DNA from: an uncultured Prochlorococcus sp.
Lineage (GTDB): Bacteria; Cyanobacteriota; Cyanobacteriia; PCC-6307; Cyanobiaceae
Direction: 5' to 3'
DNA: 64,000 nucleotides
NCBI GenBank assembly: GCA_902527105.1
Contig: CABZNT010000002.1
Span: 96,706-160,705 of the forward strand
Shown here: positions 1-64,000 of the stretch, one piece after another
Layout: each line of letters begins with the position of its first letter
Numbering within the stretch: the first letter of the stretch is position 1
Program-made: the position numbers and the translations under genes
The notes under the pieces: model-generated
Database searches by the model: none
The model's input: only the letters and a program-made list of their open reading frames with translations
Told to the model about the DNA's origin: nothing

Positions 1-39
1 AGGCCTAACGAAAAGAAACTCAGGAGTTGCTGAGCTCAC
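1..39 (-). CDS. 5' end of a DUF3104-like protein (runs off the window)
   Basis: GTG start, reads VSSATPEFLFVRP; the PxFLxV motif resembles the DUF3104 N-terminus; LexA-like box just upstream. Confidence 0.5.
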   Translation of the reverse strand, partial: MSSATPEFLFVRP

Positions 40-52
40 AATAAATAACTAA

Positions 53-68
53 TAGTATATACGTACTA
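53..68. promoter_or_regulatory. LexA-like SOS box
   Basis: TAGTATATACGTACTA vs picocyanobacterial consensus TAGTACA-N2-TGTACTA. Confidence 0.6.
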
Positions 69-136
69 TAGTGAGTTATTAGTTTTGTTGCTGAACTTTG
101 AATTATTTAGCAAACTAGGGGTAATTCAAAAATAAA

Positions 137-229
137 ATGGAATCAACTGAAATTGCTATATTTTCAACATTATTGGGGTTAATTTTAGCTTTAACTGACG
201 CTTATATAGAACGAAATATTCCTGGATAA
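137..229 (+). CDS. 30-aa hydrophobic micro-ORF
   Basis: MESTEIAIFSTLLGLILALTDAYIERNIPG*, translated by hand. Confidence 0.4.
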   Translation: MESTEIAIFSTLLGLILALTDAYIERNIPG

Positions 230-250
230 TAAATACTTCTAATTCATTTC

Positions 251-406
251 TTAAATTAAATAAGATTTAAGCTGGTCTAATATGTCGGCACGGCTGGAAA
301 CTAGTTTTGTAAAAACTAAATAAATCAACCCTCCCATTGCGAGCCTTCCGTTAATTTTCTCTAACTGCTTAAGTTTTCTCAACAAATTAATCTTGTGGTT
401 AAACAA
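251..406 (-). CDS. HLIP (high-light-inducible)-like small protein
   Basis: TTG start, 51 aa, contains EKINGRLAMGG followed by a hydrophobic helix (ExxNGRLAM chlorophyll-binding motif). Confidence 0.6.
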   Translation of the reverse strand: MFNHKINLLRKLKQLEKINGRLAMGGLIYLVFTKLVSSRADILDQLKSYLI

Positions 407-496
407 AATTTAAAGGGTACAGAAAATAAAAAAGTATTGATTACTTCAAAATTAAAAAAAAATTTATATAAATATAATTTCAAACACGAATTAAAT

Positions 497-634
497 TTAA
501 AGCCAAGCTTCTTTCATTTCAAGATAAAGTCTCTCGCTCTCAGCAGAGTTAATTTTACTGTCCGAATAGGATTGTTGCTGTTGCTGTTGCTGCTGCTGAG
601 TTGAGTTAGTATTAGGATTTTGGGCTTCGCTCAT
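497..634 (-). CDS. 45-aa poly-glutamine micro-protein
   Basis: MSEAQNPNTNSTQQQQQQQQQSYSDSKINSAESERLYLEMKEAWL*; mixed CAG/CAA codons. Confidence 0.55.
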   Translation of the reverse strand: MSEAQNPNTNSTQQQQQQQQQSYSDSKINSAESERLYLEMKEAWL

Positions 635-999
635 TAGAGGGGCTGAATATTTGTGTTTATTCTCTCATATTTAGAGCTTTTTATGTCAACTTAAATTCTT
701 AAATTTTATTTAAATTTTCTACGCTTTTAATTTTCCTGTGTTGAGTGAATTTATTTCGCTACAGTAGTTTTGGTATATAGGAATTTGACTTCCCAATATA
801 CAACTCCTAGGAAGATAGCACTTGCAATAATAATTTCAGAAATGGCTAACATTTTATTTTTCAATACTAATTTGATTTTGGTATCAATTTACACAGAATG
901 CAATAGGTACTAATTACATTTTAGATTTTAAAAAATCTTATTTAGTAAAATAAAGCGTCGAAATAATATAAGATTTTAAGTTAGATACATATTTTTTCC

Positions 1000-1434
1000 G
1001 TGGGAAATTTCATAAATTCAACAACTCTTATACCTTTAATACCTTTAGTAACCTCTTTTTTTATTCTTATTTTATTGGCAAGTTTTAACAGAACACTTAA
1101 CAGGTTAACAAAACCAGTTACTGCGCTGGTTGCATTATCTTTATTAAGTTCTGCTTTTATAAGCTTATTTGACTATTTTAAGAAAATAGAAGAAGAATTA
1201 GTTTTATCTGAATTTCTCAAATTTCTTGAAGAAAAAAATTTAGTTATACATCTCAATTTAGTAAATGAAAAAATTATAATTTTTTTCTTATTAATAATGA
1301 TATTAATTATTGGAATATCTTTTTATAAATTGCCTAGAAAAAAAGGTTACGTCTCATTAATGATCAGCCTAGGATTAATTTCTTCTTCGGTGATACTCTC
1401 AATATTGCTAATAGATTTCTCAGCACTAATCTAA
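1000..1434 (+). CDS. membrane protein resembling the NdhF/ND5 N-terminal region
   Basis: LIPLIPL...NRTLNRLTKPV motif, several TM segments. Confidence 0.6.
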   Translation: MGNFINSTTLIPLIPLVTSFFILILLASFNRTLNRLTKPVTALVALSLLSSAFISLFDYFKKIEEELVLSEFLKFLEEKNLVIHLNLVNEKIIIFFLLIMILIIGISFYKLPRKKGYVSLMISLGLISSSVILSILLIDFSALI

Positions 1435-1940
1435 ACTGTTGTAAGCATTGACAAAGCTTCGTTAAGTTCTTGGACATGATTTAATTCATCTTGAGCAATT
1501 TCTTTTATTTTTTGATCATTTGGATTATCTATTAAATATTTGGAATAAGTTTCAAATGCATGTTCTTCGATTTTTATGTTGACATCATAAGCATTAGCTG
1601 GAGAGAGGAAATAATAAAAAACCATGATCCAGTAATACACAAGAACAAGGTGTCTCGCAAAAAATCTATCAATCCAGAACCTATCTCCTCCTCTTTTCTC
1701 CATTTCTTTAAGATGCTCAGTTTCGTTAATAGCTTGATAAAAATGTTCTTTCATTAAAATCATTGTTTTCTCATTTTTAATTCCTAGAGATTCTTTAAAA
1801 TGAAGAACTGAAAGAAATGCAAAATAAGGTGATCTCGCTATAACTTCTAAAACCCAAAATCTTTGTAAAGATCTACCAGAGTATATGAAGTCTAAGAAGT
1901 TAACTGTGCTATTCAAAATCAAAGAATTTAATTTCTTCAT
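1431..1940 (-). CDS. plastoquinol terminal oxidase (PTOX, alternative oxidase family)
   Basis: RFWVLEVIARSPYF, ExxH di-iron motifs (NETEHL, DELNHV). Confidence 0.92.
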   Translation of the reverse strand: MKKLNSLILNSTVNFLDFIYSGRSLQRFWVLEVIARSPYFAFLSVLHFKESLGIKNEKTMILMKEHFYQAINETEHLKEMEKRGGDRFWIDRFFARHLVLVYYWIMVFYYFLSPANAYDVNIKIEEHAFETYSKYLIDNPNDQKIKEIAQDELNHVQELNEALSMLTTV

Positions 1941-2095
1941 AGATTTAGTTTTTCTTTAAGTATAATTACTCAGACGCTCCAGGGCTATGATGTATTGAAG
2001 TAATTAACCAAAAATTAATATTTATAGTCTAAAAATTGTTACTTCCATTGAAATATTTTTTTTTCATGCATTAATTGGATAGATAAAAATTTTAT

Positions 2096-2236
2096 ATGAC
2101 AACTACTGAAAAAATTGCAAATGCCAAAAAAAGGATTGATGAATTAGAAAGACTTATAAAATTTTGGAATGATTCAGACCATGATGAAGCAAAAATAGTA
2201 AATTTTTCAAAGAACATTGAAAATAAAGTTGCTTAG
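2096..2236 (+). CDS. 46-aa hypothetical protein
   Basis: MTTTEKIANAKKRIDELERLIKFWNDSDHDEAKIVNFSKNIENKVA*; coiled-coil-like. Confidence 0.55.
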   Translation: MTTTEKIANAKKRIDELERLIKFWNDSDHDEAKIVNFSKNIENKVA

Positions 2237-2382
2237 ATTGTGAAGATTAAGGCTAATTAAGTTTATCTACTTGAAGTGATTTAATATCTTTGAGGTTTCG
2301 AATATTGGTTAATTTATAAATAGAGCAATTAAACCTATTTTCAAAAACTGTAAGGAAGAAATAATCTAAAAGAAAAATAAAT

Positions 2383-2496
2383 ATGAAAACCTTATCAAAA
2401 AAATATTTAGTTCCGATTAAATTTATACCATGGGTTTTTTGGGTATTTATATCTTTTATGAGTTTATATTTGTGTAAGATAGCCTGGGTAAATTGA
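2383..2496 (+). CDS. 37-aa single-TM micro-protein
   Basis: MKTLSKKYLVPIKFIPWVFWVFISFMSLYLCKIAWVN*; shares a motif with 5610..5720. Confidence 0.5.
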   Translation: MKTLSKKYLVPIKFIPWVFWVFISFMSLYLCKIAWVN

Positions 2497-2509
2497 ATAA
2501 TTAATGGAT

Positions 2510-2818
2510 CTAGCTTCTCCTTAGCCAACCAGGAGCACCGCCAAACCAATCCGATATATCATCTTCATTAGGGTTGAAATGATTTTCTTTATCTAGTCCA
2601 TCTATCCCAAATGATTGTAAGAGGTTATCAATCCCACCATCATTTTTCGTGCCATTCCTTCTAAAACTATTAGCTTTTTTCAGCCAAAGAGAAATTGTAG
2701 AGTTATGGTGTGCAAATTTCTCGACATATATTCTTTCTTCTAATGTAATTGAATTATCTTGAGCAATTCTTTTAATTATTCCTTGGATTTTTAGTCTTTT
2801 TGAATTACTAAGAAGCAT
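2510..2818 (-). CDS. conserved hypothetical protein
   Basis: ORF with C-terminal WFGGAPGWLRRS motif. Confidence 0.75.
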   Translation of the reverse strand: MLLSNSKRLKIQGIIKRIAQDNSITLEERIYVEKFAHHNSTISLWLKKANSFRRNGTKNDGGIDNLLQSFGIDGLDKENHFNPNEDDISDWFGGAPGWLRRS

Positions 2819-3078
2819 TTTGCGATTAATTCATTATTCTTTTTATAGGAACGATTACTAAATATATCTTGTCAATGTTAATTTCAACAAATAAACTATT
2901 TTAAGAGGTTTTTAAGCAATAAAAGTCTTAAAACACTAAAAAAAGGGATCAATAAGTTACTTATGATACTTTTATTCATTTATCAAACTTATAATTCCCA
3001 TAAATTAGATAAAAAAAATCAATCCATCCTCAAAGGCATTTTAAAATTTAAGAAAAGTCGACTCAGCTGTTGCAAAAT

Positions 3079-3112
3079 AGTAAATCTGTACTATTCTTAG
3101 TACAGATGTATT
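3079..3112. promoter_or_regulatory. tandem LexA-like boxes
   Basis: AGTAAATCTGTACT (3079-3092) and AGTACAGATGTATT (3099-3112), immediately before the ATG at 3121. Confidence 0.7.
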
Positions 3113-3120
3113 GTTAAGAC

Positions 3121-3327
3121 ATGAAAGTGATTTCATCTTCTCCTTATGCCCCTTTTAATTCAAAAGAGTGGAATTCTCTAATAAGCAAAAATGTAAAGTT
3201 TGAAAATACTCCAATAAAGATTCAAAAAAAATTTTATAGAACTTTTACTCTAAAAAAGACTGAAAAAGATAAACTTTTGCAAGAGAAGAATGCATTGCAC
3301 CAACAAATGCAACTCGTATTCGGATAG
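3121..3327 (+). CDS. hypothetical protein, probably SOS-regulated
   Basis: 68-aa ORF preceded by LexA boxes. Confidence 0.65.
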   Translation: MKVISSSPYAPFNSKEWNSLISKNVKFENTPIKIQKKFYRTFTLKKTEKDKLLQEKNALHQQMQLVFG

Positions 3328-3417
3328 AAAAATATTAACTAACAATCTTTTTATTGAAGATTATTTTACGAGATCCAATTTTTTGTTAGATTAGTAGAAA
3401 CACAAATAGGATTTAAT

Positions 3418-3708
3418 TTGGCTGTTGATCGAGAACTTTTAAAAGAAGTTACCCAAGAACTTTGGAATACCGTAAAAAAACTAAGACCTGAAATAGATCG
3501 GCAAACTCGCCTTCAATTAGTTTTAAAGGCCTTATTAACTATTGGAGATTTACCAGATCAAATGCAAGCTGCCATGGTAGTAGGTGTTTGCGCAGAAATG
3601 GATAAAAGTGATGTTGATAATGTTGAATCTAATTCACAAACTAAAGATTCAAGCGGAGTTGATACTTCTACAGGCAGAAAAGTAGTTAGAAGAAGTTCAG
3701 CTAAATAA
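3418..3708 (+). CDS. conserved hypothetical protein (TIGR03894-like)
   Basis: ELLKEV..ELWNTVKKLRP...TGRKVVRRS pattern. Confidence 0.7.
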   Translation: MAVDRELLKEVTQELWNTVKKLRPEIDRQTRLQLVLKALLTIGDLPDQMQAAMVVGVCAEMDKSDVDNVESNSQTKDSSGVDTSTGRKVVRRSSAK

Positions 3709-3719
3709 ACTTTAAACGA

Positions 3720-3923
3720 TCATCCTTTAATTTTCTTTGATTCGTTTTTGTTAAGTCTATTAAATAGGTAATATGAAATTACAAGTAAGAGAGGAACGAA
3801 TATTGAATGCAAAGTCATCATTAATTCTGTTTGGCCCATTCCTATAAGATTTGACTGGTTTGGAAGTTGTTCTGACCAAGTGCCAACTAAATGCCAGGCT
3901 CGAGGAATTGATAAGAAAAACAT
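3720..3923 (-). CDS. small membrane hypothetical protein
   Basis: ORF with one TM segment. Confidence 0.6.
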   Translation of the reverse strand: MFFLSIPRAWHLVGTWSEQLPNQSNLIGMGQTELMMTLHSIFVPLLLVISYYLFNRLNKNESKKIKG

Positions 3924-4040
3924 ATAAGAGCTATAAGTTAAGTTTATGTTCAGATAAAGATTATCATTATTGAAAGTTTTTGCTTTCTTTATTCTTATTT
4001 CTTAACTAAGTATTTGTAGAGTTATAAAAAATAACTTGAT

Positions 4041-5570
4041 TCATAAATTTATTTTCTTAAGAAGAGTTTTAAACTCTTTTTTACCAATAATTTTTTCAGC
4101 TGCGTAAGCGCCACTTGCTGAAACAGCAGGAATTCCAATACCTGGAAATGTACTTGCGCCGCAAGTAAATAAATTTTTCACTGGAGTTTTGCAGCCTGGA
4201 AAAAGACCTTTTGCTGCAGATAATGCAGGGCCGTAACTACCGCAATAGGTATTGGTGAATTTTTTATGAGTGATTGGGGTTCCTAGCATCTTTAAATCAA
4301 TCCTTTCATCTATGTCAGGGATGAATTTTCGCATTGCATTAAGGAATATTGAACATCTTTCTTCTTTCAAATTTCTATATTCTAATTCCTTTGGATTTAG
4401 GTTTTCCCAAATTTCCCAAGGTTCATTTGCGGGAGTGTATCCATGAAGAACATGTTTTCCTTCAGGGGCCATATTTTTATCTAAAACAGATGGGATTGAA
4501 AATACGACTATATTTCTTTCTGCGGTTATACCTTTTTCCCACTCATCAACATGTATTGCATGTATTGGTAAATTTTCAAGACCATCAGCATCAAAACCTA
4601 GATGTATATGAAGGAAAGAATCACATTTATTAGGGTTCAAAACTTTTGTATTCCATTTTTTTGAAATTTCATTTGGAATTAACTTTTTTAAATTCCAAAC
4701 ATCAGTATTCGTGACAACAGATTCACAACTATAACTAGAACCATTATTCAGAGTTATACCTGTGGCTAAATTTTTATTGAAGTTAATTGTCTTTACTCTC
4801 GAAGAAAGAATTAATTCTCCTCCATTTTTTTTAAATCCATTAATTAAAGCTTTTACTATAGATTCACTACCTCCTTTGGGGTATTCAAGGTATGAATTTG
4901 GTTCAAACCATTCGTTAAATAAAGTAGCCATCGCAGCTGTATTTGTATCATGCATTGACATGCCACTTATCAAAAAGCTCAATAAATCAACCCAATTCCT
5001 GAGAAAAGGATCTTCTAGATGATTATTTACTAAATTCCCAAAGCCTTTATTAATTTTTGGTATTTGATTGATATTAGGTAAAAATTTTGAGGTTAAATTT
5101 ATTAAATCTAAGAAATTTATTGATTCGGGAGAAAATGAGAGTAAAGGTATTTCATTTATTATTTGGCTAAGAGGTTTTATTCCTGAAATAAATGATTCCC
5201 ATTCTTTAACAGATTTCTCACCTCTTAAAGTTTTAATAGTACGTTTAAAGGGTTCTTCCCCAACATCAAGATTAAAATTGCCTTCTGGGACAATTACTTG
5301 CCAACCTTTGTATTGAAATAGTTCAACTTCTTCATCAAGTAATTTAAGAATTTGCCCTAGGGGATTAGTTGTCGGCCATTTACCTATTCCACTCCACAAT
5401 GAAGGTCCTGATTCGAAAGTGTAACCATTTCTTTTGAAACTGTGAGCAACACCTCCCGGCTGGCTATGAGCTTCACATATAAGTACTTTTTTGCCTGATA
5501 AAGCAAGAATCGAACCACAACATAATCCCCCTATTCCACTACCTACTATCACAACATCGTACTTTTCCAT
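4041..5570 (-). CDS. phytoene desaturase/carotenoid isomerase family FAD oxidoreductase
   Basis: N-terminal VGSGIGGL, FESGPSL, C-terminal FPGIGIPAVSASG. Confidence 0.88.
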   Translation of the reverse strand: MEKYDVVIVGSGIGGLCCGSILALSGKKVLICEAHSQPGGVAHSFKRNGYTFESGPSLWSGIGKWPTTNPLGQILKLLDEEVELFQYKGWQVIVPEGNFNLDVGEEPFKRTIKTLRGEKSVKEWESFISGIKPLSQIINEIPLLSFSPESINFLDLINLTSKFLPNINQIPKINKGFGNLVNNHLEDPFLRNWVDLLSFLISGMSMHDTNTAAMATLFNEWFEPNSYLEYPKGGSESIVKALINGFKKNGGELILSSRVKTINFNKNLATGITLNNGSSYSCESVVTNTDVWNLKKLIPNEISKKWNTKVLNPNKCDSFLHIHLGFDADGLENLPIHAIHVDEWEKGITAERNIVVFSIPSVLDKNMAPEGKHVLHGYTPANEPWEIWENLNPKELEYRNLKEERCSIFLNAMRKFIPDIDERIDLKMLGTPITHKKFTNTYCGSYGPALSAAKGLFPGCKTPVKNLFTCGASTFPGIGIPAVSASGAYAAEKIIGKKEFKTLLKKINL

Positions 5571-5609
5571 TAAATATTTACTTTACTCTTCTCGCAAAAC
5601 TAATTAGTT

Positions 5610-5720
5610 TTAGACAAATGTATTAGTTGAAGATGTAACACTTAGTACAACAGCTAGGAAAAATATGTAAGGGACTACCTTTAAAGGGATGTATCCTTGG
5701 CTTTTAGAAATAAAATCCAT
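5610..5720 (-). CDS. 36-aa single-TM micro-protein
   Basis: MDFISKSQGYIPLKVVPYIFFLAVVLSVTSSTNTFV*. Confidence 0.55.
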   Translation of the reverse strand: MDFISKSQGYIPLKVVPYIFFLAVVLSVTSSTNTFV

Positions 5721-5867
5721 TGATTTAGTTACTTAATGTAAATATATTAACGAGATATTGTTCCTTATGTGTGCCATAAAATTATTTTTTTGGAAATATT
5801 TTGAAATAAAGAAATCTTTTTGGAGATATCTTCACTAAGAACATTTTTTATAGAGTTATCTTAGTAT

Positions 5868-6377
5868 TTGATTCTTAGATTAAAATCTATTATGAAACAA
5901 TTTCCTGATATTAATGAAATAAAACTTTTAGAAAAAAATTCTCAAAAAAACGGTAGCGGAATTTTATATGAGGAATTGTTAGGAATATGGAAGTTTAAGT
6001 ATGTATGGGGAAAAGAGTCAGATGAAATCAAAAATATACCCAGTTCTATTCTCCAAGTATTGTCGGCAAGACTCGAATTAAAAAGTAAAAATAAAGAGGA
6101 TCAAATAAATTATGAAATAAAAAATTCAATTAATTTCGGATTATTAAATATTACTTTTATAGGCAGTGCAGAATTAAAAGGGGTTAGACCTTTATTGGCT
6201 TTTTATTTTGAAGAATTGAAAATTAGTATTAGTAGTTTTCCAGTATTTAATAAGGAATTAAAAAAACCAGAAGAAAAAAAAATGCCTTTTTTCTCTCTTT
6301 TAGGAATTAGCACTAAAGATAATTGGTTATGTGCTCGAGGAAGGGGCGGAGGGCTTGCAATATGGGTTAAGTCTTAA
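5868..6377 (+). CDS. hypothetical protein, PAP/fibrillin-like beta fold
   Basis: LLGIWKF...ARGRGGGLAIW; true start may be the ATG at 5892. Confidence 0.65.
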   Translation: MILRLKSIMKQFPDINEIKLLEKNSQKNGSGILYEELLGIWKFKYVWGKESDEIKNIPSSILQVLSARLELKSKNKEDQINYEIKNSINFGLLNITFIGSAELKGVRPLLAFYFEELKISISSFPVFNKELKKPEEKKMPFFSLLGISTKDNWLCARGRGGGLAIWVKS

Positions 6378-6378
6378 T

Positions 6379-6594
6379 TTAGTGATATTCTCCTGGATGA
6401 TCTACCTTTCTTACGGTAACTTTATCAACTTTTTGTCCATTAAATCTTAAGAGATCATCTCCGGAAAAGTCATAACCTAAGCGTTGACCAATTAGGGCTA
6501 CATCATCCGCTGTAGAGGATGATGTAACCTGCTTTTTTAAATCTTCATCAGATTGCATCTTGATTAAAAATTTTCTTATTTCAGAAAAACTCAT
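6379..6594 (-). CDS. Nif11-like leader peptide domain protein
   Basis: MS.SE...FL.K..SD..LK....ADDVA.I...LGYDFS..DL. Confidence 0.8.
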   Translation of the reverse strand: MSFSEIRKFLIKMQSDEDLKKQVTSSSTADDVALIGQRLGYDFSGDDLLRFNGQKVDKVTVRKVDHPGEYH

Positions 6595-6685
6595 TACTAG
6601 AATTTGATTGATTGATGTAAAAGAAATTTATAAAATCTTTTTCTTAGTAAGAACAAGATAAATAGATAATCATTATACTATTTTT

Positions 6686-7003
6686 ATGACTTACTTATTC
6701 CTCTATATAGTTGGCATAACTCTAATATGGTGGATATATCGTGTTGGTTGGCTTGAGGCGCTCAAAACAGTAGTTAAAGTTATAGTCCCCTCAGCGCTTA
6801 TTATTTTATTTAACATAAAAGCAGGAAGATTACTTTTTAAAAGTCCTGTAGTCGGATTATTAAGCGCTTTGCCTACCTCTATTTTTATTTTTAGAGGTTC
6901 ATTGCCTTTAGTTAGTTATATAAATAACTGGATTGAAAATAAAATAAATAAGTATGATGATTCTGAAGTTATAGATACTGATTCTGTGCCTTTAGATGAT
7001 TAA
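6686..7003 (+). CDS. membrane hypothetical protein
   Basis: ORF with TM segments. Confidence 0.65.
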   Translation: MTYLFLYIVGITLIWWIYRVGWLEALKTVVKVIVPSALIILFNIKAGRLLFKSPVVGLLSALPTSIFIFRGSLPLVSYINNWIENKINKYDDSEVIDTDSVPLDD

Positions 7004-7014
7004 TTTAATTTAAT

Positions 7015-7407
7015 TCAATCAAAGCCAAGAAATAATTCTTTGTGTACAACAAGAACATCAAATAAAGTTGTTCCATGAATAGGACTTAATGGGGTTTTGT
7101 CTATATTTAATGCTTCTGCACAAATTAAATGAGCATCCCATTTTGTATTGTGATCACTTATTTCAATTGACCACTCAATTACTTTTTTGAAATGATCTGG
7201 CATCTCCGAACCAATTTTTCTGCAAATTTGACATAGAACTGACAAAAGAGGAGGTTTTGATGGCCTTTTTAAATCTTTAATAAGACTAGGTTGTGTAAAA
7301 ACACTTGTATAGCGGATGTAGTCTATCAATTCATATTCTTCTTTAGTAAGAGCTGCTTTATCTAATGCTCTTTCAAATTCGTCTATGGGGGTTATGGGCC
7401 TATCCAA
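7015..7407 (-). CDS. hypothetical protein
   Basis: 130-aa ORF. Confidence 0.65.
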   Translation of the reverse strand: MDRPITPIDEFERALDKAALTKEEYELIDYIRYTSVFTQPSLIKDLKRPSKPPLLSVLCQICRKIGSEMPDHFKKVIEWSIEISDHNTKWDAHLICAEALNIDKTPLSPIHGTTLFDVLVVHKELFLGFD

Positions 7408-7411
7408 GATA

Positions 7412-7678
7412 TTATTTTTTGCTGTTTTCTGAATCTATTTTTTCTTGATTAATTTCGTTGGTTTGATTGCTTTCTATAGATTTAGGAGATTCATCTTTAT
7501 CTTCTTCGTTCATAACTTGGTCGATTTCATTTTGAAATTCATTCGACGCTTTTTTAAGACTTTTCAAAGTTTTACCAAGCTGTTTTCCTAATTCTGGAAG
7601 CTTTTTTGGACCAAAAATTAAAAGAGCTAAGATAAGTATTACAGTAACCTCAGGCAAACCTACACCAAAAATATTCAT
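7412..7678 (-). CDS. tatA: TatA/E twin-arginine translocase subunit
   Basis: MNIFGVGLPE...LLIFGPKKLPELGKQLGK. Confidence 0.9.
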   Translation of the reverse strand: MNIFGVGLPEVTVILILALLIFGPKKLPELGKQLGKTLKSLKKASNEFQNEIDQVMNEEDKDESPKSIESNQTNEINQEKIDSENSKK

Positions 7679-7768
7679 AACTGATAACTATTTAACTAAT
7701 TAGGAAATCTACTATTAAATATAGTCAAATCATCTGAATATTTCATTCTCGGAACAGCTTTTTTAATA

Positions 7769-7906
7769 TTAAAAAATTTTGAAAAATATTATTGTTATTA
7801 ATACTCCTTTAAAGAAAACTAACCAAAGTAATTGATAATCACTCAATTTGAATTTTTTTTGGTACCAATTTATAAGAGTTTTATGTCTATTGATTAATTT
7901 TCTCAT
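7769..7906 (-). CDS. 45-aa membrane micro-protein
   Basis: MRKLINRHKTLINWYQKKFKLSDYQLLWLVFFKGVLITIIFFKIF*. Confidence 0.55.
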   Translation of the reverse strand: MRKLINRHKTLINWYQKKFKLSDYQLLWLVFFKGVLITIIFFKIF

Positions 7907-8083
7907 TTGCACCGAGATTATTTATTACTATCACTTATTTTATCTTAATTTCTTTTATTATTATTTTATAGCAATCCTAGATTCTACTTAAATTAGATTA
8001 TTCTATTAAATTTTAATCTTTTTCTAAATTAATTTTTTCAAAATTATTGAAACTATTCGCTAAATATTTACTATTAAAAAAAA

Positions 8084-8323
8084 ATGAAATACTTATTTGT
8101 TGTTTTTTACTTTTTTTTTCTAATTTTTCCAGCTGAAGCTGTTACCACAAAAATGTTTAAAGTATTGGATACGTGTGCAAGATATCGACTGGGTGAGATT
8201 GATGCTAATGAGGCTATAGAAAAACTAAAATTAAAATTAACGAATTCTTCCACTAGTCAGCCAAAGGACCTAGTAAAAAAATATTGCTCAGTATTTACTC
8301 CAAATGAAAAAATTGAATTTTAA
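8084..8323 (+). CDS. secreted hypothetical protein
   Basis: signal-peptide-like N-terminus (AEA), two Cys. Confidence 0.65.
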   Translation: MKYLFVVFYFFFLIFPAEAVTTKMFKVLDTCARYRLGEIDANEAIEKLKLKLTNSSTSQPKDLVKKYCSVFTPNEKIEF

Positions 8324-8339
8324 TCTTAGCAATAAATAT

Positions 8340-8474
8340 TTAATTATTCTTTTTTGAATAATTTTTAGCTTTGTTTCGTATTTCTTTAACTTTTTTAAAA
8401 TTATTTATTTTTAAATTAAAAATAACTCCTAAAAAAAGAAGAAGGAATAAAAAAATATAAATTATTAATTCCAT
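8340..8474 (-). CDS. 44-aa membrane micro-ORF
   Basis: MELIIYIFLFLLLFLGVIFNLK...; low complexity. Confidence 0.3.
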   Translation of the reverse strand: MELIIYIFLFLLLFLGVIFNLKINNFKKVKEIRNKAKNYSKKNN

Positions 8475-8624
8475 ATTATTGAATTAACAAATCCACCCTA
8501 GTTTATTTCAATAATTTTTTAGTATCTTTTAAAACAAAAAAACTGACTTTAATATTAGTTATTTACTTTGAAGGCCACAATAAAAACACATTAACCTCTA
8601 ATATGGAATTTTATAACAACTGTT

Positions 8625-9074
8625 GTGCAGATTGGAGATAAAATTCCAGAATTTTCTTTACTGGATCAAAATGGAGTTAAAAGATCAAATAAGGGATTAA
8701 AAAGTCCCCTTGTTTTGTTTTTTTATCCAAAAGATGATACCCCAGGTTGCACTATAGAAGTTTGCGGATTTAGAGATAAATATGACTTATTTAAAGTATT
8801 AGGTGCCCAAGTTTGGGGAGTAAGTAATGGAAGTGCCTCAAGTCATTTGGCATTTGCTAATAAAAATAAATTACAATATCCACTACTTTGCGACACAAAT
8901 GACTCTCTTAGGAAAACTTTTAAAGTTCCTAAAGTATTAGGTTTTATGGATGGTAGAGTAACTTACGTTATTGATCGCAAAGGTACGGTTAGGCATATTT
9001 TTAGAGATTTATTGAATGGTCCCGAACACATTAAAGAGGCTATTAGAGTACTTAAGGAAATTCAAAATCAATAA
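8625..9074 (+). CDS. bcp: peroxiredoxin BCP/PrxQ
   Basis: FYPKDDTPGCTIEVC. Confidence 0.92.
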   Translation: MQIGDKIPEFSLLDQNGVKRSNKGLKSPLVLFFYPKDDTPGCTIEVCGFRDKYDLFKVLGAQVWGVSNGSASSHLAFANKNKLQYPLLCDTNDSLRKTFKVPKVLGFMDGRVTYVIDRKGTVRHIFRDLLNGPEHIKEAIRVLKEIQNQ

Positions 9075-9141
9075 ATTATTATTCAAAGAATTTGAGAAGA
9101 ATAACTTTTGTTTTATTATGGTTTCAGCTTTTTTTTAATAC

Positions 9142-9414
9142 ATGAAGAAAATGGGAATGCAGGCTGTTGATCTTGCTATTCAAAATGGAGTGGATCTTGA
9201 CGGTACTCCAATCCCTCAAAAAATGTTAGATCTATACAATAGAATTATGAATGAGGAGAATAAAAGACAAAGGAGTGGTGTTAAAAAATCAATGAGAAAT
9301 AGGTGCGTCAAAACGGGTTCTAAGCATTTTGATAAAGAAACATTGAATCAATTATTAATAGATTCGGGATGGGAAGGACTTAAAGAAAAGGAAATTTTAT
9401 TTTTTTATAACTAA
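9142..9414 (+). CDS. DUF4090 (Ssr1528-like) protein
   Basis: GVDLDGTPIP..ML.LY...RQRSGVKKSMRNR. Confidence 0.8.
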   Translation: MKKMGMQAVDLAIQNGVDLDGTPIPQKMLDLYNRIMNEENKRQRSGVKKSMRNRCVKTGSKHFDKETLNQLLIDSGWEGLKEKEILFFYN

Positions 9415-9513
9415 AAAAAATTTTTAATTATCTAAAAATCATTTATGGTAATTATTTATTTAAATTAAGAAACTGAGAACTAATTAAATATTTTTTAGAT
9501 CTAATTTTTTGAA

Positions 9514-9858
9514 TTATTTAAACCATCCTTTTTTTTCAGAGGAAATTATTTTTTCCTTTTCAGCTTTTGTTTTATTACTTGCTTTTTTGTATGCCAAGTT
9601 TGCTTCTATAAATGTAACTATGGATATAAAAAAAAGACCAGAAATTCCAATTATTTGTTCACTTTGAGAGGGTTCTGAATCTCCATTTAAAAAAAAACCT
9701 AAAGCGAACCATGCACTACTAGCAGTGATGGTATAAAAGTAGGGTTTCCATCTTCTTTGATATAAGTAACCTGATCCTAAACCAGGAAGAAAGTTTAAAA
9801 AAGATGCTACCCACCCATTTGAAGATGCAAGTATTTCGTCTCTTGAGGGATAAGACAT
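9514..9858 (-). CDS. membrane hypothetical protein
   Basis: LNFLPGLGSGYLYQRRW (TM2-like). Confidence 0.7.
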   Translation of the reverse strand: MSYPSRDEILASSNGWVASFLNFLPGLGSGYLYQRRWKPYFYTITASSAWFALGFFLNGDSEPSQSEQIIGISGLFFISIVTFIEANLAYKKASNKTKAEKEKIISSEKKGWFK

Positions 9859-9863
9859 TTATT

Positions 9864-9968
9864 TTAGGTATTTATTAAATGTGAATTTATATAAGCAAAA
9901 GATATTGCTGCACAAATTACCCAACTAAAGGGTAAGAACATTCTTATTTTTTCTTTATTATTATTCAT
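9864..9968 (-). CDS. 34-aa micro-protein
   Basis: MNNNKEKIRMFLPFSWVICAAISFAYINSHLINT*. Confidence 0.45.
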   Translation of the reverse strand: MNNNKEKIRMFLPFSWVICAAISFAYINSHLINT

Positions 9969-10034
9969 TTTTTAATTATGGAAAATATTTTTAAAATCTG
10001 TGGATTTTATAGATACTTTAAAACTAGAAGAATT

Positions 10035-10060
10035 AAAAAAGACGGTTTAAAACCGTCTTT
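10035..10060 (-). terminator. intrinsic terminator
   Basis: AAAAAAGACGGTTT-AAAACCGTCTTT downstream of 10087..10323. Confidence 0.7.
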
Positions 10061-10086
10061 GAAAAAGTAATTTCCCTAAAAATAAA

Positions 10087-10323
10087 TTATTTATCTTTTG
10101 AGGCTGAGAGTACTTTAAGTTCTTCTTTTACTTCTTTTTCTCTCTCTTCAAGATGTTTTAGTTGAGCTTTAAAAGCATCTTCAAGTCTTACTTTTTGTTT
10201 TGTAATTTCATCAAGCTCTTCTTGATGTTGGTTTTTCTTTAACTCCTTCATTTCACTATCGGAAATAACATATACAGGGCGATATGAAGGTGTTTCAAAA
10301 AGAAGATCAAACATTGAATACAT
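10087..10323 (-). CDS. conserved hypothetical coiled-coil protein
   Basis: VYVISDSE motif, followed by a terminator. Confidence 0.75.
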   Translation of the reverse strand: MYSMFDLLFETPSYRPVYVISDSEMKELKKNQHQEELDEITKQKVRLEDAFKAQLKHLEEREKEVKEELKVLSASKDK

Positions 10324-10527
10324 AAGTGACCTTTGAATTAGTACAAACTCAATATCTGATAATTCTTTGGAATATGAAAGGATAAATACCGAAGATATTG
10401 ATACGGCAAATACACCGAATTTCGGTTTACCTAACTTAACCGCCCAGTATTTACCGATCGAATTTTAAGGTATGTTTTAAAGTATTAAGGAGATGATTCT
10501 AAAGATCTAAATCAAAAAGAACTAAAA

Positions 10528-10956
10528 ATGGATTTAAAAATTACTAAAACATTAGTAATCCCATCCAACGAAATTAAGTGGCGATTTTCCAGATCCTCCG
10601 GTCCTGGAGGACAAAATGTAAATAAAATTGAAAGCAGAGTAGAGATTATTTTTAATTTAGAAGATTCCAAAGTATTAAATGATTATCAGAAACAAATTCT
10701 TAAGAGAAACTTGAAAAACAAATTAGTGAATAATAGCTTACGTTTAGCGGTTCAAGAACATAGAAATCAATTATTAAATAGGCAGCTAGCTTTAATGAAA
10801 TTTAGTTCAATAATAAAAAATGCTTTAAATAAACCTTTTAAATTAAGAAAATATACCCAACCCACTAAAGCATCACAAAAGAAAAGAGTTGAGTTTAAGA
10901 AAAAACGTGGCGAATTGAAAAAAAGTAGACAAAAAGAAAAAACATATCAAATATGA
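10528..10956 (+). CDS. arfB: alternative ribosome rescue factor ArfB (YaeJ)
   Basis: RSSGPGGQNVNK, basic C-terminal tail. Confidence 0.92.
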   Translation: MDLKITKTLVIPSNEIKWRFSRSSGPGGQNVNKIESRVEIIFNLEDSKVLNDYQKQILKRNLKNKLVNNSLRLAVQEHRNQLLNRQLALMKFSSIIKNALNKPFKLRKYTQPTKASQKKRVEFKKKRGELKKSRQKEKTYQI

Positions 10957-11028
10957 ATAAACTAAATAAATATTTCCCTCGCAAATTGTAATGAAAGCAT
11001 ATTATTAATTAAATTTCATTTTGGATTT

Positions 11029-11277
11029 TTGAATACAACTAATGATTTCTGGTTAATTGACTCCAATTTTGTAGGGGTGATGCGTTTCTACAAAGATAAA
11101 GATAATTCTGATAAATCTATTAATTATATGTTTATTGAAGAGGGAATTATTATGGGAATTCATGGAGAAAATCCTCCATTAATGAAAACTAGAAAAAAAA
11201 TTGTTATTGAAGAAGCAAGAATATTATGGCAAAAATTGTTAAATGAAGGTTGGCAAAAAACTAATAAAAAATGGTGA
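11029..11277 (+). CDS. DUF1651-like protein
   Basis: WLID...PPLMKTR...W..L...GW....W. Confidence 0.75.
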   Translation: MNTTNDFWLIDSNFVGVMRFYKDKDNSDKSINYMFIEEGIIMGIHGENPPLMKTRKKIVIEEARILWQKLLNEGWQKTNKKW

Positions 11278-11305
11278 GGAAAGTCTACAAAAACTTTTTT
11301 TAATT

Positions 11306-11470
11306 TCAGAAAATAAATGAACCTTTAGGGTATAGCCTGGAAATTTTTTTCTGCTGTAAATATTTCTTTTTTTTGATGTCGTTTTCATATCTTCTCAACA
11401 TCATTAGATAGTTAGCAACTCCAAAAATTATTAAAAAAATAATAAATCTTATTCCTGCCTCTAAGTTCAT
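11306..11470 (-). CDS. 54-aa membrane micro-protein
   Basis: MNLEAGIRFIIFLIIFGVANYLMMLRRYEND...YPKGSFIF*. Confidence 0.5.
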   Translation of the reverse strand: MNLEAGIRFIIFLIIFGVANYLMMLRRYENDIKKKKYLQQKKISRLYPKGSFIF

Positions 11471-11532
11471 ATGAGTATTAAACTTTATTCTAATCTGACA
11501 ATTACTAATTAAAAATCAATCGGTATTTATAT

Positions 11533-12414
11533 CTAATTAAAACGTCTAGTAAAAATTTTTTTTGATTTTACTGTATAAAAAATACATAACAAAAATAATA
11601 TTAAAATTGCACTAAAGCTTCCGATTGGGTTTGGAATATTTTGTGTAAAAGGCCCTGCTAAAAAAGAATTTGTATTTTCTTTGAATTCTATTAATCCATT
11701 ATTTAATAAAAACCAAATACCCACAAGTCCTCCATGAATTCCTATGCAATTCCATAAAGAGCCTTTATTTCTAATTTTTACTAATGATAGAAATATCCCA
11801 AGTAAAATAAATCCCAAACGTAATCCTACTATGTTCCAAAAGATCTCATTTGATAAATTATGAACGAAGCTAAAAATTATAGCTTGTAAAGCTATTGATA
11901 TTTTTGTACCATATTCAAATTTTAATTCTTCTAGTAACCAGCCTCTAAAAATTATTTCCTCTGCGAATCCAACACCTAATCCCAGTAAAATAGAATTTAA
12001 CAATATTGTTGGCGAGAATTCACCTATCCAAGAAATATAATTTTTTTGTAATAGTGGTACCAGAATTAGAATTATTAAAACTAAAGCAAATAAAATACCT
12101 TGAGAAAAATTGAAAAAGTTTTTCAAGAATTTGTATTTTGTTATCCCAAGAATTATCCAAGCACTTGATTTATTTCTTTTGATATAAAACCAATATGGGA
12201 GTAAAAAGATAAAAAGTAAAAAAGTAATAATAGTACCAATTAAGGATAAATTATCTTTTTCAAAATTAAACAATAAAAGTGGCTGAGATAAAGCCCAGCC
12301 AATTCCATAAAGAATTGGAATAAAAAATAAAGTGGATAAAAATCTTGGTCTTAAAAGAAAAAAACTTCTAATTAGTATCATTACATTTTTCATTTTAGTT
12401 TGAATATTAGTCAA
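11533..12414 (-). CDS. CPBP (Abi/CAAX) intramembrane protease
   Basis: AEEIIFRG, FSFVH, IGIHG motifs. Confidence 0.9.
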   Translation of the reverse strand: MTNIQTKMKNVMILIRSFFLLRPRFLSTLFFIPILYGIGWALSQPLLLFNFEKDNLSLIGTIITFLLFIFLLPYWFYIKRNKSSAWIILGITKYKFLKNFFNFSQGILFALVLIILILVPLLQKNYISWIGEFSPTILLNSILLGLGVGFAEEIIFRGWLLEELKFEYGTKISIALQAIIFSFVHNLSNEIFWNIVGLRLGFILLGIFLSLVKIRNKGSLWNCIGIHGGLVGIWFLLNNGLIEFKENTNSFLAGPFTQNIPNPIGSFSAILILFLLCIFYTVKSKKIFTRRFN

Positions 12415-12608
12415 CCCCAGCCTTTGCCTTTTATTATTCTAACTACTTGTTCAAAAAGTTTTAGCTTTTTCTTTTTACTATAATTTATGTTTTTTGTAAG
12501 ATTAGATAAATCTTTATAAAATTGCCGAGTTATTTTATCTTCTTTATCACTAGGCCATAGTAAGTCTGAGCCCTCTTCATATTCTTCTTTATATCTTTCT
12601 TTATTCAA
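12411..12608 (-). CDS. hypothetical protein
   Basis: 65-aa ORF. Confidence 0.5.
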   Translation of the reverse strand: MNKERYKEEYEEGSDLLWPSDKEDKITRQFYKDLSNLTKNINYSKKKKLKLFEQVVRIIKGKGWG

Positions 12609-12697
12609 ATTTTTTTTATATCGTAATAATTTAAATTTTACTTATTGCAAATGCTTAAAAGTGATGTTTATTAAATTTGTATATTTATTTAAAATTT

Positions 12698-12787
12698 ATG
12701 CTGATTAATCTTCCAACTTTAGTCTTTACATTATTATCTCCATTCCTTATTTTTGCAGTAATAGTATCGGTTTACTTATTTCATTAG
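12698..12787 (+). CDS. 29-aa hydrophobic micro-ORF
   Basis: MLINLPTLVFTLLSPFLIFAVIVSVYLFH*. Confidence 0.35.
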   Translation: MLINLPTLVFTLLSPFLIFAVIVSVYLFH

Positions 12788-12814
12788 GAAGTATTTAAAA
12801 TAAACTTAATTAAT

Positions 12815-12910
12815 TTAAGGGTGTATGATGCCTACTTTTTCTAATGCAAATGATAAAACGGCAATAATAGCCATTAGTGTTAAGATCTTGTTCTTTTTGA
12901 TGAAATCCAT
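12815..12910 (-). CDS. 31-aa single-TM micro-protein
   Basis: MDFIKKNKILTLMAIIAVLSFALEKVGIIHP*. Confidence 0.55.
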   Translation of the reverse strand: MDFIKKNKILTLMAIIAVLSFALEKVGIIHP

Positions 12911-12984
12911 AATGCATATTAATAATCTATTTATTAAATTCTTATATAAAATAATAAATAATTAAAAATATTATATCAATTACA

Positions 12985-13125
12985 ATGGAACCCATATATA
13001 TAGGAGATTTAGTTCCCTCAATAGCTTCTTATAAAAAGATAATTGAAAAATATGATAAAGGTATAAAAGAAGGTGAATTTTATGAAGAACCTATTGGAGG
13101 AGATTTTAATTACCCTGATTGGTAA
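12985..13125 (+). CDS. 46-aa hypothetical protein
   Basis: MEPIYIGDLVPS...PIGGDFNYPDW*; ends 2 nt before the next ATG. Confidence 0.55.
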   Translation: MEPIYIGDLVPSIASYKKIIEKYDKGIKEGEFYEEPIGGDFNYPDW

Positions 13126-13127
13126 AT

Positions 13128-13307
13128 ATGATTACTACAAAAATAACTTTTGCCTTGGCAGATTGGATTAGAGAGTGGCGTAAGTGCCGGGATAATAATC
13201 CTTCTATTGATGAGTGTGTAAAATTTGTTCAGTGGAAATTAGAAAATTATAAACTTTCTGATAGTGATAAAAGAATAATTGAATCTATTTTGCTCTATGA
13301 ATCTTAA
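13128..13307 (+). CDS. hypothetical protein
   Basis: MITTKITFALADWIREWRKC...; ATG at 13128 preferred. Confidence 0.65.
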   Translation: MITTKITFALADWIREWRKCRDNNPSIDECVKFVQWKLENYKLSDSDKRIIESILLYES

Positions 13308-13433
13308 TAAATAAGGGATTATAGACCTTAATTTTTATATTTATCTATAAAAAACAAAGGATCATTAAAATCCTCTTACAAATTAAGAAAAAAGTAAATC
13401 AGCATATTTACGGATTTACTGAAAATATAAAAA

Positions 13434-13747
13434 GGAGTAATTTATAAATGTTGAGTTCGGAGGCAATCTAAATGATTGATAGTCCGCCTGAAATTTAGCA
13501 AATTCCAAAATATAGGAAGCGTATTCCTGAGAATGGGATTATTCGAAAATTCAAGTTCAATCAATTAGTCTGATAAGACTTCGCTTTATAATTACTTGCG
13601 ACAACAGGGACTGAAATTATCGAGAGAAATCCCCGAATTCACGTATTCTAGGTTTATGAGTAAATAGACTTTAAAATATGTAATTTTATATCCTGTTAGA
13701 AGGAAATCAAATATCAAAAAGGACTGTACTACCAGTCCTTTTTTTTT
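13434..13747 (+). ncRNA. candidate structured ncRNA
   Basis: ORF-free region with a long-range closing helix, several internal hairpins and a strong terminator; 5' end approximate. Confidence 0.45.
13716..13747 (+). terminator. intrinsic terminator
   Basis: AAAAAGGACTG-TACTAC-CAGTCC-T9. Confidence 0.8.
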
Positions 13748-13818
13748 AACAAATTACTTTTAAACTAGACTTCTTTTTGGATAATATGGATTTATTAAGT
13801 GTTTAAAAATATTTCACA

Positions 13819-14769
13819 ATGAAAGATCAAGTCTTGTTTCCTAAAATTGAAGTTCGTGAAAAGGGTTACTTACAAGTAAGTGATATTCATACGATTTATT
13901 GGGAAAGATCAGGAAATCCAAATGGTAAAAAAATACTAGTTATTCATGGAGGCCCAGGAGGAGGAAGTCAACCAAGATATAGAAGATACTTTGATCCAGA
14001 TAAATTCGATATTATTCAATTTGACCAAAGAGGTTGCGGTTCTTCAACTCCTTTCTCCGAATTAAAAGAAAATACGACCAATCATTTAGTTGATGATATT
14101 GAGAAATTAAGGATTCTATTAAATATAGATAGTTGGCATTTGTTTGGTGGATCTTGGGGCTCAACACTTTCACTTATATATGCAATTAAAAATCCCTCAA
14201 GAGTTATAAGCTTAACTTTGCGAGGAATATTTTTATGTAGAAAGTTTGAATTATTGTGGTTCTATCAATATGGTGCAAGTGAGATATTCCCAGATGAATT
14301 TGAAGAATATATTTCTGTGATACCAAAAGAAGAAAGAAATGATTTGATAAGTTCTTTTTATAAATATCTAACATCATCAGATGCAAATCTTAGATCAAAA
14401 GCAGCAGCAGCTTGGACAAAATGGGAACTCTCAACTAGTCATTTAATAAATAAAAAATTCGATTTTGATAAGTCTCGAGTTAATTCTTTTTCAGATGCAT
14501 TTGCAAGGATCGAATGTCATTATTTTATTAATAATATTTTCTTAGAAGATGATTTTATTTTGAAAAAAATAAAAACAATAGAATCGATTCCAACAAAAAT
14601 AATTCAAGGTAGGTATGACGTTGTTTGTCCTGTTAGGAGCGCTTGGGATCTAAATAAGAAATTAAAGAATTCTGAATTAATTATTGTTAATGATGCTGGT
14701 CATTCAATGAGTGAAAAGGGAATTACTAAAGAATTAATAAAAGCTGTAAAAGGAATTCAAAATCTCTAA
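13819..14769 (+). CDS. pip: proline iminopeptidase
   Basis: HGGPGGG, DQRGCG, GGSWGS, QGRYD, AGHS. Confidence 0.95.
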   Translation: MKDQVLFPKIEVREKGYLQVSDIHTIYWERSGNPNGKKILVIHGGPGGGSQPRYRRYFDPDKFDIIQFDQRGCGSSTPFSELKENTTNHLVDDIEKLRILLNIDSWHLFGGSWGSTLSLIYAIKNPSRVISLTLRGIFLCRKFELLWFYQYGASEIFPDEFEEYISVIPKEERNDLISSFYKYLTSSDANLRSKAAAAWTKWELSTSHLINKKFDFDKSRVNSFSDAFARIECHYFINNIFLEDDFILKKIKTIESIPTKIIQGRYDVVCPVRSAWDLNKKLKNSELIIVNDAGHSMSEKGITKELIKAVKGIQNL

Positions 14770-14792
14770 AAGAGAGAATATTCCTTTAAAAA

Positions 14793-14966
14793 TTAAAGGC
14801 CATTATCTTCAATATTTTGTGCAATACTCCTAAGAAGTTCGACGATATCAGAATCTTCGCATTGAGTATCTTCTTTGAGCAAAATGCATTCGTCTCTAAT
14901 ACTTACATTAGTACTCCACCATATACCAGAACTATTGGTATCGTCCCATTGAAATCTTTCAGACAT
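14793..14966 (-). CDS. 57-aa hypothetical protein
   Basis: MSERFQWDDTNSSGIWWSTNV...LLRSIAQNIEDNGL*. Confidence 0.6.
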   Translation of the reverse strand: MSERFQWDDTNSSGIWWSTNVSIRDECILLKEDTQCEDSDIVELLRSIAQNIEDNGL

Positions 14967-15094
14967 AGTTAATAAAATCTAATAAATACATTAAAGCTTG
15001 CATTAGTTCATCGTGGAATTATTTATTTAATTTCAAAATTTTAAAAACTTTCCTAGGCGCTAAAAGGAATCTGGAAATTTCTGACAATTAAAAT

Positions 15095-16591
15095 TTAGAA
15101 ATCTAATTTTAGTTCGTATTGTTTTTCCTTTTCCTTAGAAACATTTTTATTATTATTTATTTTTTTTCTAGGCCTTTTTCTAGAGCCATGCTTTAAATAA
15201 ATTTCTTTTGAGATATCCCAATATCCATCCTTTTTAGTGATTTCCTGAATTTTCTTCTTTGCAGTTTTAGTACTGATTGGGATGTCAATTATTGGTCTTA
15301 TGTAATTAATTTGTTCATATTCTTCTTGATTAAATCTAGATAATAGCCATGGTTCATGAATGAAATTAAGTGATATATCTTTTAATTCTGGTATCCATTT
15401 TTTTATAAATTTACCTTGAGGATCATGATCTTTTCCCTGCTTAATAGGATTATAAATTCTATTCGTATTTATAGACGTAGTTCCAGATTGCATTTGGCAT
15501 TGGTTCCAATGTATTCCAGGCTCATAATCTACAAATTTATTTGCTAATTCTGAACCTGAATCTTGCCAAGGTAGCCATAAATTATAGCTAGCAAAAGACA
15601 TTAACATCGCTCGCATCCTGAAGTTAATCCATCCATTGAAATTTAATGAACGCATACATGCATCTATAAAAGGAAAGCCAGTATTACCTGAACTCCATGA
15701 ATAAAGTAATTCATTATTTTTTTCTCTAATATTTTTAAAAAAAGGATGGTATTCCCTAAACTCTAGTTCTGGTTCACTTTCAAGTTTCTGAATAAAATGA
15801 CAATGCCAAGTTAATCTGCTTTTTAACATCTTAGAATTATTGTTTTTTAATATATTTGCCTTTTTAAAAATTTCTTTTAATGAAATGCATCCCCAACAAA
15901 TATATGGGGATAATCTTGTACAACTATCAAATGATTTTTCTGGGCTAGATATATCTTTTGAATAAGAATCTAATTTATTACTAAAGAAGTATTGCATTCT
16001 CTCTAAACCTTTCTTTCTTCCACCTTGCATTCTTCCTGGACACTTTTCTTTTTTAAAGGAAAAAATTTCGTCTGAGGGTATTTCTCCAATATTAAAGTTA
16101 ATAGGATTAATTCTTAATGGAGCTTTAAGTAAGTTTTTTTCGGAATTTTTTTGCCACTTTTTAGACCAATTATTCCTATCTAAATTTCCTCTAAAAACTG
16201 AAAATTGTAGAAATTCCCTCCAAATAATATTTTTGCTTAAAGCCCATTCTCTTACTTTTTGATCTCTTTTATAAGAAAGCCAATCTCCGGTTTCTTGATG
16301 GCTATATATACCTTTGATTTTAAATTTTGAACTGATTTCATCAAATATATTAATAACATTCCCAGTCCTAATAATTAATGGTTGTCCAATCTCAGCAAGT
16401 GCATTTCTTAAATCGATTAAACTTTCTTTGCAAAATTGCCATTGTCTATTTGAATGAGTATTTTGGCTCCAAATATCTAACTCAATAATATAAATAGGTA
16501 AAATATCATTGTCTTTAATAGCCTCAAAGAGAGCTTCGTTATCAAAAATTCTTAAATCTTTCTTAAACCATAAGATATTTATTTCTTTCAT
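15095..16591 (-). CDS. photolyase/cryptochrome family FAD-binding protein
   Basis: WFKKDLR, LSPYICWG, TGFPFIDACMR, NFRMRAM; start placed at MKEINILW. Confidence 0.9.
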   Translation of the reverse strand: MKEINILWFKKDLRIFDNEALFEAIKDNDILPIYIIELDIWSQNTHSNRQWQFCKESLIDLRNALAEIGQPLIIRTGNVINIFDEISSKFKIKGIYSHQETGDWLSYKRDQKVREWALSKNIIWREFLQFSVFRGNLDRNNWSKKWQKNSEKNLLKAPLRINPINFNIGEIPSDEIFSFKKEKCPGRMQGGRKKGLERMQYFFSNKLDSYSKDISSPEKSFDSCTRLSPYICWGCISLKEIFKKANILKNNNSKMLKSRLTWHCHFIQKLESEPELEFREYHPFFKNIREKNNELLYSWSSGNTGFPFIDACMRSLNFNGWINFRMRAMLMSFASYNLWLPWQDSGSELANKFVDYEPGIHWNQCQMQSGTTSINTNRIYNPIKQGKDHDPQGKFIKKWIPELKDISLNFIHEPWLLSRFNQEEYEQINYIRPIIDIPISTKTAKKKIQEITKKDGYWDISKEIYLKHGSRKRPRKKINNNKNVSKEKEKQYELKLDF

Positions 16592-16676
16592 AATTTTTTC
16601 TTTTAATCCTAGAAAAATAAGATTAAGTTTGTAGTAAAAAATATAAAAAATTTTAGAATAACTAAAAATCAAAAAA

Positions 16677-17300
16677 ATGAAAATAACAAAAAAACTTTGG
16701 CAGGATAATTATGAGATTGCTTTACTAAGTTTAAATACAAAATTTGTTCAAGGTTTAAAGAATGGAAGTCTCCCTAAAAATATATTTCAAGAATATTTAG
16801 CTCAAGATTATTTCTTTTTAGAGACTTTTGCTAAGGCTTATGGTCTTGCTGTTTCCAAATCAAAAGATAAGTACTCAATAAGGAAGTTAAGTGAACTTTT
16901 AATGGGCGTTTCAGAGGAGTTAATACTTCATGAAACGTATTCAAAAGAATGGGATATTGATTTGTCTAATAACTATATTAAAAAAGCCACTAAAAATTAT
17001 ACAGATTTTCTTGATGATACTTCTAAAAGACTTAGCTCCGTTGAAATAATGTTTGCAATGACTCCATGTATGCGACTTTATTCTTGGATAGGAAAAAGTT
17101 TGTATGAGGAGGATTTTGATATTAAATATAAAGAATGGATAGTTACTTATTCTGATGAGAGCTTTGAAAAGCTAGCAGATTCACTTGAAAATCTTATTGA
17201 GACTAATAAAGAAACATATGATATTAATCAGGCCAAATATTTATACAGGAGAGCTATGGAATTGGAGTTAGATTTTTTTAATGCATATTCAGATTTCTGA
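16677..17300 (+). CDS. tenA: TenA thiamin-salvage family protein
   Basis: YLAQDYFFL, PCMRLY, EWI..Y, ELDFF. Confidence 0.88.
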   Translation: MKITKKLWQDNYEIALLSLNTKFVQGLKNGSLPKNIFQEYLAQDYFFLETFAKAYGLAVSKSKDKYSIRKLSELLMGVSEELILHETYSKEWDIDLSNNYIKKATKNYTDFLDDTSKRLSSVEIMFAMTPCMRLYSWIGKSLYEEDFDIKYKEWIVTYSDESFEKLADSLENLIETNKETYDINQAKYLYRRAMELELDFFNAYSDF

Positions 17301-17349
17301 TTTAAATTAAAATTTATTTATAGTACTTTCAAAAACAAGTTAATAAATT

Positions 17350-18129
17350 ATGTATTCTAAAATTGTACTTTCAATAGGCGGTAGTGACTCCGGGGGTGGA
17401 GCGGGGATTCAGGCTGACTTGAGAACTTTCATGGCCCTTAAAGTACATGGATGTTCTGTTATTACATGTATTACCGCACAAAATAGTATAGAGGTTACAT
17501 GCGTTCAACCAGTAGAGAAGAATACTTTACTAAATCAGTTAGATACTTTATTTGCTGATTTTGGTATCGATGCCTTAAAAACTGGAATGTTATTAAATGA
17601 AAGGATAATTATTGATACTGCTTCAAAATTAAAAACATACAAAATAACCAAAATTATTGACCCAGTAATGGTTACAAGAACTGGTTCTAAATTACTGGAA
17701 GATTCTGCTATTAATGCTTATAAAAAACTCTTATTACCAATTGCTGATTTGGTAACTCCAAATATTTATGAAGCAAATCTACTTTCTGGTTTAGAAATAA
17801 GGAGTAAAGAAGATATCGAAAATTCAGCAAGAAAAATTATTGGTCTTGGAGCTAAAGCGGTACTTATAAAAGGTGGCGGTTTAAAAGATATGAAAGGGAA
17901 GGATTTTTTCCTTGACTTAAATGGTAGAAAAGAGTGGTTATTTAATAATTTTATAAATACAAAAAATACCCACGGAAGCGGCTGTACTTTGAGTGCTGCT
18001 ATTTGTGGTTACAAGGCTTTAGGTTTTGATCTATTTGAATCCATACAAAAAGCTAAATTATTTGTTGAGAAATCTTTAGAAAATTCTTATAAAATAGGGA
18101 CTGGCCCTGGCCCTTTAGGCCATCATTAA
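17350..18129 (+). CDS. thiD: hydroxymethylpyrimidine/phosphomethylpyrimidine kinase
   Basis: GSDSGGGAGIQAD, DPVM, THGSGCTLS. Confidence 0.95.
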   Translation: MYSKIVLSIGGSDSGGGAGIQADLRTFMALKVHGCSVITCITAQNSIEVTCVQPVEKNTLLNQLDTLFADFGIDALKTGMLLNERIIIDTASKLKTYKITKIIDPVMVTRTGSKLLEDSAINAYKKLLLPIADLVTPNIYEANLLSGLEIRSKEDIENSARKIIGLGAKAVLIKGGGLKDMKGKDFFLDLNGRKEWLFNNFINTKNTHGSGCTLSAAICGYKALGFDLFESIQKAKLFVEKSLENSYKIGTGPGPLGHH

Positions 18130-18147
18130 TTTTTTATAGAAGTGGAG

Positions 18148-18333
18148 TTAGAACCACCATTTTCTGTAGGGCTTTTTTAAAAATAAGATTTCTTCAGTCT
18201 CCCATCCTCCCTCCAACCACTCAAGATGTTCAAGTAATAAAGACTCACTTTCCCTTTTGCTTAATTGCCCAATTCTATTAGCAATACCATCGAACCTTAC
18301 TTTCATCAATTCCTCAATCTTGATGTTATTCAT
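18148..18333 (-). CDS. hypothetical protein
   Basis: 61-aa ORF. Confidence 0.55.
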   Translation of the reverse strand: MNNIKIEELMKVRFDGIANRIGQLSKRESESLLLEHLEWLEGGWETEEILFLKKPYRKWWF

Positions 18334-18515
18334 AGGTTAAATAATAAATTTTTTCTACTCTTACTTGTATACATTTTCTTGTCAACGATTTAATTTTATT
18401 TGTTTACTAGCAGTTCTTAAATATGTATTCAATACAACTTTTTAAAATAGATAGTAATTAAGACTTATTCACATAGATTTAATTAAAGACTAATTTATAT
18501 AAAAATACTTTAACT

Positions 18516-18659
18516 ATGAATAAAGAAGAAACATTAAAGCAAAAAGCTATTTTAAATGTAGGCTATTGTGAAACAACCTCTGAATGGCTCAATAGAATCA
18601 TTACTGAACTGGCGGATGAAAATAAAAATTTTGTAGATTTGTCAGTTATTTGTGCTTAA
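18516..18659 (+). CDS. 47-aa hypothetical protein
   Basis: MNKEETLKQKAILNVGYCETTSEWLNRII...VICA*. Confidence 0.45.
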   Translation: MNKEETLKQKAILNVGYCETTSEWLNRIITELADENKNFVDLSVICA

Positions 18660-18741
18660 TTTTTTAGAAATTATAGTTTATTTTGATTTTTTTTTCAGTA
18701 AGCTTTAAATTATTAGAGAAATTTAAAAGAAATTTTGTGAT

Positions 18742-19209
18742 TTGAATCCTAATAAAAAAAACATAGAAATAATTAAACAATTCAATTTATCTCCTCATCC
18801 TGAGGGTGGATGGTTTAGAGAAATAGTAAGGAGTGAGAATTCTCTAATAAGGGAAGATGGTCAAAGTAGAAACTTTATTACGGGAATTTATTATCTTTTG
18901 GAGAAAGATGCAAAAAGTGCTTGGCACAGAGTAAAAAATGCTGACGAAATTTGGATTTATTTAAAGGGCGACCCTCTGAATTTATGGTGCCTAGATAATG
19001 ATAATAAGTTAATAAGAAATTTAATTTTAGATTCCAATAATCCAGTAGAAATGATCCCATCTGGATATTGGCAAGCTGCAAAAAGTACAGGCGAATTTAC
19101 TTTAGTGAGTTGTTGTGTTGGCCCGGGCTTTGATTTTAAGGATTTTGAATTACTCAGAAATACAAATCATACTTTTAGATTGGATAAAGCAATTAATGAT
19201 CTTATTTGA
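18742..19209 (+). CDS. cupin_5 (DUF985) protein
   Basis: PHPEGGWFRE, WHRV..ADEIW, VGPGFDF.DF. Confidence 0.9.
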   Translation: MNPNKKNIEIIKQFNLSPHPEGGWFREIVRSENSLIREDGQSRNFITGIYYLLEKDAKSAWHRVKNADEIWIYLKGDPLNLWCLDNDNKLIRNLILDSNNPVEMIPSGYWQAAKSTGEFTLVSCCVGPGFDFKDFELLRNTNHTFRLDKAINDLI

Positions 19210-19279
19210 AACATTTTTTTGTTTATATTTTTGAAATTATCCTCTAGATTTATAAAGCTACTTAATCAATGTATTTGGG

Positions 19280-19657
19280 ATGAATCAAAATTCTGTCAAA
19301 ACAATTGGAATAAATGATGAACCAAGAAAAGATTCACACTTAGTATATGTAAATCAGGCTGATGGATTAAAAGGCGTCCTTAAAAGGGATTTTGATGAAT
19401 GGTCTAATTTTGATAGTTGGGAAAGTATTTCAGTTCAGCAATGGATTTTTTCTAGAGCTTTAGAGGTTTTCAGAGGTAAGAAAATTGATATTAAATGCGA
19501 CTGTTGTGAATATAATGATTTAATCCCAAATGATTTTGAGAGTATTAAAAAAGAAAAATGTTTTGGTAAAAAAAGTGCTTACATGATTGAAAAAGTTGTA
19601 GATGAAATCGTATTAGCTAAGGCAAGAAGAGAAAGTGATGGAACATATTCTGCGTAA
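19280..19657 (+). CDS. conserved hypothetical protein
   Basis: 125-aa ORF with CDCC. Confidence 0.7.
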   Translation: MNQNSVKTIGINDEPRKDSHLVYVNQADGLKGVLKRDFDEWSNFDSWESISVQQWIFSRALEVFRGKKIDIKCDCCEYNDLIPNDFESIKKEKCFGKKSAYMIEKVVDEIVLAKARRESDGTYSA

Positions 19658-19693
19658 GATTCATAAATATCTACGAAGTGAAAAACCTTTTAT

Positions 19694-19882
19694 TTACCAG
19701 TGAAAATTATCTGAAGAACCAATCGTTAAATTTCTAGTGGACATCTTATGGAACTTAAAGTGTACCGAATCACTGAACTCCTTTTCATCTGAGTAATTCA
19801 CAAGATCCACTGGGTCGATGTTTTCATCGAACCATGCATCATATTCAATATGGTTTGGTTCAGCAAAATAACTCATATCCAA
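19694..19882 (-). CDS. hypothetical protein
   Basis: 62-aa acidic ORF. Confidence 0.55.
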   Translation of the reverse strand: MDMSYFAEPNHIEYDAWFDENIDPVDLVNYSDEKEFSDSVHFKFHKMSTRNLTIGSSDNFHW

Positions 19883-20016
19883 TTAATAGCTTTCAAAAAA
19901 CGCATAAACGGTACATGCTATACCAAATTAAAATTCTTAATTTTTAGATAATCTATATTTTTAACTTGTTTATCAAGATTAGTTGCTAAAAAGATAGGAG
20001 AAATATCTATAAATTT

Positions 20017-20370
20017 ATGTCTCTCGATACATCCATGGTTTCTATCCATCCCCACTTCACAATCAAGGATGGGAAGATTGACCAGTGCATAGCTCTTTTA
20101 GAAGAAATTTTGGCACTAACAAAAGCTAATGAACCAGACTGCCTTTTTTTTAATATCACTACATGCGGGTCAGATAAGGCTTATGTAAGAGAGGCATATA
20201 AAAATGGTGCCGCTGCTTTATTTCATCTCAAAAATATGGGACATATGATTCCTAAGCTTTTTGAAGTGTCAGATATTACTGTGCAGGTCCAAGGCCCTGC
20301 CAAGGAGATTGAACCCTTGAAGGAAATACTGCCTGACGCTGATTTCTATGAAGCAATATCTGGATTTTGA
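20017..20370 (+). CDS. ABM/dimeric alpha-beta barrel-like protein
   Basis: NEPDCLFF...VREAYKN..AALFHL resembles antibiotic biosynthesis monooxygenase folds. Confidence 0.65.
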   Translation: MSLDTSMVSIHPHFTIKDGKIDQCIALLEEILALTKANEPDCLFFNITTCGSDKAYVREAYKNGAAALFHLKNMGHMIPKLFEVSDITVQVQGPAKEIEPLKEILPDADFYEAISGF

Positions 20371-20400
20371 TTTAGATTGTATGTATTGACAGTCGATCGC

Positions 20401-20425
20401 TGGGGCCTTTTAGCCCCCTTTTTTT
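20401..20425 (+). terminator. intrinsic terminator
   Basis: GGGGC-CTTTTA-GCCCC followed by a T run. Confidence 0.75.
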
Positions 20426-20502
20426 ATTTAGGAATTCAAAATAAATTAATCTTCCCTTTACTTTTATAAAGTAACTTTATTATCAGCTTAAATATTATTT
20501 TT

Positions 20503-20850
20503 ATGGCATCAACTTTTTATATTGTTCATCATGAATTTAAGGCAGGAAAAGCTGAAAAATGGTGGGAAACAGCTTATGCGGCAATGTCACCAGGTGGTGG
20601 ATGGGATGAGGCGGTAGCAGCTAATAAAGAAAAAGGATTTTTTAACCATTCTGCAAATGCCGTAAATAAAACTGGCCCTGTGTATTGTTTTTGGGAAGTA
20701 AAAGAGGGTATTTCTGCTGAAGATTTTCAGGAGTTTATAGATGGACCCTCTGGTCCAGGGTTTGGACAAGATGCTCTGATGAATATCTGTAAACCAATTG
20801 ATACATCATTAATGAATGGACAAACACCTTATCCACCAGTTTTTTCTTGA
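20503..20850 (+). CDS. conserved hypothetical protein (alpha-beta barrel-like)
   Basis: 115-aa ORF, YCFWEVKEG..FQEFIDGP. Confidence 0.75.
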   Translation: MASTFYIVHHEFKAGKAEKWWETAYAAMSPGGGWDEAVAANKEKGFFNHSANAVNKTGPVYCFWEVKEGISAEDFQEFIDGPSGPGFGQDALMNICKPIDTSLMNGQTPYPPVFS

Positions 20851-20893
20851 TTATTGACAGTCGATCTAAAATAAATAGCAATTAGTTTTTTTT

Positions 20894-21178
20894 ATGACTA
20901 TTGAAACTACTGTTTTCACCTTTAAACTTTCAAATACATTTGAGGAATGGGTAAAAATGTTTGATAGCCCAGAGATAGATGCATTTCATAAAACGGTAGG
21001 ACTTACTCCTCTATATCGTGGCAAAAGTTTAATTGATCCAAAAGAAGTTATTGTTATTCATCAAGCTGAGGAAGGTGTGGCTAAGCATGTTTTTTCAGAT
21101 CCTGAAACCATTAAGAATATAGAATCTGGAGGACATATTTATAGCACAACGAAAATCACAAGTTGGGTTTCTGATTAG
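20894..21178 (+). CDS. DUF3764 family protein
   Basis: ETTVFTFKLSNTFEEW..FD, LYRGKS..DP..VIVIHQA, SGGH. Confidence 0.8.
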   Translation: MTIETTVFTFKLSNTFEEWVKMFDSPEIDAFHKTVGLTPLYRGKSLIDPKEVIVIHQAEEGVAKHVFSDPETIKNIESGGHIYSTTKITSWVSD

Positions 21179-21302
21179 TCGAAAAAGTAACTATGCAAAC
21201 TTATACAAGTTTAATGCTTAACAGGAATCCCATATAAGATCTTTAAAACTTGATTAGGATATAGCTGAGTTTAAATATAAGAGTATTAACTAATTAGTTC
21301 GA

Positions 21303-21422
21303 CTAAATTATTAATAAGAATCTGAGTGCAAGCGGTAACCACAGGCATAGAAGAAGCATTAGTAAAAGAGTAATAGCATGGATATTTGGAATGTAATGCT
21401 CTTTTAAAATTTGTGTTTTCAT
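21303..21422 (-). CDS. 39-aa hydrophobic micro-ORF
   Basis: MKTQILKEHYIPNIHAITLLLMLLLCLWLPLALRFLLII*. Confidence 0.4.
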   Translation of the reverse strand: MKTQILKEHYIPNIHAITLLLMLLLCLWLPLALRFLLII

Positions 21423-21655
21423 AATTTATCTCGCCTTCTTAAGTTTGATTTCTCTTCTGATAAGCAACGCTATTACCACAACACACATGTTCATTAGAAA
21501 AACGTCTAATGGCATTTTTTAAAAAGTCTCTATTAAATTAATAGCAAGATTATTGATCTATGAATCAAGAGATGATTACAAATGTTTATTGGCTTAATAA
21601 AAGGAATTTAAAAATTAAATTTATGCTTAAATATCTCAGTTCTCATAACTATTAA

Positions 21656-21958
21656 ATGGTTTATTCAGAAACAAGAATAGTAATAGGCGGTCTAGCTCAT
21701 GTACCTGTTCTTATTTTTATAGCCAATTTTATTAAAGGTAAGTTTGGGATTAAAACTGAAGAGACAAAAGATACTGTAGTCAAAGGAGAGCCACTTAAAA
21801 TTATTGAGGTAAAAGATACTGTAGTTAAAGAAGGAAAAGCAGAAGCTATAAAAGAAATCTCCAGTAAGCTGGACAGTATCGAAAAGAAGGCTGATAAGCT
21901 TTATGAAAAGGTAAAGAAGAAAAAAAAGGATAAGAAGAAGAAAAAAAAGAATAACTAG
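21656..21958 (+). CDS. hypothetical protein with N-terminal TM segment and poly-Lys tail
   Basis: RIVIGGLAHVP motif; KDTVVK repeat. Confidence 0.65.
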   Translation: MVYSETRIVIGGLAHVPVLIFIANFIKGKFGIKTEETKDTVVKGEPLKIIEVKDTVVKEGKAEAIKEISSKLDSIEKKADKLYEKVKKKKKDKKKKKKNN

Positions 21959-22140
21959 ATTGAGATCCTATCAAGCATTAATATGTTTTGAGCTTGGATT
22001 GTGTCTCTCTTATGTTCATCTTCGGGGTCTTTATAAGATTCAATTTCAGCTTGAATTTTTCTCTTGTAAACTCCTTTGATATAGTCCATTTCTCTTTTGT
22101 CTTTGTCCAGAATTGAGAATGGTGATCTTTTTAAGTTCAT
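21955..22140 (-). CDS. hypothetical protein
   Basis: 61-aa ORF with GGAG RBS. Confidence 0.6.
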   Translation of the reverse strand: MNLKRSPFSILDKDKREMDYIKGVYKRKIQAEIESYKDPEDEHKRDTIQAQNILMLDRISI

Positions 22141-22167
22141 AACTTTCTCCTAATAAATAAGTTTTGA

Positions 22168-22305
22168 TCAGCTCCATTTTTTATCAGATTCAACAAAGCT
22201 ATCCAATGTTTGCTGATTCCTGATTTCTTCCTCAAGAATTTCTTCTTCTGATCTTTCTTCAATCTCAGATTTAAGATCTTCTTTTAGAGTGGATTTGGTA
22301 GACAT
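22168..22305 (-). CDS. 45-aa acidic hypothetical protein
   Basis: MSTKSTLKEDLKSEIEERSEEEILEEEIRNQQTLDSFVESDKKWS*. Confidence 0.55.
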   Translation of the reverse strand: MSTKSTLKEDLKSEIEERSEEEILEEEIRNQQTLDSFVESDKKWS

Positions 22306-22533
22306 TTGCTCATGACGACTACAATAATGTTCTAACTAGTTAGAGAGGCCATTCGACTAATAAATATGTACGGTTTGAGGTACTCCCTTATACGGATAAA
22401 GGATCAACAATTAAATTTGAATATGGTTAAAATTCGAGAAATCGCGATTAGTTTTTTCCCCCTTTAAAAATCATTAGTAAAGGCAGACCAACTAGCATCA
22501 GACTTCCATCAATTAATAAAAAAGTATTCAGGT

Positions 22534-22737
22534 TCATTTATCCATTCCTTTGGGGGCATCCCAATTTAGGGGTATCCCTTTTTTAACTGGTTCTTTTTTC
22601 ATATCATCCATCTCTTTTCTGATTTTGTTGTAGTATGCCAACTCTTCTGGATCATCAGAACCAAGACCATAATTCATGGTCGCTGCAAGATAAATTCGGT
22701 GCATACGGTATGACGATAGTGACATTACTAAAGACAA
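22534..22737 (-). CDS. hypothetical protein
   Basis: MHRIYLAATMNYGLGSDDPEE motif. Confidence 0.65.
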   Translation of the reverse strand: MSLVMSLSSYRMHRIYLAATMNYGLGSDDPEELAYYNKIRKEMDDMKKEPVKKGIPLNWDAPKGMDK

Positions 22738-22813
22738 TCTCTGTTAAATATATTTGAATTATAGTTAAAGTGCTGATCTACGAAATCTCAGTTATATTAA
22801 TCAATTGCTCAAG

Positions 22814-22885
<72 letters not shown>

Positions 22886-22895
22886 AATTTTAAAG

Positions 22896-22977
22896 TGGGC
22901 CGGGTTGGATTTGAACCAACGTAGGCAGAGCCAGCGGATTTACAGTCCGCCCCCTTTAACCACTCGGGCACCGACCC
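22896..22977 (-). tRNA. tRNA-Tyr(GTA)
   Basis: GGGTCGGTGCCCGAGTGGTTAAAGGGGGCGGACT-GTA-AATCCGC...GGTTCAAATCCAACCCGGCCCA, long variable arm. Confidence 0.97.
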
Positions 22978-23076
22978 CCACTATTTGAACTTATCAGTTA
23001 ATGGACACTTTGTGTGAAATTGTTTTGGTTTTTTTGTTTCTTTCTAGATAGCATTTGTAAAGAAAAGACTTTATTG

Positions 23077-23520
23077 ATGATGAATATTTTATTGATAAAT
23101 GGACCAAATCTTAATCTTTTGGGCACTAGAGAACCTGAAATATACGGTAATAAAACATTGAGTGATATCGAAAAAGATTTAACTAAAGTTGCTAAAGAAA
23201 AAAGTATTAATCTTGAATGTTTTCAAAGTAATCATGAAGGAGAAATAGTAGATAAAATTCAGGAGTCTGTAGAAAGTATCCAAGGTATTCTTATAAATGC
23301 TGGTGCTTTTACTCATACCTCGATTTCTATTCGTGATGCTTTAATTGGATCAAAAATTCCTTTTGTAGAATTACATATTTCAAATATTTTCAGTAGAGAA
23401 GATTTTCGTAAAGAATCTTTTCTTACAGATAAAGCTATAGGAATTATTAGTGGATTCGGCATATCAAGTTATTCCTTAGCTCTTGAAGGAATCATTGGAT
23501 ATTTGAGTATTAAAGATTAA
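23077..23520 (+). CDS. aroQ: type II 3-dehydroquinate dehydratase
   Basis: [24 protein letters not shown]; start moved to MMNILL. Confidence 0.95.
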
Positions 23521-24129
23521 ATGCTAGTCGATTTTAAAAGGCCCAATTCTCATATTAAATATTTATCGTCATTTACCTCAGATGAGTGGATTAAACTCGC
23601 ATTATCTAATCCAATAGATATTCTTATTGACCATGCTAATTGTGAAAGAAAAGCAGCAGGAGTAGCTATTCAATTGATGTTTAGATATCCATCAGAACCA
23701 AATCTGGCAGAAGTTTTAAGTCCAATAGCGAGAGAGGAATTAGAACATTTTGAAAAAATACTTTATTTTTTAAAGAATCTTGGACATTCTCTTGAGTCCT
23801 TAAAACCGCCTCCATATGGAGCTGAATTGTCCAAGCATATAAGAAAGGAAGAGCCCAATAGAATGCTTGATAGTTTTTTAATAGCAGGACTTATTGAAGC
23901 AAGAAGTCATGAAAGATTAAGCTTGCTTGCACTGAATTATGAAGATAAATCGTTTAAATCCCTTTATGAGTCTCTGCTAGAGAGTGAGGCAAGACATTTT
24001 GGAGTTTACTTGAAACTAGCGCAAACTAAATTCTCTAAAAATCAAACTTTCAAAAGGTTAGAGGAATTGTCTGAAATTGAGTCAGCAATATTGGCTGAAA
24101 CTTTCGTATTGCCAAGGGTACATAGCTAA
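23521..24129 (+). CDS. miaE: tRNA-(ms2io6A) hydroxylase
   Basis: DHANCERKAA, REELEHF, IEARSHER, SEARH. Confidence 0.92.
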   Translation: MLVDFKRPNSHIKYLSSFTSDEWIKLALSNPIDILIDHANCERKAAGVAIQLMFRYPSEPNLAEVLSPIAREELEHFEKILYFLKNLGHSLESLKPPPYGAELSKHIRKEEPNRMLDSFLIAGLIEARSHERLSLLALNYEDKSFKSLYESLLESEARHFGVYLKLAQTKFSKNQTFKRLEELSEIESAILAETFVLPRVHS

Positions 24130-24145
24130 AGTTAATAAAATAAAA

Positions 24146-24901
24146 ATGATAATAAAAAAGTTCTTAAGTTTACTTAATTCATATAAAACTGATTTACCAA
24201 CATTCACCATCGTTGGTGTAGGCCCTGGAGATCCATCACTTTTAACAATTGCTGCTGTGGATGCAATAAAAAAAGCGAAAGTTATAGTTTTCCCAATATC
24301 AGATGATAATAAAAAGAGTTTTGCTGCGGAAATAGTCAAGAAATATACCAAATTTAAAAAAAATATCCCCATCATCTTCCCAATGGCTAGGAAGGATTTT
24401 GATCCAGATCAAATATGGTCTAATGCTGTAGAAAAAATTGTGAAATTTATAAAAAATGGCGAATCAGTTGTTTTACTTTGTCTTGGAGATACTTCACTAT
24501 TTGCAAGTTCTTCTAATATCTTGAGGTTAATAAAAAATAATCATGCTGAGATTATTACCAAAACCATACCTGGTATTTCCTCTATTTCAGCGGCAGCAGC
24601 TTTGAATGATTTTGATTTGGTAAAAAAAGGCGAGACTTTAATCATCAAAGAATGCCCTTCTTCAGAATCTGAACTAACAACCCTAATTAGGGAAAGTAAG
24701 GCAAATAAAACGGTATTGGCCATTATGAAAGTTGGCAAAAGATGGAATTTAGTTAGGGAAATTTTAAAAAAAGAGGATATCATCAATACAACATTAGTAG
24801 CTTTGAGTGTTGGGATGCCTGATCAAATTATTCAATATGCATCACAATATAATAAGGAATTTATGCCTTATTTTTCTTTGATTTTGATAAGGTTCGATTA
24901 A
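24146..24901 (+). CDS. cobI: precorrin-2 C20-methyltransferase
   Basis: VGVGPGDPSLLT, FPM, GD.S.F, IPGISS; start moved to ATG 24146. Confidence 0.88.
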   Translation: MIIKKFLSLLNSYKTDLPTFTIVGVGPGDPSLLTIAAVDAIKKAKVIVFPISDDNKKSFAAEIVKKYTKFKKNIPIIFPMARKDFDPDQIWSNAVEKIVKFIKNGESVVLLCLGDTSLFASSSNILRLIKNNHAEIITKTIPGISSISAAAALNDFDLVKKGETLIIKECPSSESELTTLIRESKANKTVLAIMKVGKRWNLVREILKKEDIINTTLVALSVGMPDQIIQYASQYNKEFMPYFSLILIRFD

Positions 24902-25386
24902 TGTATAAAAAAGAAAAATTAGTTGAAAATAAATTTACATGGCCAATATGTAAGGATCTATTATTTCTTGTCCTCGAAGATAGGGTTAGTGACGTTTTTG
25001 TTTGTGAATTGGTTTGGGAAAGACTTTCTTATACTAAAGAACACTCTATAAATGATTGGGCCTTTAGCGCATTAACTCCTTCTTATTGGTCAGAAAAATT
25101 TGAAAAAGCTCCTCAAATCATTGCAGAGCGACCAGCCTCAATACATTTGACTCGATCAATTCCAAAAGAATATAAACAGGGATTGAAAAATTTTCTCAAT
25201 TTTAAAGGTTATAAGATTAATGAACTCTATCCAAGAAGAACTAGAAGAGCGACGGCAGTAAATTGGTTGATTTATTGGTCGATTGAAAATGATTGTTTTT
25301 CAAAAGATAGTGGATTAATGCCAAGTCCTAGTTCACCCCCTGTTAATCCAGTTAAAGGACATTTTGGCGATCCAGAAATTAAATAA
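24901..25386 (+). CDS. DUF1823 family protein
   Basis: SD.FV..LVWERL.Y, LTRSIPKE.KQ, PRRTRRATAVNW. Confidence 0.85.
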   Translation: MYKKEKLVENKFTWPICKDLLFLVLEDRVSDVFVCELVWERLSYTKEHSINDWAFSALTPSYWSEKFEKAPQIIAERPASIHLTRSIPKEYKQGLKNFLNFKGYKINELYPRRTRRATAVNWLIYWSIENDCFSKDSGLMPSPSSPPVNPVKGHFGDPEIK

Positions 25387-25460
25387 GTTTTTTTGAAAAA
25401 GGTAAATGATTCTATTAAAGGTATAGTTGTAATGGATACTACTTTCTTTGGAGAGAAGAA

Positions 25461-26834
25461 TTGATTCTTCCTACAATAGCAATTATCGGAAGACCTAACG
25501 TTGGGAAATCTACCTTAGTTAATCGTCTTTGCCAAAGTAATGACGCAATAGTATTTGATAAGCCAGGTGTTACAAGAGATAGAACTTATCAAAATGCTTC
25601 ATGGGGAGGTAAGGAATTTCAAATAGTTGATACTGGAGGTTTAGTTTTTGATGATGATAGTGAATTTCTCCCAGAAATAAGGACACAAGTTTTCTTAGCT
25701 CTAGAAGAGGCTTCACTCGCGTTACTGGTGGTAGATGGGAATCAAGGCGTTACTGATGGTGATTTATCAATAGCAAAATGGTTAAGAAACTCAAGCTGTA
25801 AAACAATTGTTGCTGTTAATAAATGTGAATCGACTACTCTAGGAATATCCCTAGCTTCAGAGTTCTGGAAATTAGGATTGGGCGAACCTAACCCTGTTTC
25901 AGCTATTCATGGTTCAGGTACTGGTGATCTTTTAGATCTCGTTATTGGCGAACTTCCTGAAAATAATATCCAGGATGATGAAGAAAAGATAATGATGTCT
26001 ATTATTGGTAGGCCTAATGTTGGTAAATCTAGTTTGTTAAATTCAATCTGTGGAGAAAAAAGAGCAATAGTTAGTGATATTAGTGGTACGACAACTGATT
26101 CAATAGATACGCTCATTAAAAAAGGTGATAATCATTGGAAAATTATTGATACTGCAGGGATTAGAAGAAAGAAAAATGTTAAATATGGCACTGAATTTTT
26201 TGGTATTAATAGGGCTTTTAAATCTATAGATAGAAGTGATGTTTGTGTTTTAGTTATCGATGCTATTGATGGAGTAACTGATCAAGACCAGAAGCTGGCT
26301 GGGCGCATAGAAGAACAAGGCAGAGCTTGCATAATTGTTGTTAATAAATGGGATCTTGTAGAAAAAAATAGTTCAACAATTTATCAAGTAGAAAAAGAAC
26401 TTAGATCTAAACTTTATTTTTTACACTGGTCAAAAATGATTTTTATATCTGCCCTAACTGGTCAAAGGGTTGATAATATTTTTGAGCATGCTCTTAATGC
26501 TGTAAATCAACATAGAAGAAGAGTTACAACATCTGTAGTTAATGAAGTACTTAAAGAATCAATTAGTTGGAAAAGTCCTCCAACGAAGAGAAGCGGAAAG
26601 CAAGGTAGGCTTTATTACGGTACTCAAGTAAAGAACAAACCTCCCACTTTTACTCTTTTTGTAAATGACCCTAAATTATTCGGAATAACTTATAGAAGAT
26701 ATATTGAAAAACAAATTAGAGTAAATTTAGGCTTTGAAGGTACACCCCTCATTTTACTTTGGAGAGGGAAACAGCAAAGAGCTTTAAATAAAGAAGTCGA
26801 AAGAGAAAATATAGAGTTAATTCAAAAAGATTAA
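25461..26834 (+). CDS. der: ribosome biogenesis GTPase Der (EngA)
   Basis: two GRPNVGKS G-domains. Confidence 0.97.
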
Positions 26835-27748
26835 TGAATTTGCTAACCAAATTTTCTGTTGGTCAATACGTTCATGGTAATAGAAGTTGGCTAAGAATTA
26901 TAGATAGTAGATTAAAAATAATTATCGTAATGATATTTTTAATCACTCCAATCTGGGCAGGTCCAATATGGAGATTGAGTTTAGTTGGTTTTTTACTATT
27001 AATTACTTTTTTAAGTTTTTTACCATCTAGAGTATGGTGGCGATCATTATTTTTTCTCTCATGCTTGTCACTTCTAATTGGATGTATATCAATTCTTGCC
27101 TCTTCTGATATTCAATCTCTTGATGGCTACTTGAGAGATCCCAATGAGTTGCAAGTAGTACTGGAAAGCCAAAAAGAATGGAATATTTTGCAAATTCCTT
27201 CGCAAAAGATATGGTTTATTAATTTTGGTCCTTATAACTTATCAAGAAAAGCCTTTGAACTAGGAATAAAAACCTCTACTTTGATATTTACCGTTATTCA
27301 TAGTGTAAATTTGATGCTTTTAACCACATTGCAGGAAGATATCGTATGGGGATTAAGTTGGTTTATGTATCCATTAAGAAAGATTGGATTGCCAACTAGT
27401 AAGTGGCTGTTTCAGTTGTTAATTGCATTACGTTTTATTCCTCTAGTGCAGGAAGAACTTCAAAATATCATTAAATCAGTGTCAGTTAGATCAATAAATT
27501 TTCGAAATTTAGGATTAAAGAAATCTTTTAATGTTTTGTTAATTTTAGTGGAGAGGTTATTTCAAAATATTTTTCTGAGAATTGATCATGGAGCAGAATC
27601 ATTACTTTCAAAAAAAAATATTATTATTAAAACCAACAGATTTAGAACTCTTTATCCTTCAAAATCACTCAATGTAATTGTTAATACATTATCGATTTGT
27701 TTTATTTGCATAGCAATTTTTCTTAGAAAACTGTATGGTGCATTATAA
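26834..27748 (+). CDS. CbiQ/EcfT family ECF transporter T component
   Basis: GQYV.G..S.L..D.R.K, ALRFIPLV.EE. Confidence 0.85.
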   Translation: MNLLTKFSVGQYVHGNRSWLRIIDSRLKIIIVMIFLITPIWAGPIWRLSLVGFLLLITFLSFLPSRVWWRSLFFLSCLSLLIGCISILASSDIQSLDGYLRDPNELQVVLESQKEWNILQIPSQKIWFINFGPYNLSRKAFELGIKTSTLIFTVIHSVNLMLLTTLQEDIVWGLSWFMYPLRKIGLPTSKWLFQLLIALRFIPLVQEELQNIIKSVSVRSINFRNLGLKKSFNVLLILVERLFQNIFLRIDHGAESLLSKKNIIIKTNRFRTLYPSKSLNVIVNTLSICFICIAIFLRKLYGAL

Positions 27749-27766
27749 ATAACACAATATTTAGGT

Positions 27767-28033
27767 TTGAGTTCTGAGCGTTATTTAAACCATCCAACAT
27801 TTGGTATGTTGTACCAAGTCTCTCCTGGAAATGATGGGAGAGATATTTATGCGACTTTATATGCTCAAAAAATGTTTTTTTTGGTAGAAGTTAGACAGAG
27901 AGAAGTTTTTTTTGAAGTAATACCTTACTTAGATGCTCGTAATCAGGCGGAATTAAACCTTCAAAAAGCTAGAAGAAAAGGATCTGAAGAACTATCTAAA
28001 TGGGAGAATTTATTTACGCAAACTTTCTTATAA
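27767..28033 (+). CDS. pipX: PII-interacting protein X
   Basis: ERYLNHPTFGMLY, ATLYAQKMFFLV. Confidence 0.95.
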   Translation: MSSERYLNHPTFGMLYQVSPGNDGRDIYATLYAQKMFFLVEVRQREVFFEVIPYLDARNQAELNLQKARRKGSEELSKWENLFTQTFL

Positions 28034-28036
28034 AAT

Positions 28037-28672
28037 GTGAACCCTGCAAATTATTTAGAAATAAAAAATAAAATTCCTTCAAATGTAAATATTCTTGCGG
28101 TAAGTAAAGGATTTAAAAGTCAAGAAATCAAGACTATTCAAAATATAGGTCAGAACGATTTTGGTGAAAGTAAGGTTCAAGAGGCGCTTGAAAAACAATT
28201 AACCTTAAAAGAACATAAACAAATAAATTGGCACTTTATTGGAAGAATACAAAGTAATAAAATAAGGAAAATAGTTCAAAATTTTAAATACATTCATTCA
28301 GTAGATTCATTTGAAAAGTTGCAAAAGATTTCTAATATTTCACGTGAAGAGAAGAAAAATCCATTAATAATGTTGCAGGTTAAGTTGAGTGATGACCCTA
28401 CTAAAGGAGGCTTTAATCCTGAATATTTAATAATGAAATGGAGGGAAATTCAAGAGTTGAAAAATATTTCATTAAGCGGTTTGATGACTATCAATCCTAA
28501 AGGACTTAGCTCTAAAGAAAATTTAGGGTTGTTCAAAAAATGTCGTGCTCTTGCTGATTCACTGCAACTACCAGATTGTTCAATGGGGATGTCTGGAGAT
28601 TGGGAGGAAGCTATTGACGCTGGATCAACTTGGTTAAGATTAGGATCATTGATTTTTGGAGGTAGATCCTAA
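28037..28672 (+). CDS. pipY: YggS/PipY PLP-binding protein
   Basis: LAVSK, FGES, WHFIG.IQSNK, SMGMSGD. Confidence 0.93.
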   Translation: MNPANYLEIKNKIPSNVNILAVSKGFKSQEIKTIQNIGQNDFGESKVQEALEKQLTLKEHKQINWHFIGRIQSNKIRKIVQNFKYIHSVDSFEKLQKISNISREEKKNPLIMLQVKLSDDPTKGGFNPEYLIMKWREIQELKNISLSGLMTINPKGLSSKENLGLFKKCRALADSLQLPDCSMGMSGDWEEAIDAGSTWLRLGSLIFGGRS

Positions 28673-28822
28673 TTAGTTATTTTTTTATAAAAATCTTATC
28701 TATAAACTTGCAGTTAAGTTCAACTAACGTTATTTAAGTATAGGTAGTTTATTCATTTAATAAATGAATCTATTACTCAAGGTTCTTAAACCTTAGTAAT
28801 CAATTTCAAGAGGATTTAAAAG

Positions 28823-29398
28823 GTGTCACTTATTTCTAGATTAAAGGCAGTTGTTGCAGGTGATGAGTATCTCGATGATGATTTTGATGAGTTGGATTAT
28901 GCTTCAGAGGATGAATTAAATGATATTAATAATTTCAAACAAAATCCAAAGAATGCAAATGCCCTTGCGAATTCAAACCCATTCGATTTTATGAATAACA
29001 ACAGATCATCTAAAGTGGTTGGTATGCCTGGCATCTCAAATTCATCCTCAGAAGTAAGCTTAATGGAACCAAGAAGTTTTGATGAGATGCCTCAAGCTAT
29101 ACAAGCATTAAGAGAAAGAAAAACTGTAATTCTTAATTTAACAATGATGGATCCTGATCAAGCTCAAAGAGCGGTTGATTTTATTGCTGGGGGCACATAT
29201 GCAATTGATGGACATCAAGAGAGAGTCGGTGAAAGTATTTTTCTTTTTGCTCCAAGTTGTGTAAATGTGACTAGTTCCTCCCCAGACGAAGCTTCTCCTT
29301 CTTCCGTGCCTACAGAAAACACGCCAAAATATAGTTTGGGCAAAAATACTACTCCTGAACCAGCATGGGGTAATTCTAAATTAAGTGCTTATTCATGA
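28823..29398 (+). CDS. sepF: cell division protein SepF
   Basis: [24 protein letters not shown]. Confidence 0.95.
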
Positions 29399-29405
29399 TT
29401 AATCT

Positions 29406-30218
29406 GTGACAGATAAAATTGCGATTATTGGTTTTGGAAATATTGCAAGTGCTATAGTTACCCCTCTATTAGATAATAAATTAATTCAGCCAGAGAATGT
29501 TTTTTGTGTTGTAAATACAGAAAAAAGTTTAGAAAATATAAAAAAAAATTATAAATATAATATAAATGTTTATAAATCAGGTTCTAAAAAGTCAAATATA
29601 ATTTGGGATTGTCAATATAAACTTCTTTCTATAAAACCTCAGCAATTAAATGATATAAGTGAGGCACATCATATAAAAAACAAGGACAATTTAATAGTTT
29701 CAATTCTTGCAGGGGTTTCAATAAATAGACTTACTCAAAAGTTTCCTAATCATAAATGTGTGAGGGTGGTTACAAATATTCCAATAACTATTGGAAAAGG
29801 TTTAACAGGGATTTCTTGGGGAGAAGAAATTACAGAAGATCAGAAACAATTTACAAAAAAATTATTTGAAAATACTAGTAAAATTTATGAATTTACTGAA
29901 GATTACCTTGATATATTTTTAGCTTTAACTTCATCAGGTCCTGCAATTATTGCTTTAATTATAGAATCATTAAGTGATGGAGGATTAAGCGGGGGATTAC
30001 CAAAAATAATTTCAGAGGAACTTGTTATGGAAATGATACTAGGGACTATTTGCCTAATAAAGGAAAATAAACTTACTACTTCTGAGCTTAAAAATTTAGT
30101 AACCTCTCCAGGTGGCACAACTATTTCTGCTTTAAGGGTTTTAGAAAAAAAGAGTGTAAGGTCAGCATTAATTGAATCAATAGTTTCTGCTAGTAATCGA
30201 AGTAAAGAGTTTCGTTAA
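29406..30218 (+). CDS. proC: pyrroline-5-carboxylate reductase
   Basis: IGFGN, SGPA, VTSPGGTTI. Confidence 0.95.
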   Translation: MTDKIAIIGFGNIASAIVTPLLDNKLIQPENVFCVVNTEKSLENIKKNYKYNINVYKSGSKKSNIIWDCQYKLLSIKPQQLNDISEAHHIKNKDNLIVSILAGVSINRLTQKFPNHKCVRVVTNIPITIGKGLTGISWGEEITEDQKQFTKKLFENTSKIYEFTEDYLDIFLALTSSGPAIIALIIESLSDGGLSGGLPKIISEELVMEMILGTICLIKENKLTTSELKNLVTSPGGTTISALRVLEKKSVRSALIESIVSASNRSKEFR

Positions 30219-30222
30219 GTTT

Positions 30223-31380
30223 TCAATTATCTTTTAAGTTAATATAAACTTTTTCAAGTGAATTTATATTTTTAGCAATTGTGTATCTATCAAGTATGCG
30301 TTCTCTAGCTTTTTCTCCAAGATCTTTTGTAAATGAAGGGTGTTCTACAAGTATTGGGATTATAGTTTTTAATTGTGCAGCCACATTATCAGTTGAAATT
30401 ACTATTCCTGCTCCGTTATCTAACACTTCACCATCAGCTCCGGCATCTGTAGCAATACAAGCAGTACCAGCAGACATTGCCTCTAAAAGTGATAATGATA
30501 AACCCTCTACTAAGCTTGGTAAGAAAAATACTTCCGCTATTTGCATTAATGCTATCCTGGTTCCTAAATCTAATTCGGCACCCCACCAAATTAATTTCTT
30601 ATTACCAAGGTTAGAAAAACTATTTTCAAGTGTTGGCTTCATTGGTCCATCCCCAACAATAACTAATTTGCAATTTTGAGTTTTTGTTTGGCGCCAAGAA
30701 CGTAAAAGTGCCTCGATATTTTTCTCACTAGCAATCCTACCCATATATAAAAATATTCTTTCATTTCCAAGTTTGTTTTTTACCTGATCATATTTTTTAC
30801 TTTTTTCACAAAAAGGTTTCCAAATATTTTCATCAACCCCGTTTGGAATAATTATTTGTTTTTCTTTAGGTACTCCTAATTTATAAAGAACATTTTTTTG
30901 AGGTTCAGAAAAAATAATTATTTTATCGAACTTTGCTAAAGAGGGAGCGTAAAGTTGATAAGTTAACTGTTGAGTGCTTGCAGTTAGATTTCTATTTTTT
31001 GCATCAAATGGTGGATGAAATGTTCCTATAAGAGGAACATTAATTTCATTACAAAGCTCTGGAAGTCTAAAGTCTAATGGAGATAAAGTTAGGCTTGCAT
31101 GTACTATGTCAGGTTTTAATCTTTCTAATGATAGCCTTAGCTCTTTTTCTGCTCTTGGCGAGGGTATTGTATAAACTTGAGATTTAATTAAATATGGGAG
31201 ACTTACATCAGGATCATTTGCAAGGAATAATGGTTTTGATGAATTTGAACTAGAGGGATTGTCGAAATGAATAAAACTAATTTTATGCCCTCTGGCCTTC
31301 AATTCCTTAGTAGTTGAATTACCATAAGTTACATTTCCGCAAAAAGGGGATTTTTTACCCAACCATGCAATATGAACCAC
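30223..31380 (-). CDS. glycosyltransferase family 4
   Basis: IPNGVD, MGRIASEKN, EGLSLSLLEAM. Confidence 0.9.
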   Translation of the reverse strand: MVHIAWLGKKSPFCGNVTYGNSTTKELKARGHKISFIHFDNPSSSNSSKPLFLANDPDVSLPYLIKSQVYTIPSPRAEKELRLSLERLKPDIVHASLTLSPLDFRLPELCNEINVPLIGTFHPPFDAKNRNLTASTQQLTYQLYAPSLAKFDKIIIFSEPQKNVLYKLGVPKEKQIIIPNGVDENIWKPFCEKSKKYDQVKNKLGNERIFLYMGRIASEKNIEALLRSWRQTKTQNCKLVIVGDGPMKPTLENSFSNLGNKKLIWWGAELDLGTRIALMQIAEVFFLPSLVEGLSLSLLEAMSAGTACIATDAGADGEVLDNGAGIVISTDNVAAQLKTIIPILVEHPSFTKDLGEKARERILDRYTIAKNINSLEKVYINLKDN

Positions 31381-31465
31381 ATTAATTGATTTAGCTATTT
31401 ATAAAGTTAACAGTCAGAGTCGCTATGATCATAATTTTTAAATTTATTAATGATTTATGAAAATC

Positions 31466-32251
31466 TTAACTATATATTTCTCTCAACATTTTTAGTGAAG
31501 ATAGATCTTTCTCTAGTTGAGCAGAGATCCAAGTCTCAATAATAAATAATATTTTAAGCCAGACTTTTTTAGGTCCCAATAATTCTCCATTAGATTTTAT
31601 TGGTAATTCGGGAAAAAGAAGTCTCTGCAGTAGAGCAACTTCAGATGCATTTATTTTTAGATTACTTTGAGGATCTTCCATGGACGAAAACCCTTCACTT
31701 GGCAAATAATAACAATTCCATTCCCAATTTCCTAAAGGCGGAATAATAGGTTCTCCAGTTTTACAGCAATGATGAATTGGTAAATTTATACCTCCTATGG
31801 CTAATAGATGGATTAAAGATTGAATACTCATTGAGAGCATTTTAATATCATCTTCTTTAGATTCTTCATACAAATAAATCCTATCTAGATGTGCTAGAAC
31901 ACAAGATAAATAGTTTTGTTGCTTGTCATTATTACCTACTAATAAAAAAGTTAATTCAGTTATTGCTTGCGCGGCTGCAAGACATTCAATATTTCTGCCT
32001 AGACCAGAATAGCTTTTTAATATTTTAATTTGACGTACAGATTTAAGATTTCTTTTCCCAAAAATTTGCAGACTTAAATATGTTAATGGAGTAGCTGCGG
32101 CAAGACTACTTTTAGGACGTCTGGCACCAGGTACCGCTAATCGAATAATCCCTCGCTCATCAGTAAGAATAGTTATTAATCTATCATTCTCACCTAATGG
32201 AGAAGCTTTAATACAGAGACCTTCTAGTCTGCACTCACCAGAACCAGACAT
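31466..32251 (-). CDS. recO: DNA repair protein RecO
   Basis: GENDRLITILT, GARRPKS. Confidence 0.9.
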   Translation of the reverse strand: MSGSGECRLEGLCIKASPLGENDRLITILTDERGIIRLAVPGARRPKSSLAAATPLTYLSLQIFGKRNLKSVRQIKILKSYSGLGRNIECLAAAQAITELTFLLVGNNDKQQNYLSCVLAHLDRIYLYEESKEDDIKMLSMSIQSLIHLLAIGGINLPIHHCCKTGEPIIPPLGNWEWNCYYLPSEGFSSMEDPQSNLKINASEVALLQRLLFPELPIKSNGELLGPKKVWLKILFIIETWISAQLEKDLSSLKMLREIYS

Positions 32252-32911
32252 TTAAATACCCTTTACTTCTTGAAAAATCTCACAAAAATTAGAAGTTCCA
32301 ACGCAACTAATTCCGTTATCAAACAAATCAATAACTTGGGTGAGTTTTTTTATACCGCCTACAACTTTGATGTGATTTTGGGATCCCGTTATTTTTAGTA
32401 TTTCCGATATATCATTTGTTGTAATAGGAGGCCCAAAACCATCCCCGAATTGAAAATTTTTTATTCCTAATTCTAAAGATATTTCAATCGCATTGTATAA
32501 AACTTCTTTTTGTAGTTTTGATTTATTTATGATTATTGAAACTGGTAATCCAGATAACTTCACTTGCTCAATTTCAGCAGCGAAAGTTTCTAAATTTCTT
32601 TTGGATAAATTGATAAAGTTTGGGATATATTCAATTCCTTTTGCACCCTTATCTTTTGCAAAACAAACTAATTCTTCAATAAATGAAACTGGTAAATCTG
32701 CTAAAGGGTAAGAAATAAGTGCGTTTATATCCGCACTGTAATTACCCAAACAGTTTTTAAGATCAGTTAAATAATTTAGTGAAGTAGAAATATTTTTGAT
32801 ATTGTATTTTCTTATTAAATCGCAATTCACACAGAAATCTTCCCATGATAAATAGGGGTTAATAATAATCGCATGAATTTTCTCGTGTAATTCATATTCA
32901 ATATTGGGCAT
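32252..32911 (-). CDS. deoC: DeoC-like aldolase, degenerate active site
   Basis: IS.P, GFG, IKVVGGI; position between recO and hpf. Confidence 0.75.
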   Translation of the reverse strand: MPNIEYELHEKIHAIIINPYLSWEDFCVNCDLIRKYNIKNISTSLNYLTDLKNCLGNYSADINALISYPLADLPVSFIEELVCFAKDKGAKGIEYIPNFINLSKRNLETFAAEIEQVKLSGLPVSIIINKSKLQKEVLYNAIEISLELGIKNFQFGDGFGPPITTNDISEILKITGSQNHIKVVGGIKKLTQVIDLFDNGISCVGTSNFCEIFQEVKGI

Positions 32912-32918
32912 TTAAAAC

Positions 32919-33503
32919 TTATTTAGATTGAATCAATCCATAACCTCCATGATTCCTTTTATATATAACTTGAAGTTCATTATTTTTCTTGTTTCGAAAA
33001 ACATAAAAATCATGATCAATTAGATCTAATTGTTTTCTTGCTTCGTCTGATGAAATTGGAGTCATTTCAAAGTATTTATTTTTTATAGATGGCTCAGGCA
33101 GACTTGCTTCAGTTCCTTCTTTAAAAAAAGCTTTATCTAAAAAATTTGATTCCATACTTTCAATTGGTAAAGAATCTTTATTTTTAAATTGTTTATTATG
33201 AATTGTTTTATTGTTTCTTTCTTTGTATTTGCGTAATTTTCTACAAAGTTTATTTGAAACTAAATCAATGCTTGAGTATAGATTTTCAGTTTTTTCTTCA
33301 GCTCTAATTACGGTACCATTTGCAAAAATAGTAACTTCTGCAGTTTGGAACGAGACTCTTGGATTCTTTTCAATTGAAAGGTGTATGTCAGCTTCTTTAA
33401 CGATATCCTTATAGTGATGTGTTGCTTTTTCTATCTTTGCCTCAGTATATTCTTTTAATGCTCCAGTGAGCTCAAGATTCTTTCCATGGATTAAAATTTT
33501 CAT
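32919..33503 (-). CDS. hpf: ribosome hibernation factor (LrtA/HPF)
   Basis: IHGKNLELT, LYSSID, LIDHDFYVF, YKRNHGGYG. Confidence 0.95.
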   Translation of the reverse strand: MKILIHGKNLELTGALKEYTEAKIEKATHHYKDIVKEADIHLSIEKNPRVSFQTAEVTIFANGTVIRAEEKTENLYSSIDLVSNKLCRKLRKYKERNNKTIHNKQFKNKDSLPIESMESNFLDKAFFKEGTEASLPEPSIKNKYFEMTPISSDEARKQLDLIDHDFYVFRNKKNNELQVIYKRNHGGYGLIQSK

Positions 33504-33547
33504 AACAAATCTAAAAATATTTACTTACTTTCTAAATCTACTTAAAT

Positions 33548-34198
33548 ATGGATAATAGAACAGCAATAATTAAACAACCTGATAATATTTCTTCTTTTAA
33601 TGATGTTTATAAATTACAAAAAGAATATCAGGAGGCATTGATTTTAGATAATTCTAACCCTGATTTTATTTGGATAGGGGAGCATCAACTCTGTTATACA
33701 TTAGGGAGAGGATCTAATTACGATAATTTATTATTTTCTCTAAATGATGCTAAATATGATGTTTTTAAGATTGATAGAGGTGGTGAGGTAACTTGTCATA
33801 TGCCAGGACAATTAGTAACGTATTTGGTTTTAGATTTGAAAAATTTTAATAAAGATTTAAATTGGTACTTAAGAAAAATTGAAGAAATTATTATAAAAAT
33901 CCTTGGAGCTTTTAAAATAGATTGTCACTCTAGAAAAGGGTTTACTGGTGTTTGGATAGGAAATAAGAAAATCGCATCAATTGGAATTGGGTGTAAAAGA
34001 TGGATTACGATAAATGGATTTTCAATCAATATTGACTGCGAATTAGAAAACTTTAATAAGATTGTTCCTTGCGGAATAGAAAATTGTCTTATGGCAAATA
34101 TGGTTGATTACAATAAAAATTTAAATATTCAAGAAGTCAAGAGAATTGTTAAAAAAACCATCGAGGAAGAATTTAATTTTGATTTTATATCAAAATAG
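33548..34198 (+). CDS. lipB: octanoyltransferase
   Basis: EH..CYTLG, RGGEVT.H.PGQ, KIASIG, IVPCG. Confidence 0.95.
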
Positions 34199-34225
34199 AA
34201 ATTAAAATTTCAAAATCAATTTAAT

Positions 34226-36169
34226 ATGGGTGATTTAGCGTATTGGCCTGCAGCCAAACCTCTTTCTAAAAAAAATACATTTGCCAAAAATAGAGATTTT
34301 TTTAAGAACCTTGATCATATAGATCAAATTTGGGAAAAATTAAAATTTAAATGTGGTGATACTTTAGCTGTTTGCGATTTAAGAGGGAAATACAAAGAAA
34401 AATTTTCTTATTCTGAGCTGGCTGATTTAATAACAAAAGTCTCTTCTTCTTTCGAAAATTATGGTTTAAAAAAGGGGGATGTAGTTACTGTAATATCTGA
34501 AAATTCTCCAAGATGGCTAGCAGTAGATCAAGGCTTAATGCGTTTAGGAGCTATAAATGCAGTGAGAGGTATTAATTCTCCTTCAGTAGAATTAGACTAT
34601 ATTATTGGGCACTCTAATTCAGTAGGACTAATAGTTCAATCTAAGGAAATTTGGCTAAAGTTAAACAACAAAGAAGAATTAAAAAAAAGACTGAAATTTA
34701 TAATCAATTTAGAAGATGAACAATTTGAAAGTTTAATAAGTTGGAGTACATTCATAAGTTCAGTAGAAAAAGAAAATTTACAAAATAATAATCTTGAAAA
34801 ATTTAATCCAGAAATTGATGACGTCGCTACCATTCTTTACACTTCTGGGACGACCGGAAAACCTAAAGGTGTGCCTTTGACTCATGCAAATTTTTTACAT
34901 CAAATAATCAATTTAGCCTATATCGCTGATCCAGAACCAGGAACCTCTGTATTAAGCGTTTTGCCTATCTGGCATTCTTATGAGAGAAGTGCTGAATACT
35001 TCTTTTTTTCATGCGGTTGTTCTCAATACTATACAATTCCAAAATTTCTTAAAGATGATATTACACAAATAAAACCTGTTGTCATGGCTACTGTACCGAG
35101 ACTATGGGAAGCAATACATGATGGTTTTTTTCAGGCTTTGAAAAAAATGCCTTCCAAAAAGCAAAAACTTATTAAGTTTTTGATAAGTAATAGTTCGGTT
35201 TTCAAAAGAAGTCTTAGAAAGATAAGAAATATAGATATAAATCAAATAACTTTTAAATCAAAAATCCCCTTACTGGGTTCTGTTATTAGCCGATACCCTT
35301 TACATAAATTATCTACTATTTTTTTATGGCCGAATATTCTTAGACAACTATGCGGAGAAAAACTGAAATTTCCTATTAATGGTGGAGGTGCATTGCCAGA
35401 ACATGTAGATCTTTTTTTTGAATCTTTAGGTGTAGATGTTTTGGTGGGATATGGACTCACAGAAACTAGTCCAGTATTAACTTGTAGGAGAAGAGAATTA
35501 AATGTTAGAGGATCATCTGGGCAGCCTCTTTCATTTACTGAAATCAAAATAGTGAATGATGATAAAAAAAAGATTCTGAAGTTCAGAGAAGTCGGGAAAA
35601 TTCTTGTTAGGGGGCCGCAAGTAATGAAAGGTTATCTTAATAATGAAATAGCTACAAATGATGTTTTATCCAAGGATGGTTGGTTTGATACTGGTGATTT
35701 AGGTTTTCTAATACCAAATGGTTCTCTCTTTATAACGGGAAGAGCCAAGGATACAATAGTGCTATCAAGTGGTGAAAATATAGAACCGAATCCGCTAGAG
35801 ACTGAAATTCTTAGTTCAGAATTTATTAATCAGATTCAATTAGTAGGACAAGATAAGAAATGTTTAACAGCTCTCGTAGTTCCTAATGTCGAATTGGTTA
35901 AAAGCAAGTTTTTGGAAGAAGACCTTTCAAAATTAAACCTGAATAAGAAAATTGGTACATTTTTCAAATCACAAATTAATAAGTTGCTTAAAAGTCGATT
36001 AGGAGCAAGATCAGAAGAACGAATATTAGATTGTTATTTTGTTGATGCCTTTACTCTAGAAAATGGGTTATTAACACAAACTCTTAAACAAAAAAGAAAA
36101 GAAATAGAAAAAAAGTATTCATTACAAATAGAAAATATGTATGAAAACAAATTTAGTAAGAAAATTTGA
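34226..36169 (+). CDS. long-chain acyl-ACP/CoA synthetase (Aas/FadD)
   Basis: YTSGTTGKPKG, GYGLTET, TGDLG, GENIEP. Confidence 0.93.
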   Translation: MGDLAYWPAAKPLSKKNTFAKNRDFFKNLDHIDQIWEKLKFKCGDTLAVCDLRGKYKEKFSYSELADLITKVSSSFENYGLKKGDVVTVISENSPRWLAVDQGLMRLGAINAVRGINSPSVELDYIIGHSNSVGLIVQSKEIWLKLNNKEELKKRLKFIINLEDEQFESLISWSTFISSVEKENLQNNNLEKFNPEIDDVATILYTSGTTGKPKGVPLTHANFLHQIINLAYIADPEPGTSVLSVLPIWHSYERSAEYFFFSCGCSQYYTIPKFLKDDITQIKPVVMATVPRLWEAIHDGFFQALKKMPSKKQKLIKFLISNSSVFKRSLRKIRNIDINQITFKSKIPLLGSVISRYPLHKLSTIFLWPNILRQLCGEKLKFPINGGGALPEHVDLFFESLGVDVLVGYGLTETSPVLTCRRRELNVRGSSGQPLSFTEIKIVNDDKKKILKFREVGKILVRGPQVMKGYLNNEIATNDVLSKDGWFDTGDLGFLIPNGSLFITGRAKDTIVLSSGENIEPNPLETEILSSEFINQIQLVGQDKKCLTALVVPNVELVKSKFLEEDLSKLNLNKKIGTFFKSQINKLLKSRLGARSEERILDCYFVDAFTLENGLLTQTLKQKRKEIEKKYSLQIENMYENKFSKKI

Positions 36170-36207
36170 TTTGTTCTATCTATATTGAAAAGGTAATTTA
36201 ATTTTTT

Positions 36208-36651
36208 ATGGAAACAAAAAACTCAATATCTATAAAGCGCTCAATAGCTATTAAAGCTGTAGTTACACCAACTTGGAAGGAAGATGCTGAAAAAGAATTA
36301 AGTAAAGCAATTTCAAACATTGATCAGCAATTATCGCAACTGGAGCAAGAGGGGCAGCAAATAGTAAATAATATTAGATCCCAATCGGTTAATCCCCTAG
36401 ATCCAAGAGTTCAAGAACAGGTTAGTCAGGTGCAACAACAAGTCGCAGCAAAACGAAATGAAATTGAAGAACAGAAAAGAAATCTTCTTCAACAACAGAG
36501 TCAAGTTCGCGAATTAAAAATGGACGAAATTGTTGATCAAGGGCAAGTGGATAGTTTCTGTGATGTCACTGTGGGAGACAATCTTATTGAAAAAATGCAA
36601 GTATCGATTACGGTTAAGGATGGAGTTATTCAATCTATAGATAATAATTAA
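36208..36651 (+). CDS. YlqD family protein
   Basis: KAVVTPTWKE coiled coil, V.VGDNL. Confidence 0.88.
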   Translation: METKNSISIKRSIAIKAVVTPTWKEDAEKELSKAISNIDQQLSQLEQEGQQIVNNIRSQSVNPLDPRVQEQVSQVQQQVAAKRNEIEEQKRNLLQQQSQVRELKMDEIVDQGQVDSFCDVTVGDNLIEKMQVSITVKDGVIQSIDNN

Positions 36652-36733
36652 AGAGAAGATTTAGTATTTTTGATAAATATAAGTAAATCTTAATTTCGAA
36701 AAGTTTTAAATTCTAATCGATCTAAATTATTAC

Positions 36734-36881
36734 TTTCTTAAGTTTTAAGAGTTCCCACTGCGAACATGATTTCGTATAATTAAAACAAGAGTTTAAAGGG
36801 TTCTTAACCATAAAAAATTTAGGAAGTTTGGTAGAAATCCCTTGAAACTTATGCAATAACAATTTTCTTATGTCTCACGAA
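36734..36881 (+). repeat. left copy of the pdhC promoter/5' UTR plus first 4 codons (attL-like)
   Basis: GTTCCCACTG.GAACATGATTTCGTATAAT ... ATGTCTCACGAA also present at 38457-38605. Confidence 0.85.
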
Positions 36882-37076
36882 GATTCAATGCTTTAGTCAT
36901 ACCAAGCGTTTTACCCGTTAGACACCTGTTAGACACAAAATTTCATTATTATTAAGTTTAGTTCTAGACTACGATCCTTGAATATTACTTAGACAGAGAA
37001 TTAGACGTATTTTTATAAAAAAAATATCGAATTTTATGTATAATTTTATAATTTCAAAATAAAAAATTCGTCTAAA

Positions 37077-38429
37077 TTGAACAAATCAATTAAAGATCAA
37101 AATAAAGAAGTAAAAAAACGTAAAAAACTTTTGTTTCAAGCAAGCGGTAAATTTAGTCGTAGGGACTTTCAAGGAGCAATAAAAGATTATTCCAAATATA
37201 TTGAATTATTTTCTAAACCATATTTGGGTTTTGTTTATAGAAGTTTATGTAAAATGAAGGTTGAGGATTATAAAGGGGCGAAAATTGATATTTTAGAAGC
37301 AATAAAATTAGATCCTGCTAATGGGAAAGCATATGAAATATGGTTAGAACTACTGCTTTTAAAAGAAGGCAATATTAAGGAGATTCTTGAAATTTATAAA
37401 AAATGTCTTGAACTATCCGAGTTTAATTCTTACCTAGGATTTTATAAAGATAATACTCCTTTGTTAGATAAGGAACTTAATATTTGGACTAATGCAATCA
37501 ATGATATTCAAAAATATACACTACAAATAAGTATCAACGAGGAGATTGGTAATTCCCATTTTCAAAGAGGAATTTCAAAACAGAAATTATTCAATTTCAA
37601 AAATGTCATACCATTTTTGTCTATTTCTTTAATTAAACAAGTAATTGAAGATTTCACAAAGACTATTGAATTGAATTTTAGAAAAGCGGATTCCTATTTT
37701 CAAAGAGGGATTTCAAAATCTTTATTAGCACAAGAAGAAGAGGCAATTAAAGATATCACAATAGCGATTGAATTAAATCCCAAAAATGATGAGTATTTTG
37801 CTAGAAGAGGAGAATGTCAATACTTATCAAAAAAGTACAAAGAGGCAATTAAAGATATCACAATAGCGATTGAATTAAATCCCAAAAATGATGAGTATTT
37901 TGCTATGAGAGGAGAATTAAAATCTTCCTTGAAAAAATACAAAGAGGCGATAGAAGATTACTCAAAAGCAATTGAATTAAACCCCAAATGTAAAACATGC
38001 TTTCTTTCTAGAGGTGCATGTAAACAGTTTTCAAAGAAATACAAAGAGGCGATAGAAGATTTTACTATATACATTGATTCGCAGGATTGCGAAATAAATT
38101 TATTGGAAGCATTTGGAAGAATTGAATTTAATAAAGGAGGGGGTATGGTTGGAGCATATCTTGGTAGAGGTATTTGCTACAGGGAACTTAAAGATTATTT
38201 TAAAGCGATAGATGATTTTACAAATGCTATTGAATTACATCCCGAAGGATTCATTTATTCAAGTAGAGGAACTGCAAAGTTCCTAATAAAAGATTATGAA
38301 GGGGCACTTGAAGATTTTTTAACTTATAAAAACTATGAAATATCGGATGAAGAGAAAAAAGTAACTAATAAACGAATTTTATTATGCAAAGAAAAATTAT
38401 TAGAAATAGACGATATTTTAAAAATCTAA
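37077..38429 (+). CDS. tetratricopeptide repeat protein (element cargo)
   Basis: repeated YF.RG....Y.EAI.D..AIELNP 34-aa units. Confidence 0.9.
   Translation: MNKSIKDQNKEVKKRKKLLFQASGKFSRRDFQGAIKDYSKYIELFSKPYLGFVYRSLCKMKVEDYKGAKIDILEAIKLDPANGKAYEIWLELLLLKEGNIKEILEIYKKCLELSEFNSYLGFYKDNTPLLDKELNIWTNAINDIQKYTLQISINEEIGNSHFQRGISKQKLFNFKNVIPFLSISLIKQVIEDFTKTIELNFRKADSYFQRGISKSLLAQEEEAIKDITIAIELNPKNDEYFARRGECQYLSKKYKEAIKDITIAIELNPKNDEYFAMRGELKSSLKKYKEAIEDYSKAIELNPKCKTCFLSRGACKQFSKKYKEAIEDFTIYIDSQDCEINLLEAFGRIEFNKGGGMVGAYLGRGICYRELKDYFKAIDDFTNAIELHPEGFIYSSRGTAKFLIKDYEGALEDFLTYKNYEISDEEKKVTNKRILLCKEKLLEIDDILKI
37738..37905 (+). repeat. exact 66-bp repeat at 102-bp period within the TPR gene
   Basis: AAGAGGCAATTAAAGATATC...GAGTATTTTGCTA at 37738 and 37840. 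Confidence 0.9.
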
Positions 38430-38456
38430 TGATTTTTTTATTTGTGTAATTATAAA

Positions 38457-38605
38457 TTTCTTAACTTAAGTTGGTTCCCACTGTGAACATGATTTCGTAT
38501 AATAAGTATATAAGTTTTAAGGGTGCCTAACCTAATAAATTCTAGACAGTTTGGTAGACAATCCCTGAGAACCCTTGCAATAACTACAGCACTATGTCTC
38601 ACGAA
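38457..38605 (+). repeat. right, diverged copy of the pdhC promoter/5' UTR (attR-like)
   Basis: see left copy; TATAAT at 38498-38503. Confidence 0.85.
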
Positions 38606-39961
38606 ATATTCATGCCTGCCTTGAGTTCTACTATGACGGAGGGCAAGATTGTGGAATGGTTGAAAAATCCAGGAGATAAAGTTGAAAGAGGTGAATCTGT
38701 CTTGGTTGTTGAATCTGACAAGGCAGATATGGATGTTGAATCTTTTCAAGATGGGTATCTTGCAGCTGTTTTAATGCCTGCTGGCAGCACTGCACCAGTA
38801 GGAGAGACTATCGGTCTTATTGTAGAAAATGAGGATGAGATAGCTTCTGTTCAAGAACAAAATAAAGGAAAACAACCCGAAGTTTCTAGTTCGGATCAAC
38901 TTGAATTGGTAAGCAATAAAACGGAAGAAAAACCTGTGATTCAAAGTGAAATTGTTGAAAAACAAGAAAAAGAAGTTGTATTAATGAGTGAAAAGGCAGC
39001 CTCATCTTTTAATAGTGATCAAACAAATGCTGCTACGAGTAATGTTTCTTCGAGGGTGATTGCATCTCCAAGAGCTAAAAAACTTGCCTCTCAAATGGGC
39101 GTTGATTTAGCAAAGGTTCATGGATCCGGACCTCACGGAAGGATTCAAGCCGATGATATTTTAAAAGCTAATGGTCAACCAGTCTCTATACCATGGATAG
39201 GTGAAGGTGGTTCTCCTGCAAGTATACTTGGTGCAAATTTGGGAGTTGAAAGTAAACCAGAAACTTCAGGAAATAGTTTTGGTAATCCCGGAGAAACAGT
39301 TCAATTTAATACTCTTCAGAAAGCGGTAAATAAAAATATGGAATCTAGTTTAGATGTGCCATGTTTTAGGGTGGGTTATTCCATTAACACAGATAAATTA
39401 GATAATTTCTATAAAAAAGTAAAACAGAACGGAGTTACTATGACTGCTTTACTAGTAAAGGCAGTTGCAAAGACACTTAAGAAACATCCTCAAGTTAACT
39501 CAAGTTTTTCAGAGAATGGAATTTCTTATCCAGAAAATATAAATATTGCTGTTGCTGTTGCGATGGAAGATGGTGGACTAATAACTCCAGTTTTAAAAGA
39601 ACCATGCAATACTGATTTATTTGAATTGTCTAGGGAATGGAAAGATCTCGTAAAAAGATCAAGATCAAAACAATTAGAACCTGATGAATACTCAACGGGA
39701 ACCTTCACTTTATCTAACCTTGGGATGTTTGGAGTTGATAGATTTGACGCAATTCTTCCTCCAGGTACCGGCGCTATTTTAGCCATAGCATCATCGAAAC
39801 CAACCGTTGTTGCTAATAGTGATGGTTCAATATCTGTTAAAAAAATAATGCAAGTAAATCTAACAGCTGATCATAGAGTGATCTATGGAGCTGATGGAGC
39901 TTCATTCTTAAAAGACTTGGCTTCCCTAATTGAAGATGAGCCAGAGACTCTTGTCTCCTAA
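38594..39961 (+). CDS. pdhC: pyruvate dehydrogenase E2, dihydrolipoamide acetyltransferase
   Basis: lipoyl VESDKADMDVE, ASPRAKKLA, DHRVIYG. Confidence 0.97.
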   Translation: MSHEIFMPALSSTMTEGKIVEWLKNPGDKVERGESVLVVESDKADMDVESFQDGYLAAVLMPAGSTAPVGETIGLIVENEDEIASVQEQNKGKQPEVSSSDQLELVSNKTEEKPVIQSEIVEKQEKEVVLMSEKAASSFNSDQTNAATSNVSSRVIASPRAKKLASQMGVDLAKVHGSGPHGRIQADDILKANGQPVSIPWIGEGGSPASILGANLGVESKPETSGNSFGNPGETVQFNTLQKAVNKNMESSLDVPCFRVGYSINTDKLDNFYKKVKQNGVTMTALLVKAVAKTLKKHPQVNSSFSENGISYPENINIAVAVAMEDGGLITPVLKEPCNTDLFELSREWKDLVKRSRSKQLEPDEYSTGTFTLSNLGMFGVDRFDAILPPGTGAILAIASSKPTVVANSDGSISVKKIMQVNLTADHRVIYGADGASFLKDLASLIEDEPETLVS

Positions 39962-39967
39962 ATTTAA

Positions 39968-41092
39968 TTGATTTCTCAAATTAATAATGAAGAAAGAGAT
40001 TATAAGCTTGAAGCTTATGATTATTTACTTGATCCTTCATTAATTGCTAGTAAACCTTCTGCAATTAGGCATGAATCAAGATTGATGATAGTTAGAAATA
40101 GTTTTTTAGAAGAAGACTGTTTAACTAATAAATTTACTAAGAATCTTTTAGATGAATTTAGAGAAGGGGATCTTGTAATTGTAAATAATACTAAAGTTAT
40201 GAAAGCTAGGTTAAAGGCTGAATTAGAAAATAAGACATTAGTCGAATTATTAGTTTTAGAAAGATCCCATGAATGTGTTTGGTTATGTTTGGCAAAGCCA
40301 GCAAAAAAGTTAAAAATAAATAAAAAATTAAAATTAAAATCTCCATTAGCACAAGATATTAATTTGATTGTTGATGGAGTTGATGAAGAAACTGGAGGGA
40401 GATTTATTAAATTTCCGGAAAATATAACTTGTCTCAATTCAATGAATGAACTTCTTGATAAATACGGGGAAATCCCTCTTCCTCCTTATATAAAAAATTC
40501 CGAAGAAGAATCTTTTCATGAGAAAAGTTATCAAACTGAGTATGCAACAAATCCGGGGGCAGTTGCTGCACCAACAGCTGGTTTACACTTAAGCAAAAGT
40601 CTTATTTCCAATCTAAAAAAAAAAGGCGTAATAATCTTACCGATAACTTTGCACGTGGGTTATGGAACATTCAAACCAATTGATCAAGAAGATTTAAGTA
40701 ACTTAAAACTTCACAAAGAATGGGTAAGTGTTAATAAGGAAGTAGTGGAGGAAATAAAAAGAATAAAGAAAACAGATAGAAAAATAATTGCTATTGGTAC
40801 AACTAGCGTAAGAGCTCTTGAAAGTTGTTATTCTCACGAAATTAATGACTTTATTCCCATTGCTAAATACGTAGATTTGGTAATTAAGCCAGGTTATAAA
40901 TTTAAGGTTGTTGATGGATTATTAACTAACTTTCATCTCCCTAAAAGTTCATTATTACTTTTAGTAAGTGCAATGATTGGTAGAGAAAGATTATTAGAAT
41001 TGTATAAGAAAGCCATAAAAGAAAAATTTAGATTCTTCTCTTATGGCGATGCTATGTATATTTCACCAGATTCACTACTGGAGAAAAAATAG
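39968..41092 (+). CDS. queA: SAM:tRNA ribosyltransferase-isomerase
   Basis: PLPPYI, AAPTAGLH, TNFHLPKS, FFSYGD. Confidence 0.97.
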   Translation: MISQINNEERDYKLEAYDYLLDPSLIASKPSAIRHESRLMIVRNSFLEEDCLTNKFTKNLLDEFREGDLVIVNNTKVMKARLKAELENKTLVELLVLERSHECVWLCLAKPAKKLKINKKLKLKSPLAQDINLIVDGVDEETGGRFIKFPENITCLNSMNELLDKYGEIPLPPYIKNSEEESFHEKSYQTEYATNPGAVAAPTAGLHLSKSLISNLKKKGVIILPITLHVGYGTFKPIDQEDLSNLKLHKEWVSVNKEVVEEIKRIKKTDRKIIAIGTTSVRALESCYSHEINDFIPIAKYVDLVIKPGYKFKVVDGLLTNFHLPKSSLLLLVSAMIGRERLLELYKKAIKEKFRFFSYGDAMYISPDSLLEKK

Positions 41093-41094
41093 AT

Positions 41095-42081
41095 TTAGGC
41101 TTTGACTGGTTCTTGAATGATTCCGCTTGGAACTTCAGTAAACATAATTGATGATAAGTACCTCTCTGCTAAATCAGGTAGAACAACTACAATTGTCTTC
41201 CCAGCATATTCATCTTGTTCAGCTAATCTAACAGCAGCAGCAGCGGCAGCCCCACAAGATATTCCTACTAATAGACCTTCCTCTTTAGCTAACCTAAGAG
41301 CCATCTCAATTGATTCGTCATTTGTTACTTGTTCGACCTTATCAACAATTGATAAGTCAAGGTTCTTAGGAATAAATCCTGCTCCAATTCCTTGGATTTT
41401 ATGTGGTCCGGATTTAACCTCTTCTCCATTCATTGTCTGTGTAATAACAGGACTGTGTGATGGTTCTACAGCTACAGAGGTAATATTCTTGCCCTTCTCT
41501 TGCTTAATGTATCTTGAAACTCCTGTAATTGTGCCGCCAGTTCCAACCCCTGCAACTAGGACATCAATTTCGCCATCGCAATCATCCCAGATTTCTGGTC
41601 CAGTAGTTTTGAAATGAATTTCAGGGTTTGCTGGATTATCAAATTGACCTGGCATGAAATATTGAGAAGGATTACTTTCTGCAATTTCTTTAGCCTTAGC
41701 TATTGCTCCAGGCATACCTTTAGATGCCTCTGTTAAAACAATTTCAGCACCCAACACTGCCATAACCCTTCTTCTTTCAATTGACATGGATTCTGGCATT
41801 GTAAGGATCAGTTTATAACCTCTTGCTGAAGCAGTAAAAGCTAGAGCAATTCCTGTATTTCCAGAAGTTGGCTCAACAATAGTTTTGTCTTTTGTAAGTT
41901 TCCCACTTTTCTCGGCATCCCAGATCATGTTTGCGCCGATCCTACATTTGACACTATAAGCGGGGTTTCTCCCTTCAATTTTTGCAAGTACTGTAGCTTT
42001 CGCGTTTTTAGTAACTGATTTTAATTTTACTAATGGAGTGTTTCCAATAGCAAAACTGTTGTCCTCATAAATTTTTGCCAT
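41095..42081 (-). CDS. cysK: cysteine synthase A
   Basis: SVKCRIG, PTSGNTG, GTGGT. Confidence 0.96.
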
Positions 42082-42165
42082 TTATATATTGAGAAAATAT
42101 ATATTAATACTAACTATTATTCAGAAAAAGAGTATATAAGTTTCTATACGGTAAATACTAGGAAT

Positions 42166-43635
42166 TTAGAAATTATTTAGTGCTTCAGAAAAGGTTTTCC
42201 ATAATTGATCTTGGTCTTCTAATCCAACTGATACTCTAATAAGGTGCGAGGGGATACCAAAACTTTCAGCCCAATCCAACTCGTCATAATGAGCTAGTAA
42301 AACATAAGGACAAACTAGAGTAAATTTTGTACCTAAACTAGGTCCTTTAGATACTTTCAGAGCATCATAAAATTTTTTAGCTTTGTTCAATCCTCCATTC
42401 AATTCAAATGATAATAAGCAACCGTATCCCCCATCAGAAGTAAGTAAAGAATTAAAATTTGGACAATTTTCAGGATGGAAAATATTTTTAATCTCGCTAT
42501 GGGTTTCTAATCTTTTTTTTAATTCTAAACATGCTTTATTTTGTTCAAAAACTCTTTGATTTACATCTCTACTAACTTTCTCTAGATAGACTGTGTCTCC
42601 ATCAGAAAGTGTTGGAAGATTAATCTCGTTTAATGCATTTCTAAATTGATCAATCCATTTGCTTTTTGGATTTAGTATTAATGATCCGGCAAGAATATCA
42701 CCACTACCTGAAAAAATTTTTGTAAGTGAAGTAAAAACTATATCTGCATGTTCTAGAGAATTTATATTTAAATTTGAACCAATTGTATCGTCAACAATTA
42801 AGGGAATATTAAACTTTTTTGCTATTTTTGAAATTTTTTTAATGTTTACACATTTGAGCATTGGATTACTCGGTAGTTCAATAATTAATGCTGATGGATT
42901 TATGCTTTTGATTTCTAATTCAATATCTTCGGAATTTTCTTCTGTAATTAACTTGGCTCCATGAAAGATATTCATTGGTAATTTAAGTACATCTACATAT
43001 GGAAAACCAATTTGGAGTGTTGGTTTAGCTGGAAATAATTTATATATGATTTCTAATGATGTATGCAATGCAGACATTCCAGATGAAGTTAAGTAAATAT
43101 CATTAGAGTTTATTTTTGTAGATTTAGAAATTCTATTTTTTATTTTTTGAGAACATTCATTCACGTAAGATTTTGGAGGGCAATCTTCAAGACCTAGTTC
43201 TATAGCAGCAGCTCTTGAAGATAGACCAAGACCAGTATGTTGCCAAAAATATTTTGCATAAATACTTCCTTCTTTTTCAGTAATTAAGAAAGCTAAATTA
43301 TCTCTTTTTTCTATTAACGAGAATTGTTCAGAAGTATTTCTATCAATGTATTTTTTAGCTTTAAAAGCTACGATTTCATTCGGATATGGCCAGATACTTT
43401 TATTGTTGTAGTAATTTTGCTTTTTTACTTTTTCGCATAATCTTTTCACTATGGGGTTTAGCCCGAATCGTGGGTAAATGGACTTCAATAAATTCATGCA
43501 TTCTTGATCTTTTTCCTCGTAATTTATTACATCATTCCAAGTTGGTAATGCTACAGAAACGGCATGAATACTATCAGGAATTGCATATCCCAACTCTAAA
43601 TTTTTCCATATAGGTTTTTTAAGTAAATCTCTCAA
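42166..43635 (-). CDS. cystathionine gamma-synthase-like PLP enzyme
   Basis: YPRF, SLTKIFSG, KGPSLG, RVSVGLE. Confidence 0.85.
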   Translation of the reverse strand: MRDLLKKPIWKNLELGYAIPDSIHAVSVALPTWNDVINYEEKDQECMNLLKSIYPRFGLNPIVKRLCEKVKKQNYYNNKSIWPYPNEIVAFKAKKYIDRNTSEQFSLIEKRDNLAFLITEKEGSIYAKYFWQHTGLGLSSRAAAIELGLEDCPPKSYVNECSQKIKNRISKSTKINSNDIYLTSSGMSALHTSLEIIYKLFPAKPTLQIGFPYVDVLKLPMNIFHGAKLITEENSEDIELEIKSINPSALIIELPSNPMLKCVNIKKISKIAKKFNIPLIVDDTIGSNLNINSLEHADIVFTSLTKIFSGSGDILAGSLILNPKSKWIDQFRNALNEINLPTLSDGDTVYLEKVSRDVNQRVFEQNKACLELKKRLETHSEIKNIFHPENCPNFNSLLTSDGGYGCLLSFELNGGLNKAKKFYDALKVSKGPSLGTKFTLVCPYVLLAHYDELDWAESFGIPSHLIRVSVGLEDQDQLWKTFSEALNNF

Positions 43636-43638
43636 TTT

Positions 43639-44802
43639 TCAGAATTTATTTAAAGCAAATAAAATGTCCCAGATTAAATCGTTTGTATCTTCACATCCAA
43701 TTGATAATCTGACAAGAGCATCATCTATCCCTAGCAAATTTTTTGTTTTGTCATCAACAGAGGCATGAGTCATCGTTGCAGGGTGACAAATTAAACTTTC
43801 AACTCCTCCAAGGCTTTCTGCTAGAGAGAAATATTTGAGAGATTTGCAAAATTTAAAAGTATCCTCTTTATTTAAATTTAATTTTAGGGTGATCATTGAA
43901 CCTCCAGATTTCATTTGCGATTTTGCTAAATTAAATTGCGGATGTTCTTGATTAAAAGGGTAAATTACTTTACTAATTATTTTATGATTACCTAATTCTT
44001 CAGAAATAAATTCTGCACTTTTAATTTGTTGTTCGATTCTTAAAGGAAGAGTTTTTACTCCTCTCGTAATGAGCCAACTATCAAAAGGAGATGGTTGAAG
44101 CCCAAGAGCTTTTTGAGAGAAAAGCATCTTATTATTCCATTCCTCATTATTTGTCAGCACTGCTCCGCCAAGTGCGTCACTATGTCCATTAATGAATTTT
44201 GTGGTGCTTACAACCGATAGTGTTGCACCAAGGTCCAATGGTTTTTGAATAAGCGCTGTAGAAAAAGTGTTGTCTACAACTACTGGTATTTCGAGTTTAT
44301 TCGCTTCATCACAAATCGCCTTAATATCAAGTACCTTCAAAAGTGGATTAGTTGGACTTTCTAGCCATATTAAGGTTGGCTCGAAGTTTGAAATCTTTTT
44401 GATATTATTTTCGTTTGTAAAATCTGTGTATAAAACTTCTAGTCCAAATTTCTTGAAAACTTTTTCGAACATCCTCACTGTACAACCATAGAGATTTGAC
44501 TCGCAGAGTATCTTGTCACCTGATTTTAGTGTTGATGAAATTGCAGTTACAGCGCTAATTCCAGATCCAAAAACTGTACAGTATTTAGAATCTTCTATTG
44601 ATTTAAGGATGTTTTCTAGAATTCTAAAGTTTGGATTGCCTGATCTGGTGTAGTCGAAATTATCTTTATTTCCATGTTTGAAAGTAGATGTAGAAAAAAT
44701 AGGAGGCATAACGCATCCAGTTTCTTCTGCAAATGTTTCCCCATGGTGAATAGATAAGGTCTTAAAACCTGGCTTTTTTATATTATTTTTCTTATTTCCC
44801 AT
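43639..44802 (-). CDS. trans-sulfuration enzyme (cystathionine beta-lyase/gamma-synthase)
   Basis: YTRSGNP, ESPTNP, DNTF, STTKFINGHSD, AESLGGVES. Confidence 0.9.
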   Translation of the reverse strand: MGNKKNNIKKPGFKTLSIHHGETFAEETGCVMPPIFSTSTFKHGNKDNFDYTRSGNPNFRILENILKSIEDSKYCTVFGSGISAVTAISSTLKSGDKILCESNLYGCTVRMFEKVFKKFGLEVLYTDFTNENNIKKISNFEPTLIWLESPTNPLLKVLDIKAICDEANKLEIPVVVDNTFSTALIQKPLDLGATLSVVSTTKFINGHSDALGGAVLTNNEEWNNKMLFSQKALGLQPSPFDSWLITRGVKTLPLRIEQQIKSAEFISEELGNHKIISKVIYPFNQEHPQFNLAKSQMKSGGSMITLKLNLNKEDTFKFCKSLKYFSLAESLGGVESLICHPATMTHASVDDKTKNLLGIDDALVRLSIGCEDTNDLIWDILFALNKF

Positions 44803-44823
44803 TATTTTTAAAATAAGAATTAA

Positions 44824-44858
44824 ATTAAATCTCTCTTTTAAAAAATGAGAGATTTAAT
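44824..44858. terminator. inverted repeat downstream of rpsD
   Basis: ATTAAATCTCTC...GAGAGATTTAAT. Confidence 0.55.
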
Positions 44859-44877
44859 AATCCAAAGAAAAGTTGTA

Positions 44878-45486
44878 TTAAACTTTTCTTGAATAATATT
44901 CAACAACTAGTAGTTCGTTTATTTCAAGAGCCACCCACTCTCTATCGCATTTCCCATTTATTTTTCCCGTTAATTTAGGCTTGTCTAAATCAAGATGAGG
45001 CGGGACATTTGCTAAGCCAGGGAATTCTATATTACCTTCTGCAAGTTTTTTGCTTGCTTTGTTTTCTTTAATTCCGATTACATCGCCTGATTTGCATTGA
45101 TAACCAGCAATATCAAGAACCTTCCCATTAACGGTTACATGGCCATGATTTACTAATTGTCTTGAGCCTGGAATGGTTCCTCCAAAACCTAATCTAAAAC
45201 AAACATTATCAAGTCTGTTTTCTAAAAGTCTAAGTAGGTTAGTACCTGTAGATCCTTCTTGAGCTCTAGCTTTTTTTACATAACGTACTAGTTGTTTTTC
45301 AGAAACTCCATAATTAAACCTAAGTTTCTGCTTTTCTTCTAGACGAATTGCATATTCTGATCGCTTGCGACGGGCTTGGCCGTGCTGACCTGGAGGATTA
45401 GACTTCTTTGAAGCTTTCCTGGTGAGACCTGGTAGTTCTCCCAAGCGACGCGTAACCCTTAACCTAGGGCCGCGGTATCTTGACAT
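44878..45486 (-). CDS. rpsD: 30S ribosomal protein S4
   Basis: [19 protein letters not shown]. Confidence 0.98.
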
Positions 45487-45581
45487 AATTTAAAATTAAA
45501 TAAAAAATTGCAATAAATTGGATAATTGATTAAATTCAATTAAACTAATTACTACTGGAATTATTATTTTACATCATTAAA

Positions 45582-45818
45582 GTGTTCAAAACTATTAATA
45601 AATCAATTACTTCTATACTTCTTTTTATGATTTCGTTTTATCAAAAGTGGTTTTCTCCTTTTTTTGGACCAAGATGCAGATTTATTCCAAGTTGCAGCTC
45701 TTATGGATATGAGGCAATTACTAGACATGGTCCTTGGAAGGGAGGGTGGTTAACTTTAAAAAGATTGAGCAGATGTCATCCTTTAACTCCCTGTGGATGT
45801 GACCCTGTGCCTGACTGA
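45582..45818 (+). CDS. yidD: membrane protein insertion efficiency factor
   Basis: [13 protein letters not shown]...G.DPVP. Confidence 0.93.
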
Positions 45819-45822
45819 ATGA

Positions 45823-46125
45823 ATGAAAATATTTATTTTTGTTAGGCGGGGATGTTGCCTTTGCGATTCATTAAAAAACAAACTGGCAAAAATAAATCTT
45901 AATGAGTTATTCCCTAATCTAGAAGAGCTTAAAGAAATTGATATTGATAGGGTCGATTTATATAAAGATAAATATAAAAAATATGATTATGAAGTACCTG
46001 TTATTGCTGTTGAAAGAATTAGGTCCGAGGAGATTATAGAATTGCCTCGCATTTCTCCAAGATTAAAAGATGATCAATTAAAGAATTGGTTTCAAAAAAA
46101 TATTAGTACCATTCTGGAGAAATAA
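45823..46125 (+). CDS. glutaredoxin-like protein (DUF836)
   Basis: GCCLCD, YEVPV. Confidence 0.8.
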   Translation: MKIFIFVRRGCCLCDSLKNKLAKINLNELFPNLEELKEIDIDRVDLYKDKYKKYDYEVPVIAVERIRSEEIIELPRISPRLKDDQLKNWFQKNISTILEK

Positions 46126-46133
46126 TTTTTTAT

Positions 46134-47669
46134 ATGAGATCTATAAAATTATTTAAACTTTTAGATTTGGTAGGAATTATTCCTTCATCAAATCTTATCG
46201 ATCAAGAAATCAATAATATTTCTTTTAACTCTAAAGAAGTACAAAAAGGAACTTTATTTTTAGGAATGCCTGGTTTAAATGTTGATGGAGGAAAATTTTG
46301 TATTGAGGCAATTGAGAATGGCGCGGAAGCTGCCATTATTGGGTCTGCTGCAAAAGAGAAAATTGGATCTATTGATCGAGAAAGGATTTTGGTTATTGAG
46401 GATAATTTAGATTATATTTTTGGCCAAATTGTCGCTGAGTTTTGGAATAGGCCTTCAAGAAAAATTAAACTTATTGGTGTTACTGGTACAAATGGAAAAA
46501 CGACAATTACTTTCTTATTGGAATATCTTTTAAAAAAATTAGGGAAAAAGACTGCATTATTTGGGACCTTGTTTAATAGATGGCCTGGCTTCTCAGAAGT
46601 GGCTTCTCATACAACTGATTTCGCCGATAAACTTCAAAAGAAATTAAATGCTGCTGTTGAGGCAGAATCTGAATTCGCGATATTAGAGGTAAGTTCTCAT
46701 TCTATTGCTCAAAAGAGGATATCAGGATGCGAATTTGAGGCGGCTATTTTTACTAATTTAACTCAAGATCATCTTGATTATCACTCAGATATGGAATCTT
46801 ATTTTCAAACAAAAAGAAAATTGTTTTTCCCACCTTATTTAATAGAAAAGGATGGAATTTCTGTATTAAATCACGATGACCCTTGGATATCTAAATTATC
46901 GTCTGATCTTGATAAAAGATCTTCATTAGTGTCTACAAAGGTTACTGAAAGTGAATTTAAAAATCATGATTTTTTTTTCGTAACAGATAAAAAATTTACT
47001 GAAAATGGCTCAACCTGCATTTTTCATACACCCAAGGAAAAAATTCAACTTTTTGTTCCACTTGTTGGAGAATTTAATTTAATGAATGCGATTCAAGCAA
47101 TAACAATTTTGTATAAACTTAATTTTTCTTTAAAAGATCTATCAAATTCAATACGATCTTTCCCTGGCGCTCCTGGGCGAATGGAGAAAATAGAAATTAA
47201 TAATGATGACGTTTCAAGATCACTTCCAACAGTAATTGTTGATTATGCCCACACGCCTGATGGATTGAAAAAAGTTTTGCAATCAATTAAAAAACTTTGT
47301 AAGGGAAAACTCATTACTGTTTTTGGCTGTGGAGGAGATCGAGATCTTGGTAAAAGGCCTTTAATGGGATCAATAGCTGAAGAGTTTTCTGATCAACTTT
47401 TTATAACTTCAGATAATCCAAGATCAGAAGAACCCCAAAAGATAGTAAATGATATTTTGATGGGTATAAAAAAAAGAGAAAAAATAACAATTGAGATTGA
47501 TAGATTTAAAGCAATAAATAAATCTATTAAATTTGCCAATAAAGAAGATATTGTTTTAATTGCAGGAAAAGGACATGAAGACTACCAAATTCTCAATGAT
47601 AAAGTTATTAATTTTGATGATAGAAAAATAGCTTATGAATTATTAAAAGAAAAAAGAAAATCTCAATAA
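46134..47669 (+). CDS. murE: UDP-MurNAc-tripeptide ligase
   Basis: GVTGTNGKTT, DHLDYH, DYAHTPD, DNPR, AGKGHE. Confidence 0.96.
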   Translation: MRSIKLFKLLDLVGIIPSSNLIDQEINNISFNSKEVQKGTLFLGMPGLNVDGGKFCIEAIENGAEAAIIGSAAKEKIGSIDRERILVIEDNLDYIFGQIVAEFWNRPSRKIKLIGVTGTNGKTTITFLLEYLLKKLGKKTALFGTLFNRWPGFSEVASHTTDFADKLQKKLNAAVEAESEFAILEVSSHSIAQKRISGCEFEAAIFTNLTQDHLDYHSDMESYFQTKRKLFFPPYLIEKDGISVLNHDDPWISKLSSDLDKRSSLVSTKVTESEFKNHDFFFVTDKKFTENGSTCIFHTPKEKIQLFVPLVGEFNLMNAIQAITILYKLNFSLKDLSNSIRSFPGAPGRMEKIEINNDDVSRSLPTVIVDYAHTPDGLKKVLQSIKKLCKGKLITVFGCGGDRDLGKRPLMGSIAEEFSDQLFITSDNPRSEEPQKIVNDILMGIKKREKITIEIDRFKAINKSIKFANKEDIVLIAGKGHEDYQILNDKVINFDDRKIAYELLKEKRKSQ

Positions 47670-47749
47670 ATTTCCTAATCAAATAAGAAAGATCTTTACG
47701 CAAATCACAAGAAAAGTTTCTTAGAATTGATTGAGTTATTTTTAATAAA

Positions 47750-48454
47750 ATGAAAGGCTTAGCCTTAGTTGTAGGCGCAGGTGGAATTGGAACCCAAATA
47801 GCTAAAGATCTGAGTGAAATTGAAAAAGATTTAGAAGTTGTTTTGTGCGGAAGAAAAAGTGAATTTAATTCTTTTTGGGAATTAGATATAGAGGATTCTC
47901 AATCCCTTTTGCAGTTGAAAAATAAAATATCAAATCAGCCTTCAAAATTAAGGCTAGTTGTTAATGCTACAGGTAGACTTCATAGTGATTCTCTTCAACC
48001 AGAAAAAAGATTACAACATCTTGATAAAAAAAATATGATGGAAAGTTTTTCAATAAACGCCTTTTCTCCTATTTTATTAGCTAAAGCGATTGAAGAATTT
48101 ATACCAAAAGATTTGGATTTTAATTTTGCAAGTATAAGTGCAAGAGTTGGTAGCATTGGAGATAATCAAACTGGAGGTTGGTATTCATATAGAGCTGCAA
48201 AATCTGCGCAAAATCAGTTTTTTAAATCTTTAAGTATTGAATGGGCTAGACGTTTCCCAAAGGCTACTATCACATTGCTTCATCCAGGAACAGTAGATAC
48301 TGATTTATCTAGACCTTTTCATAAATTTGTTCCAGAACATAAATTATTTAGTAAAGAAAAATCCTCCCAATTTTTGATCAATATTATTAAAAATCAATCC
48401 CCGGAATCTACTGGAAAATTTATTGCTTGGGATAGCTCAGAAATACCCTGGTAA
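47750..48454 (+). CDS. short-chain dehydrogenase (CsgA/C-factor-like)
   Basis: GAGGIG, SARVGSI.DN..GGWYSYRAAK, HPGTVDT. Confidence 0.9.
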   Translation: MKGLALVVGAGGIGTQIAKDLSEIEKDLEVVLCGRKSEFNSFWELDIEDSQSLLQLKNKISNQPSKLRLVVNATGRLHSDSLQPEKRLQHLDKKNMMESFSINAFSPILLAKAIEEFIPKDLDFNFASISARVGSIGDNQTGGWYSYRAAKSAQNQFFKSLSIEWARRFPKATITLLHPGTVDTDLSRPFHKFVPEHKLFSKEKSSQFLINIIKNQSPESTGKFIAWDSSEIPW

Positions 48455-49618
48455 TTTTTTAATTTCTTCAGAAAGTAAATTAATCTCAGCTTCTGTAGTC
48501 ATTTGATGTACGCATGCTCTAAACCATTTTGGATCTTCTAAAACTCTAATCCAAATTTTCTTTTCTCCAAGTTTATTTACAAATTTATCCTTATCTTTAA
48601 TATTTTCGATATTAAAACTAACTATCCCATTTAAGTACTTTTTTTCTAAAACTAATTCAACACCCTTTAATTGATTTAATTCATCCCAAAGTTTCTCACT
48701 TAATCTTTTGATATTTTTGCTTTTTTCTTTTTCATGGCAGTCTTTATCCAAAAGATCTATAGAATTACGAAGCCCTGCAAGTAAAGGAATGCAAGATGTA
48801 GCTACTTCAAACTTCCTTGCATCATCATGAAAAAGATTATCTGAAGGCTCATAAATGCCTTGTTCTTTTTTTAATGATTTCCAACCAATTATTGTTGGAT
48901 CTGTTTCATGAATAAATCTATCTGAGACATAAATGGCTCCAAGTCCTTCTGGTCCACATGCCCATTTATGAGAAGTTATTGAATATAAATCAGAATAAAA
49001 AACTTCTTTTTCAATATTTATGTGCCCAAAGGTTTGAGCACCATCAACAAGTAAATAAGAATCTGCTCGATTATTTTTTAATTCGGTAGAAATTTGTTTT
49101 AAAGGAATTTTATATCCAAAATTCCATAAGATATGAGAAATAATTAGTATCTTAGTCTTACAATTTAGATTTTTTAAAATCTCTAAAATTATATTTTCGT
49201 CGTTTAGATTTTTAAGTTTTTGGATCGGCAAAATTTTGAATATTAATTTATTTCTTCTACAAAATTCTCGACTTGCAGCCACTACTCCAGGATGTTCACA
49301 GTCACTTATTAACAGCTCTTCTCCCTCTTCTACTTTTATTCCCCAAAAGGGCAAAATCATACCGGAAGAGATATTCTCGGTTAAAGCTACATTCTTTGAA
49401 TTTACACCTAATTTTTGTGCAATGATCCTTTTTGTGGTCAATATTTCTTTGTAAATAAAAGGCCACATATTATTAGTAAATGGTCCTAAATCTTGGATAA
49501 TTTCCCACGTTTTAACTATGGCTTCTAAAGAAGATTTTGGTAACGGTCCTTGACCTCCATAGTTGAAATAATACTTATTTTTTAATGCTGGTATTTGATC
49601 TCTTAGATTATTTCTCAT
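48437..49618 (-). CDS. class V PLP aminotransferase (cysteine/cystine lyase-like)
   Basis: YFNYGGQGP, DGAQ, HKWACGPEG. Confidence 0.88.
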   Translation of the reverse strand: MRNNLRDQIPALKNKYYFNYGGQGPLPKSSLEAIVKTWEIIQDLGPFTNNMWPFIYKEILTTKRIIAQKLGVNSKNVALTENISSGMILPFWGIKVEEGEELLISDCEHPGVVAASREFCRRNKLIFKILPIQKLKNLNDENIILEILKNLNCKTKILIISHILWNFGYKIPLKQISTELKNNRADSYLLVDGAQTFGHINIEKEVFYSDLYSITSHKWACGPEGLGAIYVSDRFIHETDPTIIGWKSLKKEQGIYEPSDNLFHDDARKFEVATSCIPLLAGLRNSIDLLDKDCHEKEKSKNIKRLSEKLWDELNQLKGVELVLEKKYLNGIVSFNIENIKDKDKFVNKLGEKKIWIRVLEDPKWFRACVHQMTTEAEINLLSEEIKKLPGYF

Positions 49619-49654
49619 GGAAATTTAAGTTATATTTTTAAACTCTTGAATTTT

Positions 49655-50449
49655 TTAAATATTGCCTACTAAAGTAACTGTTCTAAATTCAATATCCTCA
49701 ATTACTTTCCAAGGTTCAGCACTCCTTTCTGCAAATTCTAAATTTTTAAATCCTAGTTCTTTAAAGTCACTTATAAAGTCTGGTTCGTACCATGCTCCAC
49801 TAATACATCCTGTCCATAGATCATGATCATTTTGCAATTTTAAAGGAACTTTTTTGTTAGAGACAATATCGCTAATTGCAATTCTTCCATTATCGTTTAA
49901 AACTCTTTTTATATTTCTTAGAAGGTTATTTCTAGATTCTGGACTTACCAAGTTTAAAACGCAATTACTTAAAATAATATCAACTGATTTGTCGGCGATT
50001 AATGGACTTAAATCTTTATCTAATTCATCAAGTTTTTCAATTGAACCTTCTAGAAATTCTGTATTGTTGAAACCTATATTTTTTGTAACTTCTTTAGAGG
50101 CTGATCTAGATAAAGAAAGCATATCAGGATTCTGATCAACTCCAATAACTTTCCCTTCTTTCCCAACAATTTGGGCACAAATAAAAGCATTTTTGCCGCT
50201 ACCACTTCCAAGATCTAAGACTATATCATTTTTTTGAACATATTTAGTTGGATCCCCACATCCATAGTCTCTTTCTATAACCTCTTGAGGAATTGCTTCA
50301 AGTAAAACGGGATTAAACCCAACTGGTGTACAAAGACAACTTTCTTTTTCTAGTGCGGCTGAACCATATCTTTCTTGAATCGCATCTTTATGATCGAATT
50401 GATTAGATGCTTTATTAGATGTGGTTGTATTACAGCAACTTTCAGACAT
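49655..50449 (-). CDS. SAM methyltransferase, ArsM-like
   Basis: YGCGDP, LDLGSGSG, SNCVLNL, GCISGA. Confidence 0.82.
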   Translation of the reverse strand: MSESCCNTTTSNKASNQFDHKDAIQERYGSAALEKESCLCTPVGFNPVLLEAIPQEVIERDYGCGDPTKYVQKNDIVLDLGSGSGKNAFICAQIVGKEGKVIGVDQNPDMLSLSRSASKEVTKNIGFNNTEFLEGSIEKLDELDKDLSPLIADKSVDIILSNCVLNLVSPESRNNLLRNIKRVLNDNGRIAISDIVSNKKVPLKLQNDHDLWTGCISGAWYEPDFISDFKELGFKNLEFAERSAEPWKVIEDIEFRTVTLVGNI

Positions 50450-50481
50450 ATTTTTTAGAGGACTCTCGATAAATATAGCCC

Positions 50482-50510
50482 AAAAAAAAAGCCCCTGAAA
50501 AGGGGCTTTT
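50482..50510 (-). terminator. intrinsic terminator
   Basis: A9-GCCCCT-GAAA-AGGGGC-TTTT. Confidence 0.8.
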
Positions 50511-50526
50511 AATTTGTTTAATTAAA

Positions 50527-50700
50527 TTATTTAGTGTAATTAACACCTCTGTAATTTAATTCTGCTTTTTCATTACTTGAAGAAGCGTCATCCATTCTAT
50601 TGGTGTATACGTTTCTTCTGTAGGTAAGTTCAACAAGTTGCTTTTTAGCAGCTTCTTTGTTTTGAACGTAGTTTTTACCTCTGTAAGTTAAAGTAGTCAT
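50527..50700 (-). CDS. DUF4278 family small protein (57 aa)
   Basis: three L(T/N)YR(G/R)xxY repeats; start moved to MTTLTYRG. Confidence 0.85.
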   Translation of the reverse strand: MTTLTYRGKNYVQNKEAAKKQLVELTYRRNVYTNRMDDASSSNEKAELNYRGVNYTK

Positions 50701-50717
50701 GTTTCGATGTGACAACA

Positions 50718-50774
50718 CGGCCATCCCCCGTTCCATGGTATGACTCGAACTGCGCCCTCAAATGAGGGTGAACG
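50718..50774 (-). promoter_or_regulatory. Downstream-peptide (glutamine-II) riboswitch
   Basis: CGTTCACCCTCATTTGAGGGCGCAGTTCGAGTCATACCATGGAACGGGGG; P1 CGTTC/GAACG; upstream of DUF4278. Confidence 0.88.
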
Positions 50775-50779
50775 AAAAA

Positions 50780-50793
50780 GTAGCAATTGCTAC
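50780..50793. promoter_or_regulatory. NtcA binding site
   Basis: perfect palindrome GTAGCAATTGCTAC (GTA-N8-TAC). Confidence 0.8.
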
Positions 50794-50955
50794 CAAATAA
50801 TTATAAGCGTATTTTTGACTGCATGTCTAGCTTTTACAAATAGAAACGAAGATTTAATGTTTTTTTAATTATTATCTAAGGTAAATTTTTTTATAAATAG
50901 TCTCTAAAAAGGTTTATGTTTATATTTGAATTAATCTTCATGTAACTATTTATTT

Positions 50956-51213
50956 ATGACAGGTTTTTTATATTTCTTGGGAAATACTTTAAGGTGGCCA
51001 GTGTTAAAGCCAAAAGAATTTTTTTCACTACATGCATATTTTTCAATTATTTATTTGATAACTTTTACTTTGAGTAAATATGATGTAAGCCAATCAAATT
51101 TAGTCTTTACTTTAGGAATTCTTGCACCTCTTTTAATCGCTATTGGTCAAGGACTTCCAATTGATTGCCTTGATATGGAATCATCTTTGTTGAAGGAATT
51201 AAAAACTAAATAA
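50956..51213 (+). CDS. membrane hypothetical protein
   Basis: 85-aa ORF with TM segments. Confidence 0.65.
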   Translation: MTGFLYFLGNTLRWPVLKPKEFFSLHAYFSIIYLITFTLSKYDVSQSNLVFTLGILAPLLIAIGQGLPIDCLDMESSLLKELKTK

Positions 51214-51235
51214 TATATATTTCAGTTAAAAATTT

Positions 51236-51481
51236 TTATAAAACCTGGACAACTTCGCTTATTTCAGGAATCATTTCTTTTAACTTTCTTTCAATACCCA
51301 TTTTGAGAGTCATAGTGCTACTTGGGCAACTACCACATGCTCCTTGAAGTCTGACTTTGACAATTGGACCATCTATTTCTGCAATCTCAACATTACCTCC
51401 ATCAGAAATTAAAAAAGGTCTTAGCTCATCAAGGACTTTTTCTACATTTTCGTTTGTCAGAGAGAGTGTTTCAGTACTCAT
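51236..51481 (-). CDS. NifU-C/NfuA-like Fe-S scaffold protein
   Basis: [17 protein letters not shown]. Confidence 0.93.
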
Positions 51482-51551
51482 AATTTTGGATTAACTTTAT
51501 AATAAGCCTAGAAAGAAATCTGATTAATTGCAAAAAAGATAATTTTCTGTT

Positions 51552-53048
51552 GTGACTTCATCTAAAAATCCCACTAATGACAATAGCTACTTTGACGCAG
51601 TTTTAGTAGGAGCAGGGATAATGAGTAGTACTTTAGCCCTCCTAATTTCAGAAGTTTTACCAGATATAAAATTTCTTATTATAGAAAAATTAAATGCTCC
51701 AGGAAGTGAAAGTACTGGTGCTTTTAATAATGCAGGTACAGGACATGCGGCTAATTGCGAATTAAACTATACCCCTTTAGATGAAAAAGGAAATCTAAAA
51801 ATAGATAAAGCGCTCTCAATAAATCGTTCTTTTGAAACATCAATGTCTTTATGGGCCTCATTGTATGAAGCAGGGAAGATTGATATTAAGAAGTTTCTAA
51901 AATTTATACCTCATATTAGCTTTGTTTCTGGTCAAGATAATATTTCTTTTTTAAAAAAAAGATTTCAGAAAATGTCCGAAAATCCTGAATTTATCGATAT
52001 GGAATTTTCTACATCTTTTGATGAAATTTCATCATGGGCTCCTCTAATAACAAAAGATAGAAATCCATCTACTCAAATTGCTGCTACCAGAATAGGTAGA
52101 GGAACTGATATCAATTTTGAGGCTTTAACTAAAGAGTATTTGTCATTAGTTTCTTTAAACAAAAATGTTGAAATTAGATACAAAACAGAATTAGTAGATT
52201 TAAAGAAAATTGATAAAAAACAATGGGAACTAGAAATCAGTTCTGAAGGTAGAAAAACTTCAATTAGAACTGGCTACGTTTTTCTTGGTGCTGGTGGAAA
52301 AACAATTAATTATCTACAAAAATCAAAAATTCCAGAAGCAAAGAGTTATGGTGGATTTCCTGTTAGTGGGAAATGGCTTATTTGCGAGAAAAAAGATTTA
52401 ACAGAAAAACATAACTCAAAAGTTTATGGTAAAGCTGATATTGGATCGCCACCAATGTCTGTGCCTCATTTAGACACCAGATGGATTGATAATAAAAAAC
52501 TTCTTTTATATGGACCTTTTGCTGGATTTACAACGAAATTTCTAAAAGAAAGTTCATACTTTGACTTATTTAGTTCAATTAAAAAGAATAATATTTTTTC
52601 TATGTTAGACGTTGGTTTCAAGAATAAAGATTTAATTAATTACCTAATATCACAATCATTAAAGAACCATAACTCAAGAGTTGAGAATTTAAAGAATATG
52701 ATGCCATCAGCTAATCCTTCTGATTGGTATTTAAAGAATGCTGGTCAAAGAGTCCAAATAATTAAAAAAACTGAAGGTGGTGGTTCTTTGAAATTTGGAA
52801 CTGAGATTGTAAATTCATCTGATGGATCATTATCTGCTTTGTTGGGAGCCTCTCCGGGAGCAAGTACTGCGGTTTCAATTATGGTTGAGGTTCTAGAAAA
52901 ATCTGTTTTATTTTTAAACGATAAGCATAATCTTCAGAAAAAGATAAATTACTTAATTTATCCAGAACTATCAGTCTCTGAAAATTACAGTACCTTCATA
53001 AAAGAAATTAAAAAAAGAAATAATTCCATTTTTGGTTTCCATCCATAA
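51552..53048 (+). CDS. mqo: malate:quinone oxidoreductase
   Basis: [31 protein letters not shown]. Confidence 0.95.
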
Positions 53049-53103
53049 TTCTAATTAGCTAATATTAATCAAGATGTAATAAGAGGAGAATTTTTCTTTC
53101 TAT

Positions 53104-54912
53104 ATGACTGATATATCTGTTTCAAAAATTAGAAATTTCTGCATAATCGCTCATATTGACCATGGTAAATCTACCCTTGCAGATAGGTTACTTCAAGATA
53201 CTGGAACTGTGAAGCAAAGGGATATGCAAGAACAATTTTTGGACAGTATGGATCTTGAAAGAGAGAGAGGAATTACTATCAAGTTACAGGCCGCTAGGAT
53301 GAAATATAAAGCTGACGATTCCCAAGAATATGTTTTGAACTTAATAGATACTCCAGGGCATGTTGATTTCTCTTATGAGGTTAGTAGATCTCTTCAAGCT
53401 TGTGAAGGCGCCTTACTTGTTGTTGATGCAAGTCAAGGAGTAGAAGCTCAAACCTTAGCTAATGTTTATCTTGCCTTAGAAAATAATCTTGAAATAATTC
53501 CTGTTTTAAATAAAGTTGATTTACCAGGCGCTGATGCTGAAAAAATAAAACAAGAAATAGAGGAAATTATTGGACTTGATACATCTAATGCAATAAATTG
53601 TTCAGCAAAAACTGGAGTTGGTATTAAAGATATTTTGGATGCAATCGTAAGAAGAGTTCCTCCTCCTCAAGATGAAATTAAACTACCTACAAAGGCACTG
53701 ATTTTTGATTCTTATTATGATCCGTACAGGGGAGTTATTGTTTATTTCAGGGTGATATCTGGGTCTCTAAATAAGAGAGAAAAAATATTATTAATGGCAA
53801 GTAAGAAAAATTATGAACTAGATGAGATAGGAATAATGGCGCCTGATCAGCAGCAAGTTGATGAATTACATGCAGGAGAAGTTGGTTATTTAGCTGCTTC
53901 TATAAAATCAGTTGCTGATGCGAGAGTGGGAGATACGATTACTCTTTTAAATTCACCTGCCAATGATCCTTTGCCTGGATATAAGACAGCAAATCCTATG
54001 GTTTTTTGTGGCTTATTCCCGACTGATGCTGATCAATTTCCAGATTTAAGAGTATCACTAGAAAAATTACAATTATCTGATGCGGCTTTAAAATATGAGC
54101 CTGAAACCAGTAGCGCAATGGGATTCGGATTTAGGTGTGGATTCCTAGGACTTCTTCATATGGAGATTGTTCAAGAAAGATTAGAAAGAGAATATGACTT
54201 GGATCTAATCGTAACGGCACCATCAGTTATTTATAAAGTTAATTTAAATCAGCAGGAACATATCTTTATTGATAATCCCTCTACAATTCCTGATCCACAA
54301 CTTAGAGAATCAATAGAAGAGCCCTATGTGAAAATGGAAATTTATGCTCCCAATGAATTTAATGGAACATTGATGGGTTTATGTCAGGAAAGAAGGGGAG
54401 TATTCATAGATATGAAATACATAACAACAGATCGAGTTACCTTGATTTATGAAATTCCATTAGCAGAAGTTGTTACAGATTTCTTTGATCAAATGAAAAG
54501 TAGAACCCAAGGGTATGCATCAATGGAATATCATTTGATTGGTTATAGAAAAAATGACCTTGTTAGATTAGATGTTCTAATAAATTCAGAAAGAGCAGAT
54601 CCATTAACTTCTATTGTTCATAAAGATAAGGCTTATGGAATTGGCAGAAGTTTAGTTGAGAAATTAAAAGAACTTATTCCAAAACAACAATTTAAAATAC
54701 CTATTCAAGCATCAATCGGTAGCAGGATTATTGCGAGTGAAAGCATAAGTGCTTTGCGAAAAGATGTTTTATCTAAATGTTATGGCGGGGATATTTCTAG
54801 GAAAAAGAAACTTTTAAAGAAACAAGCCAAAGGTAAAAAGAGGATGAAGGCAATGGGTAAAGTTGAAGTCCCTCAAGAAGCTTTTATGGCAGTCTTGAAA
54901 TTAAACCAGTAA
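53104..54912 (+). CDS. lepA: elongation factor 4
   Basis: [20 protein letters not shown]. Confidence 0.98.
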
Positions 54913-54991
54913 TTTCTTTTAATTTAAAATTTATAGCTATTTATTTTTAAAAGAATTGGGTATATTTCATTTATATCTTTAAAAAAAGATT

Positions 54992-55837
54992 TTGGATATT
55001 AACTCATTTAATCGTGTCGGCGCAAATATCAGAAAAGCTGGATTTTTAATTGTACTTTTTTATCTTCTTGTTGTTTTAATAATGAAATTTTTAGAGGCCA
55101 ATAATTTTTTTGGCTATTCATTTTCAATGTTAAGCAATGATATCTTTGCCCCTCCTTCTCTTAATCATTTTTGTGGCACAGATAGATTAGGAAGAGATGT
55201 TTGCTTAAGAACTTTGCAAGGATCATCATTAGCGATAGAAGTTGTATTCTTAGCTATTCTTTTTTCATTAAGTTTGGGTTTGCCATTGGGATTATTAAGT
55301 GGATATTTTGGTGGTTTTTTTGATAAATGCTTATCACTAATAATGGATACTATTTTTTCAATACCTGTAATTTTACTTTCAGTTGTTGTGGCTTTTGTAT
55401 TGGGTAAGGGTATCCTTAACGCGGCTTTGGCATTGTGTATTGTTTACTCTCCTCAATATTTTAGATTAATCAGAAATCAGACAATATTGGTTAAATCCGA
55501 AACTTATGTGGAGGCAGCTCAAGTTGCAGGAGCTGATGTTAAAAAAATTATTTTTAAATATATTCTCCCAAATGTAATAACACCATTGCCTATTCTGCTT
55601 ACCCTAAATGCTGCAGATGCTGTTTTGGTATTAGGAAGTTTAGGATTTTTAGGCCTTGGCGTTCCTGCGGATGTCCCAGAGTGGGGAAGTGATTTAAATC
55701 TGGCTCTTGCCGCTTTACCTACAGGTATCTGGTGGACGGCTTTGTTCCCAGGTTTGGCAATGTTTTTTTTAGTTTTAGGTCTTTCTTTTATAGGAGAGGA
55801 CCTTGAAGAAATTTTTGATAGTCAAAATTCTGAATAA
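54992..55837 (+). CDS. peptide ABC transporter permease (DppC-like)
   Basis: GTDRLGRD, EAA motif, LGFLGLG..PEWG. Confidence 0.88.
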   Translation: MDINSFNRVGANIRKAGFLIVLFYLLVVLIMKFLEANNFFGYSFSMLSNDIFAPPSLNHFCGTDRLGRDVCLRTLQGSSLAIEVVFLAILFSLSLGLPLGLLSGYFGGFFDKCLSLIMDTIFSIPVILLSVVVAFVLGKGILNAALALCIVYSPQYFRLIRNQTILVKSETYVEAAQVAGADVKKIIFKYILPNVITPLPILLTLNAADAVLVLGSLGFLGLGVPADVPEWGSDLNLALAALPTGIWWTALFPGLAMFFLVLGLSFIGEDLEEIFDSQNSE

Positions 55838-55839
55838 AT

Positions 55840-56511
55840 TTAGTTATCTGTAACCGGATCAAGTTCTCCTTGATCATTCAACTTTGGATATTCTTTAGCT
55901 GATTTTTTATACACCGCAGCTAATTCTGGGTAACACCATTCAAAAAGTGTTTTTTGATATTCATCCATATTTAACCCTTCTCCATTAGCGGGCAATATAC
56001 CTTTATTTTTTCTTTGGCGAACGGCTTCAAATAATAATATAGAAGCAGCAACTGAAACATTCAGAGATTGAACCATTCCTCTCATAGGTATAAAAATTGA
56101 TTGATCAACCATTGATACAAGTTCATTACTTAGTCCCCATTTTTCTGCTCCTAAAACAAAACATGTATTTTGAGAATAATCAAAATTTCTATAATCTACT
56201 GATTCACTATTAAGATTCGTTCCATATAATTTAAAGCCCTTATTCTTTAAATCAGATATTGCAGTGATAGTGTTTTCATGATTATTCAGTTTTACCCATT
56301 TTTGACTTCCTTGAGCTGTACTATTAAAAGTCTTAACGGCATTCGTTTTGCTAATAAAATTTGCTTCGAAAACTCCTGCCGCGTCACATGTCCTTAATAT
56401 CGCAGATAAATTATGTGGTTTATTGACATCCTCAACTAAAACAGTCAAGTTTTTCATTCTGCAATCTAAAACATTTTTGATTCGTTCAAATCTTCTCGGC
56501 AAAATTGACAT
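55840..56511 (-). CDS. trmH: tRNA (Gm18) 2'-O-methyltransferase
   Basis: PHNLSAILRTCDA, GAEKWG, IPMRGMVQSLNVS. Confidence 0.93.
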   Translation of the reverse strand: MSILPRRFERIKNVLDCRMKNLTVLVEDVNKPHNLSAILRTCDAAGVFEANFISKTNAVKTFNSTAQGSQKWVKLNNHENTITAISDLKNKGFKLYGTNLNSESVDYRNFDYSQNTCFVLGAEKWGLSNELVSMVDQSIFIPMRGMVQSLNVSVAASILLFEAVRQRKNKGILPANGEGLNMDEYQKTLFEWCYPELAAVYKKSAKEYPKLNDQGELDPVTDN

Positions 56512-56607
56512 TTATAATTTTTTCACACTTTTAAATTATATTCAAAAAATATTGATTACCTATTAAATCTCTTGGTTTATAATATTTTGGTAGTTTAAAT
56601 TAACTCA

Positions 56608-56811
56608 ATGGCATACATAGAATGGGACTATACATTAATAAAAAGTATGGTAGAAAAACAAGGGTGGGATTTACCTGATCGTGAATCGGAAGAATGGAAT
56701 AAATTTAACGATGAATTAGGAGAAAAAATGCGAGGTGTTGGACTTATTTTTGAAAAATATTGTAAATTTACTCCTGATGTAGGAGAAGGGGTTCATCTTC
56801 TAGATGACTGA
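56608..56811 (+). CDS. hypothetical protein
   Basis: 67-aa ORF. Confidence 0.55.
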   Translation: MAYIEWDYTLIKSMVEKQGWDLPDRESEEWNKFNDELGEKMRGVGLIFEKYCKFTPDVGEGVHLLDD

Positions 56812-56976
56812 TCATAAATAGTTTTAAACCATTGATGTATCCCTTAATCAATGGCTTATTAATTAATAAGATAATATAATTTCACTAAATTAGAACTGGC
56901 AATTATTAAGGCTTTATAAAGCTTGTACTCTAAAAAAAATTTTTTATTCCACAAAAAAGTTATTTAATTTCTATAT

Positions 56977-57381
56977 TTGAATAAAAATATGAAAAATAAA
57001 TTAACTTTTTTATTCGATGGTGGTTGTCCACTTTGTTTGAGGGAAACAAATTTTCTTAAAAAAAGAGATACCTTAAATCAAATTGCATTTATAGATATTA
57101 ATAGTAAGGATTATGATCAAAGTCTTTTTAATGACATCTCATATTCAGAAGCTATGTCAAACCTGCATGGGATTATTGAAAATGGTGAAATTATTAGGGG
57201 ACTAGATGTACTTGCATATTCTTATGAATTAGTTGGTTTAGGTTGGGTTTATTATCCCTTAAAGATTAAGCTATTATCTCCATTATTGAGATTGGTTTAC
57301 AGATATTGGGCAAAATATAGACTTCAAATTACAGGTAGATCCGATATTGAAAAACTTTGTACCTCACAATGTGAAAAATAA
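56977..57381 (+). CDS. DCC family thiol-disulfide oxidoreductase (DUF393)
   Basis: FDGGCPLC, Y..WA.YR. Confidence 0.88.
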   Translation: MNKNMKNKLTFLFDGGCPLCLRETNFLKKRDTLNQIAFIDINSKDYDQSLFNDISYSEAMSNLHGIIENGEIIRGLDVLAYSYELVGLGWVYYPLKIKLLSPLLRLVYRYWAKYRLQITGRSDIEKLCTSQCEK

Positions 57382-57383
57382 AT

Positions 57384-57620
57384 ATGGAAAGTATCGATAT
57401 AGATAGAATAATAGAAATGTGTTGGGAAGATAGAACACCCTTTGAAGCTATCGAGTATCAATTTGGTTTAAAAGAGGAAGATGCGATAAAAATTATGCGT
57501 CAAAATCTTAAACCCAAATCTTTCAAAGTCTGGAGAAAGAGAGTTTCGGGAAGAAATACAAAACATATGGCCCTTAAAGATTCAACTAGATTTAAATCTA
57601 CTCATAAAAGAAAATTATAA
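57384..57620 (+). CDS. TIGR03643/DUF2805 family protein
   Basis: IEMCWEDRTPFEAI, SFKVWRKRVSGR.TKH. Confidence 0.88.
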   Translation: MESIDIDRIIEMCWEDRTPFEAIEYQFGLKEEDAIKIMRQNLKPKSFKVWRKRVSGRNTKHMALKDSTRFKSTHKRKL

Positions 57621-57623
57621 ATT

Positions 57624-57755
57624 TTGAAAAATCTTTCTACTAAAACTTGTCCTGTTTGCAATAGGCCATTTGAGTGGCGTAAAAAATGGAAAAACTGTTG
57701 GGATGATGTTATCTACTGTTCAAAAAGATGCAGTAACAGGAAGTCGCAAAGATGA
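57624..57755 (+). CDS. DUF2256 family Cys4 small protein (43 aa, missed by the ORF track)
   Basis: TTG start; [28 protein letters not shown]; stop overlaps the photolyase ATG (ATGA). Confidence 0.85.
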
Positions 57756-59242
57756 AACAAATATCAATTATTTTCCCCAATCAACTTTTTAGAGAAAGCC
57801 CAATCTTAAAAATAAATTGTGAAGTTTTGATTCTGGAAGACTCATTATTTTTTGGCAATGATAAATTTCATAAATTAATTAACCATAAAAATAAGTTAGT
57901 TTTTCATAGAGCATCTATGCTCGCTTATAAAAATTATTTAGAAATATCTGGCTTTAAAGTTTTATATATCGAAAACAAGAGTAATGTTTCTACAGTTGAT
58001 CACTTATCGGAACTTATTAAAAATAAATATCAGAAAATAAATCTCATTGACCCTCATGATTTTTTAATAATGAAGAGGATTAATAATTTTGTTGAAAGTA
58101 ATAATTTAGCTTTAAGTATTTTGCCTTCTCCTATGTTTATGAGCAGTGAAGATTTAAAAGATTTATTTGCATCAAATACAAAAAAACCTCTTATGGGGAG
58201 ATTTTATGAGAATCAAAGAAAGAGCCAAAAGATATTAGTTAATCCTGATGATACACCTGAAGGTGGTAAATGGAGTTTCGATGAAATGAACAGAAAAAAA
58301 TTACCAAAAAAAATAAATATACCCGATACACCTAAATTACAAAAAAATAAATTTGTAGTTAATGCAGAAAATTCATTAGCCAATTTTGATATTGAGTTTA
58401 TTGGAGAAAGTAACAACTTTTTATATCCAACTAATTTTGAAGAGGCAGATGCATGGTTAAATGATTTTTTTAAACATAGATTTTTCTTATTTGGAGATTA
58501 TGAGGATGCTATTTCTAAAGAAAATTCTTTTTTATGGCACAGTTTACTTTCTCCTCTTTTAAATAGCGGCTTATTAACCCCAGATGAAGTAGTAAATAAA
58601 GCATTACTTTTTGCAAAAAATAATAATGTTCCTATTAACTCTTTAGAGGGTTTTATTCGTCAAATTATTGGATGGAGAGAATTTATTTGCCTCGTCTATA
58701 AAAAGTACGGAACAAAGATGCGAAATAGTAATTTTTGGAATTTTGTAGATAAGCCAATTCCAAAATCTTTTTATCAAGGAAATACAGGAATTGAACCAGT
58801 AGACGTTGTTATAAAAAATATTATTAAATTTGGTTATTGTCATCATATCGAGCGGCTAATGATTGTTGGCAACTTTATGCTTCTATGTAGAATTCACCCC
58901 AACCAAGTTTATAAATGGTTTATGGAAATGTTTATTGATTCCTATGATTGGGTTATGGTTCCAAATGTTTACGGAATGAGTCAGTTTAGTGATGGTGGTA
59001 TCTTTTCAACAAAGCCATATATATCAAGCTCTAATTATGTAAAAAAAATGTCTAATTTTAAAAGTGGCCCATGGTGTGAAATATGGGATGGCTTATTTTG
59101 GAAATTTATTAAAGATAATGAAAGTTTTTTTAGAAAGCAATATCGTCTAGCAATGTTAACGAGAAATCTCGATAAAATGTCAGAGGAAAAATTAAATAAT
59201 CACTTAAAAACGGCCGATAAATTTTTAAGAGATATTCAATAA
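57752..59242 (+). CDS. bacterial (6-4) photolyase-type protein (PhrB/CryB-like clade)
   Basis: [39 protein letters not shown]. Confidence 0.9.
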
Positions 59243-59347
59243 ATTAAGAGTAATAACCTATAGTTATCTTTGAAAAATTAAAAAAATATTATGTTATGAA
59301 GAAATATTAAGTACGGATGTTAATTTAAAAAAAATTAGATTTATCTA

Positions 59348-59527
59348 ATGGAAATTGGAACACTTTTTTTAAAAAGTAATTCGACGGGAATCATCACTTT
59401 TTCTGAATTAGATTGGATAACTACCCATCAATCTAATTTCACTAGGTTGGAGGAATCCATAGCAATTAAATTAGGCAGAATGCTTGATGCAGGATCTATC
59501 AATATTGGTTGCCGTTTGAAATCCTGA
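59348..59527 (+). CDS. 59-aa conserved hypothetical protein
   Basis: MEIGTLFLKSNSTGIITFSELDWIT...LGRMLDAGSINIGCRLKS*. Confidence 0.65.
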   Translation: MEIGTLFLKSNSTGIITFSELDWITTHQSNFTRLEESIAIKLGRMLDAGSINIGCRLKS

Positions 59528-59742
59528 ATAAGTTTTTATTTTAATAATGAAGTATCAAAAAGGGAAAAAAATATTTTTTCGGGAAAGGATCCATTCTTTA
59601 AATATCTTTCTTTTTTTAGGATTTAATCTTTCACTTATTTCTATCTTAGGTTTTATTTAGTTTAATTCTGGAATTGAAAAAAATAGTTTAAATTTTTGAA
59701 TTTTTTGTATATTAAAGTTATCTTTAAAAAATTAATTATATT

Positions 59743-61059
59743 TTGAGCATAGGTTATTTACAAAGAAAGGCAGCTTGGGAAATTTTATTAAAAGTTAGTT
59801 CTGGTGATTTTTCTGATCATGCTCTTGAAAAGGTTTTGAAAAATTATCAATTTAATCCTCTTGATATAGCTTTTATTACAGAATTATCTTTTGGATGCAT
59901 AAGGTATAGAAAATTTCTTGATCTTTGGACTGATCATACATCAAAAATTACTCATAAAAAGCAGCCTCCAAAGTTAAGATGGCTTCTTCATATAGGTTTG
60001 TATCAACTATTGAAAATGGATAAAATCCCATTTCCTGCTGCTATTTCTACCACTGTAGAAGTAGCTAAAAAAACTGATTTAAATGGTTTGGCGGGAACTG
60101 TAAATGCGATATTGAGAAATGCATCAAGAAAATTAGAACAAAAAATCTTTCCGAAATTATCTTCTGATAGAAAAGAAAGAATTTCATGTCTTGAATCATT
60201 TCCATTATGGCTTGTGAAGGATCTTTATAAATGGTTCGGCAATAGCGAGGGTGAAAATATCATTAAGGCATTTAATAAAAAACCATCAATTGATTTGAGA
60301 ATAAACCAATTAAAAACTAATTTAGATAATTTTTTGAAAGTACTTCATGAAAATAATATTGATTCTGAAATTATTAATGATTTACATAATGGAATTACTT
60401 TAAAATCTAATCCAAGATCTATAAAAAATTTACCAGGATATAGTGATGGACTTTGGACAATTCAAGATAGATCTTCTCAATGGATAGCACCTCTCTTAAA
60501 TCCAAAAGAAGGTGAAAAGATTTTAGATGCTTGTGCAGCTCCAGGTAGTAAGTCTACCCACCTTGCAGAATTAACAAATGATAATGCTGAAATTATTGCC
60601 GTAGATAGATCAGCAAAAAGATTGAAAATACTGCAATCAAATTTAGAAAGGTTAAATTTGAAATCTGTTAATACCCTTAAGGCTGATGCTACGAGCTTGA
60701 TTGAATTAAATCCTAAGTTTATATCTTATTTTGATAAGATTTTACTAGATGCTCCATGTTCAGGCATTGGAACTCTTTCCAGGAATCCAGATTCTAGATG
60801 GTCTTTAAGTAAAGAAAAAATAAAATATTTAACTTTATTACAGGAAAAACTTTTGGAGAGTATTTTCCCTCTTTTGAAAAAAGATGGCACTTTAGTTTAT
60901 TCAACTTGTACTATTTGTCCCGCTGAAAATAATCTATTAATTGAACGATTTATTGAAAAAAACCAAACTTTAAAATTGGTTAGCCAAAAGCAAATTTTAC
61001 CTAGCTTGGATTATCCTGGTGATGGATTTTATTCTGCAATAATTTCTTATAAATCTTAA
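59743..61059 (+). CDS. rsmB: 16S rRNA m5C967 methyltransferase
   Basis: QD.SSQ, DACAAPGSK, DAPCSG, YSTCT. Confidence 0.95.
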   Translation: MSIGYLQRKAAWEILLKVSSGDFSDHALEKVLKNYQFNPLDIAFITELSFGCIRYRKFLDLWTDHTSKITHKKQPPKLRWLLHIGLYQLLKMDKIPFPAAISTTVEVAKKTDLNGLAGTVNAILRNASRKLEQKIFPKLSSDRKERISCLESFPLWLVKDLYKWFGNSEGENIIKAFNKKPSIDLRINQLKTNLDNFLKVLHENNIDSEIINDLHNGITLKSNPRSIKNLPGYSDGLWTIQDRSSQWIAPLLNPKEGEKILDACAAPGSKSTHLAELTNDNAEIIAVDRSAKRLKILQSNLERLNLKSVNTLKADATSLIELNPKFISYFDKILLDAPCSGIGTLSRNPDSRWSLSKEKIKYLTLLQEKLLESIFPLLKKDGTLVYSTCTICPAENNLLIERFIEKNQTLKLVSQKQILPSLDYPGDGFYSAIISYKS

Positions 61060-61068
61060 AAATATAAT

Positions 61069-62847
61069 TTATTTTTTAATTGGAATTTTATAAATTTCAG
61101 ATATGAACTTCTTCCATAAATAAGCTGCATTCCCACTAGATAATTCAGATTCCTTGTTATCGTCGTAACCTATCCAGATCCCTGTTGTAAGGTTATCAAT
61201 GGAACCAATAAACCAGAGATCTTTATTTCCATCAGATGTTCCTGTTTTCCCATAAATTTTCTTTCCTTTTATAGAGGCCGCTTTTGAAGTACCTTCTTTT
61301 ACAGATTTTTCAAGAAGTTTATTTATTTTCTTGTTTATTTTTAAATCTAATATTTTCTTGGAAATAGATTTATTTTCCCAAATAGGTTGTTTTTTAAATG
61401 ATTCTATTTTTTCGATAATTTCAGGGCTTTGAATCTTCCCATTATTGTTTATTGCAGAATATGCATTTGTGATGTTTAAAAGATTATCTCCGTAGGCGCC
61501 AATAGCTAATGATGGGAATTCCTCAAACTCTTGCTCGTAACCTAGTCCAAATGAATTCGCTAAGTTAATAATATTTTTTAAGCCGATTTTTTTTGTTATT
61601 GATATTGGAACAATATTTGACGAACTTTTAAATGATTCAATCAAAGATATTGAACCTCTATAGTCTTCTGAAAAATTTTTTGGGCAATAACTTTCCCAGC
61701 ATATTGGTAGGTCTTCAAATTTATCGCTTAATTTTATTCCTTTTATTAATGCAGCAGCATAAGGGATTATTTTAAAAGTAGAACCTAAAGGTCTTACAGA
61801 TGAAATCACTCTATTGAATTCATTAATTGATGGATTTTTGCTAGTTATCATTGTCCTGATTAGTCCTGTGTTTGATTCGATAGATAACAGACTAAATTCA
61901 AGTTCTTTAGGCCCTGCGTATCTTGATATTTTTTGACCTTTTTCTTGCCAATTTTTGTTGATAGAAGATTTAATTCTTAAAAACTTATAATCATTTTTAC
62001 TTCCAATTTTTTTATCTGTTTCCTGAAGAATAAAGTTTATTAGTAATTTATCATCTAAAAAATTATCAGTTGTTTGATAATTTAACTTTATTTTTTCTTT
62101 AATAGCCTTATTCTTATTTACAAGAGAAATATATCCATCAACATACATTGATTCAAGAACTTTATTTCTATTTTTAATAGCTAGTTCTAAATTTTGATAA
62201 GGTGAATAAATTGATGGAGCTGGAGCTAATCCTGCAATTAATGCGATCTCTGATAATGTCAATTCTTCTATAAATTTTCCAAAATAAACTTGGGCAGCCT
62301 CGTCTACCCCGTATGCTCCTGATCCTAGATAAATATTATTTAAATATAATTTTAAAATTTGATTTTTGTTATATCTAAATTCCAGTATGAGTGATATAAA
62401 TATTTCTTTGATTTTTCTTTGAAAACTTAAATCATTATTTAGAAAAAGTAATCTAGCAACTTGTTGTGTAATCGTACTTCCTCCCTCTTTAACATAACCA
62501 CTTCTAATATTTTGAATAAGGGCACGTGAAATACTTTTTAAATCTATTCCATTATGTTTATAAAATCTTTTATCCTCAGAAGATAAAAAGGAATGTTTGA
62601 GAAAAAAGGGAATTTTATTTTTACTATTATCTATTTCAAATTTGCCGCTTAATTTGCTTAGTATCTTATTATCAGAAGACGATATTACGTAAGAATATTT
62701 GGTTCCCCGAGACTTTTTATTTTTAGAAACGTCAAATTTTAAGGTACTAAATATTAAACTAAAAAAATAAAAAGATATTCCAGAAAAAATTAATATTGGA
62801 ATTATTAAAACAAAAGATTTGAATTTAATCTTTTGCACCTTAAGCAA
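61069..62847 (-). CDS. penicillin-binding protein 1A family
   Basis: EDKRFY.H.G, GSTITQQ, STFK, KTG. Confidence 0.92.
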   Translation of the reverse strand: MLKVQKIKFKSFVLIIPILIFSGISFYFFSLIFSTLKFDVSKNKKSRGTKYSYVISSSDNKILSKLSGKFEIDNSKNKIPFFLKHSFLSSEDKRFYKHNGIDLKSISRALIQNIRSGYVKEGGSTITQQVARLLFLNNDLSFQRKIKEIFISLILEFRYNKNQILKLYLNNIYLGSGAYGVDEAAQVYFGKFIEELTLSEIALIAGLAPAPSIYSPYQNLELAIKNRNKVLESMYVDGYISLVNKNKAIKEKIKLNYQTTDNFLDDKLLINFILQETDKKIGSKNDYKFLRIKSSINKNWQEKGQKISRYAGPKELEFSLLSIESNTGLIRTMITSKNPSINEFNRVISSVRPLGSTFKIIPYAAALIKGIKLSDKFEDLPICWESYCPKNFSEDYRGSISLIESFKSSSNIVPISITKKIGLKNIINLANSFGLGYEQEFEEFPSLAIGAYGDNLLNITNAYSAINNNGKIQSPEIIEKIESFKKQPIWENKSISKKILDLKINKKINKLLEKSVKEGTSKAASIKGKKIYGKTGTSDGNKDLWFIGSIDNLTTGIWIGYDDNKESELSSGNAAYLWKKFISEIYKIPIKK

Positions 62848-63787
62848 CTAAAAAACTATGTCCTATCGCTAAAGCTGTAACTAACATTCCAGTTATAAGG
62901 AAAGGTTGGGCACTTGCTTGATATTTGACATCAAACTTTAGAGGATCTCTTAGTAACCACATATCTTGAAATGTAATTTGTGGAATTACCAATAAAACTA
63001 AAATTACAGAGGCTAAATGTTGACCAATAATGATTAGTACTGCAACCATTGCTAATTGAAAAATATCAATCAGTCCTGCACTTATTCTACTTGCATTTTT
63101 AATTCCAAATACTACTGGTAGAGAATTCAAGCCTAGCTTTGAGTCTCCTTCAACACTTTTGAAATCATTAATAACAGCAATTCCAAGTCCTGAGAGGCTA
63201 TAAGCAAGTGTTAGTATTGCCGTCACGATTGTTAATTTCCCAAACAAGGCTTGTCCTGCCCACCAAGGTAAAGCTATATAAGATGCTCCTAATGCATAAT
63301 TTCCAAGCCAACCATTCTGTTTTAATTTGAGTGGTGGAGCAGAATATATATAACTAACAAAGGAACCTCCTAATGCCAAAAGTAAGACGGAGGGGAAGCT
63401 GTGCTTAGCGTATAAATCTAATAGAAAAGCAACTATTAAGCCCGCTATAAGTAATACCCAGATTTGTATTTTTACATCTTTAATCGAAATTTTCCCAGAA
63501 GGAATTGGTCTATTTGGTTCATTAATTGCATCAATTTCTTTATCAAAGAAATCATTTATGGTTTGTGTATAACCTGCCAGAAGTGGCCCACTCATTAACA
63601 TACATGCTAGTGAAGCTAAAACATTACTAAATGTCCATTCAAAATTTCCACTTGCGGCTGCTCCGCAAATAACTCCCCATATCAAAGGTATCCAGGTTAT
63701 TGGCTTCATTAACTGTATACGAAGTTTCCATATACTTGAAGTTTCAGATGCACCCTTGATTCCTAAAAGTTGTTTTGGATCATTCAC
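62840..63787 (-). CDS. chlG: chlorophyll synthase
   Basis: LMKPITW, INEP.RPIPSG, NDFKSVEGD. Confidence 0.96.
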   Translation of the reverse strand: MNDPKQLLGIKGASETSSIWKLRIQLMKPITWIPLIWGVICGAAASGNFEWTFSNVLASLACMLMSGPLLAGYTQTINDFFDKEIDAINEPNRPIPSGKISIKDVKIQIWVLLIAGLIVAFLLDLYAKHSFPSVLLLALGGSFVSYIYSAPPLKLKQNGWLGNYALGASYIALPWWAGQALFGKLTIVTAILTLAYSLSGLGIAVINDFKSVEGDSKLGLNSLPVVFGIKNASRISAGLIDIFQLAMVAVLIIIGQHLASVILVLLVIPQITFQDMWLLRDPLKFDVKYQASAQPFLITGMLVTALAIGHSFLVA

Positions 63788-63795
63788 TTTACTCT

Positions 63796-64000
63796 TTAAC
63801 CTTTCTCAATTTCTTCTGGGAAAAACCAGTTTTGCTCACCATTCTGAAATTTTGCGGTGATTCCAATACTCCTGCCGTCTGTCATCTTATAGCCTGTTAT
63901 TACGGCTTTAGGATTAGAGGATATTTGATCAATTAATTTCGTTGGTAGTCTGTCTTTTACTTTGTTAATGTTAATTTTGATTTTACTACCTATTTTGGGT
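63796..64000 (-). CDS. PetP/DUF2862 family protein (5' truncated by the window)
   Basis: ...VKDRLP...GYKMTDGRSIG...WFFPEEI. Confidence 0.8.
   Translation of the reverse strand, partial: PKIGSKIKININKVKDRLPTKLIDQISSNPKAVITGYKMTDGRSIGITAKFQNGEQNWFFPEEIEKG

What the first reader, a model, noticed from the sequence alone, without database searches (positions are those of the whole stretch)
36870..38605. Integrase-less mini element integrated at the pdhC start codon, with a reconstructable attP
Seen: ATGTCTCACGAA, the first 4 codons of pdhC, occurs at 36870 and 38594. Joining the element's right end to its left end gives GAACCCTTGCAATAACTACAGCACT-ATGTCT-CACGA-AGATTC-AATGCTTTAGTCATACCAAGCGTTT. The two 25-bp flanks form an imperfect inverted repeat (18/25) around a short asymmetric CACGA spacer. 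Paired direct repeats lie further out on both element sides: GTTAGACAC at 36917 and 36928, TTAGAC at 36989 and 37001, and TAGACA at 38543 and 38555. The equivalent positions of the left promoter copy lack them. Established: a symmetric core with a short spacer plus arm-type direct repeats is the architecture of lambda-type tyrosine-integrase attP sites, and most described Prochlorococcus island elements target tRNA genes. Inference: this is a non-autonomous 1724-bp element, or a deletion remnant, of an element family that targets an essential protein-coding gene and is mobilised in trans.
Basis: partly seen in the sequence, partly recalled or inferred. Interest (0 to 1): 0.85.

Follow-up and report, generated by a model that had tools for sequence, protein, structure and literature searches.

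The report
Integrase-less mobile cassette at pdhC start
A 1.7-kb insert carrying one TPR gene sits exactly at the start of the essential pdhC gene of a Prochlorococcus cell; it is a stripped-down, integrase-less relative of a so far undescribed family of ocean mobile elements that insert at this spot and bring their own replacement promoter for pdhC.

Summary

- **The repeat:** window 36725-36881 and 38448-38605 are direct copies, about 75% identical. Both end in ATGTCTCACGAA, and they bracket a TPR gene.
- **Empty sites:** most of 285 same-genus genomes have one promoter copy, 99% identical to the left copy.
- **Filled sites:** nine genomes are filled at exactly this point. Six hold 1.1-1.8-kb integrase-less elements with differing cargo. 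Three hold 6.8-9.4-kb elements with a tyrosine integrase next to the left junction.
- **Free form:** nineteen ocean metagenome contigs carry the predicted joined ends (attP) followed by that integrase, with no host genes. One closes as a circle.
- **Crossover:** two independent lines place it in TCACGAA, within pdhC codons 2-4.
- **Arm repeats:** TAGAC words sit at fixed positions (-57, -45, +44, +55, +115, +127) across 26 attP sites.
- **Lasting scars:** some genomes that lost the element keep its promoter as a chimeric pdhC leader.

Mobilisation of the mini elements in trans is inferred, not shown. No mini-circle junction was seen, and no cognate integrase was found in this 88%-complete genome. 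The mechanism is of a known kind: lambda-type integration, SXT-like 5'-end targeting and CIME-like hitchhikers. The scan has noted similar integrase-less cassettes on other DNA, at a SAR11 tRNA-Leu gene.

The parts
36208..36651 (+). ylqD, the upstream host flank
   Evidence: Pfam YlqD E 2.1e-36; 97-99% identical in relatives.
36725..36869 (+). Resident (native) pdhC promoter and 5' leader. It now reads into the element instead of pdhC.
   Evidence: 99% identical to the single copy at empty sites. TTCCCA-17-TATAAT at 36752-36780.
36870..36881 (+). attL core, ATGTCTCACGAA. The proposed 7-bp overlap TCACGAA is 36875-36881.
   Evidence: The identity shared by attL and attR shrinks to TCACGAA in G157 and to TCACGAAATA in G266. 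The dyad centre lies here.
36870..36896 (+). Truncated pdhC leader ORF, MSHEDSML*. It is closed by the conserved TAG of the TAGT core motif.
   Evidence: Translation. Seven of the eight mini elements close the leader ORF within 5-8 codons; G136 does so after 11.
36882..37012 (+). Left (P') arm of the element. TAGT lies at 36894-36897. TAGAC words lie at 36919, 36930, 36990 and 37002 (+44, +55, +115, +127 from the overlap), with one extra at 36965.
   Evidence: The positions are the same in all 7 genomic elements and in the 19 metagenomic attP sites. The arm is 81-82% identical to the arms of integrase-bearing contigs L055, L056 and L068. Homology ends where their integrase gene starts.
37077..38429 (+). 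Cargo: a 450-aa TPR-repeat protein in the same orientation as pdhC, downstream of the resident pdhC promoter.
   Evidence: Pfam TPR_1 E 3.7e-38. The closest homologues (75%, 57% and 54% aa identity) lie in the same kind of mini element; two of the three are shown at the pdhC site. No PADLOC match.
38448..38593 (+). Right (P) arm: a surrogate pdhC promoter and leader carried by the element. TTCCCA-17-TATAAT lies at 38475-38503, TAGAC at 38543 and 38555, TGCAA..ACTA at 38576-38586.
   Evidence: 73% identical to the native copy and no closer to any clade's native leader. Homologous to the right ends of all family members.
38594..38605 (+). attR core, ATGTCTCACGAA. The overlap is 38599-38605. This is the functional start of pdhC.
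   Evidence: G266 and G157 carry ATGAGT here, a synonymous Ser codon brought by the element.
38594..39961 (+). pdhC, the E2 subunit of pyruvate dehydrogenase and the target gene. It is intact.
   Evidence: Pfam Biotin_lipoyl, E3_binding and 2-oxoacid_dh.

Best explanation
Window 36882-38593, plus one copy of the core, is a 1724-bp integrase-less member of a family of site-specific integrative elements of high-light Prochlorococcus. The family's attachment site is the first codons of pdhC.

**Full-length members (6-9 kb).**
- They encode a lambda-type tyrosine integrase directly inside the left end.
- The integrase recombines a circular attP with the chromosomal site within TCACGAA, which spans pdhC codons 2-4.
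- Integration cuts pdhC off from its promoter. The element therefore carries, as its right arm, a diverged copy of the pdhC promoter, leader and first codons, which restores expression.
- The resident promoter then reads into the element.
- Paired TAGAC words at fixed distances on both arms are the likely arm-type integrase sites.

**The window's element.** It keeps both complete arms and has a single TPR gene in place of the integrase and everything else.

**Shown:** the family, the target, the empty sites, the attP forms, the conserved site layout and the promoter copy.

**Inferred:** that TAGAC words bind the integrase, that the surrogate promoter drives pdhC, and that mini elements are excised and integrated in trans by an integrase from a co-resident full-length relative.
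For: **Empty and filled sites**
- Empty sites with one promoter copy, 99% identical to the left copy, are the rule among 285 genus genomes.
- Nine filled sites share identical junctions. Six are minis: G000, G017, G098, G129, G136 and G257. Three carry an integrase: G266, G157 and G235.
- Further TPR minis occur in an NCBI assembly and in two Tara contigs, one of them partial.

**The integrase**
- PHROG_1 integrase, E 2.6e-23 over the full length.
- Residues 71-195 of the model match integrase core-binding domains (3nrw Z 12.7, lambda Int 1z1b Z 10.8). Residues 1-65 weakly match the HPI integrase arm-binding domain (Z 5.7).
- All three close homologues in the genus sit at pdhC.

**Free form**
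- An attP-specific pattern gave 0 hits in 53 integrated loci and 19 metagenome contigs.
- 18 of the 19 have the integrase 130-200 nt downstream of the junction. None has ylqD or pdhC. L054 has a 77-bp terminal overlap, as circular assemblies do.

**Crossover and arms**
- The overlap is located by the minimal identity between attL and attR and, independently, by the dyad centre.
- TAGAC positions are fixed in all 26 attP sites, and the word co-varies within an element (TTGGACAC in L067 and L072).
- A sister integrase lineage (L076) has TTGGAAC words with spacing 12/88/12/58/12, against 12/89/11/60/12 here.

**Mini elements**
- They share only the two arms with full-length elements, and their arms derive from different sublineages.
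- In the TPR lineage the arms are 92-93% conserved while the cargo is 69%.
Against: - No circular junction of a mini element was found. Every attP contig that could be judged carries the integrase.
- No cognate integrase was found in the G000 assembly, which is 88% complete. Only two unrelated weak PF00589 matches were seen.
- Some minis have single-base lesions in one arm word: L073 at +115, G257 at +55, G136 at +127. This is compatible with decay.
- Sixteen genomes have a TAGACA pair in a single, normally spaced leader. The right-arm pair is therefore not exclusive to elements.
- The model's catalytic domain has low confidence, and no solved structure matches by sequence.
- Each full-length element that reaches far enough also carries a small serine recombinase, whose role is unknown.
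Confidence: 0.88

Rival explanations
1. The mini element is a dead remnant. It was left by internal deletion or replacement of a full-length element. It is now inherited vertically, spreads only by homologous recombination through the conserved ylqD and pdhC flanks, and is lost by recombination between its two promoter copies. It never moves by site-specific recombination.
For: - No mini-circle junction was seen.
- No integrase was found in G000.
- Three minis have single-base lesions in arm words.
- Homologous recombination between the two promoter copies demonstrably happens. G152 and G187 have chimeric leaders that switch from native to element type at the shared TTATTACTTTCTTAA block.
- The flanks are 98-99% identical between genomes, which is ample for homologous exchange.
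Against: - Minis outnumber full-length elements 6 to 3 in genomes. They come from at least 2-3 arm sublineages.
- They persist as diverged lineages with the same cargo: G098 and G129 are 82% identical, and the TPR proteins are 55-75% identical.
- Most arm words stay in place although the arms are 13-30% diverged from the full-length arms compared.
- The genomes closest to G000 at this locus (99%) have clean empty sites.
Confidence: 0.35
2. The TAGAC word pairs are operators for a transcription regulator, from the host or the element. They would control pdhC and the genes entered from the left end. They are not integrase arm sites.
For: - The words lie between the promoter and the start codon on the right arm, and upstream of the integrase start on the left arm.
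- A host clade has the pair in its own pdhC leader.
- Full-length elements encode a divergent ribbon-helix-helix or repressor-like protein next to the integrase.
Against: - The words keep the same geometry but change in a sister integrase lineage, and they vary together within single elements. This points to an element-encoded reader.
- They are retained in minis that lack the regulator gene.
- The integrase has an N-terminal beta-sheet domain that weakly resembles an arm-binding domain.
Confidence: 0.15
3. The small serine recombinase carried by full-length elements, not the tyrosine integrase, catalyses insertion at pdhC.
For: A resolvase-family gene is present in each full-length element that reaches far enough: Pfam Resolvase E 1e-18 to 1e-26 in G266 and G157, plus tblastn matches.
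Against: - Its position varies. It is near the right end in G266 and G157, and just after the integrase in L054 and L061.
- The tyrosine integrase always starts at a fixed distance from the overlap.
- A 7-bp overlap with a dyad and arm repeats is the layout of tyrosine integrases (established knowledge).
- Proteins of 180-220 aa are of resolvase/invertase size, not large serine integrases.
Confidence: 0.04
4. Plain tandem duplication of the pdhC promoter with a gene inserted between the copies, unrelated to any mobile element.
For: Two promoter copies in direct orientation.
Against: - The copies are only 75% identical, while the left one is 99% identical to other genomes.
- The same ends bracket unrelated cargo and integrase-bearing elements.
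- attP forms exist.
Confidence: 0.01

Closest known systems
[quoted passage not shown]
   Same: A tyrosine integrase inserts the element into the 5' end of a conserved protein-coding gene (PMC2791158). From my own knowledge of Hochhut and Waldor 1999, the element supplies a new promoter and 5' coding end for that gene.
   Different: SXT/R391 elements are about 100-kb conjugative elements of Gammaproteobacteria. Here the elements are 6-9 kb with no conjugation genes, in Prochlorococcus, with a different target gene. Any relationship between the integrases was not tested.
CIMEs (cis-mobilizable elements) of Firmicutes
   Same: [quoted passage not shown] This is exactly the state of the window's element.
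   Different: CIMEs were defined around conjugative elements and move by accretion with an incoming ICE. No conjugation machinery is involved here, and no tandem mini-plus-full array was seen.
Tycheposons of Prochlorococcus (bioRxiv 10.1101/2020.12.28.424599)
   Same: Same host, similar size, an inward-facing tyrosine integrase at one end, cargo genes, and circular or free forms in ocean samples.
   Different: Tycheposons are described at seven tRNA/tmRNA genes. pdhC is not mentioned as a target in the text or in the held supplements. No primase/helicase hallmark was recognised here. The integrase matches other Prochlorococcus integrase-like ORFs only over about 55 C-terminal residues.
Phage lambda attP/Int
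   Same: A short overlap flanked by inverted core sites, direct arm-type repeats on both arms, and an integrase with N-terminal, core-binding and catalytic parts.
   Different: There are no phage genes. The P arm doubles as a promoter and leader for the target gene. Binding and the need for host factors were not tested.

Membership tests
Site-specific integrative element with a lambda-type tyrosine integrase | A tyrosine recombinase gene within the element | tested here: not met
   The window element holds only a TPR gene. No cognate integrase was found in the 88%-complete genome. The feature is met in relatives G266, G157, G235 and in 18 metagenome contigs. The window element is therefore filed as an integrase-less derivative, not an autonomous member.
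Site-specific integrative element with a lambda-type tyrosine integrase | An identical short core at both junctions, and empty sites that carry one copy | tested here: met
   The 12-nt core lies at 36870 and 38594. Empty sites are found in most relatives. The minimal shared identity in the family is TCACGAA.
Site-specific integrative element with a lambda-type tyrosine integrase | Joined ends (attP) exist as free or circular DNA | tested here: met
   This holds for the family: 19 metagenome contigs, one with a 77-bp terminal overlap. It was not seen for any mini element.
Site-specific integrative element with a lambda-type tyrosine integrase | Inverted core-type sites around the overlap, and arm-type direct repeats | tested here: met
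   The sequence pattern only was tested. The dyad is centred on TCACGAA. ACTA at -16..-13 mirrors TAGT at +13..+16, and TAGAC words sit at six fixed positions in 26 attP sites. Protein binding cannot be tested with these tools.
Site-specific integrative element with a lambda-type tyrosine integrase | The catalytic residues R-K-H-R-H/W-Y in the integrase | tested here: inconclusive
   Invariant R249, K281, R390, H393 and Y422 in alignment A4 fit the pattern by eye, with Y387 where the first His is usual. The catalytic domain of the model has pLDDT below 50, and there is no PDB sequence hit.
Tycheposons | Integration at a tRNA or tmRNA gene | tested here: not met
   The target is pdhC codons 2-4. 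The preprint lists seven tRNA/tmRNA targets.
Tycheposons | A lineage-specific tyrosine recombinase and shared replication hallmark genes | tested here: inconclusive
   No tycheposon reference sequences were available. Other genus genomes gave only weak matches (E about 1e-6; most 40-45% identical over about 55 C-terminal residues) to other integrase-like ORFs. The second conserved gene matches only phrog_19197, of unknown function, and DruA weakly.
CIME (cis-mobilizable element) | Intact attL and attR without recombination or transfer genes | tested here: met
   Both arms are complete, with all six arm words, and the only gene is the TPR cargo.
CIME (cis-mobilizable element) | Mobilised together with an autonomous element that uses the same site | not testable with these tools
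   No tandem mini-plus-full array was found in the loci examined.
Integron gene cassette | An attC site and IntI-type integrase platform | tested here: not met
   The ends are 145-nt and 160-nt arms homologous to the attP of a lambda-type element, not attC hairpins. There is no array, only one slot at pdhC.

The most novel reading that the evidence does not exclude
The pdhC start is a single-slot gene-exchange site. Rare integrase-bearing elements, seen mostly as free circles, act as helpers. A larger, long-lived population of integrase-less cassettes (TPR, nuclease, and defence-candidate cargo) is shuttled in and out in trans. As a side effect, the family has repeatedly and permanently overwritten the promoter of an essential central-metabolism gene. 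This may extend to a whole host clade of 16 species representatives and to a complete genome of MED4 size.
Probability: 0.4. Interest if true: 0.75.

Novelty: new variant of a known kind. Interest (0 to 1): 0.62.

Why it matters
Prochlorococcus is the most abundant phototroph in the ocean. It lacks the usual vehicles of gene exchange, and the mobile elements described for it so far (tycheposons) use tRNA genes.

- **A second route.** This is a small element family aimed at the start of an essential protein-coding gene, which it keeps alive by bringing a spare promoter.
- **Hitchhikers dominate.** Most chromosomal copies are integrase-less cassettes. This offers a testable model of trans-mobilised hitchhikers in a streamlined genome.
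- **Lasting marks on the host.** Chimeric and element-derived pdhC leaders show that a mobile element can rewrite the regulation of a core metabolic gene. This could affect how pdhC expression data from cultured strains are read.
- **Ready for experiment.** The att site is compact and well defined, and could also serve as a genetic tool for an organism that is hard to engineer.

Tried and rejected
- **Viral contigs:** the attP pattern gave 0 hits in viral contigs.
- **Solved structures by sequence:** nothing useful for one integrase and nothing for the 11-sequence profile.
- **Integrase structure model:** only the first 195 residues are confident. The fold search therefore says nothing about the catalytic domain.
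- **Cognate integrase in G000:** not found with one protein or with the profile. The genome is 88% complete, so absence is not shown.
- **tRNA genes near other integrase-like ORFs:** none found next to the weakly related ORFs of other genomes, but within only about 3-kb loci, so this is uninformative.
- **PADLOC on the TPR cargo:** no match.
- **Origin of the surrogate promoter:** the right arm is 71-74% identical to most HLII-type native leaders compared, less to the other clades, and closer to none. No donor clade was identified.
- **Target of the sister lineage L076:** I guessed a pdhC start reading MAIHD. Two genome-contig scans found nothing, so the target is unknown.
- **Literature:** no paper held links pdhC with an integrase or attB. 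The published Cell version of the tycheposon paper is not held.
- No reads could be laid on the element to look for excision joints, and read laying was not used.
- **Divergence argument:** I considered arguing that high element divergence against conserved flanks proves horizontal movement, and downgraded it. ylqD and pdhC are highly conserved across the genus anyway.
Full report
**1. What is in the window**

The gene order is an AMP-binding enzyme gene, ylqD (36208-36651), a TPR gene (37077-38429), pdhC (38594-39961) and queA, all on the + strand.

- The 12-mer ATGTCTCACGAA occurs twice, at 36870 and 38594.
- It ends a longer direct repeat, 36725-36881 versus 38448-38605, about 75% identical.
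- Both copies keep a TTCCCA-17-TATAAT promoter-like site.

**2. Empty and filled sites**

I searched 285 same-genus genomes. Nearly all match ylqD plus the left copy at 94-99% identity, up to exactly the last base of the 12-mer, and then continue into pdhC. These are empty sites with one promoter. The left copy is therefore the resident one, and the right copy arrived with the insert.

Nine genomes are filled at the same point:

| Genome | Size | Content |
|---|---|---|
| G000 (this window) | 1724 bp | TPR gene |
| G017 | 1513 bp | EEP nuclease plus a 60-aa ORF |
| G098, G129, G257 | 1735-1766 bp | EEP nuclease plus a T5orf172 protein (G098's copy matches PADLOC candidate PDC-S57, E 1e-77) |
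| G136 | 1097 bp | T5orf172 protein only |
| G266, G157, G235 | 6.8, 7.6, 9.4 kb | full-length, with integrase |

TPR-carrying minis also occur in an NCBI assembly (L073, between ylqD and pdhC) and in two Tara contigs (L074, with both junctions, and the partial L075).

**3. The integrase-bearing relatives**

- **Identity.** In the three large elements a 444-458-aa ORF starts about 140-150 nt inside the left junction. The G266 and G157 proteins match PHROG_1 (integrase) at E about 1e-23 over the full length. The family is 59-83% identical internally.
- **Structure.** In a model from 11 sequences only residues 1-195 are confident. Residues 71-195 match integrase core-binding domains (3nrw Z 12.7, rmsd 2.2, 102 aligned; lambda Int 1z1b Z 10.8). 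Residues 1-65 weakly match the arm-binding domain of HPI integrase (Z 5.7). The catalytic domain rests on the PHROG match and on invariant R249, K281, R390, H393 and Y422.
- **Location.** All three close homologues in the genus sit at pdhC. None was found in G000.
- **Family size.** In a library of 1.8 billion representative proteins the family is narrow: 21 clusters at E up to 1e-30.
- **Other genes.** Full-length elements also carry a divergent ribbon-helix-helix-like gene, a gene of unknown function (phrog_19197) and a small serine recombinase.

**4. Free attP forms**

I built a pattern that needs the right-end motif, the core and the left-end motif together.

- It hits none of the 53 integrated loci and nothing in viral contigs.
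- It hits 19 ocean metagenome contigs.
- In 18 of them the junction is followed by the integrase. The nineteenth ends too early to tell. None carries ylqD or pdhC.
- L054 has a 77-bp terminal overlap, typical of a circular assembly. L062 is a circular permutation of the G266 element.

**5. Site anatomy**

- **Overlap.** G266 and G157 bring ATGAGT instead of ATGTCT (both read Met-Ser). Identity between their attL and attR therefore shrinks to TCACGAAATA and TCACGAA. Independently, dyad symmetry over 26 attP sites peaks only when centred on the middle of TCACGAA (0.50, against 0.19-0.33), with ACTA at -16..-13 mirroring TAGT at +13..+16. The crossover therefore lies in pdhC codons 2-4.
- **Arm words.** TAGAC words sit at -57, -45, +44, +55, +115 and usually +127 in all elements, although the sequence around them is diverged.
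- **Co-variation.** The word varies as a set within single elements, for example TTGGACAC throughout L067 and L072. A sister integrase lineage (L076) has TTGGAAC words with almost the same spacing. This co-variation is my main reason to read them as sites for an element-encoded protein, most likely the integrase N-terminal domain. Binding itself is inferred.

**6. Promoter logic**

- The right arm is a diverged copy of the pdhC promoter, leader and first codons. The synonymous AGT codon in two elements shows that it is kept to encode the same N-terminus.
- After integration the resident promoter reads an 8-codon leftover ORF (MSHEDSML*, 36870-36896). This ORF is closed by the conserved TAG, and transcription then runs into the element.
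- In a circle, the element's promoter copy would read across attP into the integrase gene.
- These transcription statements are inferences from the layout.

**7. Are the minis alive?**

For:
- They share only the two arms with full-length elements, exactly up to where the integrase gene would start.
- Their arms come from different sublineages.
- Lineages with the same cargo are old. G098 and G129 are 82% identical, and the TPR proteins are 55-75% identical.
- In the TPR lineage the arms are 92-93% identical while the cargo is 69%.

Against:
- No mini-circle junction was seen.
- No helper integrase was found in G000.
- Three minis have a single-base lesion in one arm word.
- Homologous recombination is a real alternative route.

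I put trans-mobilisation at roughly even odds.

**8. Scars**

- G152 and G187 have a single, normally spaced leader. It is native-type upstream and element-type downstream, switching at the shared TTATTACTTTCTTAA block. An element was deleted there by recombination between its two promoter copies, and pdhC kept the element's promoter.
- G132 has a single element-like leader of another type.
- G015 has an element-type right arm directly before pdhC, 1.5 kb of extra DNA and no left junction. It is a complete 1,657,990-bp genome.
- Sixteen genomes share a single leader that carries the TAGACA pair and ACTA. I could not decide whether this leader is ancestral or element-derived.

**9. Comparison and novelty**

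- The mechanism matches lambda-type integration.
- 5'-end targeting with a surrogate promoter parallels SXT/R391 at prfC (PMC2791158).
- The integrase-less state matches the definition of CIMEs (PMC6323972).
- Tycheposons share the host and general design but are described at tRNA/tmRNA genes. pdhC is not mentioned in the preprint or its held supplements.
- No held paper links pdhC with an integrase.

I rate this a new variant of a known kind. The mechanism is familiar, but the target, the dominance of cargo-only derivatives and the lasting promoter replacement in host lineages are new for this organism.

Noticed in passing
L079 (G152:C8) 11462-11698; L080 reverse strand (G187:C4): Chimeric pdhC leaders. 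The upstream part is native-type and the downstream part element-type, with the switch at TTATTACTTTCTTAA. An element was deleted here by recombination between its two promoter copies, and pdhC kept the element's promoter.
   Followed up: yes
L032 (G015:C1:381300-385000) 887-2382: A complete 1,657,990-bp genome has an element-type right arm (TAGAC pair, G017-like promoter copy) directly upstream of pdhC. It has 1.5 kb of extra DNA with small ORFs and no left junction. It looks like a fixed, decayed element, and sister genomes have a 137-nt spacer.
   Followed up: partly
16 genus genomes, e.g. G269:C1:81747-81809 and G062:C35:351923-351985: A host group whose single, normally spaced pdhC leader itself carries TAGACACTTTGGTAGACAG and ACTA. 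It also forms the left copy in G235 and G136. Whether it is ancestral or element-derived is undecided.
   Followed up: partly
L076 (ENA scaffold SANC23-1, 16.9 kb) 5740-6001: A sister integrase lineage (E 1e-129 to the profile) on a scaffold that repeats an 8235-bp unit at 97% identity, so either a concatemer or a circle read twice. It has the same gene order, and TTGGAAC word pairs with the same spacing as the TAGAC pairs here. Its target gene was not identified.
   Followed up: partly
L037:7794-8450, L038:6945-7535, L053:3016-3558, and metagenome contigs: Each full-length element that reaches far enough carries a small serine recombinase (180-226 aa) in addition to the tyrosine integrase, at a variable position. 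Its role is unknown; multimer resolution or inversion are possibilities.
   Followed up: no
L035:1597-2214 (G098), also G129, G136 and G257: The cargo of several minis is a T5orf172/GIY-YIG-like protein; G098's copy matches the PADLOC candidate defence family PDC-S57 (E 1e-77). It is often paired with an EEP-family nuclease. This suggests defence-type cargo at this site.
   Followed up: partly
window 37641-38246: The TPR cargo contains 102-bp tandem repeat units, including a near-exact duplicate at 37743-37784 and 37845-37886. Its homologues in sister minis are only 55-75% identical, so it is a fast-evolving repeat protein.
   Followed up: no
window 36894-36899 and the same position in all elements: The conserved YAGTNA motif at +13..+18 is both the mirror of ACTA on the other arm and the in-frame stop (TAG or TGA) that ends the truncated pdhC leader ORF at attL in most elements examined (G017 stops earlier, G136 later). 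It may serve both roles.
   Followed up: partly
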